A stretch of DNA of 64,000 nt from Chromatiales bacterium (GTDB lineage: Bacteria; Pseudomonadota; Gammaproteobacteria; Granulosicoccales; Granulosicoccaceae), in the NCBI GenBank assembly GCA_020631335.1, contig JAHDHK010000001.1, positions 7,836 through 71,835 on the forward strand. Direction: 5' to 3'. Shown in pieces: positions 1 through 64,000 of the stretch. Position 1 is the first letter of the stretch; every line of letters starts with the position of its first letter. Both the position numbers and the translations under genes were made by a program. The notes under the pieces were generated by a model. It ran no database searches and was not told the DNA's origin. It saw nothing but the letters and a program-made list of their open reading frames with translations.

Positions 1-1322
1 TGGTTTTTACTGATGATCAGGGCTACGCCGATATCGGGGCAAACGGCGTAGTCACCGATATTGTCACACCACATATTGATCAACTTGCCAGCGACGGTGT
101 CCGTATGACCGCCGGTTACGTCACCGCACCGCAATGCACACCATCACGAGCGTCATTACTGACGGGCAGATACCAGCAGAAGTTCAACCTGGATGACAAC
201 TCCCTGACACCAATGACACTGGCGCAGCCAACCATGGCCGATCGATTACAGGAAGTGGGTTATCGAACCGGCATGGCGGGTAAATGGCACCTGGGTATTG
301 ATCAGAACTCACCGGATTTTGACGTCAACTCAACTTCCCTTGAAGTGCGGGCACAATACTTTCCGGATCAGAGGGGGTTCGATGATGTGTACTACGGCTT
401 CAGAAACACCTGGTGGACCAACTTTGATTTCAACGGCAACGAAATCCGTGCAGCGTACCGCCACAACGAAGACTACCGGTTGGACGTCACCACAGAGGCG
501 GCACTGGCGTTTATTGAAAAACACCGCCACCAGCCATTCTTTTTGTATTTACCCTACTTCGCTCCGCATGTGCCGATGGAAGCCACAGAAGAGTATCTGT
601 CCAGACATGAATCAACCGTTGAGACAAGACGAAAGTACGCGCTGGCAATGATGTCGGCCATTGATGATGGTGTAGGCCGCATACGACAAAAGCTTGATGA
701 GCTGGAACTGGCCGGCGATACGGTCTTGTTTTTTATCAGTGATAATGGCGCACCACTTGGCATACACATGGATGACGCCCCGATAGAGGATAACACTGCC
801 GCCTGGGACGGTTCATTGAACACACCCTGGATCGGTGAAAAAGGCATGCTGACGGAAGGAGGTATTCGTGTACCCTATATCGTGACCTGGCCCGACAACT
901 TGCCACCCAACACTGTCTTTGACAACGCCGTATCCACGCTTGATGTAGCCGCCACAACACTGGAACTGGCCGGGGCGGACACCAGTGAGCTTGACGGTGT
1001 CGATCTGATACCGCATCTCACCGGAAACACGCATGATCTGGATGAGAGACCTTTGTACTGGCGATTCTGGAACCAGGCTGCAATTCGCGTTGGCGACTGG
1101 AAATACCTGACGAACGGGGCTAATGAATACCTGTTCGACCTGGCAGCCGAACATGAAAATAAAAACCTGATTACCTCGCAGCCCGCAATTGCACAAACAC
1201 TACGTGAACAACTGAGCAACTGGAGCGACACGCTTTCAACTCCGGGTATGCCGCAGCGCGGACCCAACAATGCGGAAGCGGGATGGTATAACCACTACCT
1301 CGGCAGTATCACAGAGCTGTAG
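1..1322 (+). CDS. Formylglycine-dependent sulfatase (arylsulfatase family), 5' end cut by the window edge
   Basis: The frame of track ORF 105..1322 stays open back to base 3 and reads VFTDDQGYADIG (sulfatase N-terminal motif). It is followed by the C-T-P-S-R signature in TAPQCTPSRASLLTGR and by GKWHLG. Confidence 0.9.
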   Translation, partial: VFTDDQGYADIGANGVVTDIVTPHIDQLASDGVRMTAGYVTAPQCTPSRASLLTGRYQQKFNLDDNSLTPMTLAQPTMADRLQEVGYRTGMAGKWHLGIDQNSPDFDVNSTSLEVRAQYFPDQRGFDDVYYGFRNTWWTNFDFNGNEIRAAYRHNEDYRLDVTTEAALAFIEKHRHQPFFLYLPYFAPHVPMEATEEYLSRHESTVETRRKYALAMMSAIDDGVGRIRQKLDELELAGDTVLFFISDNGAPLGIHMDDAPIEDNTAAWDGSLNTPWIGEKGMLTEGGIRVPYIVTWPDNLPPNTVFDNAVSTLDVAATTLELAGADTSELDGVDLIPHLTGNTHDLDERPLYWRFWNQAAIRVGDWKYLTNGANEYLFDLAAEHENKNLITSQPAIAQTLREQLSNWSDTLSTPGMPQRGPNNAEAGWYNHYLGSITEL

Positions 1323-1397
1323 GTCGGGCTGAGTGGTGCCAACGACCACGCCATCAGCAACCCTGCGTCGCTGGCGGCCGTTTCGTTGAGCAGCGCT

Positions 1398-1757
1398 TTA
1401 TTTCAGTGCGTCTTCCAGACAAGACTGCGCTTTCTCTTCACTGTACCCGGCATCGCTGTAAACCGTTTGCGGACAGGCCTCGAGCGTTTCATTCTGCAGA
1501 TCCGCGAGCTTGATGGTATCCGGCAACGGCCCCAGGCATTTTTGCAGCGCCTGTTCAGACAGCGCAAGGCACTGTTGCTGATCAAATCCCATGCATTGTG
1601 TGAACACGTCGGACTGACACAACGCCATCGACTGATCGCGCGAAAGCTTCATTAGCACCAGCTTGGACAATTTGTCCGGGTTTTCCTGAGCCTGGGTGAA
1701 GCTGGAAACACATAAAACAACTAACGCCACTGCAGCTGTAGCCAAAGAGGATTTCAA
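1398..1757 (-). CDS. Small secreted Cys-rich hypothetical protein
   Basis: N-terminal signal peptide MKSSLATAAVALVVLCVSSFTQA-QE. Several cysteines in the mature part. No recognisable family. Confidence 0.5.
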   Translation of the reverse strand: MKSSLATAAVALVVLCVSSFTQAQENPDKLSKLVLMKLSRDQSMALCQSDVFTQCMGFDQQQCLALSEQALQKCLGPLPDTIKLADLQNETLEACPQTVYSDAGYSEEKAQSCLEDALK

Positions 1758-2069
1758 TGCCTTGATTCCGGGGTGTTCTGATCAGCTGCGAACTGTAACA
1801 CCAGTCATGATCGGACTGAACCAAAGCAGCCGGTTTTGTTGTGCCCATCGCAATCGCCCAAGCGCAGGTGCGCTCTCAACAGGCAGGCTGTTAAAACCGG
1901 CAGTGAACATAGACGGCTGCCCGAGCCCGGCTCCCGCCGGAATAAATGTGGACTGATTCTCTAAAACGAGCCGGATTGACCGGCAGACGCGCCAATACCT
2001 GCACCAGTGCTCGAAATGCTTGTTTCAAAAATGAAACACTCCGCTCCCGATTTCGACAGAGTGCGTTTT

Positions 2070-3761
2070 ATGAATTTTAGTGGTTTCCAGGCTTCGCTGA
2101 TTTGTGCATTTGTTCTGCTCAGTGGTTGCAGTGACGACAGACTTGATGTGGAAACCGCAGGGGGTGCACCGGACACCACCGCACAACAGCCCGTAGTCCA
2201 GGTTCAGAGTAACCCGCCTGTTTTGCAGGATGGCCAGTTTACGGTCGCGCCGGAGAGAAAAGTCGAGCTCCTGCCTCAACAGACGAACCTGGGATCCAGC
2301 CTTCCCTATCCAAAACGCACTGGCGCAGAATTAAAATCACTGAACACTGATTTCTGGCCCGATCGAAACCAACTACTCGATGCCGGCGTTTCCGGCGTCA
2401 TCGCCAACCTGGTGTGGGAAAACTGGCAGCCGGAACAAACCACCGATTGCAGCGCGTCTCAGATCAGTTTCGAGGGACAATGCTTTACGGTGGAAGTCGC
2501 TTTTGATCATCAGATCGAGTACTGGTCCGGACAGGGTAAGCGCGTAACGGCTGTGCTGTACGGTGTACCTTCCTGGGCACGTAGTGAGTCCTGCCCGGCG
2601 GCAGACACTGACACCGGAAAATTCTGTTCAGCCCGCAACCCTGATGACTACGCACGTTTTGTTGCAATGATTGCCGAACGTTATAACGGCCTCAACGGTC
2701 ACGGGCGTGTGGTTGATTTTATCATTCACAATGAAGTCAATATGAACCAGTGGTACAAAGTAGACTGCGGCAGCGGTATTGCCTGTGATCAGGAAAAGTG
2801 GATTGCAGACTATTCGGCTAACTATAACGCAGCCTACGATCGAGTCATGGCGATTCAACCGGCTGCACGCGTGTTAATGCCATTTGCACATCAGTTCGAC
2901 ACCAATTTTGATACGCCTGCCAACAGCAACCCGATACTGTCTGTGAAAACCTTTGTGCGCGGTGTACACAGCCGGGCTGAGGGGCGCAAGTGGCGCATCG
3001 CATACCATCCGTATAACCATTATCTGTCCAGAGCCGAATTTTCATATGATGATTTACCCCGTGTTACCTACGGCAATATCGGTGTAATGTCGGGCTGGCT
3101 GCGACAGGAGTTTCCGTTTCAGCCTGAGTCGTGGGAAGTGCATCTGACTGAAAACGGTATTAGCTCAAACGGTCAGTCAAACGAATACGACCAACATATA
3201 TCTGTATGTAACTCTTATCGAAATGTACTGGGCACACCGGGCATTGAAAACTACATCTATCACCGCATGCAGGACAACAACTATGAGGCCACTCGTGGTG
3301 CGGCATTCGGTCTGCACAGAGAAGACGGCACGCCGAAGCCTGTATGGGACACCTGGTCGACAATGTCGGGCGACACACCCGATTGCGGTTTCGAAAACCT
3401 GCCCTACACAAAACTGACCAGCTTTGCTAACAGCAATGGCGATTACCGAAGCTCTACCCGCGTAGTGGGTGATTCGTACAGCGCGTTAAACGATTGGTTT
3501 TTGTTGCGTGAGTATGAAGCAGGCACTTACATGGCTTACGAGTGTCAGGGTAACACCGGCTCTTACATAAGCACCGACATGTACTGCGGCGGTAGATTGT
3601 CATATGGACCGGTAGGCTATGTACATGAATTCGACGCCGATGATCGGGTGGCACTATTTACCTGTGCTAACGGTGAGTATGTTTACAGCAGCGACGAATA
3701 CGCCTGTGGAAGTGACGGCGTGGTGGAATTTATCGGTTATGTAAAGCGAGATCGCACCTAG
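2070..3761 (+). CDS. Lipoprotein with a clan GH-A (TIM-barrel) glycoside-hydrolase-like core and a Cys/Tyr-rich C-terminal domain
   Basis: Start chosen at ATG 2070, which gives the lipobox signal MNFSGFQASLICAFVLLSG-C. FIIHNEVNMNQWY looks like an N-E acid/base motif and VHLTENGISS like a T-E-N-G nucleophile motif. Family assignment is not possible by eye. Confidence 0.65.
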   Translation: MNFSGFQASLICAFVLLSGCSDDRLDVETAGGAPDTTAQQPVVQVQSNPPVLQDGQFTVAPERKVELLPQQTNLGSSLPYPKRTGAELKSLNTDFWPDRNQLLDAGVSGVIANLVWENWQPEQTTDCSASQISFEGQCFTVEVAFDHQIEYWSGQGKRVTAVLYGVPSWARSESCPAADTDTGKFCSARNPDDYARFVAMIAERYNGLNGHGRVVDFIIHNEVNMNQWYKVDCGSGIACDQEKWIADYSANYNAAYDRVMAIQPAARVLMPFAHQFDTNFDTPANSNPILSVKTFVRGVHSRAEGRKWRIAYHPYNHYLSRAEFSYDDLPRVTYGNIGVMSGWLRQEFPFQPESWEVHLTENGISSNGQSNEYDQHISVCNSYRNVLGTPGIENYIYHRMQDNNYEATRGAAFGLHREDGTPKPVWDTWSTMSGDTPDCGFENLPYTKLTSFANSNGDYRSSTRVVGDSYSALNDWFLLREYEAGTYMAYECQGNTGSYISTDMYCGGRLSYGPVGYVHEFDADDRVALFTCANGEYVYSSDEYACGSDGVVEFIGYVKRDRT

Positions 3762-4037
3762 CCCGGGCAGCTTTCAAAAAGAGGTCGATCTACTCGAGTG
3801 GAGTGTCGGCCCGATGCTCCCTCGATGGTATCCGTCATCAGGGTATTGTGGCGTGACGCCGGTGGCTCAACACTTCAATAGTACCGGCGTTCACAGACAC
3901 TCAATGTGTCAGCCCCACACTTCGGCCAGCAGTTAGTCAGCTGATCTGAGGCGTTGACCTCACTATATTCCAGTGACTCGAATGTCGGGTCACTGCGAGG
4001 ATGTAGCCAGACGGCCCGCCGATTGCTTCGTCGGCTT

Positions 4038-5531
4038 ATGCCAGTCAAATTTACCATCGGCTTCGCCCTGCTTTTTCTAAGCTTTCCCACGTGGGCCGAT
4101 TCCTCTGCCAATACACTCAGTGACTTCACGCCCTGTCGAATCGGCTCAATGCCGGCATCAGTGCCTGCAGAATGCGCCACCCTTTCTGTATCGTTTACCC
4201 ACGATATGGCTCCTGAGCTACTATCCGCCTCCAGCGATGCGGCACCCGACACAATTACTTTGTCTATCGCAAAGATTCCGGCGCGGGCAAATCAGCCGGC
4301 CGCCGATCCAGTGACCCTGCTGGCAGGTGGACCGGGTCAAAGTGCGACGGATGCCTGGCCGCAAATCAGAAACGCATTTTATCCGATACTGGCCAACCGT
4401 GATGTCTACCTGATTGATCAGCGTGGCACTGGTGATTCGGCCCGTATGGATTGCCCTACTCCACCGACCGACACACCGTTGAGTGAGGATCTGGAAGAGG
4501 TAGAACGCGCCGCCGCGGAATGCTACGAAAGCCAGTCACTGCCCACCGAGTGGTTCACCACCAGTGTGGCTGTCCGCGATCTCGACTCGGTGCGTCAGGC
4601 ACTGGGTATATCACAATGGAATTTATATGGCGTTTCATATGGAACGCGTGTGGCGTTGCATTACCTGCGTCGCTACCCGCAGCACAGCCGCAGTGTCGTG
4701 ATTGACGCGGTAGTCGCCCCGCAAAAACCGATCGGACCGGAAATTCCTTTGCACGCACAACGTGCACTGAATATGCTTTTTGAACGATGCGAAAACGAGG
4801 CCGACTGTGCGGAGGCTTTTCCGGAACTGGCAGCGAAAACCACCGCTCTGTTTACATCGCTTAAAAATAACTCACGTATCGTTAAGTATGAAAACATCTC
4901 TCTCGGTGCGCTGGATGATATGGAATTCAATGATCAGCATCTTGCCACCACAGTAAGATTGCTGAGTTACTCTTCGTACGGTACGGCAATCCTGCCATCG
5001 ATGCTCAACGACGCTTCCACCAACGACAATCTCGCCCCGTTCGCCAGACAAGCAGCTATGCAAATGACGCAACTCGGCGGCACCATGGCGACCGGTATGC
5101 ACTCGGCGGTGATATGTACAGAGGATGCACCGTATATTGATTCAATGGAAAGCCGTGACCAGCTACAAAGTACCTATCTGGGCGACTTCATCCTCGATGC
5201 AATGATAGCCAGTTGCAGGCAATGGCCCACCGGTGTGATAGACAATGACTTTCACGACCCTGTCGTCAGTGATGTCCCAGTGCTGGCACTATCGGGTGAG
5301 GCAGACCCGATAACGCCTCCTGAATACGCAGAGCTTGCCATTCAGTCCCTGAGCAACGCACGCCACATCATCAACCCGCACCAGAGCCATACACAGGCAC
5401 CTCTGGGTTGTGTGCCTTCGATAATGTCACGGTTCATCGACTCTGCGGATCCGGATGGTTTGAACGTCGATTGCCTCAATCGATTATCTCCGCCCGCGCT
5501 ATTTATCGATGCTAATGGTCCGACACCATGA
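4038..5531 (+). CDS. Secreted alpha/beta hydrolase, S33 (TAP / prolyl aminopeptidase-like) family
   Basis: ATG 4038 gives the signal peptide MPVKFTIGFALLFLSFPTWA-DSS. LLAGGPGQSAT is an oxyanion region and GVSYGTRVA a G-x-S-x-G nucleophile elbow. The stop overlaps the next start (ATGA at 5528-5531). Confidence 0.8.
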   Translation: MPVKFTIGFALLFLSFPTWADSSANTLSDFTPCRIGSMPASVPAECATLSVSFTHDMAPELLSASSDAAPDTITLSIAKIPARANQPAADPVTLLAGGPGQSATDAWPQIRNAFYPILANRDVYLIDQRGTGDSARMDCPTPPTDTPLSEDLEEVERAAAECYESQSLPTEWFTTSVAVRDLDSVRQALGISQWNLYGVSYGTRVALHYLRRYPQHSRSVVIDAVVAPQKPIGPEIPLHAQRALNMLFERCENEADCAEAFPELAAKTTALFTSLKNNSRIVKYENISLGALDDMEFNDQHLATTVRLLSYSSYGTAILPSMLNDASTNDNLAPFARQAAMQMTQLGGTMATGMHSAVICTEDAPYIDSMESRDQLQSTYLGDFILDAMIASCRQWPTGVIDNDFHDPVVSDVPVLALSGEADPITPPEYAELAIQSLSNARHIINPHQSHTQAPLGCVPSIMSRFIDSADPDGLNVDCLNRLSPPALFIDANGPTP

Positions 5532-6274
5532 TTCATGCTGATCATTTGAGTAAGACCTTTGTCGGAGTTCCAGGGCAACCCAAACGAAAGGTGGTCGCGG
5601 TTGAGTCTGTGAGTTTCAAAGCAGAAGATGGGCGCATCACCGGCTTGCTGGGCCCGAACGGTGCCGGTAAGTCTACTACCCTGCGAATGCTTGCCACCTT
5701 GATTCGCCCTGACAGCGGCAAAGCGTCTATAGACGGATACTCTGTAACCAACGATGTGCTGTCCGTGAGGCAACATCTGGGCTTTATGCCACACAACGCG
5801 GGAATCTACCCGCGACTGACATCCCGCGAAAACATTGAATACTATGCACGCCTGTGCGGTATGAATAAAAAAACGACAAAGGTGCGGGTAGATGAATTAA
5901 TAGACATGCTCGATATGGGGAAGTTTGCAGACCGGCGCAGTGCCGGGTTTTCGCAGGGCCAGAAAACCAAGGTAGCTCTGGCCCGGGCGCTGGTACACCG
6001 GCCACAAACGATATTGCTCGACGAGCCGACCAACGGGCTGGACGTCATGGCCACTCGCAGCCTGCGTGAAATTATTCGCAAGCTTGCCAGTGACGGGCAC
6101 TGTATTGTTTTTTCAAGTCACATCATGCAGGAGGTTGCCGCCCTATGCGATGAGATAGCAATCATCTCCAGCGGCAATATCTCTATGACCGGCGCACTCG
6201 ATACACTACTTGAAAACACCGGCCAGCAATCACTGGAAGATGCTTTTGTAGTTGCTATTGGAGGCGAGTTGTAA
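5528..6274 (+). CDS. ABC transporter ATP-binding protein (NatA-like, ABC-2 exporter)
   Basis: Walker A GPNGAGKST, signature FSQGQKTKV, Walker B ILLDEP. Overlaps both neighbouring genes. Confidence 0.85.
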   Translation: MIHADHLSKTFVGVPGQPKRKVVAVESVSFKAEDGRITGLLGPNGAGKSTTLRMLATLIRPDSGKASIDGYSVTNDVLSVRQHLGFMPHNAGIYPRLTSRENIEYYARLCGMNKKTTKVRVDELIDMLDMGKFADRRSAGFSQGQKTKVALARALVHRPQTILLDEPTNGLDVMATRSLREIIRKLASDGHCIVFSSHIMQEVAALCDEIAIISSGNISMTGALDTLLENTGQQSLEDAFVVAIGGEL

Positions 6275-7434
6275 TGGTCTCGGTGATGCTGTGGAAAGAG
6301 ATCGTCGATAACCTGCGCGACCGCCAGACTGTTTTCTACGCGCTATTGTTCGGACCTGTTCTGTTACCTCTTTTAATCGGTGGTGCGCTGGTTGCCAGCC
6401 TCAAACAGGCAGCTGTGAGTTTTGACGAACCCTCCCCGATTGCTGTCAGCTACAGTGAACGCGCTCCTAATCTCATGAAATTTCTGCATTCAAATAATAT
6501 GGATGTAGAACCGGCACCGGCGGAGATTGAAGCCAGTGTTCGACGTGGTGATGTTCCGGTCGTACTGGAAATACCACAAGACTTTGCCACCGCATTGCGC
6601 AGTGGAACACCTGCGCCGCTGATCATTCATGTTAACGATGGCGACAAGCACTCAGCTAAAGAAGCACGCAAACTCAATACACTTCTGAACGCCTACGCGC
6701 AAACCATCAATGCGCTGCGGATGCAACATCGAGGTATTGATCCATCGGTATTCAATAGCGTCAACGTCACTTTGCAGGATGTGTCATCCAATGGATTCCG
6801 CGGACAATTGCTCGCCTCAATACTGCCGTTTCTATTGATTGTGGCGATGGTAATGGGCGGGTTTTATCTGGCCATCGACACTACTGCCGGAGAACGCGAG
6901 CGCCAGTCACTGGAACCACTGCTGAGTTTGCCGATGTCACGCTACAAGCTGGTACTGGGAAAATACCTCGCGGTACTCACTTTTGTCGGTCTGTCCAGCA
7001 TCCTGACTGCTATCAGCCTGTTTTTGGTTTTCCGATTCCTCTCACCGGAGGCAGCGGGCGGTGTAATAAGCTTTGATGGCCCGACAATCACCCGCGCCTG
7101 GCTACTGGCCAGTCCACTGGTATTTTTTATAGCCGCTGTACTGATGACAGTTGCCGCCAGCACCCAGAGCACGAAAGAAGCACAAACTTACCTTGGGTTG
7201 CTAATGGTGTTTCCGATGGCGCCGTTTTTTATTCTGCAATTTGTGAATATCAAGTCTGTTAACCTGACGATGGCACTGCCCATGTTGAGCCAGTACCAGC
7301 TGCTGGAGCGGGTGGTATTGCAGGACGATATCAGTTATATCCATATCGGGTTATCTATTGCAGGCACCTTGCTTTCCGCAGTGCTGCTCTATCTGGCAGC
7401 AGTCAAACTGTACTCACGTGAAAAAATACTTTAA
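6274..7434 (+). CDS. ABC-2 family permease (NatB-like)
   Basis: One N-terminal TM segment, a large extracytoplasmic loop, then a C-terminal bundle of hydrophobic helices. The start overlaps the stop of the ATPase gene (TAATG). Confidence 0.75.
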   Translation: MVSVMLWKEIVDNLRDRQTVFYALLFGPVLLPLLIGGALVASLKQAAVSFDEPSPIAVSYSERAPNLMKFLHSNNMDVEPAPAEIEASVRRGDVPVVLEIPQDFATALRSGTPAPLIIHVNDGDKHSAKEARKLNTLLNAYAQTINALRMQHRGIDPSVFNSVNVTLQDVSSNGFRGQLLASILPFLLIVAMVMGGFYLAIDTTAGERERQSLEPLLSLPMSRYKLVLGKYLAVLTFVGLSSILTAISLFLVFRFLSPEAAGGVISFDGPTITRAWLLASPLVFFIAAVLMTVAASTQSTKEAQTYLGLLMVFPMAPFFILQFVNIKSVNLTMALPMLSQYQLLERVVLQDDISYIHIGLSIAGTLLSAVLLYLAAVKLYSREKIL

Positions 7435-8632
7435 CCGGGTATTGAAGCGGCGTTACGGTTCAGGGTCGCTCTGAAGCAGAAATTACTCGCTGCTGCGAAC
7501 AAACAAAGCGCACTTGCAAACGCCATCGGCGCAAGCGCGGTACCGGTTATATCATATAACCAACCCGCCACACCGGGTGCAGGCAGCCCGATCATAAAGT
7601 ACATTGTAAAGAACACGCCCATACCGAAGGCCCGAGACTCGGGCGGCATTGCCTCACCGGTCAGGGACATGATGACGCCCGCTGAACCAAACCCGATCGT
7701 ACCGAGTAAAAGAATACAGAGGTAGATAGCCACGCCTGTGGACATCATCAACAGTGAGATTGCGCTGGTGATGAGGCTGATATAAAGCACAGCGTCTCTC
7801 CTGCCGGTACGATCCACCAGTACACCGGCAGCGATGGCGGTAAACACCATAATCCAGCTCGGAACACTGCCAAGCGCACCCGCCTGCTGCTCGCTAAAAC
7901 CATGTGATACCAGCAATTCGACGACAAAACTCAGGTACACCACATACACGGCGTTAAACAATGCCCATACAAGTGCAGCAAGCAAGGTCAGTTTCAAATG
8001 GTACCGGGACAAATTCCATACGGCCACAGGGGTAGATTTTTTATCGCCTTCGATAGCTGGAGATCGGTACAACCACCAGACGACGATGGCGGCAAACTAC
8101 AATATAGAGAGGCGCCCAGGAACGCGGCTGAATAGCCAAACGCGCCGGCTATGAACGGGTGTACAACCTGCCGTAGCGCAATGCCCACCGGCCAGCTCAT
8201 AACCAGAATTGCCATTGCTGTGGCAAGCTCTTTACCACTGAACCAGTCAGTCACCATTTTTGTGTAATACAGTGTACTGAAGACAAATCCGGCACCGCTG
8301 ATCACACGTCCAACAGCAATCAAACCGTAGCTCGATGCATAGCTACTGACAAACCCTCCCAGTCCAAGCAGCAACAAACCGCAGACCACCAGCGCTTTTT
8401 CTGTGGTGAATCGCTGAATCAATCCGGCAGGAAAAGATAAAAATATACCGGCAAAAAGAAACAGACCTACCAGAATACCCGCAAGGCGGTAATCCAGCTG
8501 AAGTGCTTCTATGAGCCGGGAAGAAATTGAGCCGACGACCTGAAACTGAAAACCCAGAGCAATTCGGGTTAGAAATAACAGGCACATCACTTTCCATCGT
8601 GTATCCATAGTTTTCCCGGAAGCGTCGGTCAT
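7431..8632 (-). pseudogene. MFS transporter interrupted by a frameshift
   Basis: Track ORFs 7994..8632 (N-terminal six helices) and 7431..8072 (C-terminal six helices) are consecutive halves of one MFS protein in different frames. Frame B reads FAAIVVWWLYRSPAIEG immediately after frame A reads GASLYCS. A single-base indel at the AAA run 8094-8096 (TTT on the coding strand) would restore one ORF. Confidence 0.7.
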
Positions 8633-8895
8633 TCAATACCAGAAGAATACGGCATTTGAAAATGCTAATCCTTTTGCGAATTCAGTTTACAAACTCACTT
8701 TTGATGCGCTGACTGGCCATATTGCAGTCACACCCAGGCGTTGCACGCATTCATCGTAGATTCGATTGTCTCAAAGCGCCAAGTAAAATGATCTAGTACA
8801 TAAGGATCAATTCACTAATAATTGAATCAAAGCAGTTGCACAGACCAGACGGATTCAGTCAATACCACACTGAACCGGCTGCCGGATAAAGCCCT

Positions 8896-9663
8896 TCAGT
8901 TCGCCAGTGGTGTTACTGGCACTGATGACGGCTGATCCATCCCTGCCCGCCGGTAGTCGCAGCGCCCGCACTCAATTAACCCCGACATGCCCACAGCGTG
9001 CCCATGCACCCTGATGGCGTGTAGTAACGCTTCAAAGAGTAATTCCCGATGATGATCTGATGCATTATGCGAGACAAACGGTGGTGCCAGTGCCTCCCGA
9101 CTCCGATCGATCACCGGGCTGTCATTTTGCAATTGGCACTGGTGTAATGAGTGAGCATCAACGGCGATCAGATCCGCCTGATGACTTTCAAGCAACGCCA
9201 GACTGTTCTTATGTGAGCCACTGACGGTAAACGAGGTTGTATTAACCTCATTCGCTTCCATCCACTCTGTCAGGGCATAGCAGCCTGACCGCGAGCTTGG
9301 TGAATTCACCGCAACTCGCGCAGCGCGCGGGACACTGTTTGTACGACACATGATATAGCTGAAGTAGTTGCCGGGACGGCAATCAAGATCTGAGAAAACA
9401 GGTCTTGCGATGACATTCAGTTCACTCCCCGCAGGTGTAAACAGGTCAGGACCGCAACACTGTCCGATAATCAGTTGCGGGCTACCCCATAGTGCTTCCA
9501 ACCCGACATCACGCTGCAGGTCGGTACAAATATTGTCAATACCACGCTGACGCAGAAACTGAACAACAGAAAACCAGAATTCATCAAGTGCGTGCCTGGT
9601 ATGCGGGTTGTCATACCAGGACAGGCTCCCGTAGAGTGCTTCGTTTTTATTGTAGTTATTCAT
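8896..9663 (-). CDS. Cytoplasmic PhnD/SsuA-like periplasmic-binding-protein-fold protein, function unknown
   Basis: No signal peptide. The N-terminal pattern LSWYDNPHTRHALDEFWFSVVQFL...LWGSPQLIIGQCCG recalls signal-less PBP2-fold proteins. Lies downstream of larB on the same strand. Confidence 0.45.
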   Translation of the reverse strand: MNNYNKNEALYGSLSWYDNPHTRHALDEFWFSVVQFLRQRGIDNICTDLQRDVGLEALWGSPQLIIGQCCGPDLFTPAGSELNVIARPVFSDLDCRPGNYFSYIMCRTNSVPRAARVAVNSPSSRSGCYALTEWMEANEVNTTSFTVSGSHKNSLALLESHQADLIAVDAHSLHQCQLQNDSPVIDRSREALAPPFVSHNASDHHRELLFEALLHAIRVHGHAVGMSGLIECGRCDYRRAGMDQPSSVPVTPLAN

Positions 9664-9819
9664 TTTGATCGGGCGGCGGATCTGTCAGATCATGAGCATC
9701 AAAGATACAGATTGATCGGCGATAGGTGCGTTTAAAAGGAAAAGGCAGGACTTGTTGTTATGAAGGCATTCATTCAGTAGTCACTCAAAATCCATATGAC
9801 TACTATTGGCAGAATAATG

Positions 9820-10482
9820 CTATTGAGCACTGCGACGAGTTACAGGCATCATCTTCAACATGGCACACGCAGCGCCGAACCCGTTGTCAATATTTACCGC
9901 GACCACCCCGGGTGAACAGGCAGACAGCGCACTCCCCAGAGCGACTTTACCGCCTTGCGCCACACCGTAGCCGTTAGAGGTTGGTACAGCGATGACCACG
10001 CCTTTTACCAGCCCTGCCAGCACGGGAAATAAAGCGCCCTCCATTCCGGCAACAGCAATTATCAGGGGTGCCGCATTCAGAAGTTCCAGCTTATCCGTCA
10101 GTCGCCACAGCCCAGCTACGCCGCAGTCCGCAATGATCGGCACATCAAGGCCGTTATAGAGCAACGTTTGGCGTGCCTCGTGCGCAACCTTCATATCAGA
10201 ACTGCCAGCAGTGACTATCAGACAATCAGATACAGCCAACGCAGGCAGTCCGTTATTCAACACAGCGGTTTCAGATGCATCGTGCGACTCCAGGTTCGTG
10301 AAATTCTCAGAACATTCACGCATTGCCGCCAGTGACAGCCGCGTTAACAGCAGTGAAGCCTGTCGTTGATTCGCCTGCGCCAGTATCGACTTGATCTGTT
10401 CGACCGTTTTGCCTTCGCACAACACTGCTTCAGCAACACCGGTGCGTTGCTGACGATGCCAGTCGAATTCAAACTCCTGCAC
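9820..10482 (-). CDS. larB: Nickel-pincer cofactor biosynthesis protein LarB (PurE-like NaAD carboxylase/hydrolase)
   Basis: PurE-like C-terminal region TAGSSDMKVAHEARQTLLYNGLDVPIIADCGVAGLWRL. Overlaps larE by 14 bp. Confidence 0.8.
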   Translation of the reverse strand: MQEFEFDWHRQQRTGVAEAVLCEGKTVEQIKSILAQANQRQASLLLTRLSLAAMRECSENFTNLESHDASETAVLNNGLPALAVSDCLIVTAGSSDMKVAHEARQTLLYNGLDVPIIADCGVAGLWRLTDKLELLNAAPLIIAVAGMEGALFPVLAGLVKGVVIAVPTSNGYGVAQGGKVALGSALSACSPGVVAVNIDNGFGAACAMLKMMPVTRRSAQ

Positions 10483-11320
10483 GAATGACAGCCTCCGGTT
10501 TTATAAAGGCACTGCCTTTTTTGTACTCTTCGAAACCGATGAATGTTTTGCCAGCAGCAACGCAAAGATCTTCAACCATCGACTGTGCGTGAAGACAGAA
10601 CTCTTTATCCGACAAAATGCGACTGTCCGTTGGAAGCTGTACAACCACTCCCCGCTTCATTATTCTGCAACGTATATCGCCGGGTGTGGTTAGTTGTGTG
10701 ATGAGTCTTTCTACCTGATGTATCAGCTGAAGGTCATTCGGGTTGATCGTAATTCCGGTTTCAACCCGACTTGAAAGGCAGGGTGCCGCCGGCAGTTGTG
10801 CCAGCGTACCCAGGTTTTCGTCGCTGGCGATCTGGCGGATGGTGTCCTTGTTTACCCCCGCTTCAACATAAGGTTGCCAAACCTGTTGCTCGGCAGCGGC
10901 TTTTAAACCGGGCCGGAAATCTCCCAGATCGTCTATATTGGTGCCGGTCGCAATGGTTCCGGTTCCGGCGACGTTTTTACAGGCGTTAATCGCAGTAAAA
11001 AGACTGCTCTTGCAGTAATAACAACGATTGTGCGGGTTGCTCACATATTGCTCACTTTCAAATTCAAGTGCGTTTATTTCCTGCAATTCCCACCCGAACT
11101 GCACCGCCAGTGAACGACACCTTTCGGTTGCTTCCACCGGTACCGCCGCTGACACCGCATGCATCGCAATGGTCGGGTGTACCCTGACCCGAGCGGCAAC
11201 CGTCATGAGTGTAAGACTGTCGATACCACCGCTTAACGCAATGTATAGCGTGCCTTCTTTACTTTGAAGCAAGCGGCGGAGTTTGTCGTCGCACTCAATC
11301 ATCGACGGCACTTTTTTCAA
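10469..11320 (-). CDS. larE: ATP-dependent sulfur transferase LarE (PP-loop ATPase)
   Basis: PP-loop ALSGGIDSLTL, NRCYYCKSSLF, and PCLSSRV (position of the sulfur-donating Cys). Overlaps larC by 26 bp. Confidence 0.85.
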   Translation of the reverse strand: MKKVPSMIECDDKLRRLLQSKEGTLYIALSGGIDSLTLMTVAARVRVHPTIAMHAVSAAVPVEATERCRSLAVQFGWELQEINALEFESEQYVSNPHNRCYYCKSSLFTAINACKNVAGTGTIATGTNIDDLGDFRPGLKAAAEQQVWQPYVEAGVNKDTIRQIASDENLGTLAQLPAAPCLSSRVETGITINPNDLQLIHQVERLITQLTTPGDIRCRIMKRGVVVQLPTDSRILSDKEFCLHAQSMVEDLCVAAGKTFIGFEEYKKGSAFIKPEAVIRAGV

Positions 11321-12476
11321 TGGTCAGGGCGAGCGCTCTTCGCGCCTGCAGTGTCTCTATTTCATTAAGACAGTCACGTTCAACTTTCGCGGTTAGTGTT
11401 CCCTGCGGTCGACAAGCTGTTTTTACCGGGTAACCATCGATCTCTTTGTGGTCCCGATGCAGGATTTTTCGCTGTAAATTCATATGACGCACGCCCAGTG
11501 TGGTTGTCTGCCGAAAGCACTGTTCAATCACAGCATCCATAGCATCGGGTGCTAACAATAAACGCAACCCGGTTGCCTGCCTGCCTTTCTTACCCTGCAT
11601 GACCACGGTGCTGATGTCGAGTACGCCAGACTCATCTCTAAGAATATCGATCGACTGTGCGATCTCTTCTGCGGTCATATCGTCTACTTCGAAGGCCAGA
11701 TGCGTAACCGGATCACTGCATACCATGTTGGTTTCCGGTTGTTCAAAAATGCAAACCCGAAATATGTTGGCACGATCGGCCAGTTGACGGGTACCACATC
11801 CAACACCAGTTTGAGCAAGCCTCGCGGCGCCGGTTTTCTGCTGAAGTTTATCGGGTTTTAGATAAGCCAGAATGGCAGCACCCGTCGGGGTGACGCGTTC
11901 ACCGGGTTGTCCATCGTCACTCCACTCGAACGACTCCAGTAATTGCACTGTGGCGGGTGCCGGCAACGGGATATCACCATGAGCTGTGGTGATCGTTCCT
12001 CCCCCCAGCGGCAACGGTCCGATACGCCATTGACGACAATCCAGGCGCGCGATGATACCCGCAGCGGCAAGAATGTCTACCATGGAATCCCAGTCTGACA
12101 CCTCATGAAAGTGCACGGTTTCAACAGGTTTGCCGTGTACTGCCGCCTCGGCTTTTGCCAGAAGACGATAAATATCTATGGCGACGTCAGTGATACCAGA
12201 ATCAAGAGATTTACCGTTGAGAAAGTCGATCACGGCCGGCAGCGTACGTGGCGGTTTCTCATCAGTTGATTGATTTACAGAGAAATGCTGTGCATACAGT
12301 CCTTTGGATGTTTGCTTTGACAGTATTGCGTCCAGCCCTTCGATGTTCAGTTGTGCAAGGTCTTTCAGGAAATCATCATAAAGCCACGGGCAGGCATCAA
12401 ACAGTGCTGCCGCAAACATATCACCGGCAACGCCTCCGAGCGCATGGCAGTCTATTCGAACAGGTATCATGCGCAA
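11295..12476 (-). CDS. larC: Nickel insertion protein LarC (DUF111, CTP-dependent cyclometallase), single unsplit ORF
   Basis: N-terminal DCHALGGVAGDMFAAALFDA motif. Length about 390 aa. Overlaps larA by 10 bp. Confidence 0.85.
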   Translation of the reverse strand: MRMIPVRIDCHALGGVAGDMFAAALFDACPWLYDDFLKDLAQLNIEGLDAILSKQTSKGLYAQHFSVNQSTDEKPPRTLPAVIDFLNGKSLDSGITDVAIDIYRLLAKAEAAVHGKPVETVHFHEVSDWDSMVDILAAAGIIARLDCRQWRIGPLPLGGGTITTAHGDIPLPAPATVQLLESFEWSDDGQPGERVTPTGAAILAYLKPDKLQQKTGAARLAQTGVGCGTRQLADRANIFRVCIFEQPETNMVCSDPVTHLAFEVDDMTAEEIAQSIDILRDESGVLDISTVVMQGKKGRQATGLRLLLAPDAMDAVIEQCFRQTTTLGVRHMNLQRKILHRDHKEIDGYPVKTACRPQGTLTAKVERDCLNEIETLQARRALALTIEKSAVDD

Positions 12477-13750
12477 AACGGCACCACGTAGGGGCCTTCG
12501 GGAATCACAGCCAGCTCCGAATCACCCTGCGCTGCCAGACTTTCCGCAATAGCCGCATCAAGGTCATTCACTGCCGCCACCCCGGTCGCTGCATGCAACG
12601 TACCTTCAAGCTGCGGTGCAAACAGTTTGATACGACCTACGCGCATGGGTTTGAGCTGCATCTCAGTTTGCCACTCATCGATATCGGCCAGTGATTTTTC
12701 AGTCAGTGTCTCTAGAAATGCATCGACACCCAAACTGACCAGTCTTTTTTGTGCCGCCAGAAACTCTTCGGAACCAAAGCCCTCGGAACATTCCGAGACG
12801 ATGATCAGATCACCACCCGGCTCAAGAATATCGAGCGGTGTGACCATCCCCTTAACCGTTTGATAGTAGGTTTTATCGAGCGGATAACCTGCCGAGCTTG
12901 TCAATACGGTTTTAAACTTCCGTCCGACTTTTACCTCACAACTCTGGCGTGCAAAAGCGACTGCCTGCATGTGACTTTCAACTATGTCACCAAACGAGAC
13001 GAACGCGAGATTTCTGTGTTCATCAATCACTGTGTTGAGGCCGAGCACAGGCCCCTGCAACATGTTAACAATTTCAAGTTGCGTTTCATGCAGCGGGTTA
13101 CCCTCAAGATTGCACGAGGTGGCAAACGGACTTTCCATAAACCTCGCACTGTGAAAGGTGCGAATCGTTTCGTGGTGCGCCACCCCCGGCGCGATCACTT
13201 TACGACCACCGGAATAACCTGCCATAAAGTGTGGCTCGACAAGTCCGGTGGCAATTTTGATATCCGCATTGACAAAGGTTTGGTTCAGCCCCACCGGCAC
13301 CCGGTGTTTTTGAGTCGTCCCCAGTGATACGCACTGCGCTTCATCCCGTGCATAGTGATTCTCGACGCTGACATGCTGTTGCACCCAGGGATCACCGATG
13401 AGTTCTTCGAGTTCATCGCCAAGGTTCGGTCGATGCAGTCCGGTGGCTACCAGCACGGTGATCCCGGACGCAGGCACTCCTGCCGCAAGCAACCGCTGAA
13501 TGAGCGGCTTCAGAAATAAATGATTCGGTACCGGGCGGGTGATGTCACAAATCAAAATACACGCGCTGGACGCATCTTTGGCCAGCGACGCGAGCGACTC
13601 ACTGCCTGCCGGGTTATCCAGTGCAGCCTGGATTTGTGACCCGGCGTCAGCAGATACGTCCATCTGCGGCTTTCGAATGACGGTAGGCCGGGCTGCTGCG
13701 GGCAAGGTGACGTCAAGCCCGTTGTGGCCATAGGCTAGTTGTATTTTCAT
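12467..13750 (-). CDS. larA: LarA-family nickel-pincer-dependent 2-hydroxyacid racemase/epimerase, substrate unknown
   Basis: 427 aa. GLVEPHFMAGYSGGRKVIAPGVAHHETI contains the His / tethering Lys / Ni-ligand His region of lactate racemase. First gene of the four-gene overlapping operon. Confidence 0.85.
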   Translation of the reverse strand: MKIQLAYGHNGLDVTLPAAARPTVIRKPQMDVSADAGSQIQAALDNPAGSESLASLAKDASSACILICDITRPVPNHLFLKPLIQRLLAAGVPASGITVLVATGLHRPNLGDELEELIGDPWVQQHVSVENHYARDEAQCVSLGTTQKHRVPVGLNQTFVNADIKIATGLVEPHFMAGYSGGRKVIAPGVAHHETIRTFHSARFMESPFATSCNLEGNPLHETQLEIVNMLQGPVLGLNTVIDEHRNLAFVSFGDIVESHMQAVAFARQSCEVKVGRKFKTVLTSSAGYPLDKTYYQTVKGMVTPLDILEPGGDLIIVSECSEGFGSEEFLAAQKRLVSLGVDAFLETLTEKSLADIDEWQTEMQLKPMRVGRIKLFAPQLEGTLHAATGVAAVNDLDAAIAESLAAQGDSELAVIPEGPYVVPFCA

Positions 13751-13946
13751 GGTCAGATCATCTGGAGTAACCGTATTGCAGTGTACTGCTGATCAGGGCT
13801 GCATGAAACTCAAAGCACCATTTGGCACACAATGCCTGCCCGGTGCACCACGTAGAATGATTTCCTGTATTTGAAGCCTGCTTCCTTTTGTTCGCGCGTT
13901 GATGACCATATATTGCCGTTAAACCGATAAAAAATAAGACAACAAA

Positions 13947-14756
13947 ATGAGCGCTATTTCCTCCGGCGACGCAAACTCTGCCAGCTCTGTCCCGCTGCAA
14001 CAGGTCACCGCAATAAAACACTGGAATGACCGGCTTTTTTCGTTTCGGGTTACCCGCCCCGACAGCCTGCGTTTTCGTTCGGGTGAATTCACCATGATCG
14101 GCCTGCCCGATGTGCAATCGGGTAAACCACTTCAGCGCGCCTATTCGATTGCCAGCCCGGCATGGGATGATGAGCTCGAGTTTTATTCGATAAAGGTACC
14201 GGACGGACCACTAACCTCACGGCTGAAAAACATTCGTGTAGGTGACAATCTGGTGGTGCAGAACAAACCCGTTGGCAGTCTGGTACTGGACGCACTGCTA
14301 CCTGGCAAGCGCCTTTATATGTTTGCCACTGGCACCGGCGTCGCCCCATTCGCTTCGATTGTCCGCGATCCGGAGCTCTACCAGCGCTTTGAGCAGATTA
14401 TCCTCACCCATACCTGCCGGCACATCGATGAGCTCGGTTTCAGTCAGGATTTAATGAAACACCTGCCGAACGATCCTTTGGTGGGCGAATATGTGGCGAA
14501 CGCAGTGCGCTACTATCCGTCGATCACACAGGAAGACTTCACGCCACGCGGACGGATAACTCATCTGCTGGAAAGCGGGCAGCTGTTCCGTGATCTGGCG
14601 ATAGAGCCTCTGTGTGCAGACACTGACCGGGTAATGATCTGCGGCTCGATGGGACTCAATAAAGATATGAAAGCGATCTGCATCGATCACGGCCTGGTAG
14701 AAGGGTCAAACAGCAGACCGGGCACTTTCGTTATGGAAAAAGCATTTGTCGGATGA
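13947..14756 (+). CDS. fpr: Ferredoxin--NADP+ reductase
   Basis: FAD motif RAYSIASP, NADP motif MFATGTGVAPF, C-terminal FVMEKAFVG. Confidence 0.9.
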   Translation: MSAISSGDANSASSVPLQQVTAIKHWNDRLFSFRVTRPDSLRFRSGEFTMIGLPDVQSGKPLQRAYSIASPAWDDELEFYSIKVPDGPLTSRLKNIRVGDNLVVQNKPVGSLVLDALLPGKRLYMFATGTGVAPFASIVRDPELYQRFEQIILTHTCRHIDELGFSQDLMKHLPNDPLVGEYVANAVRYYPSITQEDFTPRGRITHLLESGQLFRDLAIEPLCADTDRVMICGSMGLNKDMKAICIDHGLVEGSNSRPGTFVMEKAFVG

Positions 14757-14906
14757 TGCAGGGTTGCTCAGGAATATAAATCAGCATGCGAAGGCGCATG
14801 AGACAAAAATATTGAACCATCACCCGGATATCTGTTCCAATGACTTACCACTGGACATCGGGTCCAATGGCAATACTATTCTTGTAACACAGGAGTGCAA
14901 CAGCCT

Positions 14907-15305
14907 ATGAAACGACGTCAGTTTCTGGCCATGTCCGCGATCGCACCCTTTGCCGGCGTCGCGCTGGCAGAAGATGCGAAGCACGAGGACTACACCCGCG
15001 AGGCTTACGAGCAGGCTCTCGCGACTGGTGAGCCATTTTTGCTTGATTTTTCCGCTCCCTGGTGAGGGACCTGCCGAGCTCAAGAGCGCACCGTGAGTGC
15101 ACTAATAGACGGTAACCCTGCCTATAAGGCGGTAAAAGTAATAACAGTAGACTGGGACACTTTTAAAAGTGCTCCAATTGTAGAAGAGCTGGATATCCCG
15201 CGTCGCTCAACACTGGTGATGTTCAAAGATGGTGAGGAAGTCGGGCGGGTGGTTGCACAGACATCTGCCAAGGCGATCGAACCACTGTTTATCGCTGCGA
15301 CCTGA
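14907..15305 (+). CDS. Tat-signal thioredoxin-fold protein with an in-frame TGA at the first CxxC position (candidate selenoprotein; alternatively a nonsense pseudogene)
   Basis: ATG 14907 has AGGAG upstream. Signal MKRRQFLAMSAIAPFAGVALA. The sequence reads ...FLLDFSAPW-TGA(15063-15065)-GTCRAQ... in the same frame as track ORF 15093..15305. Cis-Pro context DIPRRSTLVMF. Confidence 0.55.
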
Positions 15306-15491
15306 CCGGGTAAATTATGGCATCAGGCTTGTTGGTTGTTCGGCTAAACCGGAGAGGAAAGGCACAAGTACCCACCGGTAGTTGAGGCTTTCAAAACAGA
15401 TGCTTTACCGCAACCACACAGATGCGATAGTTACTCTATACCAGCGCCAGCCTGGGTCGACATCACCACACCGGTGGTGTCGACTCAGGGT

Positions 15492-16358
15492 TCAGTATCG
15501 AGTAGCCACATAGACACCGATGGCTGCAATCAGGATTCCGGGCCACGCTAACACCGGCATTACCTCTCCCAGTAGAAGCCATGCAATCAACGCTGCAATC
15601 GGTGGCACCAGAAACAGCAGCGCTGAGACCCGGCTGACCTCGCCGGCGCGGATCATCGCGAGTAATAACCCCACAGCAATGACCGAATTCCCGATGACGA
15701 GATAGGCAAGCGCTGCCAACAGCTCGCCGCTCCAGATAACCTCCCTGCTTTCAAACAGGAAAACAAACGGCAGAATTCCAAGCAGCCCCACTGCATATCC
15801 AGCCAGGTTCGCGACCACCGGATGATGTGAAACACCGAACCGTTTTTCCCATAGTGACCCCAGTGTGATGCCGCACAGCGCAAAAAGCGCACACCCAAAA
15901 CCGAACAATGAAGGTGCTTCGATTGTGGACCTCGTGCCGATAACAATAGCCACACCGAGCAAGCCGAGCATCAGCCCGGCGTAGCGCTGCCAGGTTACCC
16001 GTTCCGCATTGAATGACGGGGCCACCAGCGCGACCAGCACCGGCTGAAGAGACATTATCAACGCCAGTGTGCCAGCCGCCACCCCGGACGCAAAACCCAG
16101 ATAGGAAAAGCCAAAGTAGACGCTTTGCAATAGAAAACCCACAACGGCTAAATGCAGCCATTCACGCGGGTGGCGAGGCAGCGGAGGGCGCAGATACCCG
16201 TACAACAGCAACATAATACCTACAACACTCGCGAAGCGAATCGCAAGAAAGGTCAGTGGCTCGGCGTACTGCAATCCGAGCTTGGCAGTGGCATAACCAC
16301 CAGACCACAGCAATAGGAAAATTACCGGCGCTACACTCAGCCAGTACTTATTGCTCAC
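15492..16358 (-). CDS. DMT superfamily (EamA-type) transporter
   Basis: About ten hydrophobic helices in two EamA-like halves. 288 aa. Confidence 0.85.
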   Translation of the reverse strand: MSNKYWLSVAPVIFLLLWSGGYATAKLGLQYAEPLTFLAIRFASVVGIMLLLYGYLRPPLPRHPREWLHLAVVGFLLQSVYFGFSYLGFASGVAAGTLALIMSLQPVLVALVAPSFNAERVTWQRYAGLMLGLLGVAIVIGTRSTIEAPSLFGFGCALFALCGITLGSLWEKRFGVSHHPVVANLAGYAVGLLGILPFVFLFESREVIWSGELLAALAYLVIGNSVIAVGLLLAMIRAGEVSRVSALLFLVPPIAALIAWLLLGEVMPVLAWPGILIAAIGVYVATRY

Positions 16359-16478
16359 GGTAAATATTCATTCAGGCTCCTGCCCTATTCGCTGCTGTGT
16401 ATTAGCGCTACAAGCGTTCAGCGCCGTAAAAACCGTGTCGCACACTGTGCTTGTCGAGTTATCGCAATTTGATACGAT

Positions 16479-17717
16479 TTGCCGATGAATACGGTGCACC
16501 CCGATTACCTGGTTACTCACGATGAGTGGAGTGACATTACACAATTATTCGCACTGCCGGAAATTAATTTCGACGCCCTGTATCGATACCGTTTAGCACG
16601 CATAAAACTTCAGTTGAACAAGGCTGATGCCGCCTGCTGTCTGATCGTCAACCCGGTATCACTGCGCTATGCCGTTGATTATCGAACCTACGGTTTATTT
16701 CAGTCGCACATTCCTACCACCTACCTGCTGATACCTCAGGATGGACCAGTGGTGTTGTACGCCGCATACGGCACGGCACCGGGTGTGGACAGAACAGAAA
16801 CGGGTCACGCACTATCGTTTTTCGATGGCGGGAAAAACCTGACCGAAGCTGCTAATGCACTGGCTGACGATCTGTTGCGATACCTGTCCGAGCTGGGTAC
16901 AGATAATCGCAAAGTTGCCATTGAATATGTTAACCCGTCAATAACCGCCGCACTTCAACAGGCAGGGCTTGAAGTGATCGATGGGGTTGCAATCACTGAA
17001 CAGGCGCGTCTTATAAAATCTGCAGAAGAAATCACCTGCATGAAGTGGGCAATCAAAGTTGCACAACACGGCATAGCACAGGTGCAAAAAGCAATCCGGC
17101 CCGGTGTGTCCGAGTTACAGCTCTGGGCACTACTTAACTACACCAACCTTGCGAACAACGGCGACTGGCACGAAGGCAGAATGCTCGCTTCAGGAACGCG
17201 AATAAACCCCTGGTTGCAGGAGGCCTCCGCGAGGAAGATAGCGTCGGGTGATCTGGTGGGTTTCGATACTGATATGGTAGGTCCGTTTGGCTACTTCGCC
17301 GATGTTTCCAGAACAATGCACTGCGGCCCGACACAACCGACACGAAGGCAACGGCAGTTATATCAGCTTGCGGTGACGGAAGTTCAACATAATATGGCAT
17401 TAGTGAAACCCGGCATCACTCTTAAGGAATTTCAAAAAGATGCGTGGCCGATTCCGCAGGAGTTTCAGCAAAACGCTTATACCTGCATATGCCATGCTGT
17501 GGGTATGTGTGATGAATACCCGAGGATCAACCCGATACACCGCGGCGAAACACCCTACAATGATACTATTCAGGCGGGCATGGTGTTATGCATTGAAAGC
17601 TATATCGGCGCGATTGGCGAGCGAGATGGCGTCAAACTGGAACAGCAGGTACTGGTGACCGACGATGGTTGCGAACTGCTCTCAACCTACCCGCTGGACG
17701 ATGCACTGATGCAGTAG
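16479..17717 (+). CDS. M24-family (creatinase/prolidase fold) metalloenzyme, DddP-like
   Basis: Pita-bread metal-ligand pattern: FDTDMVGPFGYFADVSR, HAVGMCDE, CIESY, KLEQQVLVTDDG. The track ORF starts at TTG 16479; ATG 16485 is the likelier start. Confidence 0.8.
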   Translation: MPMNTVHPDYLVTHDEWSDITQLFALPEINFDALYRYRLARIKLQLNKADAACCLIVNPVSLRYAVDYRTYGLFQSHIPTTYLLIPQDGPVVLYAAYGTAPGVDRTETGHALSFFDGGKNLTEAANALADDLLRYLSELGTDNRKVAIEYVNPSITAALQQAGLEVIDGVAITEQARLIKSAEEITCMKWAIKVAQHGIAQVQKAIRPGVSELQLWALLNYTNLANNGDWHEGRMLASGTRINPWLQEASARKIASGDLVGFDTDMVGPFGYFADVSRTMHCGPTQPTRRQRQLYQLAVTEVQHNMALVKPGITLKEFQKDAWPIPQEFQQNAYTCICHAVGMCDEYPRINPIHRGETPYNDTIQAGMVLCIESYIGAIGERDGVKLEQQVLVTDDGCELLSTYPLDDALMQ

Positions 17718-17761
17718 TAAAAAACTTCATTGGCTATAAAACCCCACCCCTTCACACACCA

Positions 17762-18283
17762 TTACGAATCGATAAACGGATCTATATTCCCGGATTCGTT
17801 AACACGAACTATATTCGCGGTGTTGATTTCATCGGGCGCTTCAAAAAAGCGTGTTATTGCATCAAACATTTCAACGGTATCTGTTGCCGCTCTTTGTGGA
17901 TGCTCAGCGGCACGCTGACGCAGACGCGCTTTACAAACCGTATCAGACACTTCGAAATAATACAGCCGGAAGCCCGCACCGGCGGATTGTGCAAGGTTGA
18001 TGAGCCACGCCCTTTGCGATTCTGTGTTAGCAGGAAAGTCCATCGCAATCGACGCACCACCAGACAACAGTTGCACAATCAGGTTTTCAATTGTCGACTT
18101 AAGCCGGCCTGATCGGCTCACATAGCCCGGTACATCGACAATTTCTGCCGGGTAAAGCTTACCCAGCATATCGTCTTCACTGAGTAACAACAGATTATTC
18201 CGCTGAGACAGATCACTGGCAAACGTCGACTTCCCTGCAGCCATCTTTCCACAAAACAGATATAACATTGCCCGATTTTCCAT
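17762..18283 (-). CDS. Small P-loop kinase/ATPase (AAA_33-like)
   Basis: Walker A LFCGKMAAGKST near the N-terminus. 173 aa. Confidence 0.6.
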   Translation of the reverse strand: MENRAMLYLFCGKMAAGKSTFASDLSQRNNLLLLSEDDMLGKLYPAEIVDVPGYVSRSGRLKSTIENLIVQLLSGGASIAMDFPANTESQRAWLINLAQSAGAGFRLYYFEVSDTVCKARLRQRAAEHPQRAATDTVEMFDAITRFFEAPDEINTANIVRVNESGNIDPFIDS

Positions 18284-18307
18284 ACCGGTTAAACCCGCAA
18301 TAACGGG

Positions 18308-19144
18308 TTACGGCATTTCATCGAACTGGTCGAGCTCATCGGCAATCTCAAACCAGTCAGACTTGGACCCGACATAAATGTGTCCGCGCGATTGAATGCC
18401 CGGCGCGTCATCGAGAGAGCCCGCTGGAATATTTACCATGGGTGCGTTGTCCGCTTTGCGAGGTACTGATGAGCCGCAGGTTTTGCAAAAGCTGTTACCG
18501 AATCGTTCTGCTTCAGCATGATCGTAAACCACCACCTGTTCTTCACCCCGCAGCCAGGTAAAATTTTCCGGGGGCACGAATACATTCATGGCATGAGCGG
18601 CACCCTTTACTTTCCGGCAGCGCGTGCAATGACAGTACATCATCAGTTTCGCATCACCGGTGAACTGATAGGCCACCGCGTCGCACTGACAGCTACCCGC
18701 TCTGGCGGCATCGACACGACCGGCTCTGGAAGGTTGATCCACACCTTGCGTGGCATGCTCGGAATAGCCTTCATACTGCGGAAGCTGATCTGATATTTCG
18801 TACCAGGACGCACGGGAGGTGGCAAAAATATGCTTGCCGGGTTTTACACCGACCTCTCCATCAAGCCCGCCGGCAGCGACAAACATATAGTCGGCCTCAT
18901 CCACCTGCTCGGGTAACACTGAGCCGCAACGATTACAGAAACATCGCTCAAAATTATGAGACGAGCGATAGCGCGAGATGTGTTCCTCACCGGACAGCCA
19001 CTCAACACCACTGGTTTGGACATAGGTTGCGAAAGCGGTGCCGTGGATTTTTCGACAAATGGAGCAGTGGCAATGCGCCATGGACTCGGGTTCGCTGAGT
19101 AACCGATAGCTTACCGCACCACACAGACAGGAACCTTTATTCAT
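18308..19144 (-). CDS. Protein with two tandem GFA (glutathione-dependent formaldehyde-activating / CENP-V) domains
   Basis: Two copies of the zinc Cys pattern: CLCGAVSY...CHCSICRK and CQCDAVAY...CHCTRCRK. Start set at ATG 19144, which has AGGA 9 nt upstream. Confidence 0.8.
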   Translation of the reverse strand: MNKGSCLCGAVSYRLLSEPESMAHCHCSICRKIHGTAFATYVQTSGVEWLSGEEHISRYRSSHNFERCFCNRCGSVLPEQVDEADYMFVAAGGLDGEVGVKPGKHIFATSRASWYEISDQLPQYEGYSEHATQGVDQPSRAGRVDAARAGSCQCDAVAYQFTGDAKLMMYCHCTRCRKVKGAAHAMNVFVPPENFTWLRGEEQVVVYDHAEAERFGNSFCKTCGSSVPRKADNAPMVNIPAGSLDDAPGIQSRGHIYVGSKSDWFEIADELDQFDEMP

Positions 19145-19268
19145 TGTTTTTATCCTCGTTAGTGCTGTTGATGTTACCAGATGCAGGCGGCTCAATGCAG
19201 AGTGGTCAGCGCATGGCAGCCCTCACTGCGATAAGCGATAATCAATTTTTAGCAAAAGAGTCTGGCGG

Positions 19269-19490
19269 ATGTCCGAGATCGAAATTCACAGTGAACCGGT
19301 GGAACTATACAAACTATTGAAATTCGAGGGCCTGGCACAAAGTGGTGGCGAGGCAAAGTCCCTGGTGGCAGCAGGGGCGGTTCAGCTCAACAGCCAGGTG
19401 GAAACCCGGAAAAGAAAAAAAGTTTATGCCGGAGACATGGTGACATTCAACGGCGAAACGTATCGAATTGTGCTTAACTCAACGGGTTAA
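19269..19490 (+). CDS. ybcJ: S4-domain RNA-binding protein YbcJ-like
   Basis: 73 aa. LYKLLKFEGLAQSGGEAKSLVAAGAVQLNSQVETRKRKKVYAGD matches the YbcJ family pattern. Confidence 0.75.
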   Translation: MSEIEIHSEPVELYKLLKFEGLAQSGGEAKSLVAAGAVQLNSQVETRKRKKVYAGDMVTFNGETYRIVLNSTG

Positions 19491-19596
19491 AACGGTTTTT
19501 CGCACCATCGTCGTTGAACTGTTAGCACGCAGAAATCCCGAGCCCGCGCCGGATCAAACCTGAAGGTTTACAACTTGAGGACTTGCACCGGGGAGC

Positions 19597-19611
19597 TGGC
19601 ACTTTTCTTGG
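19597..19611 (+). promoter_or_regulatory. Sigma-54-like -24/-12 element with an imperfect -12
   Basis: TGGCAC-ttttc-TTGG about 170 bp upstream of the sulfotransferase start. The spacing is correct, but the -12 reads TTGG rather than TTGC. Confidence 0.25.
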
Positions 19612-19777
19612 GACATGCCGGACTTCTGAATGACTGCTATACAATAACTATAATGATGCTCCGCCAATCAGATGACTGCAATCAACATCAACCGTCAGCC
19701 TGTTGTCACCCTGCAGACAGCAAGGCCATCACAAACCACCGGGTTAACGATCAGCACCTTTAACTAGGTTTGATGGC

Positions 19778-20749
19778 ATGAAAGACCCGATTATCTACCT
19801 TCATATTCCAAAGACCGCCGGGACTAGTTTCCGGATCAGCGCAGCCGATTACTTCGGGCAGGAAAACGTGCTGTATGACTATGGGGCAGAATCAAGCACC
19901 ACTTCAGAGGAATTACTCAATTCAGTTGAATCTGAAGCATCGATAGAAAAAATACGCACAGCTGGACTGCGTGCAAAAATGCTCGGAGGGCACTTTTCCT
20001 TTCCCAAGTATCGTAATTTGTTCCCCGATTCACCGGTGGTAAGTTTTTTTCGCGACCCGGTCGATCGCGTCGTCTCCGAGTTTGTTCACTTCAGCAACCA
20101 TTACAGCTACACCGATACGCTGGAAGACTTCTATCGCAGCCCACGATTTCAAAACCGGCAGCATAAGAGTCTCGGTGGTGCAAAACCGACAGATCTCGAT
20201 TTTTTCGGGTTGACCGAAAAGTATGAACACAGCCTGGAGCTGTTTAATACAAAATACAATACTGCTTTAAAAGTGGTGGCGCTCAACAAGGGCAACTACG
20301 GGACAAAATCTCAGAGAATCGAGCCCACCGAGCAACAACGGGAAGTAATTCGACACCTGAATCAGGCTGACGTCGGTCTGTATCAACTCGCTGTTGAACA
20401 GTTTGATCGACAGGACTTAAACCGTAACGTAGCTCGTGATCCGATTACACGGTATATCGGAAATCTGGGCGGAATCAGGCAAGACAAACTGTATGGGTGG
20501 GTATTTGATAACGAGTCATCCCAACCCGCTTACGTGCAGATATCCGTAAACGGTGAAAAAAGACTCGAAACACAGGCCTGCCTGGAGCGACCGGATATCG
20601 TGCGCAGCGGTCTCAGAGAAGACCCGAGATGCGGTTTTATCGTGCCGGTCAGCGAGTTGGGCACTATTAACGCGGACGACAGTATTTCCATCCAGACCGC
20701 TGACGGCAGATACGAACTGATCAATTCACCGCTGATTTACGCGGCATGA
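19778..20749 (+). CDS. Sulfotransferase-family protein with a C-terminal extension
   Basis: PAPS 5'-phosphosulfate-binding loop IYLHIPKTAGTSF. The C-terminal ~100 aa (GWVFDNESSQPAYVQISVNG...RPDIV) form a separate beta-rich module. Confidence 0.7.
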   Translation: MKDPIIYLHIPKTAGTSFRISAADYFGQENVLYDYGAESSTTSEELLNSVESEASIEKIRTAGLRAKMLGGHFSFPKYRNLFPDSPVVSFFRDPVDRVVSEFVHFSNHYSYTDTLEDFYRSPRFQNRQHKSLGGAKPTDLDFFGLTEKYEHSLELFNTKYNTALKVVALNKGNYGTKSQRIEPTEQQREVIRHLNQADVGLYQLAVEQFDRQDLNRNVARDPITRYIGNLGGIRQDKLYGWVFDNESSQPAYVQISVNGEKRLETQACLERPDIVRSGLREDPRCGFIVPVSELGTINADDSISIQTADGRYELINSPLIYAA

Positions 20750-20782
20750 TTGTCAGCCGGTAAAATCCGTGACGCCGGTGCA

Positions 20783-21337
20783 CTAAACGTAACCACCGAC
20801 GCGGCACAGATACTTCCACACATACTCGGCAAAACTCCAGCGCACCTGGATATCAAAGGTATCCCCTTCGCGACAGGAAATGAGAATACTGGCATTGCCA
20901 AAACGGGTTTGCGCGCAATGACCGGGCTTGAACTCACGCGGATGGACATCAAACGGGGTCCCGCTCGCGATGACCGATCTGGCTTTAACCCCGCTGATTT
21001 GAATGACGGTGTAATAGTCACTGACATCGACAACCGCACTTTGTCCCGCTGGTAACTGTTCACGCAGACTGGCAACCAGAGTCTCTGCCGTCGGATCTTC
21101 GCTGTAGATAAGTCGCTCATCCGGCCCCAGCCAGTAAAGCGTATTGGCAGCAGCTGTTGTGCAGGTGTTGGCCTCCATCAACGCCGGCAGACCGGTCACA
21201 CTTTCTATTGCAGCTGACAGCGCAGGCATATCACCCCGGACGGTGACCTTTGCACAGATCGGCAGCTCTTTTATCGATAAGCCTTCAATCGAGTGCAGTT
21301 GAGCATTCAGTGGTGTTTCGATAGCCAGGTTATCCAC
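20783..21337 (-). CDS. soxG: Sarcosine oxidase gamma subunit
   Basis: 184 aa. Last gene of the soxBDAG order. Overlaps soxA by 8 bp. Confidence 0.8.
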   Translation of the reverse strand: MDNLAIETPLNAQLHSIEGLSIKELPICAKVTVRGDMPALSAAIESVTGLPALMEANTCTTAAANTLYWLGPDERLIYSEDPTAETLVASLREQLPAGQSAVVDVSDYYTVIQISGVKARSVIASGTPFDVHPREFKPGHCAQTRFGNASILISCREGDTFDIQVRWSFAEYVWKYLCRVGGYV

Positions 21338-24300
21338 GTACTCGTACCCCCTCTTTATCGATAAATACCGGATCGGTCACGATAGCGTCGACCACATCCC
21401 CGTTCATCAAGCGGATGGTGACTGTATCACCCTTGCGTTGTAAGCCGTTGTTCAACAGGGCAAGCGCAATCGAGCGTTCCGCGTTCGGGCTCATATAGCT
21501 CGACGTCACATGACCGAGTGTTTTCATTGGTGGCGCATCTTTCACCTCGGCCACAATGTGGGCCCCTTCGGGCAGCACCACTTGCGGGTCTTTGGTCAGC
21601 AACCCGACAAACTGCGGCCGCCCCTGCCTGTTGGTATCACTGCGCACAAACGAGCGCTTGCCGATGAAGTCCGGTTTGGTCTTTGAGACGATCCAGTCCA
21701 TATCCATATCGAGCGGTGTTACTGTGCCATCGGTGTCCTGTCCGACAATAATGAACCCTTTTTCCGCTCTGATTACATGCATGGTTTCTGTACCGTACAA
21801 ACAAAGACTATGCGCTTTACCCGCCTGCTGTAACGCCTGCCATAGTTGCCGACCGTAACGCGCCGGTACATTGATTTCGTAGGCGAGCTCACCGGTAAAA
21901 CTGATGCGAAAGACTCGAGCAGGTATACCCGCCACCTTACCTTCACGCATACTCATAAACGGGAACGCTTCGGCAGAGCAATCAATATCGGTGACCGATT
22001 GCAACAGCTCACGTGCACGGGGTCCGTTCAACGCTGCAACCGCCCATTGCTCAGTCACACTGGTGCAATACACCTGCATCTCAGGCCATTCGGTCTGCAG
22101 CCACTCTTCCAGCCAGCCGAGCACTCTGGCGGCACCACCGGTGGTGGTGGTCATATGGAAATGATCATCTGCCAGCCGTGTGGTCACACCATCGTCGAAG
22201 ATCATGCCGTGTTCATTTAGCATGAGTCCATAGCGACAACGCCCGACCCCGAGATTTTTCCAGTTATTGGTGTAAATCATTTCCAGAAACGCGGCAGCAT
22301 CCCTACCCTGTATGTCTATTTTGCCGAGCGTGGAAGCATCGAGCATCCCCACACTCTGGCGCACCGCCAGTGACTCACGCTGCACTGCCGCATGCATATC
22401 TTCGCCCGCTTTGGGGTAGTACCAGGGACGCTTCCAGTCACCCACGTCTTCGAACACCGCACCGCTTTGCACGTGGCAGCCATGCATCGGAGTATGGCGC
22501 TCCTGAATGAACAGCTCTCCTGATTCCTGTCCACCGATCGCACCAAACGTCAGCGGTGTGAAGGGAGGTCGAAATGTGGTTGTACCGACTTCAGGTATCT
22601 GTGCCCCTCTGATATCCGCCATAATCGCCAGCGCATTGAGGTTGGAGGTCTTACCCTGATCAGTTGCCATACCGGTAGTGGTATAGCGTTTAAGATGCTC
22701 GACACTGAGAAAGCCTTCTCTTGCAGCAAGATGTATATCTGCCGCAGTGACATCATTTTGAAAGTCGTGAAAGTGTTTGGCGGAGCCTTCGCCTACCGGA
22801 TGAACCGTGGGCACGAGCCACATCGCCTCAATACCGCCGAGCCCGTCTTCCTCTACAGCTGGCAATGCGCCCGGCGTTGACTGATAACCGCACGCTGCGG
22901 CTGCTGCAACACCAGCCTGAGAACCTTCCTGCAGACACTTGGCGGTGGAGAAGCTGCCATTACAGGCACCTGCAGAAACATTGGGGTTGATCGACTTGGC
23001 TTTGCTCATGTCGGGTACAAACCCGTGAATCGCATTGTCGTAGCGCAACTTGCCCCCGCTTTGACTGAACATGTGCGCTGATGGCGTCCAGCCGCCCGAA
23101 TTAGCGACGATCTGACATTTGATTTCCCAGGCCTGCCCGGCAACCGATTTACTGTCATCGGACAAAGGCATAATGCGGACAGAGCTGACCCCTTTGGCAC
23201 CTTGCACTGAAGTGATCGCATGGCCGGTAAACACTTTTATACCAGCATCTTCACAGGCTGAGGTTAGCCCTGCGTTCACACTTTTGCGGGTATCAACCAT
23301 CGTTACTTTTGCACCGTTTGCACTGGCGTTCAGAGCGGTGAGATAAGCACTGTCGTTGTTGGTAAAAACAGCAATGTCATTGCCCGGTAGGACACCGTAA
23401 CGATTGATGTAGGTATCCACGGCATTCGCCAGCATAACACCGGGTCGGTCGTTGTCCGCAAACACCAGTGGTCGCTCTATAGAACCGGCGGCAATGATTA
23501 CCTGCTTCGCTCTGATTTTCCAGAATCGCTGGCGGGGTTTGTCAGCACCACGCCCCGGACCGAGGTGATCGGTGATCTTTTCGACAGCAGTCAGGTAGTT
23601 GTAATCGAAGTAACCTGTTAACGTGGTTCGCGGCAGAAAGGTAACGTTATCGTTGTTGTGCAGCTGTGACACACTCTGCTCAAACCACTGTGTATACGCA
23701 TCGGACAAGGTTCGACCGGTGGTCGCACCACCGGGCACAGACTGTTCATCAACCAGCATCACACGGGCATCGGAGGTAGCTGCGGCAGCCGCGGCAGCCA
23801 GACCTGCCGGCCCCGCACCGATAACCAGCACGTCACAATGGGCGTAGGTAGAATGATAGACATCGGGATCAGGCTCTGTCGGACTGACTCCGAGACCGGC
23901 TGCTTTGCGAATAAACTTTTCATAAGTCATCCACATCGAAGCCGGCCACATAAAAGTTTTATAATAAAAGCCTGCCGGCAGGAATCGCGACAACGCTGAA
24001 TTGACAGCACCGACATCAAATTCAAGACTCGGCCAGCGATTCTGAGAAGTTGCTACAAGGCCATCGTATAGCTCGACGCTGGTAGCACGCGTGTTGGGTT
24101 CGGTATAGGCCCCCTCTTCCAGTTGCACCAGTGCATTGGGTTCTTCAGAGCCAGCCGCGATCAGTCCGCGCGGCCGATGATATTTAAAACTTCGCCCCAG
24201 CAGGCGCACACCGTTGGCGAGCAATGCTGACGCCAGTGTATCTCCTGCATAACCGGTGTAGGGTTTGCCATCAAAAGTAAAACGCAGTGGCTTGCTTCGA

Positions 24301-24341
24301 TCTATAAGGCCACCGCTATCCAGTCGTTGCGCTTGCGTCAT
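21330..24341 (-). CDS. soxA: Sarcosine oxidase alpha subunit
   Basis: 1003 aa. Dinucleotide fold VLVIGAGPAGLAAA. C-terminal GcvT-like folate-binding domain. Confidence 0.92.
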   Translation of the reverse strand: MTQAQRLDSGGLIDRSKPLRFTFDGKPYTGYAGDTLASALLANGVRLLGRSFKYHRPRGLIAAGSEEPNALVQLEEGAYTEPNTRATSVELYDGLVATSQNRWPSLEFDVGAVNSALSRFLPAGFYYKTFMWPASMWMTYEKFIRKAAGLGVSPTEPDPDVYHSTYAHCDVLVIGAGPAGLAAAAAAATSDARVMLVDEQSVPGGATTGRTLSDAYTQWFEQSVSQLHNNDNVTFLPRTTLTGYFDYNYLTAVEKITDHLGPGRGADKPRQRFWKIRAKQVIIAAGSIERPLVFADNDRPGVMLANAVDTYINRYGVLPGNDIAVFTNNDSAYLTALNASANGAKVTMVDTRKSVNAGLTSACEDAGIKVFTGHAITSVQGAKGVSSVRIMPLSDDSKSVAGQAWEIKCQIVANSGGWTPSAHMFSQSGGKLRYDNAIHGFVPDMSKAKSINPNVSAGACNGSFSTAKCLQEGSQAGVAAAAACGYQSTPGALPAVEEDGLGGIEAMWLVPTVHPVGEGSAKHFHDFQNDVTAADIHLAAREGFLSVEHLKRYTTTGMATDQGKTSNLNALAIMADIRGAQIPEVGTTTFRPPFTPLTFGAIGGQESGELFIQERHTPMHGCHVQSGAVFEDVGDWKRPWYYPKAGEDMHAAVQRESLAVRQSVGMLDASTLGKIDIQGRDAAAFLEMIYTNNWKNLGVGRCRYGLMLNEHGMIFDDGVTTRLADDHFHMTTTTGGAARVLGWLEEWLQTEWPEMQVYCTSVTEQWAVAALNGPRARELLQSVTDIDCSAEAFPFMSMREGKVAGIPARVFRISFTGELAYEINVPARYGRQLWQALQQAGKAHSLCLYGTETMHVIRAEKGFIIVGQDTDGTVTPLDMDMDWIVSKTKPDFIGKRSFVRSDTNRQGRPQFVGLLTKDPQVVLPEGAHIVAEVKDAPPMKTLGHVTSSYMSPNAERSIALALLNNGLQRKGDTVTIRLMNGDVVDAIVTDPVFIDKEGVRVRG

Positions 24342-24628
24342 GGCTGCGACTCCGCTGCACCCGGTGGCACTTCACCAACCCGGTAGGTAGCGAAGATCTC
24401 ATCAGTAACGGTATTGCGTAACGCGTTAAACCAGCGCCTGCAGCCGTGGGTGTGCACCCAGCGCTCGCGATGCAGGCCTTTCGTGTTACTGCGAAAGAAT
24501 ACGTACTCACCCCACTGCTCATCAGTGAGATTCTGAGTGTCTGTCGGTCGCGCGATATGAGCTTCACCATGACAGGAAAATTCGGTTTGATCGCGCTTAC
24601 CGCAATAGGGACAGTCGATTATAAACAT
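24338..24628 (-). CDS. soxD: Sarcosine oxidase delta subunit
   Basis: MFIIDCPYCGKRDQTEFSCHGEAH zinc-ribbon start at ATG 24628. The upstream 15 codons of the track ORF are rejected. Overlaps soxA by 4 bp. Confidence 0.85.
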   Translation of the reverse strand: MFIIDCPYCGKRDQTEFSCHGEAHIARPTDTQNLTDEQWGEYVFFRSNTKGLHRERWVHTHGCRRWFNALRNTVTDEIFATYRVGEVPPGAAESQP

Positions 24629-24638
24629 GGGAAATTCC

Positions 24639-25883
24639 TTAATGCGCAACGGCCGCGGCCGCGCCCTCGTCAATCAATGCTCCGCTATTAAAACGATCAA
24701 TAGAAAACGGCGCTGCTATTTCATTCATCTCGCTATTGGCAATAGAGTGTGCAAACGCATGACCACTGCCGGGAGTGGCTTTGAAGCCACCGGTACCCCA
24801 ACCGCAATTGAAATAGAGATTTTCAACAGGCGACTTGGACATGATGGGTGAGCGATCAACGGTCACATCGACAATACCGGCCCACTGGCGCAGCATTCTC
24901 AAACGGGAAAATAACGGGAACAATTCGCACAACGGGCCGACTGTATGTTCAATCAGGTCAAAACTGCCACGCTGTGAGTAAGAGTTATAGGCGTCTGATC
25001 CGGAGCCCACCACCAGCTCACCCTTGTCCGACTGGCTGACATAAACATGTATGCCGTTAGACATCACCACACAATCAATAATTGGTTTCACCGGCTCTGA
25101 TACCAGCGCCTGCAACGGGTAACTCTCAAGCGGTAGTTTGAAACCTGCCATTTCTGCAATTACGCTGCTGTTGCCGGCGGCCACTGCGCCTACTTTACGC
25201 GCACCTATATAACCGCGTGAGGTGTCCACCCCGACGACTTTGTTGTTGTCTACCCGTATGCCTGTGACTTCACAATTTTGAATGATGTCCACACCGGCCG
25301 CATCAGCACCACGCGCATAACCCCAGGCCACGGCATCGTGCCTGGCAGTGCCCCCGCGCTTTTGCAACAGCCCGCCCATCACCGGGTAGCGACAATTCAG
25401 GTTAATGATCGGCAGCATTTCCTTGACTTGCTGCGGAGTTAAAAATTCCGAATCGATACCGTTGAGGTAAATGGCATTGCCGCGCCGTCCGATCTCCTGC
25501 ATATCGTGGACACTGTGCGCGAGGTGCAGTAACCCCCGCTGCGAGAACATCACGTTGTAGTTGAGCTCCTGACTCAGCCCCTCCCACAATTTAACCGCAT
25601 GTTCGTAGATGCCGGCCGAGGCGTCCAGCAGGTAGTTCGAACGCACAATCGTCGTGTTGCGTCCGGTATTGCCACCGCCCAGCCAGCCCTTCTCAAGAAC
25701 AGCAACATTATTCACACCACACTGGGTGGCAAGATAGTAGGCCGTTGCCAACCCGTGCCCGCCACCACCGATGATCACCACATCGTAGGATTTTTTCGGA
25801 TCGGGGCTACGCCAGACGCGTTGCCAGTTGCGATGATAACTCATCGCATTTCGAGCGAGCGAAAACAGTGAATAAGCTTTCAT
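24639..25883 (-). CDS. soxB: Sarcosine oxidase beta subunit
   Basis: 414 aa. FAD fold [19 protein letters not shown]. Confidence 0.92.
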
Positions 25884-26105
25884 AGTGATTGTCTTGGTCG
25901 GGTTGCGGGCAACCGAAAATCAGACTGTGCAGCATTGGCGCTGCACGAAATTACAGGCGTTCCTCCAATAGCTACAAAGGACATGCCCGAGGCCTGCATC
26001 GTCTTTAAAAAAAGGGCTTTGTGTTGTTCTGTAAGCGACGAAAACGGTCACTCACAGGCGTATCGGGTAGACACTTTACCAGCGCAATACTGCTCCTGCG
26101 GAAAA

Positions 26106-27011
26106 TCAGGACGGAGACAGACCCCGCAAACGCTCGCCACGTCGTCTGATCAATTCCAGTGTTGCAAGCAGCGCAATTGATATGATCACCAGAATAGTCG
26201 CCACGGCCAGAATCGTGGGAGAAATCTGTTCACGTATGCCCGAGAACATCTGCCGCGGAATCGTACGTTGTTCAACGGACCCCAGCGCCAGCACGACGAC
26301 CACCTCATCAAACGAGACAACAAACGCGAACAGAGCACCGGAGATTACGCCCGGTAATATTAATGGCATTTGCACCTTGAAGAAGGTGCGCACCGGCGTC
26401 GCCCCCAGACTGTAGGAGGCCTGCACCAGACTGTTGTCAAAACCGACCAGCGTTGCGGTCACGGTGATGATCACGAAAGGTATCCCCAGGACCGCATGGG
26501 CCAAAATGACACCGATATGGGTGTAGGCAAGACCGAATTCGCTGAACGCGCGGAAAGTCCCCGCCGCGGTGATAACCAATGGCACGATCATCGGCGATAT
26601 TAAAAATGCCATGATTGTCTTTTTATAGGGCATTTCGGCGCGGCTTAATCCGACTGCGGCAATAGTGCCCAGCGTCGTGGCAATGATCGTCGCGATAACA
26701 CCGATAAAGAAACTGTTGCGCATTGAACGCACCCACTGGGCATTGTTCCACACATCGGTCCACCAACCGGTTTGTGCTTCCGGGTTAGCCATACCGTTGA
26801 TGAGTATGTCTTTATACCATCGCAGTGAATAAGCCTCGGGATCACCCGACAGCATACCGGGTGTAAAAGAAAAATAGGGCTCTGCATTAAAGCTGAGCGG
26901 CAGTACGATAAGAATCGGAGCAATCAGGAATAGAAATATCAGAAAGCAGATAAATCTGAACGTGTAATACCAGAGGCGTTCGCCCCAACCTGCATACGCT
27001 GGAAGTGCCAT
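26106..27011 (-). CDS. ABC transporter permease (PotC-like)
   Basis: Six hydrophobic helices and an EAA-like loop. Follows the PotB-like permease. Confidence 0.85.
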   Translation of the reverse strand: MALPAYAGWGERLWYYTFRFICFLIFLFLIAPILIVLPLSFNAEPYFSFTPGMLSGDPEAYSLRWYKDILINGMANPEAQTGWWTDVWNNAQWVRSMRNSFFIGVIATIIATTLGTIAAVGLSRAEMPYKKTIMAFLISPMIVPLVITAAGTFRAFSEFGLAYTHIGVILAHAVLGIPFVIITVTATLVGFDNSLVQASYSLGATPVRTFFKVQMPLILPGVISGALFAFVVSFDEVVVVLALGSVEQRTIPRQMFSGIREQISPTILAVATILVIISIALLATLELIRRRGERLRGLSPS

Positions 27012-27025
27012 GCTTTTTGACCTGC

Positions 27026-28270
27026 TTAGCCGAGCTTCATGTTGTCGATACCGACAATGCGATCGTAAACGTAATACAACACCATAACGATCACCATCAA
27101 CACACCGCCGAGCGCTGCTGCCAGGTTCCAGTTAAGTGACTTGCGCATATGGTCGTCAATAATGTTGGATATCATAGTGCCATCCTGACCACCCACCAGC
27201 GCCGGGGTGATGTAGTAGCCGATAGCGACAATAAAGACCAGCAGCGCACCTGCGCCAATGCCGGGTATTGTCTGTGGTGCATATACCCGCCAGAACGCCG
27301 TCCAGTTATTCGCACCGAGACTTTTGGCTGCACGTACGTAACTCGGTGGTATTCCCTTCATGACTGAATAGAGCGGCAGCACCATGAACGGCAACAGGAT
27401 ATGCGTCATCGCGATCAGGGTACCCGTTTTGTTGTAGATCAATGAAAAACGGGCATCGTCTGGTGTCATTCCAAAGAATACCAACAGATCATTCACCACA
27501 CCCTGGGCCTGCAACATGGCTATCCATGCTGTGGTTCGAACCAGGATAGAAGTCCAGAACGGCAACAGCACGAGTATCAATAACAGATTACTCGTGCGCG
27601 CCGGCAACGTGGCCAGCAAATAGGCAACCGGATAACCAAGCGCCAGACAAAACACCGTCACCAGAAAAGAGATCTGCATAGTACGCAGCAACAGCGTCAT
27701 GTGAATGCGGCGCTTTTCATCCTGCCGTTCGAAACTACCGTCGGCGTTTACCTTCATATCGAGTGCTGCGGCATAGTAGCCAAGTGTGTATTGCCTGGAG
27801 GCGGTTTTCATTGCCTGCCATACTTCTATGTCGTTCCAGTCCTTCTTGACTGCGGGCAGGCTCTCGCTAAAAGGCGCTTCAAGTTTTGCCGCCTTGCGGG
27901 CACTGGAAGTAAATAATGATCGGGTGCCGGGCTTATCCCGATTGACCCGTGTGGCCACTCTGCCAATCGTTTTGTTTTTGCGCGCTACCACCATATCGGC
28001 TACTACTGCAGCGAACATCTCTTCGGTTGGGTCAGAAACTGCATCCCATTCACTTAGCGCCTCAGTCGTCTGCGGCATTAAAGCGGCAAAGGTTTTATCG
28101 ATAAACCCGTGCGACAGAAAATATAATATCGGCCCGATAAACGCGACCAGTAAAAACAACAGTAATGGCAGCACCAGCAAAAAGGCACGCGATCTGTTTT
28201 TGAAAAGCGCTTTGTCAAGCCGCTTTTTCAGCAACTTGTCATCGATTTCCACGTTAGCGGTGTCTGCCAT
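27026..28270 (-). CDS. ABC transporter permease (PotB-like) with a long N-terminal periplasmic insertion
   Basis: 414 aa. One N-terminal TM segment, a ~130-aa soluble loop, then a typical MetI-type core (VRAAKSLGANNW). Confidence 0.85.
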   Translation of the reverse strand: MADTANVEIDDKLLKKRLDKALFKNRSRAFLLVLPLLLFLLVAFIGPILYFLSHGFIDKTFAALMPQTTEALSEWDAVSDPTEEMFAAVVADMVVARKNKTIGRVATRVNRDKPGTRSLFTSSARKAAKLEAPFSESLPAVKKDWNDIEVWQAMKTASRQYTLGYYAAALDMKVNADGSFERQDEKRRIHMTLLLRTMQISFLVTVFCLALGYPVAYLLATLPARTSNLLLILVLLPFWTSILVRTTAWIAMLQAQGVVNDLLVFFGMTPDDARFSLIYNKTGTLIAMTHILLPFMVLPLYSVMKGIPPSYVRAAKSLGANNWTAFWRVYAPQTIPGIGAGALLVFIVAIGYYITPALVGGQDGTMISNIIDDHMRKSLNWNLAAALGGVLMVIVMVLYYVYDRIVGIDNMKLG

Positions 28271-28292
28271 ATTGATTCGTTTTCAGGGGTGG

Positions 28293-28319
28293 AAACCCCG
28301 AACGCTAATGCGTTCGGGG
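28293..28319 (-). terminator. Intra-operon hairpin (attenuator/partial terminator) after the binding-protein gene
   Basis: CCCCGAACGC-taat-GCGTTCGGGG, a perfect 10-bp stem, followed by UUU on the minus-strand RNA. Confidence 0.45.
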
Positions 28320-28332
28320 TGTAGTACAAAGC

Positions 28333-29412
28333 TTACTTGGCAAGCCAGGCGTTGAACTGCTCGTTCAGCTGATCCTGATTATCAGCCCAGAACTCGAAAT
28401 CGTTCTGCAGTGCATTTTTCATGTTGTTCGCAGCCGTTGGCATCTGCGGACCCATATCAAGATCGGGCTTGTTGTGAAACGAGCCGACCAATGGCGCTGA
28501 AGACTTACGGACCGGACCATAAGAGATCCAGCTTGCCTGTGCAGCCAGACGCTTGGTGTCAGTGGAGAACTTTACGAAGTCCATCGCGGCTTCCTTGTTA
28601 GGCGCACCCTTAGGCATAACCCACAAATCAAGATCCCAGACCTGACCGTCCCAAACGATTTCAAACGGCTTATCTTCAGAGGCAACAGCGTTGAAGATTC
28701 GACCATTGTAAGCTGTAGTCATTACCACTTCGCCGTCAGCCAGCAATTGTGGAGGCTGAGCACCTGCTTCCCACCAGACGACGTGATCTTTAATAGAATC
28801 CATCTTGGCGAAGGCACGCTCTACGCCCTCTTCAGTGCCCAGTACCTCATAGACTTCTGCTGCCGGTACACCGTCAGCCATCAGTGCCATTTCCAGGTTC
28901 GCCTTGGGATTCTTTCGAATACCGCGCTTACCGGGGAATGTATCGACGTCAAAGAAATCTGCGATAGTAGCCGGTGCGCTGTCCATTTTGGACGCATCGT
29001 AGGCATAGATAGTTGACCAGACGATGGTGCCGATTGCACAGTCAGTGTAAGTGCCAGGCAGAAAATCTTCCGCAGCAGGCGTACCGTCGTCGCCGTCAGG
29101 CAGTGCGCTGATGTCCATCTCTTCAAGCAGACCTTCATCACAGCCACGAACTGCGTCAGACAGTTCGACGTCTACCAGATCCCACTTGACGTTACCCGCA
29201 TCGACCTGTGCTTTCACTTCTGCAAGACCACCGTTGTAGTCTTCAGAAACCACAAAGTTTCCGGTTTGAGCTATCCAGGGCTTGTGATACGCCTCGACCT
29301 GCGACTTGGTGTAAGCACCACCCCAGGAGACGATGGTAATAGTGTCTGCAGCATTAACGGTGCCGATTGCAGCAGCCAGACCAGCTGCCAGTACGGTTGT
29401 TACTCTTTTCAT
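28333..29412 (-). CDS. Periplasmic substrate-binding protein (PotD/PotF-like, SBP family 1)
   Basis: Start at ATG 29412 (GAGGAA upstream) gives the signal MKRVTTVLAAGLAAAIGTVNA-AD, followed by ITIVSWGGAY. Confidence 0.8.
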   Translation of the reverse strand: MKRVTTVLAAGLAAAIGTVNAADTITIVSWGGAYTKSQVEAYHKPWIAQTGNFVVSEDYNGGLAEVKAQVDAGNVKWDLVDVELSDAVRGCDEGLLEEMDISALPDGDDGTPAAEDFLPGTYTDCAIGTIVWSTIYAYDASKMDSAPATIADFFDVDTFPGKRGIRKNPKANLEMALMADGVPAAEVYEVLGTEEGVERAFAKMDSIKDHVVWWEAGAQPPQLLADGEVVMTTAYNGRIFNAVASEDKPFEIVWDGQVWDLDLWVMPKGAPNKEAAMDFVKFSTDTKRLAAQASWISYGPVRKSSAPLVGSFHNKPDLDMGPQMPTAANNMKNALQNDFEFWADNQDQLNEQFNAWLAK

Positions 29413-29494
29413 GATTAACAATTCCTCGTTGAACGATTCCGGATATCTCACCGGGTTAAAGAAACTAAACAAAATTCAAGATCGCAGTGCAATC

Positions 29495-30580
29495 TTAAGC
29501 GTCCAATGCCCGACAATCCTCCTGAAGCCACCCCACTGTGACGATATCACCCTCTCGCATTAAGGCGTGGTTGGCTGAGTTCGGCACTTTGACAATGAAG
29601 TCATCCCGACCCAGCAGTTCGATGCGCGTACGAATGTGATCTCCCAGGTAGATCAGCTCGAGTACACGCGCTTCGAACATATTTTGTACAGCCGATGCGT
29701 CAGGGTCTATCAGCACTCGCTCGGGTCGCAGTGACAACGTCGATTCGTCTCCTTTGCGACCCACGTTAACCGCTCGTGCATAGACCGGCGCACCGGTTTG
29801 TGTTCTCACAACGCAATAGTCACCTTCGAGTTCCTCGACAGTGCCGCGAAGCTTGTTGTTTTCACCGATAAACTGTGCGACGAACGCATTGTCCGGACGC
29901 TCGTATAACGCATCGGGTGGTGCGAGTTGCTGAATCACACCGTCATTGAATACGGCAATCCGATTCGACATCGTCAATGCCTCGGACTGATCATGCGTCA
30001 CGTAGACAACCGTCACTCCCAGTGTTTCGTGTATGTGTTTAATTTCATACTGCATCTGCTCGCGCAGGTTTTTATCCAGTGCGCCGAGCGGCTCATCCAT
30101 CAACACGAGATCAGGATCGAATACAAGCGCACGGGCCACCGCCACGCGCTGTTGCTGACCACCGGACAATTGCGATGGTCGACGGTTACCGAAGCCGCCG
30201 AGCTGCACCATATCGAGCGCCTTGTCTACCCGCTTTTTACTCTCGGCTGCTGACATTTTGCGCACTTCCAGCGGAAACGCCAGATTCTCTGCCACAGACA
30301 TATGCGGAAACAGCGCGTAGTTCTGGAACACCATACCGATACCGCGCTTGTGCGGCGGCACGTTGTTGATAGGCTCGTCGTTTAAATAAATTTCACCGTG
30401 TGTTGCAGGCTCAAAACCGGCGAGCATCATCAGACAGGTTGTCTTGCCTGATCCGGAAGGACCAAGCATCGTCAGGAACTCACCTTTTTCTACGTCGAGG
30501 TTGAGATCCTTAACTACCAGTGTTTTACCGTCGTAACTTTTTTGTACATTCTGAAATCTGACGAGCGGTTTATTCGACAT
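29495..30580 (-). CDS. ABC transporter ATP-binding protein (PotA-like)
   Basis: GPSGSGKTT, LSGGQQQRVAVARAL, LVLMDEP, and a C-terminal TOBE-like domain. Confidence 0.9.
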   Translation of the reverse strand: MSNKPLVRFQNVQKSYDGKTLVVKDLNLDVEKGEFLTMLGPSGSGKTTCLMMLAGFEPATHGEIYLNDEPINNVPPHKRGIGMVFQNYALFPHMSVAENLAFPLEVRKMSAAESKKRVDKALDMVQLGGFGNRRPSQLSGGQQQRVAVARALVFDPDLVLMDEPLGALDKNLREQMQYEIKHIHETLGVTVVYVTHDQSEALTMSNRIAVFNDGVIQQLAPPDALYERPDNAFVAQFIGENNKLRGTVEELEGDYCVVRTQTGAPVYARAVNVGRKGDESTLSLRPERVLIDPDASAVQNMFEARVLELIYLGDHIRTRIELLGRDDFIVKVPNSANHALMREGDIVTVGWLQEDCRALDA

Positions 30581-30810
30581 GTGTTTCCAGTGAATCGTGT
30601 AATTTTTTCAACCGCACAGCCTTGAGCTTGTCGAGTGCGTGACAACTACCAATCCGTGGCATATCTTTTTGTGTTTCATTCTTGAAACACTCATAGCTTT
30701 AACAGTGCTAGTCTGACCGACCAGCGATTTACCCGCAACCGTCAGGGAGTTTCAAGCAACCGAATAGTCGCAATGGGTAACACAAATGAGCGATGCTGGC
30801 GCTGAAGCCA

Positions 30811-31626
30811 TTATGTAAATTTTTTCAGACGGGCAATCAGACTCGAGGTGTCCCAGCGATTCCCCCCCATGTTCTGCACGTCGGCATAATACTGATCTAC
30901 CATGGCAGTCACCGGGACAGAGGCTTTGTTTCTGCGCGCCTCATCGAGCACGATGGACAAATCTTTGCGCATCCAGTCAACCGCAAAGCCGAATTCGAAT
31001 TCATCTTTGGCCATCGTCGAATAACGATTTTCCATCTGCCAGCTTTGCGCAGCACCACCGCTGACAACGCCCATCACCTTTTCTATATCGAGGTTGGCTG
31101 CCTGCGCGAAATTAACACCTTCCGACAATGCCTGAACCAGGCCGGCAATACAGATTTGATTGACCATCTTGGTAAGCTGGCCGGCACCGGCCTCCCCGAT
31201 CAGCGACACATTCTTGCCATAGGCCTGCAGCACCGGCTGCACCTGATCGAAAACCTGCTGATCCCCGCCACACATCACAGCTAGCACACCGTTCTCGGCT
31301 CCCGCCTGTCCGCCGGATACCGGTGCATCGATAAAGCCGAATTCCTGCTCCTGACAGACGGCATACAGCTCGCGCGCTACCTCGGCTGACGCGGTGGTGT
31401 GATCGACCAGTGTCGCCCCTTTTGACAGACCGGCTAACACGCCGTCATCGCCTTCCGCGGCTTCACGAGGTGTCTGGCAGGCCTTGCCTTTGTGTTCTTT
31501 TTCCCAGGATGCAGACTTTGCAGCGGTCCGGTTGTAGACAGAAACCTCGTGCCCGGCGGCGGCGAGATGCCCGGCCATCGGATACCCCATCACGCCCAGG
31601 CCTACGAAGGCTACTTTTTTACTCAT
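30811..31626 (-). CDS. HIBADH/GarR-family NAD(P)-dependent dehydrogenase, atypically short
   Basis: VAFVGLGVMGYPMAGHL Rossmann motif, DAPVSGG, and GAGQLTKMVNQI. About 20 residues are missing relative to the family between AAEG and DDGVLAG. Confidence 0.8.
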   Translation of the reverse strand: MSKKVAFVGLGVMGYPMAGHLAAAGHEVSVYNRTAAKSASWEKEHKGKACQTPREAAEGDDGVLAGLSKGATLVDHTTASAEVARELYAVCQEQEFGFIDAPVSGGQAGAENGVLAVMCGGDQQVFDQVQPVLQAYGKNVSLIGEAGAGQLTKMVNQICIAGLVQALSEGVNFAQAANLDIEKVMGVVSGGAAQSWQMENRYSTMAKDEFEFGFAVDWMRKDLSIVLDEARRNKASVPVTAMVDQYYADVQNMGGNRWDTSSLIARLKKFT

Positions 31627-31678
31627 TGGATGATCACCGTAGTGTTAAATCGACTGGTTGATAGCAAACCACAACAAT

Positions 31679-33193
31679 TCAACCCGCGAGCGACCGTATG
31701 AGGTTTGCCAGCTTTGCTATGCCAGAGTTTATTTTTTCTGCGGGTATCGAGGAGAATCCCAGACGCAGAAAAGCGTTTGCGGGATCCGGGTTAGCAAAGT
31801 AGCTGTTCCCCGACACCACAAGTATACCCGCTTCACCTGCACGCTGTTCAACTTCATCAGCGCAGATTCCCCCGGGTAATCGCACCCAGAATGCGCTGCC
31901 ACCGAACGCAGGTGCTACGCTGGATTCAGGCAAATGCGCTTTCAGCGCCTGATCCATTGCCTCCCAGCGCTGCCGATAGGCATGGGCCAGTCGATGTACC
32001 AGTGAATCGTGGTGCCCGAGCGCTAGAAAATGAGCAACGGCATTTTGATTATTCGACGGCGGATGTCGCAGCATCAGCCGTCGAAGCGCGCGTGCCTCAT
32101 CGATCAGCTCTTTCGGCCCGACCATGTAACCCAGCCGCAAGCCCGGCGCCAGCGTTTTAGACAGGCTGCCCACATAGATCACTCTGTCGTTGCCATCGAG
32201 ACTTTTCAGCGCCGGTGTTGGCGGCCCGGCAAAGTTGAGCTCACTCTCATAGTCGTCTTCAATGATGAGGATATCGTTTTCAGCCGCTCGACGGAGCAAC
32301 TCTTCGCGCCGCGCCAGCGACATCGTCGCCGTGGTCGGAGACTGATGACTGGGTGTACAGTAAAGAAGCCGGCAATCGTTAATGCGGTCATCGATAACGA
32401 TTCCGTGCTGATCCACCGGCACCGGCTTAACGGTGCAGTCTCTTAACTCAAAGATGTTTCTGGCATCGGGATAGCCCGGGTCTTCAAATGCCACTTTGTC
32501 ATTCGATTCAACCAGCAGGCGGGCCAGCAGATAGAGCGCATTCTGCGCCCCCATCGTCACCAGAATCTGGTCTGTATTGACCCATAAACCACGAGGTGGC
32601 AGCACTCTATTTTGAATCTGCTCGAGCAACAGCGGATCATCGTTGTCGACCGAGTCAGGCATCCAGGCTGTGATCGCCTGAACCGCTAATGACTGACGAC
32701 AGCATTCCCGCCACTCATTGATCGGAAACAATGCGGGGTCTGTCTGCCCGGCAGTAAAAGCATATTCAAAAGACTTCCAGTTGCGCAGCGCCATACCCAG
32801 ATTGCGTTGTCGCGACGGACGGGTTTTGATTCTGCGATCCCAGTCGGGACAGGATTGATTGCCATCCACCGGCTTTGGTGCCCGTGAAGTCCGGCTGTTG
32901 ACGAGTTCGGTGTTGACAAAGTAGCCGCGCCGCTCCTCGGCGATCAGATACCCTTCATCCATCAGATGCTGGTAGGCATGTACCACGGTATTGCGAGCAA
33001 CACCCAGCTGCCGTGCCAGCTCACGGGAAGAAGGTAACGGTCTGTGGTGTGGAATGTGGCCATCGAGTATTGCCGTCACCAGTGCACGCCGTAACTGGCT
33101 TTGCAGACTGGCCCCCTGCTCATTCGAGAGACGGATGAGCTGACGCCACATTGGCTGGTTGGATTTTCGCGGACTGTCTGGCTGCGCCGTCAA
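31679..33193 (-). CDS. MocR/PdxR-type regulator (GntR HTH fused to a PLP aminotransferase-like domain)
   Basis: N-terminal wHTH LPSSRELARQLGVARNTVVHAYQHL. C-terminal fold-type I domain with the SLSKTL lysine motif. Confidence 0.85.
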   Translation of the reverse strand: MTAQPDSPRKSNQPMWRQLIRLSNEQGASLQSQLRRALVTAILDGHIPHHRPLPSSRELARQLGVARNTVVHAYQHLMDEGYLIAEERRGYFVNTELVNSRTSRAPKPVDGNQSCPDWDRRIKTRPSRQRNLGMALRNWKSFEYAFTAGQTDPALFPINEWRECCRQSLAVQAITAWMPDSVDNDDPLLLEQIQNRVLPPRGLWVNTDQILVTMGAQNALYLLARLLVESNDKVAFEDPGYPDARNIFELRDCTVKPVPVDQHGIVIDDRINDCRLLYCTPSHQSPTTATMSLARREELLRRAAENDILIIEDDYESELNFAGPPTPALKSLDGNDRVIYVGSLSKTLAPGLRLGYMVGPKELIDEARALRRLMLRHPPSNNQNAVAHFLALGHHDSLVHRLAHAYRQRWEAMDQALKAHLPESSVAPAFGGSAFWVRLPGGICADEVEQRAGEAGILVVSGNSYFANPDPANAFLRLGFSSIPAEKINSGIAKLANLIRSLAG

Positions 33194-33522
33194 TCTGGTA
33201 ATCTCGGTTCGCGATCTGGCTATCAGGGTGCTGAAAAAGCACTAAGCGACGGTCTGTGAAGGCAGTATGCCCCGAAAAGCGCAGTTTATGGATGATAAAC
33301 GTGCATTTTGCGGGGGAATACAACGCCGGCAGACCTGGTGCAATAGCTCTTCAACACCCTGCTGAGTGGGTACCCGGACCACTATTCAGGTTAATAGCGC
33401 ACCGGTCAAGTCGCAAGGATATTAGAGTTATCCTATGCACACAAACCGGGTCACTTGCGCACTCCGGCGGCGAATCCTTTCGCATGCACCCAGCTTAGTA
33501 ACACAATACGGAAGATCACAAC

Positions 33523-34263
33523 ATGCAAGATCACAACATGCCGGCGATTGTCGCCCATCGTGGCGCCAGCGGCCATGCACCCGAAAATACACTGGCAGCG
33601 ATTGAACTGGCGGCACAGGCTGGTGCTACCTGGATCGAGATTGATGTCAATGTATCGCGCGACGGGGTGCCGGTGTTACACCACGATGACGGGCTTGAGA
33701 GATGCACCAACGGCACCGGCCTGGTGATCGAGCACGATCTGCTCGAGCTGCAAAAGCTCGATAGTGGCAGCTGGTTTCACCGGGACTTTGAAGGTGAACC
33801 GGTCGCGACGCTGCAGCAATGCCTCGACCTTTGTGATGCGCTGTCGTTGGGGATTAATCTGGAAATCAAACCCTGCAGCGGCTGGGAAGTGCCGACAACG
33901 ACCTGCATAGCTGAAGTACTTAATCGCGGTGAATACGCTATACCTCTGCTTATATCGAGCTTTAGTCACCTCGCATTGGTGGAAGCCAGAAAGCAACTTG
34001 CGCACATTCCCAGAAGCGCATTGTTTCTGGTTGCACCACCCGACTGGCAGTCACTCACAAAGCAGACCGAAGCCAGCAATATTCATCTGCATGCCAACTC
34101 CCTGCTGACTGCGCAGGCGGTAGAGTCTTTTCATCAACAGGGGCTGGGTGTCTATTGCTACACCGTCAACACAACCGAACTGGCCGACGATATATTCCAA
34201 CGCGGTGTAGACGGCATTTTTACAAACTACCCGGCAACGCTGTTACAGCACCTGGACAGCTGA
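33523..34263 (+). CDS. ugpQ: Glycerophosphodiester phosphodiesterase
   Basis: IVAHRGASGHAPENTLAA and EIDV...HHD motifs. A second ATG at 33538 was created by a 15-bp tandem duplication. Confidence 0.85.
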   Translation: MQDHNMPAIVAHRGASGHAPENTLAAIELAAQAGATWIEIDVNVSRDGVPVLHHDDGLERCTNGTGLVIEHDLLELQKLDSGSWFHRDFEGEPVATLQQCLDLCDALSLGINLEIKPCSGWEVPTTTCIAEVLNRGEYAIPLLISSFSHLALVEARKQLAHIPRSALFLVAPPDWQSLTKQTEASNIHLHANSLLTAQAVESFHQQGLGVYCYTVNTTELADDIFQRGVDGIFTNYPATLLQHLDS

Positions 34264-34374
34264 CGACAACAAAAAACAATTTTACAAGCGCATGCTTGCA
34301 ACTTTTTGAATTCACCCTATCTTTAACTTACGGCCGCTGACCAGCGGTCACTTTTCTACCCACGGTCATTACCG

Positions 34375-35130
34375 ATGACCCGTTTTAACTGTTGCGACGT
34401 GACTTCAAAACCAGTCAATAACAAAACGCCAGTGGCAACCACTCGTAAAGCAAGAGAGTTTGCGCTGCGACAACAGGAAATACTGGAGGTAGCGCTCGAA
34501 TGTTTCAGTGGTGAGGACTGGGAGTCTGTCACGGTAGCGCGAATAGCGGATATTGTCGGCATTGCCAAAGGCACGATGTATCTGCACTTCTCAAGCAAGC
34601 AGGAAATATTTGCCCGGCTGGCGATAGATTTTTACCGCTCTCTGCTGCACCACCTCCAGGAGTGCGCAAAACACAGTAAACATGATCACCTGAAGCACAT
34701 GGTAGAACAGGCGTTCGATTTCTACCTCGCCAAGCCGAAATATCGCTGTGTCACTCAATATTGCGAACGTGAAGACTTCCGCCGCAATCTGAACACTGAA
34801 ATCGCAAACGAATTCGAAATACTCGATCAGAGTTTTCAACAACTACTGCGACAGGCATTGCAGCGTGGCATTAGCGAAGGCACATACCGGCCTCTGGAAA
34901 TGGAACAGGTAATCCCTGGCCTGCGATGTACATTTCATGGTGCGCTGACAATGCTCTGGTGCAACAGACAGGGCGAGCAGGATAGCGCCCAACAGTTTGT
35001 CAGCCGTATCAGCCGCTACATGACCGGGCCACTTCTGGCAGAAGCGGTTCACAAAGATAAAACAACACAAAACATATCACCCCCGTCTGAGCATCTACCT
35101 GCCCCACCAACACTGGAAACAATCCCATGA
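34375..35130 (+). CDS. TetR-family transcriptional regulator
   Basis: HTH region VTVARIADIVGIAKGTMYLHFSSKQEIF. Overlaps the MFP gene by 4 bp. Confidence 0.8.
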   Translation: MTRFNCCDVTSKPVNNKTPVATTRKAREFALRQQEILEVALECFSGEDWESVTVARIADIVGIAKGTMYLHFSSKQEIFARLAIDFYRSLLHHLQECAKHSKHDHLKHMVEQAFDFYLAKPKYRCVTQYCEREDFRRNLNTEIANEFEILDQSFQQLLRQALQRGISEGTYRPLEMEQVIPGLRCTFHGALTMLWCNRQGEQDSAQQFVSRISRYMTGPLLAEAVHKDKTTQNISPPSEHLPAPPTLETIP

Positions 35131-36218
35131 ATAAATCCGTTCTCATCGCCTGTGCTGCGGTAGTTGCGCTGGTGTTGTGGATGCTAAGCGGACAGTTCGG
35201 CGCACTTCAGTCTGCAGACACTCAAACAACCGTTGAGAACGAACCGGTAGCAGAGCGCAGTACACCCCGGATGAAAGTTCAGACCCGACGCCAGATAGCC
35301 GAACAGATTACCCGCGAAATAGTGGTTCAGGGTCAGGTAGAACCATTGAAAATTTTGCATCTTCGATCAGAAACAGGCGGCACTGTTGAACGTTTACCGG
35401 TCAATAAAGGGCAACGCATTGCTAAAGATGAGGTAATTGCAGAATTGTCAGCGGACAATCGTCAAGCCAACCTTGCGGTGGCGCGTGCCAATCAGCAACA
35501 GGCGGAAAATGAATACGCTGCGGCGCGCAAGCTGCAAAGTCAGGGACTGCAATCATCCACTTCACTCGACAACGCCGCAGCCAAACTCGAAGCCGCAAGG
35601 GCGCAGGTTAAAGCCGCACAACTGGATATCAGCGATACCATTCTGACCGCACCATTCGATGCACTGATCGATGACATTAACATTGAAGAAGGAGACTTTC
35701 TTGACCGTGGCGGTGTAGTGGCGACACTGGTAGATAACAGCAGCTTACTGATCGCCGGCAGCGTACCGCAGAAGAATATAATGGACGTGAAAACCGGAGC
35801 TCAGGCGACTGCCTCATTAATCACCGGTGAAACACTACAGGGAACTGTGCGTTATATTTCTTCAATGGCCGACACAGCAACCAGAAGCTTCAAAATAGAG
35901 GTGATTGTCGATCAGCCTCCGTCCCGCACGATGACCGGTGTCAGTGCTGAAATCAGCGTACCGGTTGAAACATTGAAAGCGCACTTCATCTCCCCTGCGA
36001 TCCTCGCACTCGATAGTGACGGTACGCTTGGCGTCAAAGCAATCGGACAGGACGATACGGTTGTTTTCCATGCGGTTGAAGTCGTAAAAACCGAAAGCGA
36101 CGGTGCCTGGGTTACCGGCATACCTGAAGACGTAATCTTAATTACTCTTGGCCAGGGATTCGTCAGTACCGGTGAGCAGGTCCAGTCGATACCAGAGCCA
36201 ACAGAAACGGATTCCTGA
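35127..36218 (+). CDS. RND efflux periplasmic adaptor (MFP)
   Basis: N-terminal TM anchor, coiled-coil hairpin (ANLAVARANQQQAENEYAAARKL), and beta-barrel domains. Confidence 0.85.
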   Translation: MNKSVLIACAAVVALVLWMLSGQFGALQSADTQTTVENEPVAERSTPRMKVQTRRQIAEQITREIVVQGQVEPLKILHLRSETGGTVERLPVNKGQRIAKDEVIAELSADNRQANLAVARANQQQAENEYAAARKLQSQGLQSSTSLDNAAAKLEAARAQVKAAQLDISDTILTAPFDALIDDINIEEGDFLDRGGVVATLVDNSSLLIAGSVPQKNIMDVKTGAQATASLITGETLQGTVRYISSMADTATRSFKIEVIVDQPPSRTMTGVSAEISVPVETLKAHFISPAILALDSDGTLGVKAIGQDDTVVFHAVEVVKTESDGAWVTGIPEDVILITLGQGFVSTGEQVQSIPEPTETDS

Positions 36219-36220
36219 TC

Positions 36221-39200
36221 ATGCATGCCATTATCCAGGCAGCCTTTAATCGCAACCGGGCAGTCATTTTACTTCTGGTATTCTTTTTAATCAGCGGTGT
36301 TCTCGCCTACACCGCGATTCCAAAAGAAGCAGAACCCGATGTGGCCATACCGATTATCTATGTATCGATGAGCCACGAGGGTATCTCACCGGAAGACAGT
36401 GAGCGTCTGCTGATCAGACCGATGGAGTCGGAACTACAATCAATACCCGGCGTGAAGGACATCACCAGTACTGCCTCCGAAAGCCACGGCTCGGTGATGC
36501 TTGAATTTGATGCCGGCTTTGATCCGTCAGTGGCGCTGGCAGATGTACGTGAGAAGGTTGATGTCGCGAAATCCAAGTTGCCTGCAGACACAGACGAGCC
36601 GGCCGTACATGAAATAAATGTCGCTTTGTTTCCAGTATTAACCGTGTCTCTGGCAGGGCCGATCCCCGAACGCAGTTTGTTAAGAATCGCACGTGATCTG
36701 AAGGAGAAAATAGAAGCTCAATCCGGTGTGCTTGAAGTCAATATCGGCGGTGAGCGCGAAGAGGTACTTGAGATTATTGTCGATCCGGTAGTCATGGAAA
36801 CCTATAACGTTCGCTATGACGAGCTTTTCGGCTTAATCCGTAACAATAACTTGCTGGTGGCCGCAGGCGCGATCGACACCGGAGCCGGACGCATGGTACT
36901 TAAAGTACCCGGTGTGGTCGAAGACATTAACGACATCTTGAATATGCCGGTAAAAGTCAGCGGTGATAATGTAATTACTTTTGCCGACGTCGCCACCATC
37001 AGCAGAACCTTTAAAGATCCACAGGGGTTTGCACGGGTCGATGGACAGCCGGCACTGGCACTGGAAGTCTCTAAACGTATTGGTGCCAACATCATTGAAA
37101 CCAACCAGGCTATCCGGGACCTGGTGGCGCAGGAACAGCAACTATGGCCCGAATCTATCAAAGTCGGTTTTCATCAGGATAAATCAAAGCAGATACGCAC
37201 CATGCTCAGTGATCTGCAAAACAATATTTTATCCGGTGTTATTCTGGTGATGATCGTTATCATTGCCGCATTAGGTGTGAGATCTTCTTTATTGGTTGGT
37301 CTGGCTATACCGGGCTCGTTTCTCGCCGGTATCCTTGTGCTCTACAGCGTTGGATTTACGCTTAATGTTGTGGTGCTGTTCAGCCTTATTCTGGTTGTCG
37401 GTATGCTGGTTGACGGTGCGATTGTCGTGATTGAACTGGCAGATCGAAACCTGAAAAGCGGCATGACCCGAAAACAGGCTTACATGGCGGCCGCCAAACG
37501 AATGTCATGGCCCATTACTGCATCTACCGCAACAACGCTTGCGGTGTTTTTCCCGGTGATATTCTGGCCGGGTATGGTCGGCCAGTTCATGAAGTATCTG
37601 CCACTCACCGTCATTATCTGTCTTATCGCTTCACTTTGTATGGCACTGATATTTATACCCGTACTCGGTGGGAGTTTCGGTGGTGATAAACCACCCGCCA
37701 ACAAGGCTGATACAGAAAAAACAAAACTCAGCGCATTCACCAAAGCCTACGGCCACATGCTCGCCGCACTATTAAAACACCCTGCACTTACCTTGCTCGG
37801 GGCGCTGGTATTTTTGGTCGGTTCTTACATGGTGTACGGTGCTATGGGCAAGGGCGTGGTGTTTTTTCCGGCGACCGAACCGGAGATAGCGCAGGCACAG
37901 ATCCATGCACGCGGCGATCTGTCCATGATCGAAAAAGACCGGATCGTGCGCACGGTTGAAGAACGTCTTTTGTCGATGCAGGAATTAAAATCGGTATACG
38001 CCAAGTCTATGGGTGCAGTCGCCGGCGAACCGGGATTATCCGCAGATGTAATCGGTGTTATCCAGCTCGAATTCATTGAATGGAATCAACGGCGCAAAGC
38101 GCGCGTTATTCTCGATGAAATGCGGGAAATGACCGCAGACATCCCGGGCGTGAAGATCGAATTCAGAGAACAGGAAGACGGTCCGGCCGGCGGCAAGCCG
38201 ATCAACATAGAAATCAGTTCTGCCAGATCCGAAAAACTACCAACGGCAACGCAGTATGTACGCGACGTGCTGGATCAGGTTGGCGGCTTTGTCGACGTAG
38301 AAGACAACCTGCCGCTGCCCGGGATTGAGTGGCGTCTGATCGTTGATCGTGAGCAGGCAGCACGATACGGCGCAGATGTAGCGCTTTTGGGCAATGCCGT
38401 ACAAATGATAACCAACGGGATTCGGGTAGCCGGCTACCGACCCGATGATTCCGACGAAGAACTGGATATACGGGTTCGCTTCCCGCTGAACGAACGCAAA
38501 CTCGAACGTCTGGACCAACTCACTGTGCCGACCGCAAGCGGGATGATCCCGATTACCAATTTTGTCACGCTCGAGCCTGCGCAGAAAACCGGCATCGTCA
38601 ACAGAGTGAACGCCAAACGTGTGATAACAGTGCAAGCCGACGTTGCAGAAGGAAAGCTGCCAACCGATCAGCTCAATGCAATTCAACAGGCACTGGCCGA
38701 AGGACCACAGGATCCGGACATCAACATTGAGTTTACCGGTGAAAATGAAGATCAAATGGAAACGATGCTGTTTCTGGTAAAAGCATTTGCAGCAGCAATT
38801 TTTCTGATGGCGTTATGCCTGATCGTTCAGTTCAACAGCCTTTTCCAGACAGCAGTCGTGTTAAGCGCAATCGTTTTTTCAACAGCCGGAGTGTTGCTGG
38901 GGCTGATCATTACCGCACAGCCGTTTGGCATAGTGATGGTCGGGCTCGGTATCATTGCGCTTGCAGGAATCGTGGTGAACAACAATATCGTGCTGATAGA
39001 TACCTACAATCGTTTCAGGGCAAACGGTCACCCACCGTCAGATGCCGCATTGAGAACCGGGTTGCTGCGCTTGAGGCCGGTGTTTCTGACGGCGACAACA
39101 ACCATACTCGGCCTGATTCCGATGGTGTTATCACTGAACCTGGATATTTTTAATCGTATTATTGAAGTGGGCGCACCATCAACGATGTGGTGGACTCAGC

Positions 39201-39358
39201 TTGCCAGCGCTATTGCCGGCGGTCTTGCTTTCGCTACCGTATTAACACTGGTATTGACCCCCTGCCTGCTGGTGCTCGGAGAAAAGCTACCCGGGCGAAG
39301 AAAAGCGGCCATTAAGCCCGCGTCAGCAACAACGGTTGCAGCAACCAGTGCAGGTTGA
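36221..39358 (+). CDS. RND efflux permease (AcrB/HAE family)
   Basis: 1045 aa. Twelve-TM architecture with two large periplasmic loops. No outer-membrane factor gene in the operon. Confidence 0.95.
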   Translation: MHAIIQAAFNRNRAVILLLVFFLISGVLAYTAIPKEAEPDVAIPIIYVSMSHEGISPEDSERLLIRPMESELQSIPGVKDITSTASESHGSVMLEFDAGFDPSVALADVREKVDVAKSKLPADTDEPAVHEINVALFPVLTVSLAGPIPERSLLRIARDLKEKIEAQSGVLEVNIGGEREEVLEIIVDPVVMETYNVRYDELFGLIRNNNLLVAAGAIDTGAGRMVLKVPGVVEDINDILNMPVKVSGDNVITFADVATISRTFKDPQGFARVDGQPALALEVSKRIGANIIETNQAIRDLVAQEQQLWPESIKVGFHQDKSKQIRTMLSDLQNNILSGVILVMIVIIAALGVRSSLLVGLAIPGSFLAGILVLYSVGFTLNVVVLFSLILVVGMLVDGAIVVIELADRNLKSGMTRKQAYMAAAKRMSWPITASTATTLAVFFPVIFWPGMVGQFMKYLPLTVIICLIASLCMALIFIPVLGGSFGGDKPPANKADTEKTKLSAFTKAYGHMLAALLKHPALTLLGALVFLVGSYMVYGAMGKGVVFFPATEPEIAQAQIHARGDLSMIEKDRIVRTVEERLLSMQELKSVYAKSMGAVAGEPGLSADVIGVIQLEFIEWNQRRKARVILDEMREMTADIPGVKIEFREQEDGPAGGKPINIEISSARSEKLPTATQYVRDVLDQVGGFVDVEDNLPLPGIEWRLIVDREQAARYGADVALLGNAVQMITNGIRVAGYRPDDSDEELDIRVRFPLNERKLERLDQLTVPTASGMIPITNFVTLEPAQKTGIVNRVNAKRVITVQADVAEGKLPTDQLNAIQQALAEGPQDPDINIEFTGENEDQMETMLFLVKAFAAAIFLMALCLIVQFNSLFQTAVVLSAIVFSTAGVLLGLIITAQPFGIVMVGLGIIALAGIVVNNNIVLIDTYNRFRANGHPPSDAALRTGLLRLRPVFLTATTTILGLIPMVLSLNLDIFNRIIEVGAPSTMWWTQLASAIAGGLAFATVLTLVLTPCLLVLGEKLPGRRKAAIKPASATTVAATSAG

Positions 39359-39367
39359 ATCGCGCAA

Positions 39368-39402
39368 TAAAAAAAGCTGTGGCAAAGCAGGCTTTGCCAC
39401 AG
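39368..39402 (-). terminator. Rho-independent terminator, minus-strand orientation, possibly bidirectional
   Basis: CTGTGGCAAAGC-ag-GCTTTGCCACAG, a 12-bp perfect stem at 39377-39402. It is preceded on the + strand by AAAAAAAA, which becomes the U-tract on the minus strand. Confidence 0.6.
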
Positions 39403-39444
39403 TAATTACTGGAGGATATCGAGCTAACTTCTTTACCGCTTCGG

Positions 39445-39633
39445 CTATGCTATCAGCACACTTCTCTTTACACCGTGCTGATAAGCCGTGAAAAACTCAT
39501 ACAAAAAAATGCCGGTCACCCTTGCGAAAGAAGCAGGTAAAGATCTTTCAGGTTTCCCGGTCACCGGCCCGGCTACCTCGGCGGTAGTGGGTGACTCTGG
39601 TGTCAACGCGGTGTGTTTTTGCATGGCAGTCAT
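39445..39633 (-). CDS. Hypothetical small protein (62 aa); could be a non-coding transcript
   Basis: An ORF divergent from the LysR gene and followed by the strong terminator at 39368-39402. No family recognised. Confidence 0.3.
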   Translation of the reverse strand: MTAMQKHTALTPESPTTAEVAGPVTGKPERSLPASFARVTGIFLYEFFTAYQHGVKRSVLIA

Positions 39634-39718
39634 TTTATGACATTGCCATCCAGTTACAATCCATGTTCAACACCAATACCTGTGAATAATGTTCAAGATT
39701 TAAGGATGGCATAGCCCA

Positions 39719-40648
39719 GTGCAAGATCGTTACAACGAAATGCTGGTCTTCTCCAGAGTTGCCACCCTGGGAAGCTTTTCTGCCGCTGCCCGAGAACTCG
39801 ATCTCACTCCGTCGGCAGTCAGCAAGCTCATTTCCAGGCTAGAGGACAGGCTGGGTGTACGGCTTTTTCAGCGCACCACCCGAAGCCTGAGACTGACGGA
39901 TGAAGGCAGCATGTTCCTCGATAGCTGCCGGGACATTCTGCTCGACATCGAGCGAGCCGAGCTGGAAGTAGCCGCTCTGCAAAGCCGGGTCACCGGAACG
40001 CTGAACGTGACTGCAATCAGTGCTTTTGCACGGACGCAGCTGTGTAAGGTGATGCCCGCATTTATGGCCAAGCACCCTGACCTCAGGGTGGAGCTGTCGT
40101 TGACTGAAAGACAGGTAGATCTGATCAGCGAGCACATTGACATGGCAATTCTGATCAGCGAAGAGGTCATTGATCAGTCACTGATCAGTCGCAAGCTCGC
40201 CACCAATAAACGGGTGATCTGTGCATCCCCGGACTATATCAAGAAATTCGGCGCCCCCGAAACGCCGGAAGATCTGCTAAAACATAACTGTCTTACACAC
40301 TCTTCTATTCATCATTTCAACGACTGGCAGTTTCGCGATGGAGACGACATCAAAGTATTAAGCATTCAGGGTAACTTCAGAACCAATAGCGCCTCAGCAC
40401 TCCATGAAGCTGTTAAGGCCGGTATAGGGATTGCCAGACTTGCGACCTTCGTCACACAACCATCCCTCGATTCGGGGGAATTAGTACCTCTTTTAACTGA
40501 ACATACCCACGATACTTCGAATATACTTGCTGTTTACCCGCACAGGCGGCACCTAAGTACTCGAGTGCGTGCTTTCATCGATTTCCTGATCGAAGAATTT
40601 ACACCGGTTCCTCCGTGGGACGCTCAGTCAAACCAGCAACGGGATTAA
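39719..40648 (+). CDS. LysR-family transcriptional regulator
   Basis: GTG start. EMLVFSRVATLGSFSAAARELDLTPSAVSKLISRLE wHTH. About 300 aa. Confidence 0.9.
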   Translation: MQDRYNEMLVFSRVATLGSFSAAARELDLTPSAVSKLISRLEDRLGVRLFQRTTRSLRLTDEGSMFLDSCRDILLDIERAELEVAALQSRVTGTLNVTAISAFARTQLCKVMPAFMAKHPDLRVELSLTERQVDLISEHIDMAILISEEVIDQSLISRKLATNKRVICASPDYIKKFGAPETPEDLLKHNCLTHSSIHHFNDWQFRDGDDIKVLSIQGNFRTNSASALHEAVKAGIGIARLATFVTQPSLDSGELVPLLTEHTHDTSNILAVYPHRRHLSTRVRAFIDFLIEEFTPVPPWDAQSNQQRD

Positions 40649-40787
40649 TACTTCATGCGCAGTTTTCACGATATTGATGCCGGACCAGTTCAGTTGTTTT
40701 TTTGTGTCGAGCTGCATACAAGTTTTCTGACGCATAGCCGTTAGTTTTTTGTAAGGGCCCAGCGCTGAAACCAAAAAACAGGAACTT

Positions 40788-41330
40788 GTGTCGTTGATTT
40801 CTCTTGCTTGCTTTCGGACTGTCGCCGCTGCCGCGACACTTAATCTCGCGTCAGTCATTGTTGCCGCTGCCGTATCGTATGCTGATCCACAGTGCCATCG
40901 CGTAGACGCCTATTGGGAAACCAATCTATCCAAGCTGGTAGAGAATCTCGGTGAGTGCGATAAAAAAAGCTGGCAGAAGTGCAGCCAGGCAGCCGCCATT
41001 CACTATGATCTGAACACGGGCTCGCTGTTCCAGCGTGCGCAGGCCTGCGGCTTATCAAAGCCAATCACACCGGGCTTTGACTTTACCAGTTACCAGGAGT
41101 CAGACAGCCAGGAATGCATGCAGGACAGAGATGCATTGCGTGAGGCTTATGAAATCAGAACACAGGCACGAATAGCCTGCGCAGAGGCTCGCGCCGGCGG
41201 CGATAATCAGGAATGGCTTGATTCCCAGTGCGCTTACTATCGCTCACAGATGGCTAACTATCACACACCGTTCAGGCAGATGTCTCAATCCTGCCAGATA
41301 AACTACCGTGAGTTACTGGCGCTTCGCTAG
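40788..41330 (+). CDS. Secreted Cys-rich hypothetical protein
   Basis: Hydrophobic N-terminus and eight or more cysteines. No family recognised. Confidence 0.45.
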   Translation: MSLISLACFRTVAAAATLNLASVIVAAAVSYADPQCHRVDAYWETNLSKLVENLGECDKKSWQKCSQAAAIHYDLNTGSLFQRAQACGLSKPITPGFDFTSYQESDSQECMQDRDALREAYEIRTQARIACAEARAGGDNQEWLDSQCAYYRSQMANYHTPFRQMSQSCQINYRELLALR

Positions 41331-41334
41331 TCCA

Positions 41335-42231
41335 TCAGCGGCCCACTGACTGCCGCGCCCTCTGCTTCTCCCGATCAAACTCGTCACGCCTTCGGCTAAG
41401 TTCCGCAGAGCTGAGTTTATCAATATTGCAGTAGTCTTCTTTCCACGATGGATCTGCGGACCACTGCTGCGGTGATTGCACAGTGGTTCGGGCTGCGGGC
41501 GCACGGCCCAGTAATTGAAGCGCGAGCATCAGTGTATCCAATTGCGACGAGACGTCATGCGGCTTACCAGCGCCGTTGCCGAGCGGAAAATCACTGAATA
41601 GAAAGCGTGGCACCCCCACCCGCTCTACAATGTCTTTCGCACACCCCATGATCACCGTGGCAATACCGGCGGCTTCCAGTTGCACCGCAGCCAGACTGAC
41701 AGACTGATGACACACGGGACAATTCGGTACCAGCAGGCAGGCATCTGCACCACTTTGCAGCACCTGGCTGACCAGCATGGGACAATCGACCTCTATAGTA
41801 GTTTTGTGACTACGGTTGGTTGGCAGACCGAAAAACTGATCACCTACCCGGCCGACGACACCGTGCGCGGCAATCTGTCGCAATTGCTGCAAAGGAAACC
41901 AACTGGCCATGTCTGTTGCCGGACTATGCGCACGGTCGTAAGCAATATGAGAAATGCATAATTCCGGTGCAGGTTCAGTTGCCGCGGTGTAAACAGAAAA
42001 AAACTTTGCTGCGCCGTTATACGGCGCATCAGGGCCTTGATCGCCAGCACCCTGTTTAAAGGGCGCGGCAGTAGTGACGATTGCTATCGTACTTTCAGAC
42101 AAACTTTTTTTTAACGGCGAATAAGGCACATCGGCGTTGACTGCCCACCGATAAGGTGTGGCGTAACCAAGCGCAAGATAATACTCGCGCACCCGCTGAA
42201 TATAGCTGATTGGAAAATTGTCGATTTCCAC
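41335..42231 (-). CDS. GrdB/PrdB-family (glycine/sarcosine/betaine/D-proline reductase component B-like) protein, Cys form
   Basis: IAIVTTAAPF and ACLLVPNCPVCHQSVSLAAVQLEAAGIATVIMGC resemble the region that carries Sec in clostridial selenoprotein B. Here it reads Cys-x-x-Cys. Assigned from memory of the family pattern. Confidence 0.45.
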   Translation of the reverse strand: MEIDNFPISYIQRVREYYLALGYATPYRWAVNADVPYSPLKKSLSESTIAIVTTAAPFKQGAGDQGPDAPYNGAAKFFSVYTAATEPAPELCISHIAYDRAHSPATDMASWFPLQQLRQIAAHGVVGRVGDQFFGLPTNRSHKTTIEVDCPMLVSQVLQSGADACLLVPNCPVCHQSVSLAAVQLEAAGIATVIMGCAKDIVERVGVPRFLFSDFPLGNGAGKPHDVSSQLDTLMLALQLLGRAPAARTTVQSPQQWSADPSWKEDYCNIDKLSSAELSRRRDEFDREKQRARQSVGR

Positions 42232-42246
42232 GCCAGACCAATGCTA

Positions 42247-43560
42247 CTACTGCTGTGTGCGCTCGGGCAGCAACCCGCGCGGATTAAAACGCAGCGCCAG
42301 GAGCAAAATCAACCCCATGGTTATCAGGCGCATATGGGCGGCAGATTCAAGCAGATGCGTTCTCAATGCCGAGTCATCCGCCATACCGGCGGTCAGTACA
42401 TCCATCAGCCACAAGCCCAGCGGTTCTGCCTCAATCCAGAAAAACCAGATAACAAATCCACCCAGCACTGCGCCCCAGTTATTACCGGATCCGCCCACTA
42501 TCACCATGACCCAGATCAAAAAAGTAAACCTTAAAGGCTGATAGCTGGATGGAGTCAACTGACCGTCGAGCGTAGTCAGCATCGCGCCGGCAATACCAAC
42601 CACAACAGACCCCAGAACAAACACCTGCAAGTGACGGGCGGTAACATCTTTACCCATGGCACTGGCAGAGACTTCGTTGTCTCTGATTGCCCGCATCATG
42701 CGACCCCACGGTGAACGCAGGGCCCGCTCGGACAGCCACAACACCAGCAATAACACAACGGCAAACAGCCCTGCGTAGCAGAGCTTGACGAAGATACTCG
42801 AAAAGGTGACCGGGTCTGTTCCCAGTCTTTCACACAGATCGAGAAACCATTGCGTGTTCTGCAGATTGACTTCGTAGGGTACCGGGCGGGGAAGCCCCGT
42901 GACATTTTTAACGCCACGTGTCATCCAGTCTTCATGCTTGAGTACGGCGACAATAATTTCGGAAATGCCGAGCGTTGCTATGGCCAGATAGTCCGAACGC
43001 AGTCCGAGCGTAATTTTACCGACAAACCAGGCAACACCTCCGGCCAGCAACCCGCCCAGCGGCCAGGCCAGAATAATCGGCAAGCCCAGCCCACCCAGGT
43101 ATCCGGAAGCCGCCGGATTCACTTTTTCAATGACTTTGGTGGTCGGGTCAAAGTAGATGCGCAGCAGCACATAACCGGCAATAACTACCAGCATAATCGC
43201 TGCGGTTCTCAGTCCGTTTTTGGGGAGTTTGCGATACAGAGTGATGGCAATGATCAATGTCAGCAAAAAGATCCCCATACCTACCCAGGCACCGCCACCC
43301 GCTGCCGTCCATGCTTCCTGAACCGGTGGCATTGACACCAGCATCGCCATCAGCCCACCGAGCGCAGCAAAGCCCATAACGCCCACATTGAACAGACCGG
43401 CATAACCCCACTGCATGTTCACACCCAGCGCCATCACAGAAGAGATAAGGCAAAGGTTGAGAATGGACAGGGCAAGATTCCAGCTTTGCATCTGGCCGAC
43501 TAATACAATCAGCCCTGCCATCACAGCAAAGTAAAAAATATTTCTCAGTGAGGTGATCAT
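42247..43560 (-). CDS. livM: Branched-chain amino acid-type ABC permease (LivM-like)
   Basis: 437 aa polytopic protein. Overlaps the livH-like gene by 4 bp. Confidence 0.85.
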   Translation of the reverse strand: MITSLRNIFYFAVMAGLIVLVGQMQSWNLALSILNLCLISSVMALGVNMQWGYAGLFNVGVMGFAALGGLMAMLVSMPPVQEAWTAAGGGAWVGMGIFLLTLIIAITLYRKLPKNGLRTAAIMLVVIAGYVLLRIYFDPTTKVIEKVNPAASGYLGGLGLPIILAWPLGGLLAGGVAWFVGKITLGLRSDYLAIATLGISEIIVAVLKHEDWMTRGVKNVTGLPRPVPYEVNLQNTQWFLDLCERLGTDPVTFSSIFVKLCYAGLFAVVLLLVLWLSERALRSPWGRMMRAIRDNEVSASAMGKDVTARHLQVFVLGSVVVGIAGAMLTTLDGQLTPSSYQPLRFTFLIWVMVIVGGSGNNWGAVLGGFVIWFFWIEAEPLGLWLMDVLTAGMADDSALRTHLLESAAHMRLITMGLILLLALRFNPRGLLPERTQQ

Positions 43561-44570
43561 ACGGATTTCCCCCTGAATATACCGGTGGGCCGGAACAACA
43601 GCACCATCAGCAGTATCAGAAAGCTCACAGCAAACTTATAGTTGGTAGACAACAACTGCATCAACCCATCGGCCTTCCAGTCACCCGGCACTATGTAGTT
43701 TGCAAATTTTTTGTATGCATAGGTCACTGTAATTTCAGAGAAGGCAATGACAAAACCACCTGCAATCGCACCAATAGGATTACCGAGTCCGCCGACAATA
43801 GCTGACGCAAATATAGGGAGAAGCAACTGGAAATAGGTAAACGGCTTAAACGACTTGTCGAGCCCGTACAAGGTACCTGCAATAGTGGCAAGAGCCGCCG
43901 CCAGTATCCAGGTAACCGCTACCACTCGATCAGGATTAATACCGGATAACAATGCCAGGTCTTCGTTGTCAGAATACGCGCGCATAGACTTGCCGGTGCG
44001 GGTTTTGTTCAAGAACCAGAACAGTGCCGCTACCACAATGATCATCGTCACCACAGTAATACTCTGGGAGACTTTGATGGATATCCCTTCCGACAGCCCC
44101 GTCAACTGCTTGAATTCACGCGCCTTGATGATGAAACGCTCACCATCCGCGAAGTTCTGATCATCCGGCCCGATGATAAAACGCACAAGACCGTTCATGA
44201 CAAACATGACGCCTACCGAAGCGATCACAAAAATCACCGGATCGGCACGTTTGGCTCGATGAAAGCGATACACCACGCGATCACAAAACAATACAAACAA
44301 GGCGCACACAGCGATGCCGAACGGCAACGCCAGTAATGCGGTCGGCAGCGGTCCCAAGGACAACCCAAGGGATTGAAACCACCAGGTAAACAGAATGGTG
44401 ATCATGGTGCCGAAGGCCATGGTGTCACCGTGGGCGAAATTTGAAAATCGCAATATGCCGTATATCAATGTAACGCCCAAAGCACCGAGCGCTAACTGAC
44501 TGCCATAAGCGATGGCAGGTACAATTACAAAGTTAGCGAGCAGCGCCGCAGCGTTTAATGGGTCCGACAT
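43557..44570 (-). CDS. livH: Branched-chain amino acid-type ABC permease (LivH-like)
   Basis: 337 aa polytopic protein, adjacent to the livF-like gene. Confidence 0.85.
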   Translation of the reverse strand: MSDPLNAAALLANFVIVPAIAYGSQLALGALGVTLIYGILRFSNFAHGDTMAFGTMITILFTWWFQSLGLSLGPLPTALLALPFGIAVCALFVLFCDRVVYRFHRAKRADPVIFVIASVGVMFVMNGLVRFIIGPDDQNFADGERFIIKAREFKQLTGLSEGISIKVSQSITVVTMIIVVAALFWFLNKTRTGKSMRAYSDNEDLALLSGINPDRVVAVTWILAAALATIAGTLYGLDKSFKPFTYFQLLLPIFASAIVGGLGNPIGAIAGGFVIAFSEITVTYAYKKFANYIVPGDWKADGLMQLLSTNYKFAVSFLILLMVLLFRPTGIFRGKSV

Positions 44571-45275
44571 TTACCCTCCGAGAAAGCTTTTGCGTACTTC
44601 CGGATCATTCAGCAATGCCTCTCCGGTATCTGTATATCGGTTGCGGCCCTGCACCAGCACGTAACCCTTGTCGGCAATGTTGAGCGCCTGCCTGGCATTC
44701 TGCTCTACCATCAGTATAGAAATACCGGTTTTAGCCACTTCGATAATACGATCGAACAACTCATCCATAACGATCGGTGAAACACCTGCAGTCGGTTCAT
44801 CAAGCATTAACAACTGTGGCTGAGTCATCAGTGCACGACCTACCGCTACCTGTTGTCGCTGACCACCTGATAGCTCACCGGCATTCTGCCGACGCTTTTC
44901 TTTCAGTATTGGAAAAAGGCTGAACACCTGCTCCATGGTGCCGGCAATATCGTCGCGTCGTAAAAAAGCCCCCATTTCCAGATTCTCTTCAACAGACATC
45001 GACGGAAAAACATTATTATTCTGCGGAACAAACGCCATACCGCGAGAAACCCTGTCCTGCGGGGTCAGCCGGGTAATATCTTCACCATCCAGATACACGC
45101 TGCCCAATCGCAGATCCAGCATACCGAACACCGCTTTCATGGCAGTGGATTTTCCCGCACCATTGGGACCTACAATGACTGCAATTTCACCTTTTTCAGC
45201 AGCTATTGTGCATTCATGGAGAATATCAGCACCGCCATAACCACCCGTCATCTTCTCTGCAAGCAGGAAGCTCAT
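44571..45275 (-). CDS. livF: ABC ATP-binding protein (LivF-like)
   Basis: GPNGAGKST, LSGGQRQQVAVGRAL, LLMLDEP. Confidence 0.9.
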   Translation of the reverse strand: MSFLLAEKMTGGYGGADILHECTIAAEKGEIAVIVGPNGAGKSTAMKAVFGMLDLRLGSVYLDGEDITRLTPQDRVSRGMAFVPQNNNVFPSMSVEENLEMGAFLRRDDIAGTMEQVFSLFPILKEKRRQNAGELSGGQRQQVAVGRALMTQPQLLMLDEPTAGVSPIVMDELFDRIIEVAKTGISILMVEQNARQALNIADKGYVLVQGRNRYTDTGEALLNDPEVRKSFLGG

Positions 45276-46048
45276 GATGCCGCCTTGTTTTTCAACCCGG
45301 TACCCAGGTAAGCCTCGATCACTTGTTCATTGGATTTAATTTCATCAATGGTACCCTGAGTCAACACCGCTCCTTCAGCCATCACAATTACCGGGTCACA
45401 GAGCCGTCCAATGAAATCCATATCGTGTTCGATCACACAAAAGGTATAACCCTTCTCTTTGTTTAACCTGATGATGGCATCACCAATGGTATTCAGCAAA
45501 GTGCGGTTTACGCCCGCTCCGACCTCATCAAGAAAGACAATTTTTGCATCGACCATCATGGTGCGACCGAGCTCGAGCAGTTTTTTCTGACCACCCGACA
45601 GGTTACCTGCAAGCTCTTCTGCGACATGCCCGATTTGCAGAAATTCGATCACCTCTTCAGCTTTCTGCCGAACAACCTGCTCCCGTGCTTTGACTTTTTT
45701 TGGCCGGAGCCAGACTTCTCTTAAAGACTCGCCTGCCTGATCGGCCGGCACCATCATGAGATTTTCACGCACGGTAAGCGATGAAAACTCATGTGCTATT
45801 TGAAAAGTTCGCAGCATGCCTTTGTGAAAAAGCTCATGCGGGGGCAAGCCGGTAATGTCCTGATTGTCGAGAGTCACCTTACCTGAAGTCGGCTTATAGA
45901 CACCGGCAATCACATTAAAGAGTGTGGTCTTGCCCGCGCCGTTGGGACCGATCAGACCGGTAATTGAGCCCTGCTCAATGTCGAGGGATGCATGATTTAC
46001 CGCTGTTATGCCGCCAAACTGCTTAACCAGATTGTCTACTTTAATCAT
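45272..46048 (-). CDS. livG: ABC ATP-binding protein (LivG-like)
   Basis: GPNGAGKTT, LSGGQKKLLELGR, IVFLDEVGAG. Confidence 0.9.
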   Translation of the reverse strand: MIKVDNLVKQFGGITAVNHASLDIEQGSITGLIGPNGAGKTTLFNVIAGVYKPTSGKVTLDNQDITGLPPHELFHKGMLRTFQIAHEFSSLTVRENLMMVPADQAGESLREVWLRPKKVKAREQVVRQKAEEVIEFLQIGHVAEELAGNLSGGQKKLLELGRTMMVDAKIVFLDEVGAGVNRTLLNTIGDAIIRLNKEKGYTFCVIEHDMDFIGRLCDPVIVMAEGAVLTQGTIDEIKSNEQVIEAYLGTGLKNKAAS

Positions 46049-46075
46049 CGGGAATTAACGGTTACTGAGAAACGG

Positions 46076-46114
46076 CAAAACCAAAAGCACTGCGCCAGCC
46101 GCAATGGCTGGCGC
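46076..46114 (-). terminator. Intra-operon terminator/attenuator after the binding-protein gene
   Basis: GCGCCAGCC-gcaat-GGCTGGCGC, a 9-bp perfect stem at 46092-46114, followed by UUUUGGUUUUG on the minus-strand RNA. A second 9-bp hairpin, ATGGCTTGC/GCAAGCCAT, lies at 46149-46172. Confidence 0.5.
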
Positions 46115-46211
46115 AATGAACAAAACAGGCGACAGGTATTTCACACGGATGGCTTGCGTTAATGCAAGCCATACCTCTGTGCATTCATCACGCCTTTTTT
46201 TAGCCGCGCTA

Positions 46212-47411
46212 CTAGCGATAGCCTACGGTTGAAAGCGCACCGTCTTTGATTTCTATCTCACGATAGTTACCGGCACTCTCTCCAGCGCCAATCAATTCGA
46301 CATTGGAAGCACCAACGTAGTCGATGTCACCACCGCCGGCTAGAATCTCCAGCGCTTTAGCCAGCTCACCGGGAAGAATCTGCTCACCGGGTGCATTAGC
46401 TACCTCCATGACTTTGCCTTTATAGTCAGCCGGGTCCATGGAACCTGCGGCCTGCATAGCAAGCATAATCAACGCAGCAGCATCATAACTTTCACCAGCA
46501 AACGGTGACGTACCGTCGTAGCCTTCAGCGCTGTCTGCGAATAGACCCGCACCTTCGCTGTCAGTACCCGGCGCCTGACCGAAAGAACCGTTCAGATCTG
46601 AACCAATGGCCGCTGGTAGTGAGTCACCCACCATACCGTCAGGCAATACGAAAGTATCAAAAGCGCCTGTATCCAGTGATCCCTGAATAATGCCTTTACC
46701 ACCCTGATCAATGTAACCGGCAACGACCAGCACTTCACCACCGGCGGAAGCCAGTGCACCGACTTCAGCGGCGTAGTCTGCTTTGCCATCTTCGTGAGAG
46801 GCTGAAATCGTGACTGTGCCACCGGCGGCTTCAAACGCTGTCTGGAATGCATCTGCCAGACCTTTACCGTAATCGTTGTTGGTGTAGGTTACTGCAACTT
46901 CTTTTATACCACGGTCCATGATGACTTCGGTCATCACGACTCCCTGCCGTGCATCGGAAGGTGCGGTTCTGAAAAACAGGCCGTTATCTTCAACGGTGGA
47001 AAGCGCCGGAGAAGTGGCTGAAGGTGAAATCATCACCATGCCGTTAGGGACAGCGACATTGGTCAGTGCAGCGGTAGTCACACCGGAGCAATCACCACCA
47101 ACGACGCCTGAGACTTTATCAGAGGTAATCAGTCGCTCGATCGCTGCGGTGGCAGCCGCCGCGTCGATGCAGGTGGTATCTGCTCTGATTGCTTCGACTG
47201 TTTTACCGTCGAGAAATTTCCCGGAATCAGAAACTTCGGCAATCGCCTGCTCGGCACCGGGTGCCATATTTGCCACCAGCGATTCGATTGGACCGGTGAG
47301 GCCCAGAAAAACGCCGATCTTAACGTCGGCATGTCCGCCGGCCTGCGATAGTCCCGCCGCGCCAAGGCTGGCTGCAACTAATGTAGGTAGAATTAACTTT
47401 TTCATATTCAC
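46212..47411 (-). CDS. Periplasmic Leu/Ile/Val-type (type I PBP) substrate-binding protein
   Basis: Signal MNMKKLILPTLVAASLGAAGLSQA followed by VKIGVFLGLTGP. First gene of the liv-type operon. Confidence 0.85.
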   Translation of the reverse strand: MNMKKLILPTLVAASLGAAGLSQAGGHADVKIGVFLGLTGPIESLVANMAPGAEQAIAEVSDSGKFLDGKTVEAIRADTTCIDAAAATAAIERLITSDKVSGVVGGDCSGVTTAALTNVAVPNGMVMISPSATSPALSTVEDNGLFFRTAPSDARQGVVMTEVIMDRGIKEVAVTYTNNDYGKGLADAFQTAFEAAGGTVTISASHEDGKADYAAEVGALASAGGEVLVVAGYIDQGGKGIIQGSLDTGAFDTFVLPDGMVGDSLPAAIGSDLNGSFGQAPGTDSEGAGLFADSAEGYDGTSPFAGESYDAAALIMLAMQAAGSMDPADYKGKVMEVANAPGEQILPGELAKALEILAGGGDIDYVGASNVELIGAGESAGNYREIEIKDGALSTVGYR

Positions 47412-47612
47412 TCTCTCGAAGGATGGATTTCTTTTACCGTACCCTCCCTAGGTACCCGACATGTGTCGGCGTTATCCATAACGCACAGGTGGGCCTTCGA
47501 ACAGACGAAAGGCGCCGCCATTGCGGCTATTCTGACACGTATTAAAGAGAATGGGTATTTGAAGTCGAACAACACGACGCGTTCGGAGCGTTGCAGAGGC
47601 GGGAGTAGATAA

Positions 47613-47688
47613 TGGCGTCCCCTAGGGGATTCGAACCCCTGTTACCGCCGTGAAAGGGCGGTGTCCTAGGCCTCTAGACGAAGGGGAC
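47613..47688 (-). tRNA. tRNA-Glu (anticodon UUC)
   Basis: The reverse complement reads GTCCCCTTCGTCTAGAGGCCTAGGACACCGCCCTTTCACGGCGGTAACAGGGGTTCGAATCCCCTAGGGGACGCCA. This is a cloverleaf with a CT-TTC-AC anticodon loop and encoded CCA, nearly identical to E. coli tRNA-Glu. Confidence 0.97.
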
Positions 47689-47782
47689 GCAGGCTTGCAA
47701 CAGCAAGCGGCGAAATATAGAGCTCCACGAGCAAATTGTCAACTGTCGAGCGGCAGATTAACGGTTCTTTTTTGCAATCGAT

Positions 47783-48706
47783 CTAAAATTGAACGACGAC
47801 ATTCTTACCCTGACGTTTTCCCATCAGCAAGGCACTGTCTGCGCGCAGAAAACTCTCATCCAGTGCCTCTGCACGATTAACTTTCGTCAGACCGATAGTG
47901 GTGGTAATTGAAATGCGATGGCAATCCGTGACTACGGTCAGGTCCTGAACCGCGCGTCGAATAGCATCTGCTCTGTGCAAGCCCCCGTCAGCAGCGCTGC
48001 GGCGAAAGGCAATCACAAATTCATCGCCGCCATAGCGATAGACAGAACCCTCACAACCGGCCTGCACGGTCAGTAACCGGGCGAATTCGCACAGCACATG
48101 ATCACCGGTTGCATGGCCGTATTGATCGTTGATCAACTTAAAACTATCGACATCGCACACGAGCATAGAATGTACGGAATGAGCTTGCTCGGCCCCGGAC
48201 AGCAACAAATCCAGTGATGCTCTGTTTCTGACACCGGTTAATGCATCGTGATAAGCGGACTGCCACACGCGCAGATACTTCAACGCATTGTTTAACGGCC
48301 CGCAGAAAGACTCGACAAGGAAATTTGCCTTTTTGATTTCAGATGACAAAAATTGATGGTCACGCCGGACCACCAGCACACCGAGCGACTGCTCTTCAAA
48401 TGCCAGCGGGTAGCGCAGAATGAAACTGCGGCTAGGGACGACACAGGATGTGTCTGATGTATCCAGTTCTGCCGTATCCAGCGACAGCTCGAGCCCCGGG
48501 TTCTCCAGGCTGATGTGCACACCGGGAAGTGGCTGGCAAAGTCGCGCCCAGAACTCGTTAAACAACTCACCCACATCCAAATGACGATAAAGCGAGCTCG
48601 CATGGATCGCCGTTATAGACTCCGTTTGAACTCGTTTTTCGCCGACTTGTGCGGCAACGGGTGGTTTTTCAAGAGCTGGTTCCACCAACTCCGATAAAGC
48701 TGTCAT
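47783..48706 (-). CDS. Diguanylate cyclase (GGDEF) with an N-terminal GAF-like sensor region
   Basis: Active site RYGGDEF and DALTGVRNR. No RxxD I-site is seen five residues upstream of GGDEF. Confidence 0.85.
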   Translation of the reverse strand: MTALSELVEPALEKPPVAAQVGEKRVQTESITAIHASSLYRHLDVGELFNEFWARLCQPLPGVHISLENPGLELSLDTAELDTSDTSCVVPSRSFILRYPLAFEEQSLGVLVVRRDHQFLSSEIKKANFLVESFCGPLNNALKYLRVWQSAYHDALTGVRNRASLDLLLSGAEQAHSVHSMLVCDVDSFKLINDQYGHATGDHVLCEFARLLTVQAGCEGSVYRYGGDEFVIAFRRSAADGGLHRADAIRRAVQDLTVVTDCHRISITTTIGLTKVNRAEALDESFLRADSALLMGKRQGKNVVVQF

Positions 48707-48747
48707 GTCCTCTTTCCGAAATCAAAAAAAACGGGCTTCATTAATGC

Positions 48748-48776
48748 AAAAAGCGCTCCAGAAAACTGGAGCGCTT
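48748..48776 (-). terminator. Rho-independent terminator downstream of fliA
   Basis: AAGCGCTCCAG-aaaa-CTGGAGCGCTT, an 11-bp perfect stem. On the minus-strand RNA it is followed by UUUGCAUU. Confidence 0.65.
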
Positions 48777-48803
48777 GGAATTTTCTACTTTTGAATAACG
48801 ATT

Positions 48804-49541
48804 TTAGTCTGGTTCTATTGCTGTCCAGTCTGACAATCGAGCTTTTAGCCGGATCAGTGCCTGACCGTGTATTTGACATACCCGGCTTTCGCTGACCCCC
48901 AGAATCTCACCAATTTCGCGCAAATTTAGGTCTTCATCGTAATACAGCGACATCACCAGGCTCTCACGCTCCGGCAGGTTTTTGATGGCGTTGGCGAGTG
49001 CTGTTTTAAAACTCTTGCGATACATGTTTTCGGATGGACCAATATCCTTGCTCTCGGGCAAAGCAATCGTCTCACCGGTGTTTTCGTCAGGCTGATCAAA
49101 GCTGAATATGTGCGCAGACATACTTTCGGTCAGTATTTGATGGTACGCGCTGAGCGATATACCCAGACGCGAAGCCACCTCGGTATCGACCGCGTCGCGC
49201 CCCGTTTCCTGCTCGATATGACGAAGCGCTTCTGCTGCTTCTCTTGATTTTCGATGTACTGAGCGAGGTGTCCAGTCCGAGCGTCGAATTTCATCGAGCA
49301 TCGCACCCCGTACCCGGATACCTGCGTAGGTTTCGAAACTTGCTCCCTGCGTTGGATCGTACTGCCTTGAAGCTTCGATCAGTCCAATCATACCGGCCTG
49401 AATCAGATCCTCCGCCTGAACATTCGGCGGAAGCCGGTGCATCAGATGGAAGGCAATTCTTTTAACCAGCTTGGCATGCTGAGTGACGAGCTGGTCATCG
49501 GAGACAAGCTCGACGTCGTTGTACATTGCATGAGCATTCAT
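48804..49541 (-). CDS. fliA: RNA polymerase sigma-28 factor FliA
   Basis: Region 2 EDLIQAGMIGLIEASRQYDP and region 4 LNLREIGEILGVSESRVCQIHGQAL. Overlaps fleN by 4 bp. Confidence 0.9.
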   Translation of the reverse strand: MNAHAMYNDVELVSDDQLVTQHAKLVKRIAFHLMHRLPPNVQAEDLIQAGMIGLIEASRQYDPTQGASFETYAGIRVRGAMLDEIRRSDWTPRSVHRKSREAAEALRHIEQETGRDAVDTEVASRLGISLSAYHQILTESMSAHIFSFDQPDENTGETIALPESKDIGPSENMYRKSFKTALANAIKNLPERESLVMSLYYDEDLNLREIGEILGVSESRVCQIHGQALIRLKARLSDWTAIEPD

Positions 49542-50434
49542 TCAATCATACCTGTGCTGATACTGTGGCTGACGAGTCTTTCAATAAAAAACTCTACGTG
49601 TCCGATAGGATGTTTCGGCTCTGGCCAGCCATGTATTTTTTTAGCCAGTTTTTTGAGTGCTAGTGCTGATTTTGATCTCGGAAAAGAATCAACCACCGGC
49701 CTCCTGGCTTGAACGCTTTGTTGCAGGTACTCGTCCTGAGGTACGGAACCCAGAAAATTTAACATCACGTTTAGATTATTGTCGGCAACCTTCAGGATTT
49801 TATTGAAAAGATCTATGCCCTGTTGATTCGACGACACTTTATTCACTACTACATTAAACCGATTCACATTGAATTCACGATGCAGAACTTTAATCATTGA
49901 GTAGGCATCTGTGATCGACGTCGGCTCATCACACACAACGACAAGCACCTCACGAGCCGCACTGCAAAATGCAGTCACCTGGTCTGTTATTCCGGCAGAT
50001 GTATCAATAACCATCGTATCAACCGGGGCCTGCAGACTATTGAATGCCTGTATTAATCCTCCATATTCTTTGTGAGACAAAGAGGTAATTGAATGGGCCC
50101 CGCTGCTGGCCGGCATCACACTCACCTGTTGATCAAGCTTGACGAGAATCTCGTCCAGTGCGCGGGTTCCGTTGAATACGTCTTCAAGCGTGCCGCTGGG
50201 GCTAAGACCACACAACACATCAATATTCGCAAGCCCAAGATCAGCGTCCATTATTAGTACTGAGCGTTCGAGACGGCCAAGTTCCAGCGCAAGGTTTACA
50301 GCAATACTGGATTTGCCGACACCGCCCTTTCCTCCGGTTACCGCAATGACCTGCACAGGAGTGGTAGGTCTTTGCGGGATGATCACGTTCTCTGTCGTCA
50401 GCGCAGTAGCACTCGACACCATTGTTGCTCCCAT
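49538..50434 (-). CDS. fleN: MinD/ParA-type ATPase FleN (FlhG)
   Basis: VIAVTGGKGGVGKSS deviant Walker A, VVCDEPTSITDAY, and C-terminal HVEFFIERLV, closely matching Pseudomonas FleN. GGGAG lies 5 nt upstream of the ATG. Confidence 0.9.
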   Translation of the reverse strand: MGATMVSSATALTTENVIIPQRPTTPVQVIAVTGGKGGVGKSSIAVNLALELGRLERSVLIMDADLGLANIDVLCGLSPSGTLEDVFNGTRALDEILVKLDQQVSVMPASSGAHSITSLSHKEYGGLIQAFNSLQAPVDTMVIDTSAGITDQVTAFCSAAREVLVVVCDEPTSITDAYSMIKVLHREFNVNRFNVVVNKVSSNQQGIDLFNKILKVADNNLNVMLNFLGSVPQDEYLQQSVQARRPVVDSFPRSKSALALKKLAKKIHGWPEPKHPIGHVEFFIERLVSHSISTGMIE

Positions 50435-50825
50435 ATCTTGTTCAAAGTAGCGTCAGATCTTGTAACGATCTTTTTTTATAATTTTCATCTTTCCGCAGCA
50501 ATTACCGGCCGGATTTTCACCCTCGGCCAGCCCAGCACTTTCTTAATAAAATTAGAAACTTCCAGATAACTCTTCAGAAGATTGCTTAGATTGTTTACGG
50601 TTGGACAACACCTATATTCAAAAAAGCAATCGACAGGCCACGCTCAGTACAATTATCAGCTAATGAGTCAAAACGTGATGCACCTGAATTTCACTTGCAA
50701 ACCGGCACAGGGAATCAAAATCAGTAGAGGAAAAAACATGAACCGGCTCACATTTGCCGTGTAACAATCGTGCGGATTCGTCTGCTGAAACGGCGCAGCT
50801 AAATCACCAGTCGCCAGTTGCGGCG

Positions 50826-51875
50826 CTATTCTTTGACAACCACAACGAGTTCGCCGCTGCACAATGTCAATTCAGCGTTTTTTATAGGCAGATCATTAAT
50901 CGCCAGACACCGCAGGCTTTTTCCATCTGTCAGTGCGCACTGCTCCGGATTATCGGTGCCGGAATCGAAACGAAGTCGCAACGAAGACCCCGCCCCCATC
51001 GCCTCCACCAGCAGCAGATATAAATCGTCAGCAGTCAACTGCAAGGATTTCTGCACCATTAAATCAAGTGCCGGTGTTTCAACGCACTTGCTCTTCACCG
51101 CTAGAGGCTTGCCGACTAAATCTGCGTGCACAGGCTCAAGTTCAAACAATTTAACCTGGTTCGGAAAATACTGAACCATCTGCTGTGGTGCCGATAAGGT
51201 GACGGTCAGTACGCTGGAGTCAGCCATGCGGCTCAGTGTACCCGGCTTGACAACAATCTCTGCCTCGACCGGACAACATGGACTGCGGGCGTGGGTCATC
51301 TGCGTAAGCGGATTTAACAGCCCGATGAAAAACTCACCGCATTTACCAAAAGCATCCACACGAATGCGCCAGCCACCGGCTAGCCGGGTATCTGGATTGA
51401 ATTCCAGCGGCAGAAAAGCCACCGGATGGTCTATTCCGTCGAGGTGTGCAGCAGGATCAAGGGACGCAGCCACGGCCAGTGAGAAATCGTAGGCCACACT
51501 GGATTGACCAGCGGAATCTTCAGGTCCCACGACGCTGTGTGATAAATCGTGCAGGTGGGGGAATATCTCCAGGCAACCTCTGTCGTAACCGATCAGAATG
51601 CTTCGGTCATGCAGCCCGGTACTGACATGGTGGACCTGCCAATAGTCCGCACAAATGGCCGAGAGCGTCATGCCGTCGTTAATGCCATCTACCACCGTAA
51701 TTTTGTCAGGTTGACGCGCAAATTCGTCACGTGCAGCGGACTGCAGGCTCAGACACAACCCATCACCAATTAACACCGGCCAGTGCCCGACAGGGTCAGT
51801 CTCGCTGGCCACACCGTGCAACGCACCGAGTTTTAACTGATCGAGTAGCTCGACAAGCTCATTTTCTGAAAGCAA
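50826..51875 (-). CDS. Hypothetical protein (349 codons), no recognisable motif
   Basis: A long ORF with no competing long ORF on the other strand. It sits between fleQ and fleN. The only 5' start candidate is TTG 51875. Confidence 0.55.
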   Translation of the reverse strand: MLSENELVELLDQLKLGALHGVASETDPVGHWPVLIGDGLCLSLQSAARDEFARQPDKITVVDGINDGMTLSAICADYWQVHHVSTGLHDRSILIGYDRGCLEIFPHLHDLSHSVVGPEDSAGQSSVAYDFSLAVAASLDPAAHLDGIDHPVAFLPLEFNPDTRLAGGWRIRVDAFGKCGEFFIGLLNPLTQMTHARSPCCPVEAEIVVKPGTLSRMADSSVLTVTLSAPQQMVQYFPNQVKLFELEPVHADLVGKPLAVKSKCVETPALDLMVQKSLQLTADDLYLLLVEAMGAGSSLRLRFDSGTDNPEQCALTDGKSLRCLAINDLPIKNAELTLCSGELVVVVKE

Positions 51876-51904
51876 GAGGCAGCAATCCTTGGAATTGCTG
51901 CCTC
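51876..51904 (-). terminator. Hairpin between fleQ and the orphan ORF (terminator-like, or translational control)
   Basis: GAGGCAGCAAT-ccttgga-ATTGCTGCCTC, an 11-bp perfect stem. On the minus-strand RNA it is followed by UUGCUUUC, which includes the TTG start of the next ORF. Confidence 0.45.
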
Positions 51905-51960
51905 CAACGCAAGCATTGTGCCCTGTTCAAACGGGCAACGCAGGCACCATCAACTACTCA

Positions 51961-53466
51961 TCAAACTGTCGGTGTGTCAGACGTCGCTGGTGCTTCTTCA
52001 GGTCGTTGAATGCGGTACTTTCGCATTTTCTCAACCAGCGTCGTGCGGCGAATCTGAAGCTTCTTGGCAGCATGGGCCACCACGCCGTTGCAATCATCGA
52101 GCGCCTGCTGGATCAGACTGACTTCAATATCAGTGAGATGCTGCTTTAAATCGATACCATCGCGGGGGAGCCTGGGCTTGCTTAACATCGGCAAGGCAGG
52201 TGCACCACCGAGTTGCTCACCGTCCATCGCAACAGGCACCTCTTCAATGTCACTGCCACCCGACTGATTCGGCACGACCTTAGACGGGAGATCTTTAACA
52301 TCAACAACCCCGTGCGGGTGAAGAATAGTCAGTCTCTCCATCAGGTTTGCCAATTCCCGGACATTACCCGGCCAGTTGTAATTGCAAAGCGCCATCACAG
52401 CTGCAGGAGTCAGGCGAACTGACGCATTTTTTTCATGCTCAAGCCGGGTAATCAGCTCATTAATCAACAGCGGCAGATCTTCCACACGATCTTTCAGCCT
52501 CGGCATTTCGACCGGGAACACATTCAGACGGTAGTAGAGATCTTCGCGGAACTTCCCCTCGGCGATATGCTTTTCGAGGTTACGGTGTGTTGCTGCGACT
52601 ATTCTGACGTCGCACTTGATGCTCTTGTTACTACCCACCCGCTCAAAAGATCGCTCCTGGATAACCCGCAGTAATTTCACCTGCATAGGCAGAGGCATAT
52701 CACCAATCTCATCGAGGAATATTGTCCCGCCCTGAGCCAGTTCAAATCTGCCCTGTCGTGCACCGATTGCACCGGTGAAAGAGCCTTTCTCATGCCCGAA
52801 CAACTCGCTTTCGAGCAACTCGCTGGGGATTGCACCGCAATTGATCGGCACAAACGGCTTCGAGCGACGCTGGGAGTGGTAGTGAATATTGCGCGCGACC
52901 ACCTCTTTGCCGGTGCCGGACTCTCCAAGAATCAGCACAGTGGCTTCAGTGGGAGCTACCTGCTCGATCATTTTGCGAACACGCCGGGTTTCACGGCTAT
53001 TGCCGACAAGGCTGCGGAATAATTCCGGGGACTGAGCCTGGGTCGGCGCCGCAGCAGCTTTTGCTACCGGGGTTTGCGGCTCTTCCCTGACGACACCGGC
53101 TTCCACCTCTGCGCGATGAAGCACATTAGAGAGATCGGAAAACTTAGTGTCCGCGGTAATACAACCCAGAAAATTATTTTCAACCTGCTCTGCCGTGATA
53201 TCGAGCGGAGTATTGCCGGAAACCAGAATAAATGGCGGACAACGCTCTACTGAAGCGCGAATCTTCTGCAGATGATCGAGAATACCCGGACAATTGCCAA
53301 TGATAAGCGCAAGCTTTTCAGAGAGACCGGGGTATCCCTCAAGCAACGCAGGCGAACTGATCGCCTTGGCTTCGTAGTCAACAAATTCGAGCTGATGCAA
53401 CAGCTTTTGAGCACGTTCGCTGTCCGAATCGATAACCAGAATTTGATTTTGTTTTGTTTTCCCCAT
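51961..53466 (-). CDS. fleQ: Sigma-54-dependent master regulator FleQ (REC-like / AAA+ / HTH)
   Basis: ILVIDSDSERAQKL N-terminal domain, LFRSLVG, GESGTGKEVVARNIH, GSFTGA, REDLYYRL, and a C-terminal Fis-type HTH. Confidence 0.85.
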   Translation of the reverse strand: MGKTKQNQILVIDSDSERAQKLLHQLEFVDYEAKAISSPALLEGYPGLSEKLALIIGNCPGILDHLQKIRASVERCPPFILVSGNTPLDITAEQVENNFLGCITADTKFSDLSNVLHRAEVEAGVVREEPQTPVAKAAAAPTQAQSPELFRSLVGNSRETRRVRKMIEQVAPTEATVLILGESGTGKEVVARNIHYHSQRRSKPFVPINCGAIPSELLESELFGHEKGSFTGAIGARQGRFELAQGGTIFLDEIGDMPLPMQVKLLRVIQERSFERVGSNKSIKCDVRIVAATHRNLEKHIAEGKFREDLYYRLNVFPVEMPRLKDRVEDLPLLINELITRLEHEKNASVRLTPAAVMALCNYNWPGNVRELANLMERLTILHPHGVVDVKDLPSKVVPNQSGGSDIEEVPVAMDGEQLGGAPALPMLSKPRLPRDGIDLKQHLTDIEVSLIQQALDDCNGVVAHAAKKLQIRRTTLVEKMRKYRIQRPEEAPATSDTPTV

Positions 53467-53963
53467 TGAATGGTCCGGTTGAGTCGAAATATGGATACGA
53501 CCGCCGTGTGAGGTACACAGCAGTCAGCTAAAGATCACTGGGAGTATAGACGGCATTTTGACTTTCGTGACTACAGTGCGACTTTGTCATACAGACTTCG
53601 GCCGGAAAACCGCCCTGCCCGCCCGGCCGCAGCCGTGCATTCATTTTCAAAAGTCTGGCTGCGCAGGTGTTTCCCAGGCAAATTTTCTAAAAAAATCGGA
53701 TATTTAGCTTTGCGCTAGATTTTAGTTCGGCACTGACCCTCAAGCAACGACAGATAGAGATTGCCAACTCGCTATTAACGTAACCTGCTATATTTAATCA
53801 ACACCCGACAGACATTTTGATCTCTTGAGCGCCTTGCCTTGAACTACGTTTCACTTCTCATTGAGCAGACAAACCAGCTGTTTTCTGATCAAGAAAGCAA
53901 TGGTAACGCCGTTATCCTGCAGCACGAAATCTGGCGCAACACGGTCGGAAAGGAAGGGTCGCT

Positions 53964-54272
53964 GTGACCAAACCTGCTCCGGGCCAAACCGTTACTGCCG
54001 ATTTCAGCCAGGCTGGCAAAAGAAGACGTCTGCAAGGACGCCGTCAGCAAACATCAACCGCGGAGCAATCTGCCGGCAAGCCATCTGATGTGCACAACCG
54101 CCGCACTGATGGTCTGCTGAATCACATCGAGCAGGAGTCGATTGTGGACAATGAGAAAGTAAGAAAAATAAAAGCTGCGATTAACGCAGGAACCTATGTG
54201 GTGGATCCCGACATCATTGCTGAGAAGCTAATGGACCTGGAAATCGAACTGACGAAACCAGGGCAGGAATAA
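53964..54272 (+). CDS. flgM: Anti-sigma-28 factor FlgM
   Basis: C-terminal VDNEKVRKIKAAINAGTYVVDPDIIAEKLMDLE matches the FlgM sigma-28-binding region. GTG start with AGGAAGG upstream. Confidence 0.7.
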   Translation: MTKPAPGQTVTADFSQAGKRRRLQGRRQQTSTAEQSAGKPSDVHNRRTDGLLNHIEQESIVDNEKVRKIKAAINAGTYVVDPDIIAEKLMDLEIELTKPGQE

Positions 54273-54348
54273 AAGGTTGTAAGACAACCTAACCAACCGT
54301 GAACACGCGCCGGAGCAATTGACTCCGGCTTAACTGACTTTGGGAATT

Positions 54349-54424
54349 TGGTGGAGCTAGGCGGGATCGAACCGCCGACCTCCTGCATGCCATGCAGGCG
54401 CTCTCCCAGCTGAGCTATAGCCCC
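54349..54424 (-). tRNA. tRNA-Ala (anticodon GGC)
   Basis: The reverse complement reads GGGGCTATAGCTCAGCTGGGAGAGCGCCTGCATGGCATGCAGGAGGTCGGCGGTTCGATCCCGCCTAGCTCCACCA. It has the G3:U70 identity pair and encoded CCA. Confidence 0.97.
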
Positions 54425-54501
54425 GAACAAAGGTGGATCGTAAACAGAGTTTGGTTAACTGTCAATGCAAGGCAGCATAACCGCTTCACTATTAAACACG
54501 T

Positions 54502-55914
54502 TTAAGATGCCTGACTTCGTGCCTTCACGTATTCAATAGCCTTGCCAACACGTGCGACAGATCTGTCTTTTCCGATCATCTGCAGTGTTTCGGCAATATC
54601 AGGCGATGCGCTGCCTCCGGTAAGTGCCACTCGCAACGGCTGACCGATTTTACCGAATCCGACTTCAAGCTCAGTGGCAACCTGTTCCAGTCGGGCTTTC
54701 AATGCAGTGGCATCCCATGACGATGTATGCTTCAACGACTCGCTGATGGCTTCCAGTACTGGCAAAGCAACCGGTCGAAGCTGCTTTTGAGCAGCTTTGG
54801 CGTCATATTCAATGTCGTCGCAATAGTAAATCAACGCCTGAGCAACCATCTCTTTTGTCGTTTGAGATCGATCACGCAACAGCAGCGCAAGCTTTCCCGG
54901 TTCAGGCCCGTTGGCAGAATCTATGTTGTCTGCGATCAATGCCCGCTGCAGTATTTCACCCAATGCATTTTCATCAAGCTCACTCAGATGCTGCTGGTTC
55001 ACCCATTTCAGCTTATTAATATCAAACACGGAACCGGAGCGCTGGCAGCCTTCAAACGAGAATTTCTCCGTCAGTTCCTGCAGCGTGAACAGCTCCTGAT
55101 CTCCATAAGACCATCCCAGCCTGGCCAGATAGTTAAGCAGCGCTGCGGGCAGAATGCCCTCTTCCCGATACTGGGTCACACTGACTGCTCCATGTCGCTT
55201 TGACATACGTTTACCATCTTCACCGAGTATCATTGGCAAGTGTGCGAACTTTGGCAAGGTTGCACCCAGCGCATTGAAAATATGGATCTGACGTGGTGTG
55301 TTATTAATGTGGTCATCACCGCGAACCACATGCGTAATGCCCATTTCTATATCATCAGCAACGACGGTCAGGTTGTACGTCGGATTTCCGTCTGATCGCC
55401 GGATAATCAGATCATCCAGTTCCGCGTTATCGATTTCGATCTTACCTTTGACCAGATCATCGATAATCACCGACCCATCCAGCGGTGTTTTAAACCGCAA
55501 TACCGGCTCAACCCCGGGTACCGGTTCGCTGCGGTGTCGGCAGGTGCCATCGTAACGCGGTTTGCGCTTTTCGCGGCGCGCGGTTTCGCGCATCTCTTCA
55601 ATTCTTTCTTTGCTGCAGTAGCAATGATAGGCGTGACCGCTCTCAAGCAGCTGCTGCGCGACTGCACGATAGTGATCGTATCGGTCGGTCTGGAAAAACG
55701 GCCCTTCGTCATAGTCCAGCCCGAGCCATTCCATGCCGTCCAGAATAACCTGAACCGACTCATCGGTAGAACGCTCGCGGTCGGTGTCTTCCACCCTTAA
55801 CACAAACTGCCCGCCACTCTGTCTGGCGAGTAGCCAGTTAAACAGTGCCGTACGGGCACCGCCCAGGTGCAGATAGCCGGTCGGGCTGGGCGCAAATCGA
55901 GTGCGAACGCTCAT
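54502..55914 (-). CDS. gltX: Glutamate--tRNA ligase
   Basis: RFAPSPTGYLHLGGARTALFNW (HIGH region) and KMSKRHG (KMSKS). Confidence 0.95.
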   Translation of the reverse strand: MSVRTRFAPSPTGYLHLGGARTALFNWLLARQSGGQFVLRVEDTDRERSTDESVQVILDGMEWLGLDYDEGPFFQTDRYDHYRAVAQQLLESGHAYHCYCSKERIEEMRETARREKRKPRYDGTCRHRSEPVPGVEPVLRFKTPLDGSVIIDDLVKGKIEIDNAELDDLIIRRSDGNPTYNLTVVADDIEMGITHVVRGDDHINNTPRQIHIFNALGATLPKFAHLPMILGEDGKRMSKRHGAVSVTQYREEGILPAALLNYLARLGWSYGDQELFTLQELTEKFSFEGCQRSGSVFDINKLKWVNQQHLSELDENALGEILQRALIADNIDSANGPEPGKLALLLRDRSQTTKEMVAQALIYYCDDIEYDAKAAQKQLRPVALPVLEAISESLKHTSSWDATALKARLEQVATELEVGFGKIGQPLRVALTGGSASPDIAETLQMIGKDRSVARVGKAIEYVKARSQAS

Positions 55915-56110
55915 GAAGAAGATTTTCCTGTAATGACAAGAATAAAATTGATCTATACTATCTGTCGATCGTCGAGAGCAGGCAACGCTGTGTCATCTTG
56001 TCGACATCCATCCGCTGGTGGCAGAACATCACCACTGTGCGATCTCTCAATTATACATGTGACAAGCAGCTGGCATCGACAGTAGTTGATCCATTAACGA
56101 AACCAACCAG

Positions 56111-56881
56111 ATGGCCACTGACGGAACCATAACCGAAAAAGACGAACCGTCATCCGAGCCGGCTGTGCAGCAGATCACCTGGCATTCGGTAAGCGCTTCA
56201 GAAACAGGCAACGTGCGCACAGTCAACGAAGATGCGCACCTGGACTCACGGGAGAATTCGCTGTGGGTGGTTGCCGACGGCATGGGCGGACACAGCTTTG
56301 GCGACAAAGCCAGCAGAACCGTGATTGAGCAACTGGCCGGATTCACCGCCAGTGCATCCGCCGAAGAATGCCTGGAAGACATCAAAGCGAGACTGCTCAA
56401 AGCAAACGATATTTGTCGCGACGAAGCCAGCGGCAAAATCATGGGCACAACCGTCGCCGCGTTGTATATCCATAATAATGATGCTTACTTTATCTGGGCC
56501 GGTGACAGCAGAATTTATCGCTTCAGAGGTGACGGACTGGTGCAACTGACCGAAGACCACAGCTATGTGCAGGAACTGGTAACGCTCGGCGAACTCAGCC
56601 GCGACGAAATGGAACAACACCCCTCATCCAACATTATAACCCGTGCAGTTGGCGTGCATCACGAGCTCGAAATAGACATCAACCAGCACAAGGTCCAGCC
56701 GGGTGACCGCTATCTTATTTGTACCGATGGCCTGTTTAAAGATGTCAGTCAGGATGAAATCGCCGGTGCAATGGGATTGATCACAGTCGATGAGTCACTC
56801 GACAGTATGGTTGAACTCGCACTTGATCGAGGCGGACGCGACAACATCACCGCTATTGTGGTTCAGGCATCTCATCCGTAA
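56111..56881 (+). CDS. PP2C-family Ser/Thr protein phosphatase
   Basis: VADGMGGH, GTTVAALYI, CTDGL and DNITAIVV motifs. Confidence 0.85.
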   Translation: MATDGTITEKDEPSSEPAVQQITWHSVSASETGNVRTVNEDAHLDSRENSLWVVADGMGGHSFGDKASRTVIEQLAGFTASASAEECLEDIKARLLKANDICRDEASGKIMGTTVAALYIHNNDAYFIWAGDSRIYRFRGDGLVQLTEDHSYVQELVTLGELSRDEMEQHPSSNIITRAVGVHHELEIDINQHKVQPGDRYLICTDGLFKDVSQDEIAGAMGLITVDESLDSMVELALDRGGRDNITAIVVQASHP

Positions 56882-57017
56882 GCAAGTGAACAGCCTTTGT
56901 TGTTGGCTGCATCCAAACACTCGCTAAACAAATTTATTTCTACTGATACTACCGGGCCGGGCAAACGGTCCACAGCGAAGGGCAATGCCTGCACTGCGGA
57001 CCGGTGCTCATGTGCGA

Positions 57018-59612
57018 TCAGGCGGCGTCTTTAGCCTGCTCTTCAAAGACCAGTTCACCGTCGCGGGTATCTATTAATATCGTATCTCCAGTGGCAAATG
57101 CGCCACTGAGAATTTCCCGCGCCAGACGGTTTTCCAATCGATCCTGGATGGCCCGGCGCAATGGTCTTGCACCATACACAGGATCGAAGCCGGCATTTCC
57201 CAGTAGATCGAGCGTCGCATCGGTGACGTCGATAGTGATACCGTTTGCCAGCAAACGTCTGGCAAGCTGCCCCACCTGAATGCCGGTGATCTTCCGGATA
57301 TGTTCGCGCTCCAACGGATGGAACACGACAAGGTCATCAATCCGGTTTAAAAACTCGGGCCGAAAGTGCGAGCCGACAATTTCCATGACCGCGTTTTTCA
57401 TATCATCGTAATTTGCCGCGCCTGCTTTTTCCTGAATCACATGACTACCCAGATTAGACGTCATTACCACTACCGTATGACGGAAATCGACTGTACGTCC
57501 CTGCCCGTCGGTCAAACGACCGTCATCGAGTACCTGCAACAGAATATTAAAAACGTCAGGGTGCGCCTTTTCAACTTCATCCAGAAGTATCACCGAATAC
57601 GGTCGACGCCTGACCGCCTCCGTTAAATACCCGCCTTCTTCATGGCCGACGTAACCCGGTGGTGCGCCGATCATACGCGCCACAGAATGCTTCTCCATAA
57701 ACTCAGACATATCCAGCCGAATCAACGCATCAGAGCTATCGAAAAGAAACTCAGCCAGCGCTTTAGTTAATTCGGTTTTACCGACACCGGTTGGCCCCAG
57801 AAAAAGAAACGAACCATTGGGTCTTTCCGGTGGTGCGAGGCCCGCACGGGATCGACGTACGGCGTTGGATACGGCAGTCACCGCTTCTACCTGACCGATA
57901 ACACGCTTACCGATTTCCTCTTCCATACGCAGCAGTTTTTCGCGTTCGCCCTCTAGCATCCGGTTAACGGGTATTCCTGTCCAGCGCGCCACCACTTCGG
58001 CAATTTCATCTTCAGACACGCTATTTCTAAGCAACTGAAAATCGGTTTGCGCGGAAGATTCGCTCTGTGCCGCAAGTTGTTTCTCGAGTTCTGGTATGCG
58101 GCCGTACTGCAACTCGGACATACGCTCAAAATCTCTGGCACGCGTTGCTGTTTCAAGGTCTACACGCGCGCGCTCGAGTGCTTCTTTTAAATGTGTGCTG
58201 CCCTGCACAGCCGCTTTTTCTGCATTCCAGATTTCTTCCAGATCAGAATATTCTTTTTCTTTATCACCGATTCTTGTATCCAGTTCAGCCAGTCTTTTTC
58301 GGGATGCTTCGTCTTCTTCTTTGGAAAGCGCTTCTCTTTCAATTTTCAGTTGAATAATTCGACGCTCAAGGATATCCATCGCCTCCGGCTTGGAATCGAT
58401 TTCCATACGTATTCGACTGGCGGCCTCGTCAATAAGATCTATCGCCTTGTCAGGCAACTGCCTGTCGGCGATATAACGGTTAGACAGCGTGGCCGCAGAG
58501 ATAATCGCGGGGTCGGTAATATCAACACCGTGATGCACTTCATAGCGCTCCTTAAGCCCACGCAAAATCGCAATAGTGTCTTCAACACTGGGCTCATCTA
58601 CCAGAATTTTTTGAAAGCGTCTTTCCAGTGCAGCATCTTCTTCAATGTATTCTCGATACTCATCCAGTGTAGTAGCGCCGATACAATGCAATTCACCTCT
58701 GGCCAGAGCCGGCTTTAACATATTGCCCGCATCCATTGAACCTTCTGCTTTACCAGCACCGACCATCATGTGAATTTCGTCGATAAACAGAATGACCTGC
58801 CCTTCCTGCTTACTCAGATCATTCAACAAGGCTTTTAGTCTTTCTTCAAATTCACCGCGGAACTTGGTACCGGCGATTAAACCCGCAAGGTCAAGCGATA
58901 ACAAACGCTTGCCTTTTACCCCCTCAGGCACTTCACCTTTGACAATGCGTTGCGCCAGCCCTTCAATAATAGCGGTCTTGCCTACACCGGGCTCACCTAT
59001 CATCACCGGGTTGTTTTTGGTGCGGCGCTGTAGAATCTGAATAGCTCGACGAATCTCATCATCGCGACCGATAACAGGGTCGAGCTTGCCTTGCTCGGCA
59101 CGCTCAGTCAGATCAATTGTGTATTTTTCCAGCGCCTGGCGATGTTCTTCTGCATTCTGATCTGAAACAGGCTGACCACCACGGATGTTTTCGATCACCT
59201 CACCAATGCGAACAGCATTGCCGCCGAATTGTTTGATCAGTGAAGCAAGCTCCGATTTTTTGTCTTCCATAGCCGCCAGAACAAAAAGCTCACTGGAGAT
59301 GAACTGGTCGTTCTTTTTTTGCGACAGTTTGTCCGCACCGTTTAAAAGACCGGCAAGTTCTTTTGAGATGTGCATCTCACCGGCACCACTGACTTGTGGT
59401 AATCGATCAATCACTTTTCCCAGTGCAGAGCGAAGACCATTGACGTCAACCGATGCCTGTGTCAGCAGATGCCTGATACTGCCGCCCTGCTGATCCAGAA
59501 ACGAGATCATTAAATGCGCGGGCTCAATAAACTGATGCTCACGCCCTACCGCAAGAGACTGCGCATCTTGCAGCGCTTGTTGAAACTTACTGGTTAATTT
59601 GTCCATTCGCAT
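57018..59612 (-). CDS. clpB: ATP-dependent disaggregase ClpB
   Basis: Start at ATG 59612 ([21 protein letters not shown], matching the E. coli N-terminus). Two AAA+ modules ([18 protein letters not shown]) and the middle coiled-coil. Confidence 0.97.
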
Positions 59613-59731
59613 AGGTTGTACCCCTGACAATCTGTTTCTATGTCACTGAAAATGCGGTTGCCCGAAAATAAATCAATAACTCATGCCCGCAAATTAAAGA
59701 CTCCGGTAATGACGCAATAGTGCTTCAACGC

Positions 59732-60478
59732 TTAGTTGGGCTGAATCCAGATCAATGTTGCCATGCGCCCGGTTCGGCCGGCATCTCTTCGATGTGAAAA
59801 AAAGTGTTGCTGATCTTGATAAGTACAGCGATAACCACCAGTCACCTGATGCACGCCCGCGTTATTCAGGTACTTCGTGCCGATAGCAAAGATGTCCGCC
59901 AGATACTTGTCCGGTGCGGGCCCTGCATTGAAACACGACTCAAACGACTTGCTGACATCGGTGAATGCACTTTTTACCTCGGCACCGACTTCAAATGCCA
60001 GCGGCCCGATGGCAGGCCCCAGCCACGCAGACAATTCACTTGCCCCAACCGGCAGGGACGCTATCGTTTTTTGAATAATGTCTGCATGCAAGCCCCGCCA
60101 GCCGCCGTGCACTGCCGCCACACAACTGCCTGACCTGTCAGCAATCAACACAGGCAGGCAATCTGCTGTCATTACGCTCAGTACACAACCCGGTCGATCA
60201 GTCCATGCGGCATCGGCCGTGGGCACACTGTTGCCCGCTGCAGGGAAATAAAGCACCTCGGCCTCATGCACCTGATTCAGCCATTGAATGGGGGACGGCA
60301 GTTGCAGATCTACTGCCAGCCGGTCGCGGTTGGTCTGAACGTCATCCGGGCAGTCTGCTACATGCTTCCCAAGATTAAAGCTGTCAAACGGGGCCTTACT
60401 GACACCGTCCAGCCGGGTTGAACTTGCCGACTTGACCTGCCCGGGGACAGACCATTCCGGATAGATGTATTTATTCAC
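59732..60478 (-). CDS. pgeF: Peptidoglycan editing factor PgeF (YfiH, laccase-domain protein)
   Basis: TADCLPVL and HGGWRG motifs. Conserved position between rluD and clpB. Overlaps rluD by 4 bp. Confidence 0.85.
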   Translation of the reverse strand: MNKYIYPEWSVPGQVKSASSTRLDGVSKAPFDSFNLGKHVADCPDDVQTNRDRLAVDLQLPSPIQWLNQVHEAEVLYFPAAGNSVPTADAAWTDRPGCVLSVMTADCLPVLIADRSGSCVAAVHGGWRGLHADIIQKTIASLPVGASELSAWLGPAIGPLAFEVGAEVKSAFTDVSKSFESCFNAGPAPDKYLADIFAIGTKYLNNAGVHQVTGGYRCTYQDQQHFFSHRRDAGRTGRMATLIWIQPN

Positions 60479-61365
60479 GGCTGATTGTCTTTCCCGAGTG
60501 TCGCGAGCAACACCTGCATATCATCCGGTAAGGAGGCCTGCCAGCGCATCTGCTCACCACTTTGCGGATGCTCAATCCCCAGCTCAGCTGCGTGCAGTGC
60601 CTGACGGGGGAACCTCACCACTGCCGCTTTCGTTTCATCACTGACACCACCGGGAATCTGCCGTCTGCCTGCATAGATATCATCACCAATTAACGGATAC
60701 CGGATATGCGCCATATGCACGCGGATCTGGTGGGTTCGGCCGGTTTCCAGCTGCACTCGAACATGGCAATGCCGTTTGAACTTTGCCGCTATTCTGAAGT
60801 GAGTCACCGCCGGCTTGCCCGACTCCACCACCGCCATTTTTTTCCGGTCCACCGGGTGCCTGCCAATGGGGGCATCAATGGTATCGCCGGCAACCGGCAC
60901 GCCGGTCACAATCGCATCGTAAACGCGATGCACTGTGCGCGCCTGAAGCTGTTGCACCAGGAGGTGATGTGATTCAAGGCTCTTAGCAACCATGACCAGT
61001 CCGCTGGTGTCTTTATCCAGCCGGTGAACAATACCCGCTCGCGGGACGGCTGCAATCTGCGGGCGGTGATACAGCAATGCATTCTGCAAAGTGCCCCGAT
61101 AGTTTCCCGGTGCAATGTGCATCACCAGCCCGGCCGGCTTGTTCAGCACCATCAGCGAATCATCTTCAAAAACGATGTCCACCGGAATATCTTCGGGCAC
61201 CACCTCCGCGGATTCGTCCGGCAGTGTGAGCGAACCGGTAATCAACTCGCCGCCCCGGACCTTTTTTTTGGGCTCAACGACCTGCCCGTCAACTACAATC
61301 GCCCCGGTTTTCAGCCAGGCCTGCAGTCGCGCACGGGAATATTGTTGTAGTTCACCAGCCAGCAC
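60475..61365 (-). CDS. rluD: 23S rRNA pseudouridine synthase RluD; the true start is probably upstream of GTG 61365
   Basis: HRLDKDTSG catalytic motif and S4 domain. The homologous N-terminal sequence continues in frame up to 61425 without any ATG, GTG or TTG. Confidence 0.9.
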   Translation of the reverse strand: MLAGELQQYSRARLQAWLKTGAIVVDGQVVEPKKKVRGGELITGSLTLPDESAEVVPEDIPVDIVFEDDSLMVLNKPAGLVMHIAPGNYRGTLQNALLYHRPQIAAVPRAGIVHRLDKDTSGLVMVAKSLESHHLLVQQLQARTVHRVYDAIVTGVPVAGDTIDAPIGRHPVDRKKMAVVESGKPAVTHFRIAAKFKRHCHVRVQLETGRTHQIRVHMAHIRYPLIGDDIYAGRRQIPGGVSDETKAAVVRFPRQALHAAELGIEHPQSGEQMRWQASLPDDMQVLLATLGKDNQP

Positions 61366-61558
61366 CTGATCAACACGAGAGCCGGACAGGGTCAGCGGGA
61401 CTTCAAAATGAATCTGCTCAGAGATGAGTTATGCTCCGTATTTGATGCCCTGGCGGGAGACGGGTTTATTACAGCAGGCGCGAGACTGACTGGATCGCAA
61501 GCGACAGTGTACCCTGCGCTCTTATAATAGTGTTTCCAGCCAGTCAGACGAACCTCTT

Positions 61559-62368
61559 ATGATAAAAACGGCACTTTCACTTCTCGCAGTTTGTATTCTG
61601 GCAACCGGGTGCAGCACCGGGCTCAAAAAAGAAGACGACCCGGGCCCATTACCAGTGGATGCAGCGACCACTGAACCGGAAGCCGGATCCCCGGAAGAAA
61701 TGTATCAGAAAGCCCGGGTGCTGCTCGATCGCGAGCAATACGAGTCGGCACTGAGCAATTTTGAAAACCTGGAAGCTACTCATCCCTTTAGTGACCGCGC
61801 AGCGCAGGCACGACTTGATATAGCCTACGCCTACTACAAACTGAATGAGCATCAAAGTGCAATTGCCGCCGCTGATCGCTTTCTAAAGCTCTATCCACAG
61901 CACGAAAAAGCCGATTATGCTTATTACATAAAAGGGCTGGCCAATTTCACGCGCGGTCGGTCAATTTTCGAAAGCCTGGTGTCAAGAAAGCTCGAGCGGC
62001 TCGATCAGTCAGCGCTTCGGCTTTCATTCAACGACTTCTCCACACTGGTCAATCGATATCCACAAAGCTCATACAGCGAAGATTCAAAATCCCGCATGGC
62101 CACTCTGCGCAATGCAATGGCACTGCATGAGCTCAACACAGCAGAGTATTATTTCGGCCGTAGTGCCATGGTCGCCACCATTAACCGGGTCAATGCAATG
62201 CTGGAAACCTACCCGGAATCGACTCACACCGCAGACGGTCTGGCATTACTGGCGCGAGCGCACCTGGCGCTGGGCAACCGGGAGCTGGCAGCGCAAACCG
62301 TAAAAACGCTTAAAAACGAGCAGCCAGATCACCCGGATCTGCGAGTGTTGGGCGCTGTACAAGGTTAA
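61559..62368 (+). CDS. bamD: Outer-membrane protein assembly factor BamD
   Basis: Lipobox LATG-C and TPR-like repeats. Divergent from rluD, as in E. coli. Confidence 0.85.
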   Translation: MIKTALSLLAVCILATGCSTGLKKEDDPGPLPVDAATTEPEAGSPEEMYQKARVLLDREQYESALSNFENLEATHPFSDRAAQARLDIAYAYYKLNEHQSAIAAADRFLKLYPQHEKADYAYYIKGLANFTRGRSIFESLVSRKLERLDQSALRLSFNDFSTLVNRYPQSSYSEDSKSRMATLRNAMALHELNTAEYYFGRSAMVATINRVNAMLETYPESTHTADGLALLARAHLALGNRELAAQTVKTLKNEQPDHPDLRVLGAVQG

Positions 62369-62628
62369 AAATCGCAACGGCAGACAATTCATTGACTGCC
62401 ATGACAAAGATTTATTGTAAAAGCTGACCCCTCTCACACACCAACCTAAGCCACTAAAACAAAAGCGTTTTAGTGGTGACTTGCTACCAGCAAAACACCA
62501 CATCCCCACTGTCTCCTCGCAGAATCATTAAGAAACCCGAATTGCTGGCGATAAAGCCTTTGATGGGTCTTTGCCCATTCTATAAAAATCTAAACGTTTA
62601 ATTCCTATACTTCTCTGGAGACAGGTAT

Positions 62629-63051
62629 ATGCTCAAGCAAGCACAAAAAGGCTTCACACTCATCGAATTGATGATTGTGATTGCGATCATCGGTATTCTG
62701 GCGGCAGTCGCCGTTCCTCAGTACGGTCAGTACACAAAGCGAGCTAAGTTCGCTGACGTTGTAAACCAGACTGCACCTTACAAAGCAGCGGTTTCTCTGT
62801 GTGTTCAGGATCTGAACCAGACTGGCGGTTGTGATCACAACACCAACGGTATTCCTAACACCATCACTAACAACGGTGACCTGGCCTCACTGACTGTTGC
62901 CAACGGTACTATCACTGCCACTGGTTCTACTCAGGTAGATTCCGAGACTTACATTCTCACTCCTACCTGGACTGCTTCTACAAACACACTGGATTGGGTT
63001 GTTGATGCTTCCAGTACTTGTGGTGAAGCTAACCTGTGTAAAGAAGGTTAA
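62629..63051 (+). CDS. pilA: Type IVa pilin (major pilin candidate)
   Basis: Prepilin leader [32 protein letters not shown]. Two Cys pairs, including a C-terminal disulfide loop CGEANLC. Confidence 0.9.
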
Positions 63052-63080
63052 TAATCAACCTTCGATGACAGTTGTAGCCT

Positions 63081-63109
63081 GCCGGGGTGAGTGCTTCACC
63101 CCGGCTTTT
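63081..63109 (+). terminator. Rho-independent terminator after the first pilin gene
   Basis: GCCGGGGTGA-gtgc-TTCACCCCGGC followed by TTTT. Confidence 0.7.
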
Positions 63110-63263
63110 ACCCGACTCAGGGTAACAGGCACTCTGGAACGAGTTGCCACAGTTTAATATTCGGCCAGACAAAGACCCTGGCCTGAAGTTTTACTCATTC
63201 GATATTTTTCCAACTCCCTACAAAGCAGCAGCTGAAAACCTGCTCATCGCGGATCACTGTCCC

Positions 63264-63680
63264 ATGAAAAAGTTCAACGGTTTCACTCTGATTGAGTTAA
63301 TGATTGTAATCGCAATCATTGGAATCCTGGCATCGGTGGCAGTGCCGATGTATGGCAACTACACCAAGCGCGCCAAATTCGCAGACGTCATTAACCAGAC
63401 GTCCACGTACAAAACAGCGGTGTCCCTGTGCGTTCAGGACAACAACACCAACGTCGGCTGCGACCACAACACCAATGGCATCCCGAACGCAATCGCAAAC
63501 AAGGGAGATCTCGCCTCTCTGACAGTATCAGACGGCCAGATTACCGCCATCGGTAATGGTGAGGTAGATAACGCAGACTTCATTCTGACGCCTACATGGA
63601 CCGCCTCTACCAACACTCTCGACTGGGTGGTAGACGCAGCCAGCACCTGTGGTGAAGCACAACTCTGCAAGGAAGGCTAG
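63264..63680 (+). CDS. Type IVa pilin paralogue
   Basis: Leader [30 protein letters not shown], starting at ATG 63264. About 80% identical to the first pilin over the mature region by manual count. Confidence 0.9.
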   Translation: MKKFNGFTLIELMIVIAIIGILASVAVPMYGNYTKRAKFADVINQTSTYKTAVSLCVQDNNTNVGCDHNTNGIPNAIANKGDLASLTVSDGQITAIGNGEVDNADFILTPTWTASTNTLDWVVDAASTCGEAQLCKEG

Positions 63681-63905
63681 CAGCTCAAAGCATTACACGC
63701 TGCTAAGCAAACCGCGCACGTTATGCATAAGGCTTCGTACACAGGCAATTGGCTCCACCACATTACCAAACCGAATCGACTCAGGCCCGGAAATGACAAA
63801 TTCCGGGTAACGCAAAAGGCACAACTAAGCTTGCCTGCACATGCTTTTTAGCTAAAAAACAATAAGGACGCTGGTTTAAACCAGTGCATCGCGGAAAACT
63901 ATCTC

Positions 63906-64000
63906 ATGAATAAGCACGTCGGTTTCACCCTGATAGAATTGATGATAGTGATGGCGATTATCGGAATTCTTGCATCGGTAGCCTCGCCCATGTACGGCAA
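63906..64000 (+). CDS. Third type IV pilin gene, 3' end cut by the window edge
   Basis: ATG 63906 gives [31 protein letters not shown]. Confidence 0.8.
   Translation, partial: MNKHVGFTLIELMIVMAIIGILASVASPMYG

Follow-up and report, generated by a model that had tools for sequence, protein, structure and literature searches.

A thioredoxin-like protein of the Granulosicoccaceae with a predicted selenocysteine codon at its catalytic position

The locus and its divided gene

The window analysed here is a 64-kb stretch of DNA from a Chromatiales bacterium of the family Granulosicoccaceae. Behind an Fpr-like gene it carries a forward-strand reading frame of 132 sense codons whose only internal stop is a single TGA (Table 1). 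Translation gives this frame as MKRRQFLAMSAIAPFAGVALAEDAK...DFSAPW*GTCRAQERTVSAL...IAAT*, or in its full reading as MKRRQFLAMSAIAPFAGVALAEDAKHEDYTREAYEQALATGEPFLLDFSAPW-[TGA]-GTCRAQERTVSALIDGNPAYKAVKVITVDWDTFKSAPIVEELDIPRRSTLVMFKDGEEVGRVVAQTSAKAIEPLFIAAT-stop, and so reproduces the single frame of the original prediction, with its AGGAG, its start at ATG 14907, its 132 codons and its TGA at 15063-15065. The mechanical list of open reading frames breaks the gene into two (14895..15065 and 15093..15305), and in public gene calls the same gene is cut into two pieces in many assemblies. Since TGA serves as an ordinary stop more often than any other codon in the window, ending 21 of 43 long frames, and also terminates this very gene, the genetic code of the host is not reassigned, and the UGA at 15063-15065 is a local recoding.

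The Fpr-like gene directly adjoins the Sec gene in most Granulosicoccaceae loci and is a conserved synteny partner. A LarABCE nickel-pincer cofactor cluster, common to most of these loci as well, lies on the opposite strand beside the two genes. Scanning the window for promoters and terminators gave nothing beyond the expectation from shuffled sequence, and Rfam at gathering threshold found two tRNAs and nothing else over its whole length. A P-loop kinase at 17762-18283 was considered as a PSTK candidate and rejected, its score of 18 bits against a cut-off of 290 reflecting generic P-loop similarity.

Table 1. Positions of the gene, its predicted elements and its upstream neighbour in the window
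Feature	Positions	Strand	Description
Fpr-like ferredoxin-NADP+ reductase, upstream neighbour	13947..14756	+	Pfam FAD_binding_6 and NAD_binding_1; NF008178 132 bits, below cut-off
Ribosome-binding site AGGAG	14891..14895	+	11 nt before ATG 14907; read from the sequence
Complete gene, 132-residue thioredoxin-like selenoprotein precursor (predicted)	14907..15305	+	ATG 14907; terminal stop TGA 15303-15305
Signal peptide MKRRQFLAMSAIAPFAGVALA (predicted)	14907..14969	+	Twin-arginine-like K-R-R-Q-F-L 14910-14927; A-L-A cleavage-type site judged by eye
In-frame UGA, predicted Sec codon (U53)	15063..15065	+	First residue of the U-G-T-C redox motif (15063-15074)
Possible lower SECIS helix, tentative	15072..15114	+	15072-15076 pairs with 15110-15114 and encloses the apical hairpin
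Apical SECIS hairpin (candidate)	15085..15103	+	Stem AGCGCAC/GUGCACU with one C.A mismatch; loop CGUGA 15092-15096
Ser101 codon at the canonical thioredoxin cis-Pro position	15207..15209	+	hhalign against E. coli TrxA; HMM alignment to TXNDC5

Thioredoxin fold, predicted export signal and ccdA neighbours

When Cys is substituted for the internal stop, the protein matches the Pfam Thioredoxin family PF00085 with E=2.3e-12 and 47.3 bits (cut-off 23.5). Its score with the TrxA equivalog model TIGR01068 is 39.7 bits, under the cut-off of 96.8, so that, as judged by profile, the predicted protein is thioredoxin-like and is not a canonical thioredoxin or TrxA equivalog. None of the dedicated NCBIfam selenoprotein models (SaoT NF040730, GOS_C NF045500, HUIPC NF047660, TsoB NF045694 and others) reaches its cut-off; the sole match among them is to TsoB, with 23.7 bits against 805, and is local to the Trx motif.

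As a structural model we have used the AlphaFold model of P0005, the closest full-length Cys orthologue, which is 56% identical to the window protein. The model has a pLDDT of 87, rising to at least 95 from residue 27 on, and adopts a beta-alpha-beta-alpha-beta-alpha-beta-beta-alpha thioredoxin topology, with WCxxC at 54-58 and a helix at 56-71, placing the redox motif at the N-terminus of the second helix. Its top PDB matches are thioredoxins, the best being Trxlp (5ZF2), with a TM score of 0.87 and an rmsd of 1.8 A.

One detail of the fold differs from what had been proposed. The original prediction had recognized a cis-Pro context in DIPRRSTLVMF; however, Pro76 of E. coli thioredoxin aligns with Ser101 of RR-S-TL and not with the Pro of IPRR. 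Ser101, which occupies the cis-Pro site, has a conservation of 90% or more across the family; several Sec orthologues lack the Pro of IPRR and read IRRRSTL or VRRQSTL instead.

The N-terminal motif M-[KN]-R-R-x-[FL]-L is near-invariant in Sec and Cys forms, with R3 and R4 at least 90% conserved over both, and the first 23 residues of the P0005 model are disordered, as expected for a signal peptide. Judged from these sequences, export of the protein is likely. The Tat pattern sought was S/T-R-R-x-F-L-K followed by a hydrophobic region and AxA, and the window protein has K-R-R-Q-F-L-A. Neither Tat model reaches its cut-off (TIGR01409, 15.1 against 16.7 bits; PF10518, 12.2 against 22.7), and the Cys orthologue P0007 likewise stays below that of PF10518 (20.3 against 22.7). 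Hence the twin-arginine motif claimed for this protein stands as a conserved feature, but its assignment to Tat is sub-threshold, and Tat is a plausible route of export.

Outside the Granulosicoccaceae-type arrangement, the sole constant neighbour is a DsbD_TM/CcdA gene, located directly upstream or downstream. Such a ccdA gene adjoins at least 13 Sec and Cys loci, including Sec forms (L005, L024, L026, L028 and L167-173) and Cys forms (L087 and L090-L100); the 64-kb window has none, and neither do the flanks of the other Granulosicoccaceae loci. The constancy of this neighbour points to a putative two-gene extracytoplasmic reducing module in the ccdA-linked lineages.

Conservation of the UGA and of the hairpin behind it

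A protein search returned 94 homologue clusters, of which 66 are W-C-x-x-C proteins, 4 are full-length proteins with W-W-x-x-C, and 24 are proteins of 72-83 residues covering the C-terminal half only. In the DNA behind the short and the "WW" clusters, an N-terminal piece of 41-56 codons is followed by a Trp codon, an in-frame TGA and then the fragment; the clusters thus comprise 28 of Sec type and 66 of Cys type. The U53 column is the invariant first Cys in all Cys-type clusters, in agreement with the earlier placement of the TGA at the first Cys of W-C-x-x-C. Since no full-length sequence containing U is found among the 94 clusters, the public collections searched apparently do not list the family as a selenoprotein. 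Metagenome loci of Cys orthologues carry TGC or TGT at this column; the pattern used for the metagenome scan required W-C, so it returned Cys forms only, and these have served as negative controls.

In a neighbour-joining tree of the C-terminal domain, the Sec forms make up one large clade with a Cys subclade (P0004-P0010) nested inside it, and P0093/P0094 form a separate Sec lineage. From this topology, Sec and Cys are judged to have been exchanged more than once in the family.

The species-level scan, with one genome per species (GTDB species representatives), found 22 close relatives (L007-L028) with 57-77% protein identity, all of them Granulosicoccaceae or unclassified Gammaproteobacteria and one a bryozoan-associated "Chromatiales" bacterium. 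All 22 have TGA, not TGC, at the U53 column of an otherwise open frame. Several metagenome lineages carry it too, and the same TGA, again as the single in-frame stop, is present in L001-L006, in L171-173 and in a distant alphaproteobacterial lineage (L167-170). Intact orthologous frames with this lone TGA amount to 25 distinct loci, and in L022 two tandem paralogues each retain the TGA and the hairpin. Nei-Gojobori estimates over the 25 orthologues gave median dN/dS values of 0.21 and 0.17 for the mature part ahead of the TGA and the part behind it, respectively (range over both sides 0.17-0.28), indicating that both halves are translated and under purifying selection.

In the window a hairpin lies where the original prediction had placed it: AGCGCAC-CGUGA-GUGCACU forms 6 of 7 pairs, and its loop begins 26 nt past the last base of the UGA. 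The stem consists of 4 bp, the C.A mismatch and then 2 bp, compared with 7-8 perfect bp in variants. The bSECIS model describes a loop of 3-9 nt, an upper stem of 4-16 bp and a UGA-to-loop distance of 16-37 nt, with a G among the first two loop nucleotides, G or U as the usual next base, and an MFE of -7.5 kcal/mol or lower (PMC13188914). When scored by hand against this model, with the fold of UGA..+60 taken for the energy, the window element has a 5-nt loop, CGUGA, with G at position 2 and then U, the 26-nt spacing given above and a minimum-energy fold of -17.6 kcal/mol. This fold also contains the lower helix of Table 1, which in the orthologues is paired in 86% of cells with little covariation. 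Energies of the element in the orthologues range from -9.3 to -25.2 kcal/mol.

The original prediction had called the structure weak. This holds for its energy, since the isolated apical hairpin of the window reaches only -5.0 kcal/mol and the fold of 15055-15130, taken as a single sequence, is no better than shuffled sequence (z = -0.39); the window hairpin by itself is therefore not beyond chance and cannot alone support a SECIS. Rfam likewise assigned no family on 15040-15150 at E <= 10. It does not hold for its value as evidence, because the synonymous sites are frozen, and the significance of the hairpin comes from the comparative data.

In the 25 distinct orthologues the stretch GAGCGCACCGUGAGUGCACU, 21 to 41 nt past the U of the UGA, is near-invariant, and the hairpin core is invariant. 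Third-codon-position entropies from Q59 to S64 are 0.24, 0.48, 0, 0, 0 and 0 bit in these orthologues, compared with 1.5-1.9 bit at other invariant four- or sixfold degenerate residues (1.5-1.8 bit at G41, V81, T102, G109 and R114). Over the 13 codons that follow the UGA, synonymous divergence (pS) is 0.30 as against 0.64-0.77 elsewhere. The 13-mer GCACCGTGNGTGC occurs 34 times in the 1.34 Mb of DNA searched, 33 of them in this gene family. In the Cys orthologues L087-L092 and L100 the hairpin is absent, and Q-E-R-V-[I/L] is encoded there with free codon choice and no conserved fold.

Compensatory changes are few. The C.A mismatch is repaired to C-G in L022/24/26/28 (GGCGCAC-CGUGC-GUGCGCU), a G-C pair is exchanged for A-U in L005, L171 and L172 (AACGCAC-CGUGN-GUGCGUU), and the distant alphaproteobacterial L167-170 have an unrelated stem, CCAGGUC/GAUCGGG, with a CGUGU loop. 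Inside the clade the stem hardly varies and therefore yields little covariation signal: of the 8 apical pairs, 4 never change and just one shows a double change. The expectation of a co-varying hairpin is thus borne out in its conservation at synonymous sites and in a few compensatory changes, but formal covariation is thin, so that the argument for a SECIS rests on synonymous-site conservation together with the out-clade variants and these few events. The predicted SECIS element is thermodynamically modest and evolutionarily very strongly constrained.

Probable selenocysteine insertion, its alternatives and related systems

Taken together, the TGA shared by 22 of 22 representatives, the Cys of distant orthologues and the constrained hairpin support the proposal of a UxxC thioredoxin-like selenoprotein, and on comparative grounds the TGA at 15063-15065 almost certainly encodes selenocysteine in a small exported protein of thioredoxin-like type. 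The explanation that we consider best, and hold to be very probable, is that SelB and Sec-tRNA(Sec) act at the hairpin loop and Sec is inserted at UGA 15063, so that the active site becomes U-G-T-C. The hairpin at 15085-15103 would act as a bacterial SECIS during translation of the mRNA: SelB with GTP and Sec-tRNA(Sec) would bind the G-U-containing apical loop and bring Sec to the UGA, and the ribosome would read through to the true stop at 15303. The product would be a small exported thioredoxin-fold thiol/selenol-disulfide oxidoreductase with Sec as the attacking residue of W-U-G-T-C. Its RR signal peptide would send it, probably pre-folded and by Tat, to the periplasm, where U53/C56 may reduce disulfides or sulfenic/selenenic species on substrates. 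The selenolate would attack substrate disulfides or oxidised sulfur species to form a selenenylsulfide, which could be re-reduced via CcdA, a membrane electron shuttle, where ccdA is linked.

An improbable alternative is that the UGA is read through without Sec, position 53 being Cys or Trp, either by Cys insertion via a SelB-like factor and tRNA-Cys(UCA) or by hairpin-stimulated near-cognate suppression with Trp or Cys. Consistent with it, the DNA covered in the search for Sec machinery (the 64-kb window and, on each side of related loci, up to 6 kb of flanking sequence) gave no match: ARAGORN, run on the window and on the flanks of 24 Sec-form loci, detected no tRNA-Sec, and tblastn found no SelA or SelD in the window and 50 selected loci, a weak negative given that the E. 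coli queries are approximate. No second selenoprotein candidate or other TGA-split redox gene was seen in the window and about 330 kb of related loci. Some public gene calls also render the TGA as W (P0001, P0002, P0009); however, the DNA reads TGA under table 11, so these translations are gene-caller artefacts, and Trp would kill the redox motif in a column that is the catalytic Cys in every Cys-type cluster. As for Cys, TGC or TGT would suffice without a constrained hairpin, as they do in the Cys orthologues, and the element matches the SECIS model in its spacing and its G-U loop.

It is less probable still that the UGA simply terminates translation, with the two halves being separate products or parts of a selenium-sensing attenuator, namely a 52-residue signal-peptide fragment and/or a 70-residue protein from GTG 15093. 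In many assemblies the annotated genes are precisely these two pieces, and GTG or ATG codons are found near the start of the fragment. However, this start varies in position and type (V or M, at different residues), and the stretch between it and the UGA is conserved as coding sequence in the same frame. The thioredoxin fold extends over both parts, its strand 2 and active-site helix straddling the UGA, and neither half has a Pfam domain alone, which agrees with the earlier view that neither is a plausible protein on its own.

The original prediction had also named a simple nonsense mutation, from TGC or TGT to TGA, as the alternative, by which a Cys-thioredoxin-like gene would have become a pseudogene. 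Cys forms do exist in the family, and either codon is one base change from TGA. Yet the TGA is found in all species representatives and in other lineages, the frames are free of other stops and of frameshifts, dN/dS lies near 0.2 before and after the TGA, the hairpin is kept at synonymous sites, and both tandem paralogues of L022 retain the TGA and the hairpin; these observations rule out the nonsense mutation and, in effect, the pseudogene. A sequencing or assembly error at 15063-15065, a general possibility for any single window, is refuted by the comparative data, since dozens of assemblies, made independently by different projects and with different assemblers, have the identical codon.

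The solved structure nearest to the window protein is that of Trxlp (ETAE_2186) of Edwardsiella piscicida (PDB 5ZF2/5ZPV), which belongs to the same family (profile E=7e-22 over residues 22-129) and has been described as a host-translocated virulence effector of this fish pathogen (PMC6636751). Trxlp shares W-C-x-x-C-[KR]-x-Q-E-R with the family, and Ser replaces the cis-Pro in its QQSTL; it differs from the window protein in having Cys instead of Sec and no SECIS. Marine UxxC groups were described in the GOS selenoproteome as "Trx-like 1" (321 sequences) and "Trx-like 2/3" (PMC2398784, Table 2), and Trx or thiol:disulfide interchange entries appear in prokaryotic selenoprotein inventories (PMC13188914, PMC9312934). 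Like the window protein, these groups are marine, have a thioredoxin fold with Sec first in UxxC, many Cys homologues and a bSECIS within the coding sequence. They are, however, broad COG/CDD bins in which a Trxlp-type subfamily with an RR signal and Ser for cis-Pro is not singled out. UxxC thioredoxin-like selenoproteins are, as the original prediction held, an established class notably in marine bacteria, and they are the commonest kind there (PMC2398784), so the general picture of selenoprotein biology is unchanged.

Twin-arginine export of a selenoprotein, which had been thought unusual in itself, has precedents in E. coli FdnG/FdoG, Sec proteins (Sec-196) with typical Tat signals (PMC10609526, PMC3636253). 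As in the pathway proposed here, Sec is inserted into them co-translationally in the cytoplasm, before twin-arginine export to the periplasmic side. In contrast to the window protein, a redox protein of 12 kDa that has no cofactor and whose Tat motif scores below threshold, FdnG/FdoG are Mo-bisPGD/[4Fe-4S] enzymes of about 110 kDa, and cofactor insertion explains their use of Tat.

The CcdA/DsbD-dependent periplasmic thioredoxin-like reductases (DsbD gamma domain, CcmG/DsbE, TlpA/ResA) are exported CxxC proteins of the thioredoxin fold, like the family members encoded beside a DsbD_TM/CcdA gene. At the profile level the window protein weakly resembles DsbE and the C-terminal domain of DsbD, all NCBIfam scores being far under their cut-offs, and it differs from these reductases in having Sec for Cys and no ccdA in the window.

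The Sec thioredoxin of Treponema denticola is a cytoplasmic, canonical thioredoxin that has the cis-Pro and is not known to carry a signal peptide. It and the window protein are both PF00085 proteins with U-x-x-C, Sec replacing the attacking Cys (WP_010956703.1; PMC13188914). The window protein differs in its predicted export signal, in Ser at the cis-Pro site and in a TIGR01068 score of 39.7 bits, below the cut-off of 96.8.

The Trxlp-type selenoprotein with an RR signal and Ser for cis-Pro is a new, well supported addition to the known UxxC class, a subfamily fixed in the Granulosicoccaceae. With somewhat more reserve than conviction, we suggest that it may represent a distinct, undelineated subfamily of cofactor-less, twin-arginine-exported Sec-thioredoxins, forming with CcdA a selenium-based periplasmic reducing pathway, fixed across the marine and often host-associated Granulosicoccaceae, and having arisen or reverted more than once.

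For annotation, a gene that is split into two "hypothetical" fragments, or mistranslated with Trp, in dozens of public genomes and metagenomes would be one conserved selenoprotein, and neither NCBIfam nor Rfam currently has a model that recognizes the protein as a selenoprotein or covers its SECIS element. Annotators gain a clean Sec/Cys family and a very well-defined SECIS consensus, GCAC-CGUGN-GUGC, 26 nt after the UGA. The Granulosicoccaceae would by implication be selenium users, a subject on which our literature search for Granulosicoccus and Granulosicoccaceae found nothing relevant. With the structure of a Cys homologue solved (5ZF2), the protein offers a small, structurally tractable system for asking what benefit Sec brings to an extracytoplasmic disulfide reductase, and the same system suits the question of Tat export of a pre-folded selenoprotein.

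The DsbD_TM/CcdA neighbour and the family active site

Outside Granulosicoccaceae, the sole constant neighbour of the thioredoxin-like gene is a DsbD_TM/CcdA gene, which accompanies both the Sec (TGA) and the Cys (TGC/TGT) forms at the catalytic column. This constancy suggests that the two genes constitute a periplasmic reducing module.

The substrate groove of thioredoxins is shaped by a cis-Pro residue. In family alignments A2 and A3, Ser replaces this residue in the entire family, including the solved Cys member Trxlp (PDB 5ZF2), and corresponds to Ser101 (15207-15209) in the window.

Tandem paralogues and public gene calls

Two copies of the Sec gene lie in tandem in a Granulosicoccaceae MAG (CALGNZ010000044.1; L022:5403-5801 and L022:6001-6414). 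Both carry the W-TGA-x-T-C motif and an identical hairpin core, and their proteins have diverged considerably from each other.

Public gene calls for the family contain systematic errors (protein clusters P0001, P0002, P0009, P0056, P0065 and P0071-P0092; loci L001-L006 and L167-L173), in which either Trp is written for TGA, or the gene is split into calls of 41-56 and 70-83 residues without a Pfam domain.

Other genes of the window

The Lar cluster encodes the synthesis of the nickel-pincer nucleotide cofactor together with a lactate-racemase-type enzyme, and LarA synteny is common to most Granulosicoccaceae loci. In this marine bacterium, the M24-family protein may cleave DMSP, or it may be a related protein of peptidase-like type. 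The sarcosine oxidase alpha-subunit family protein suggests that its region has a role in the catabolism of methylated amines (glycine betaine/sarcosine). The P-loop kinase was rejected as Sec machinery, since PSTK is an enzyme of archaea and eukaryotes and the faint match is thus almost certainly generic P-loop similarity.

Locations of the neighbouring genes in the window and at homologous loci (L)
Feature	Location	Strand	Match or context
LarB-LarE-LarC-LarA cluster, complete	window 9820-13750	-	adjoins fpr-like/Sec gene pair
M24-family protein	window 16479-17717	+	top NCBIfam match DMSP lyase DddP, 289 bits (below 600-bit cut-off)
P-loop kinase, 173 residues	window 17762-18283	-	L-seryl-tRNA(Sec) kinase PSTK, 18 bits (cut-off 290)
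Sarcosine oxidase alpha-subunit family protein, 1003 residues	window 21330-24341	-	TIGR01372, 1439 bits
DsbD_TM/CcdA gene	L005:3309-4022		adjoins Trx-like gene
DsbD_TM/CcdA gene	L024, L026, L028, each ~6500-7230		adjoins Trx-like gene
DsbD_TM/CcdA gene	L167:2045-2773		adjoins Trx-like gene
DsbD_TM/CcdA gene	L171:3333-4046		adjoins Trx-like gene
DsbD_TM/CcdA gene	L172:857-1570		adjoins Trx-like gene
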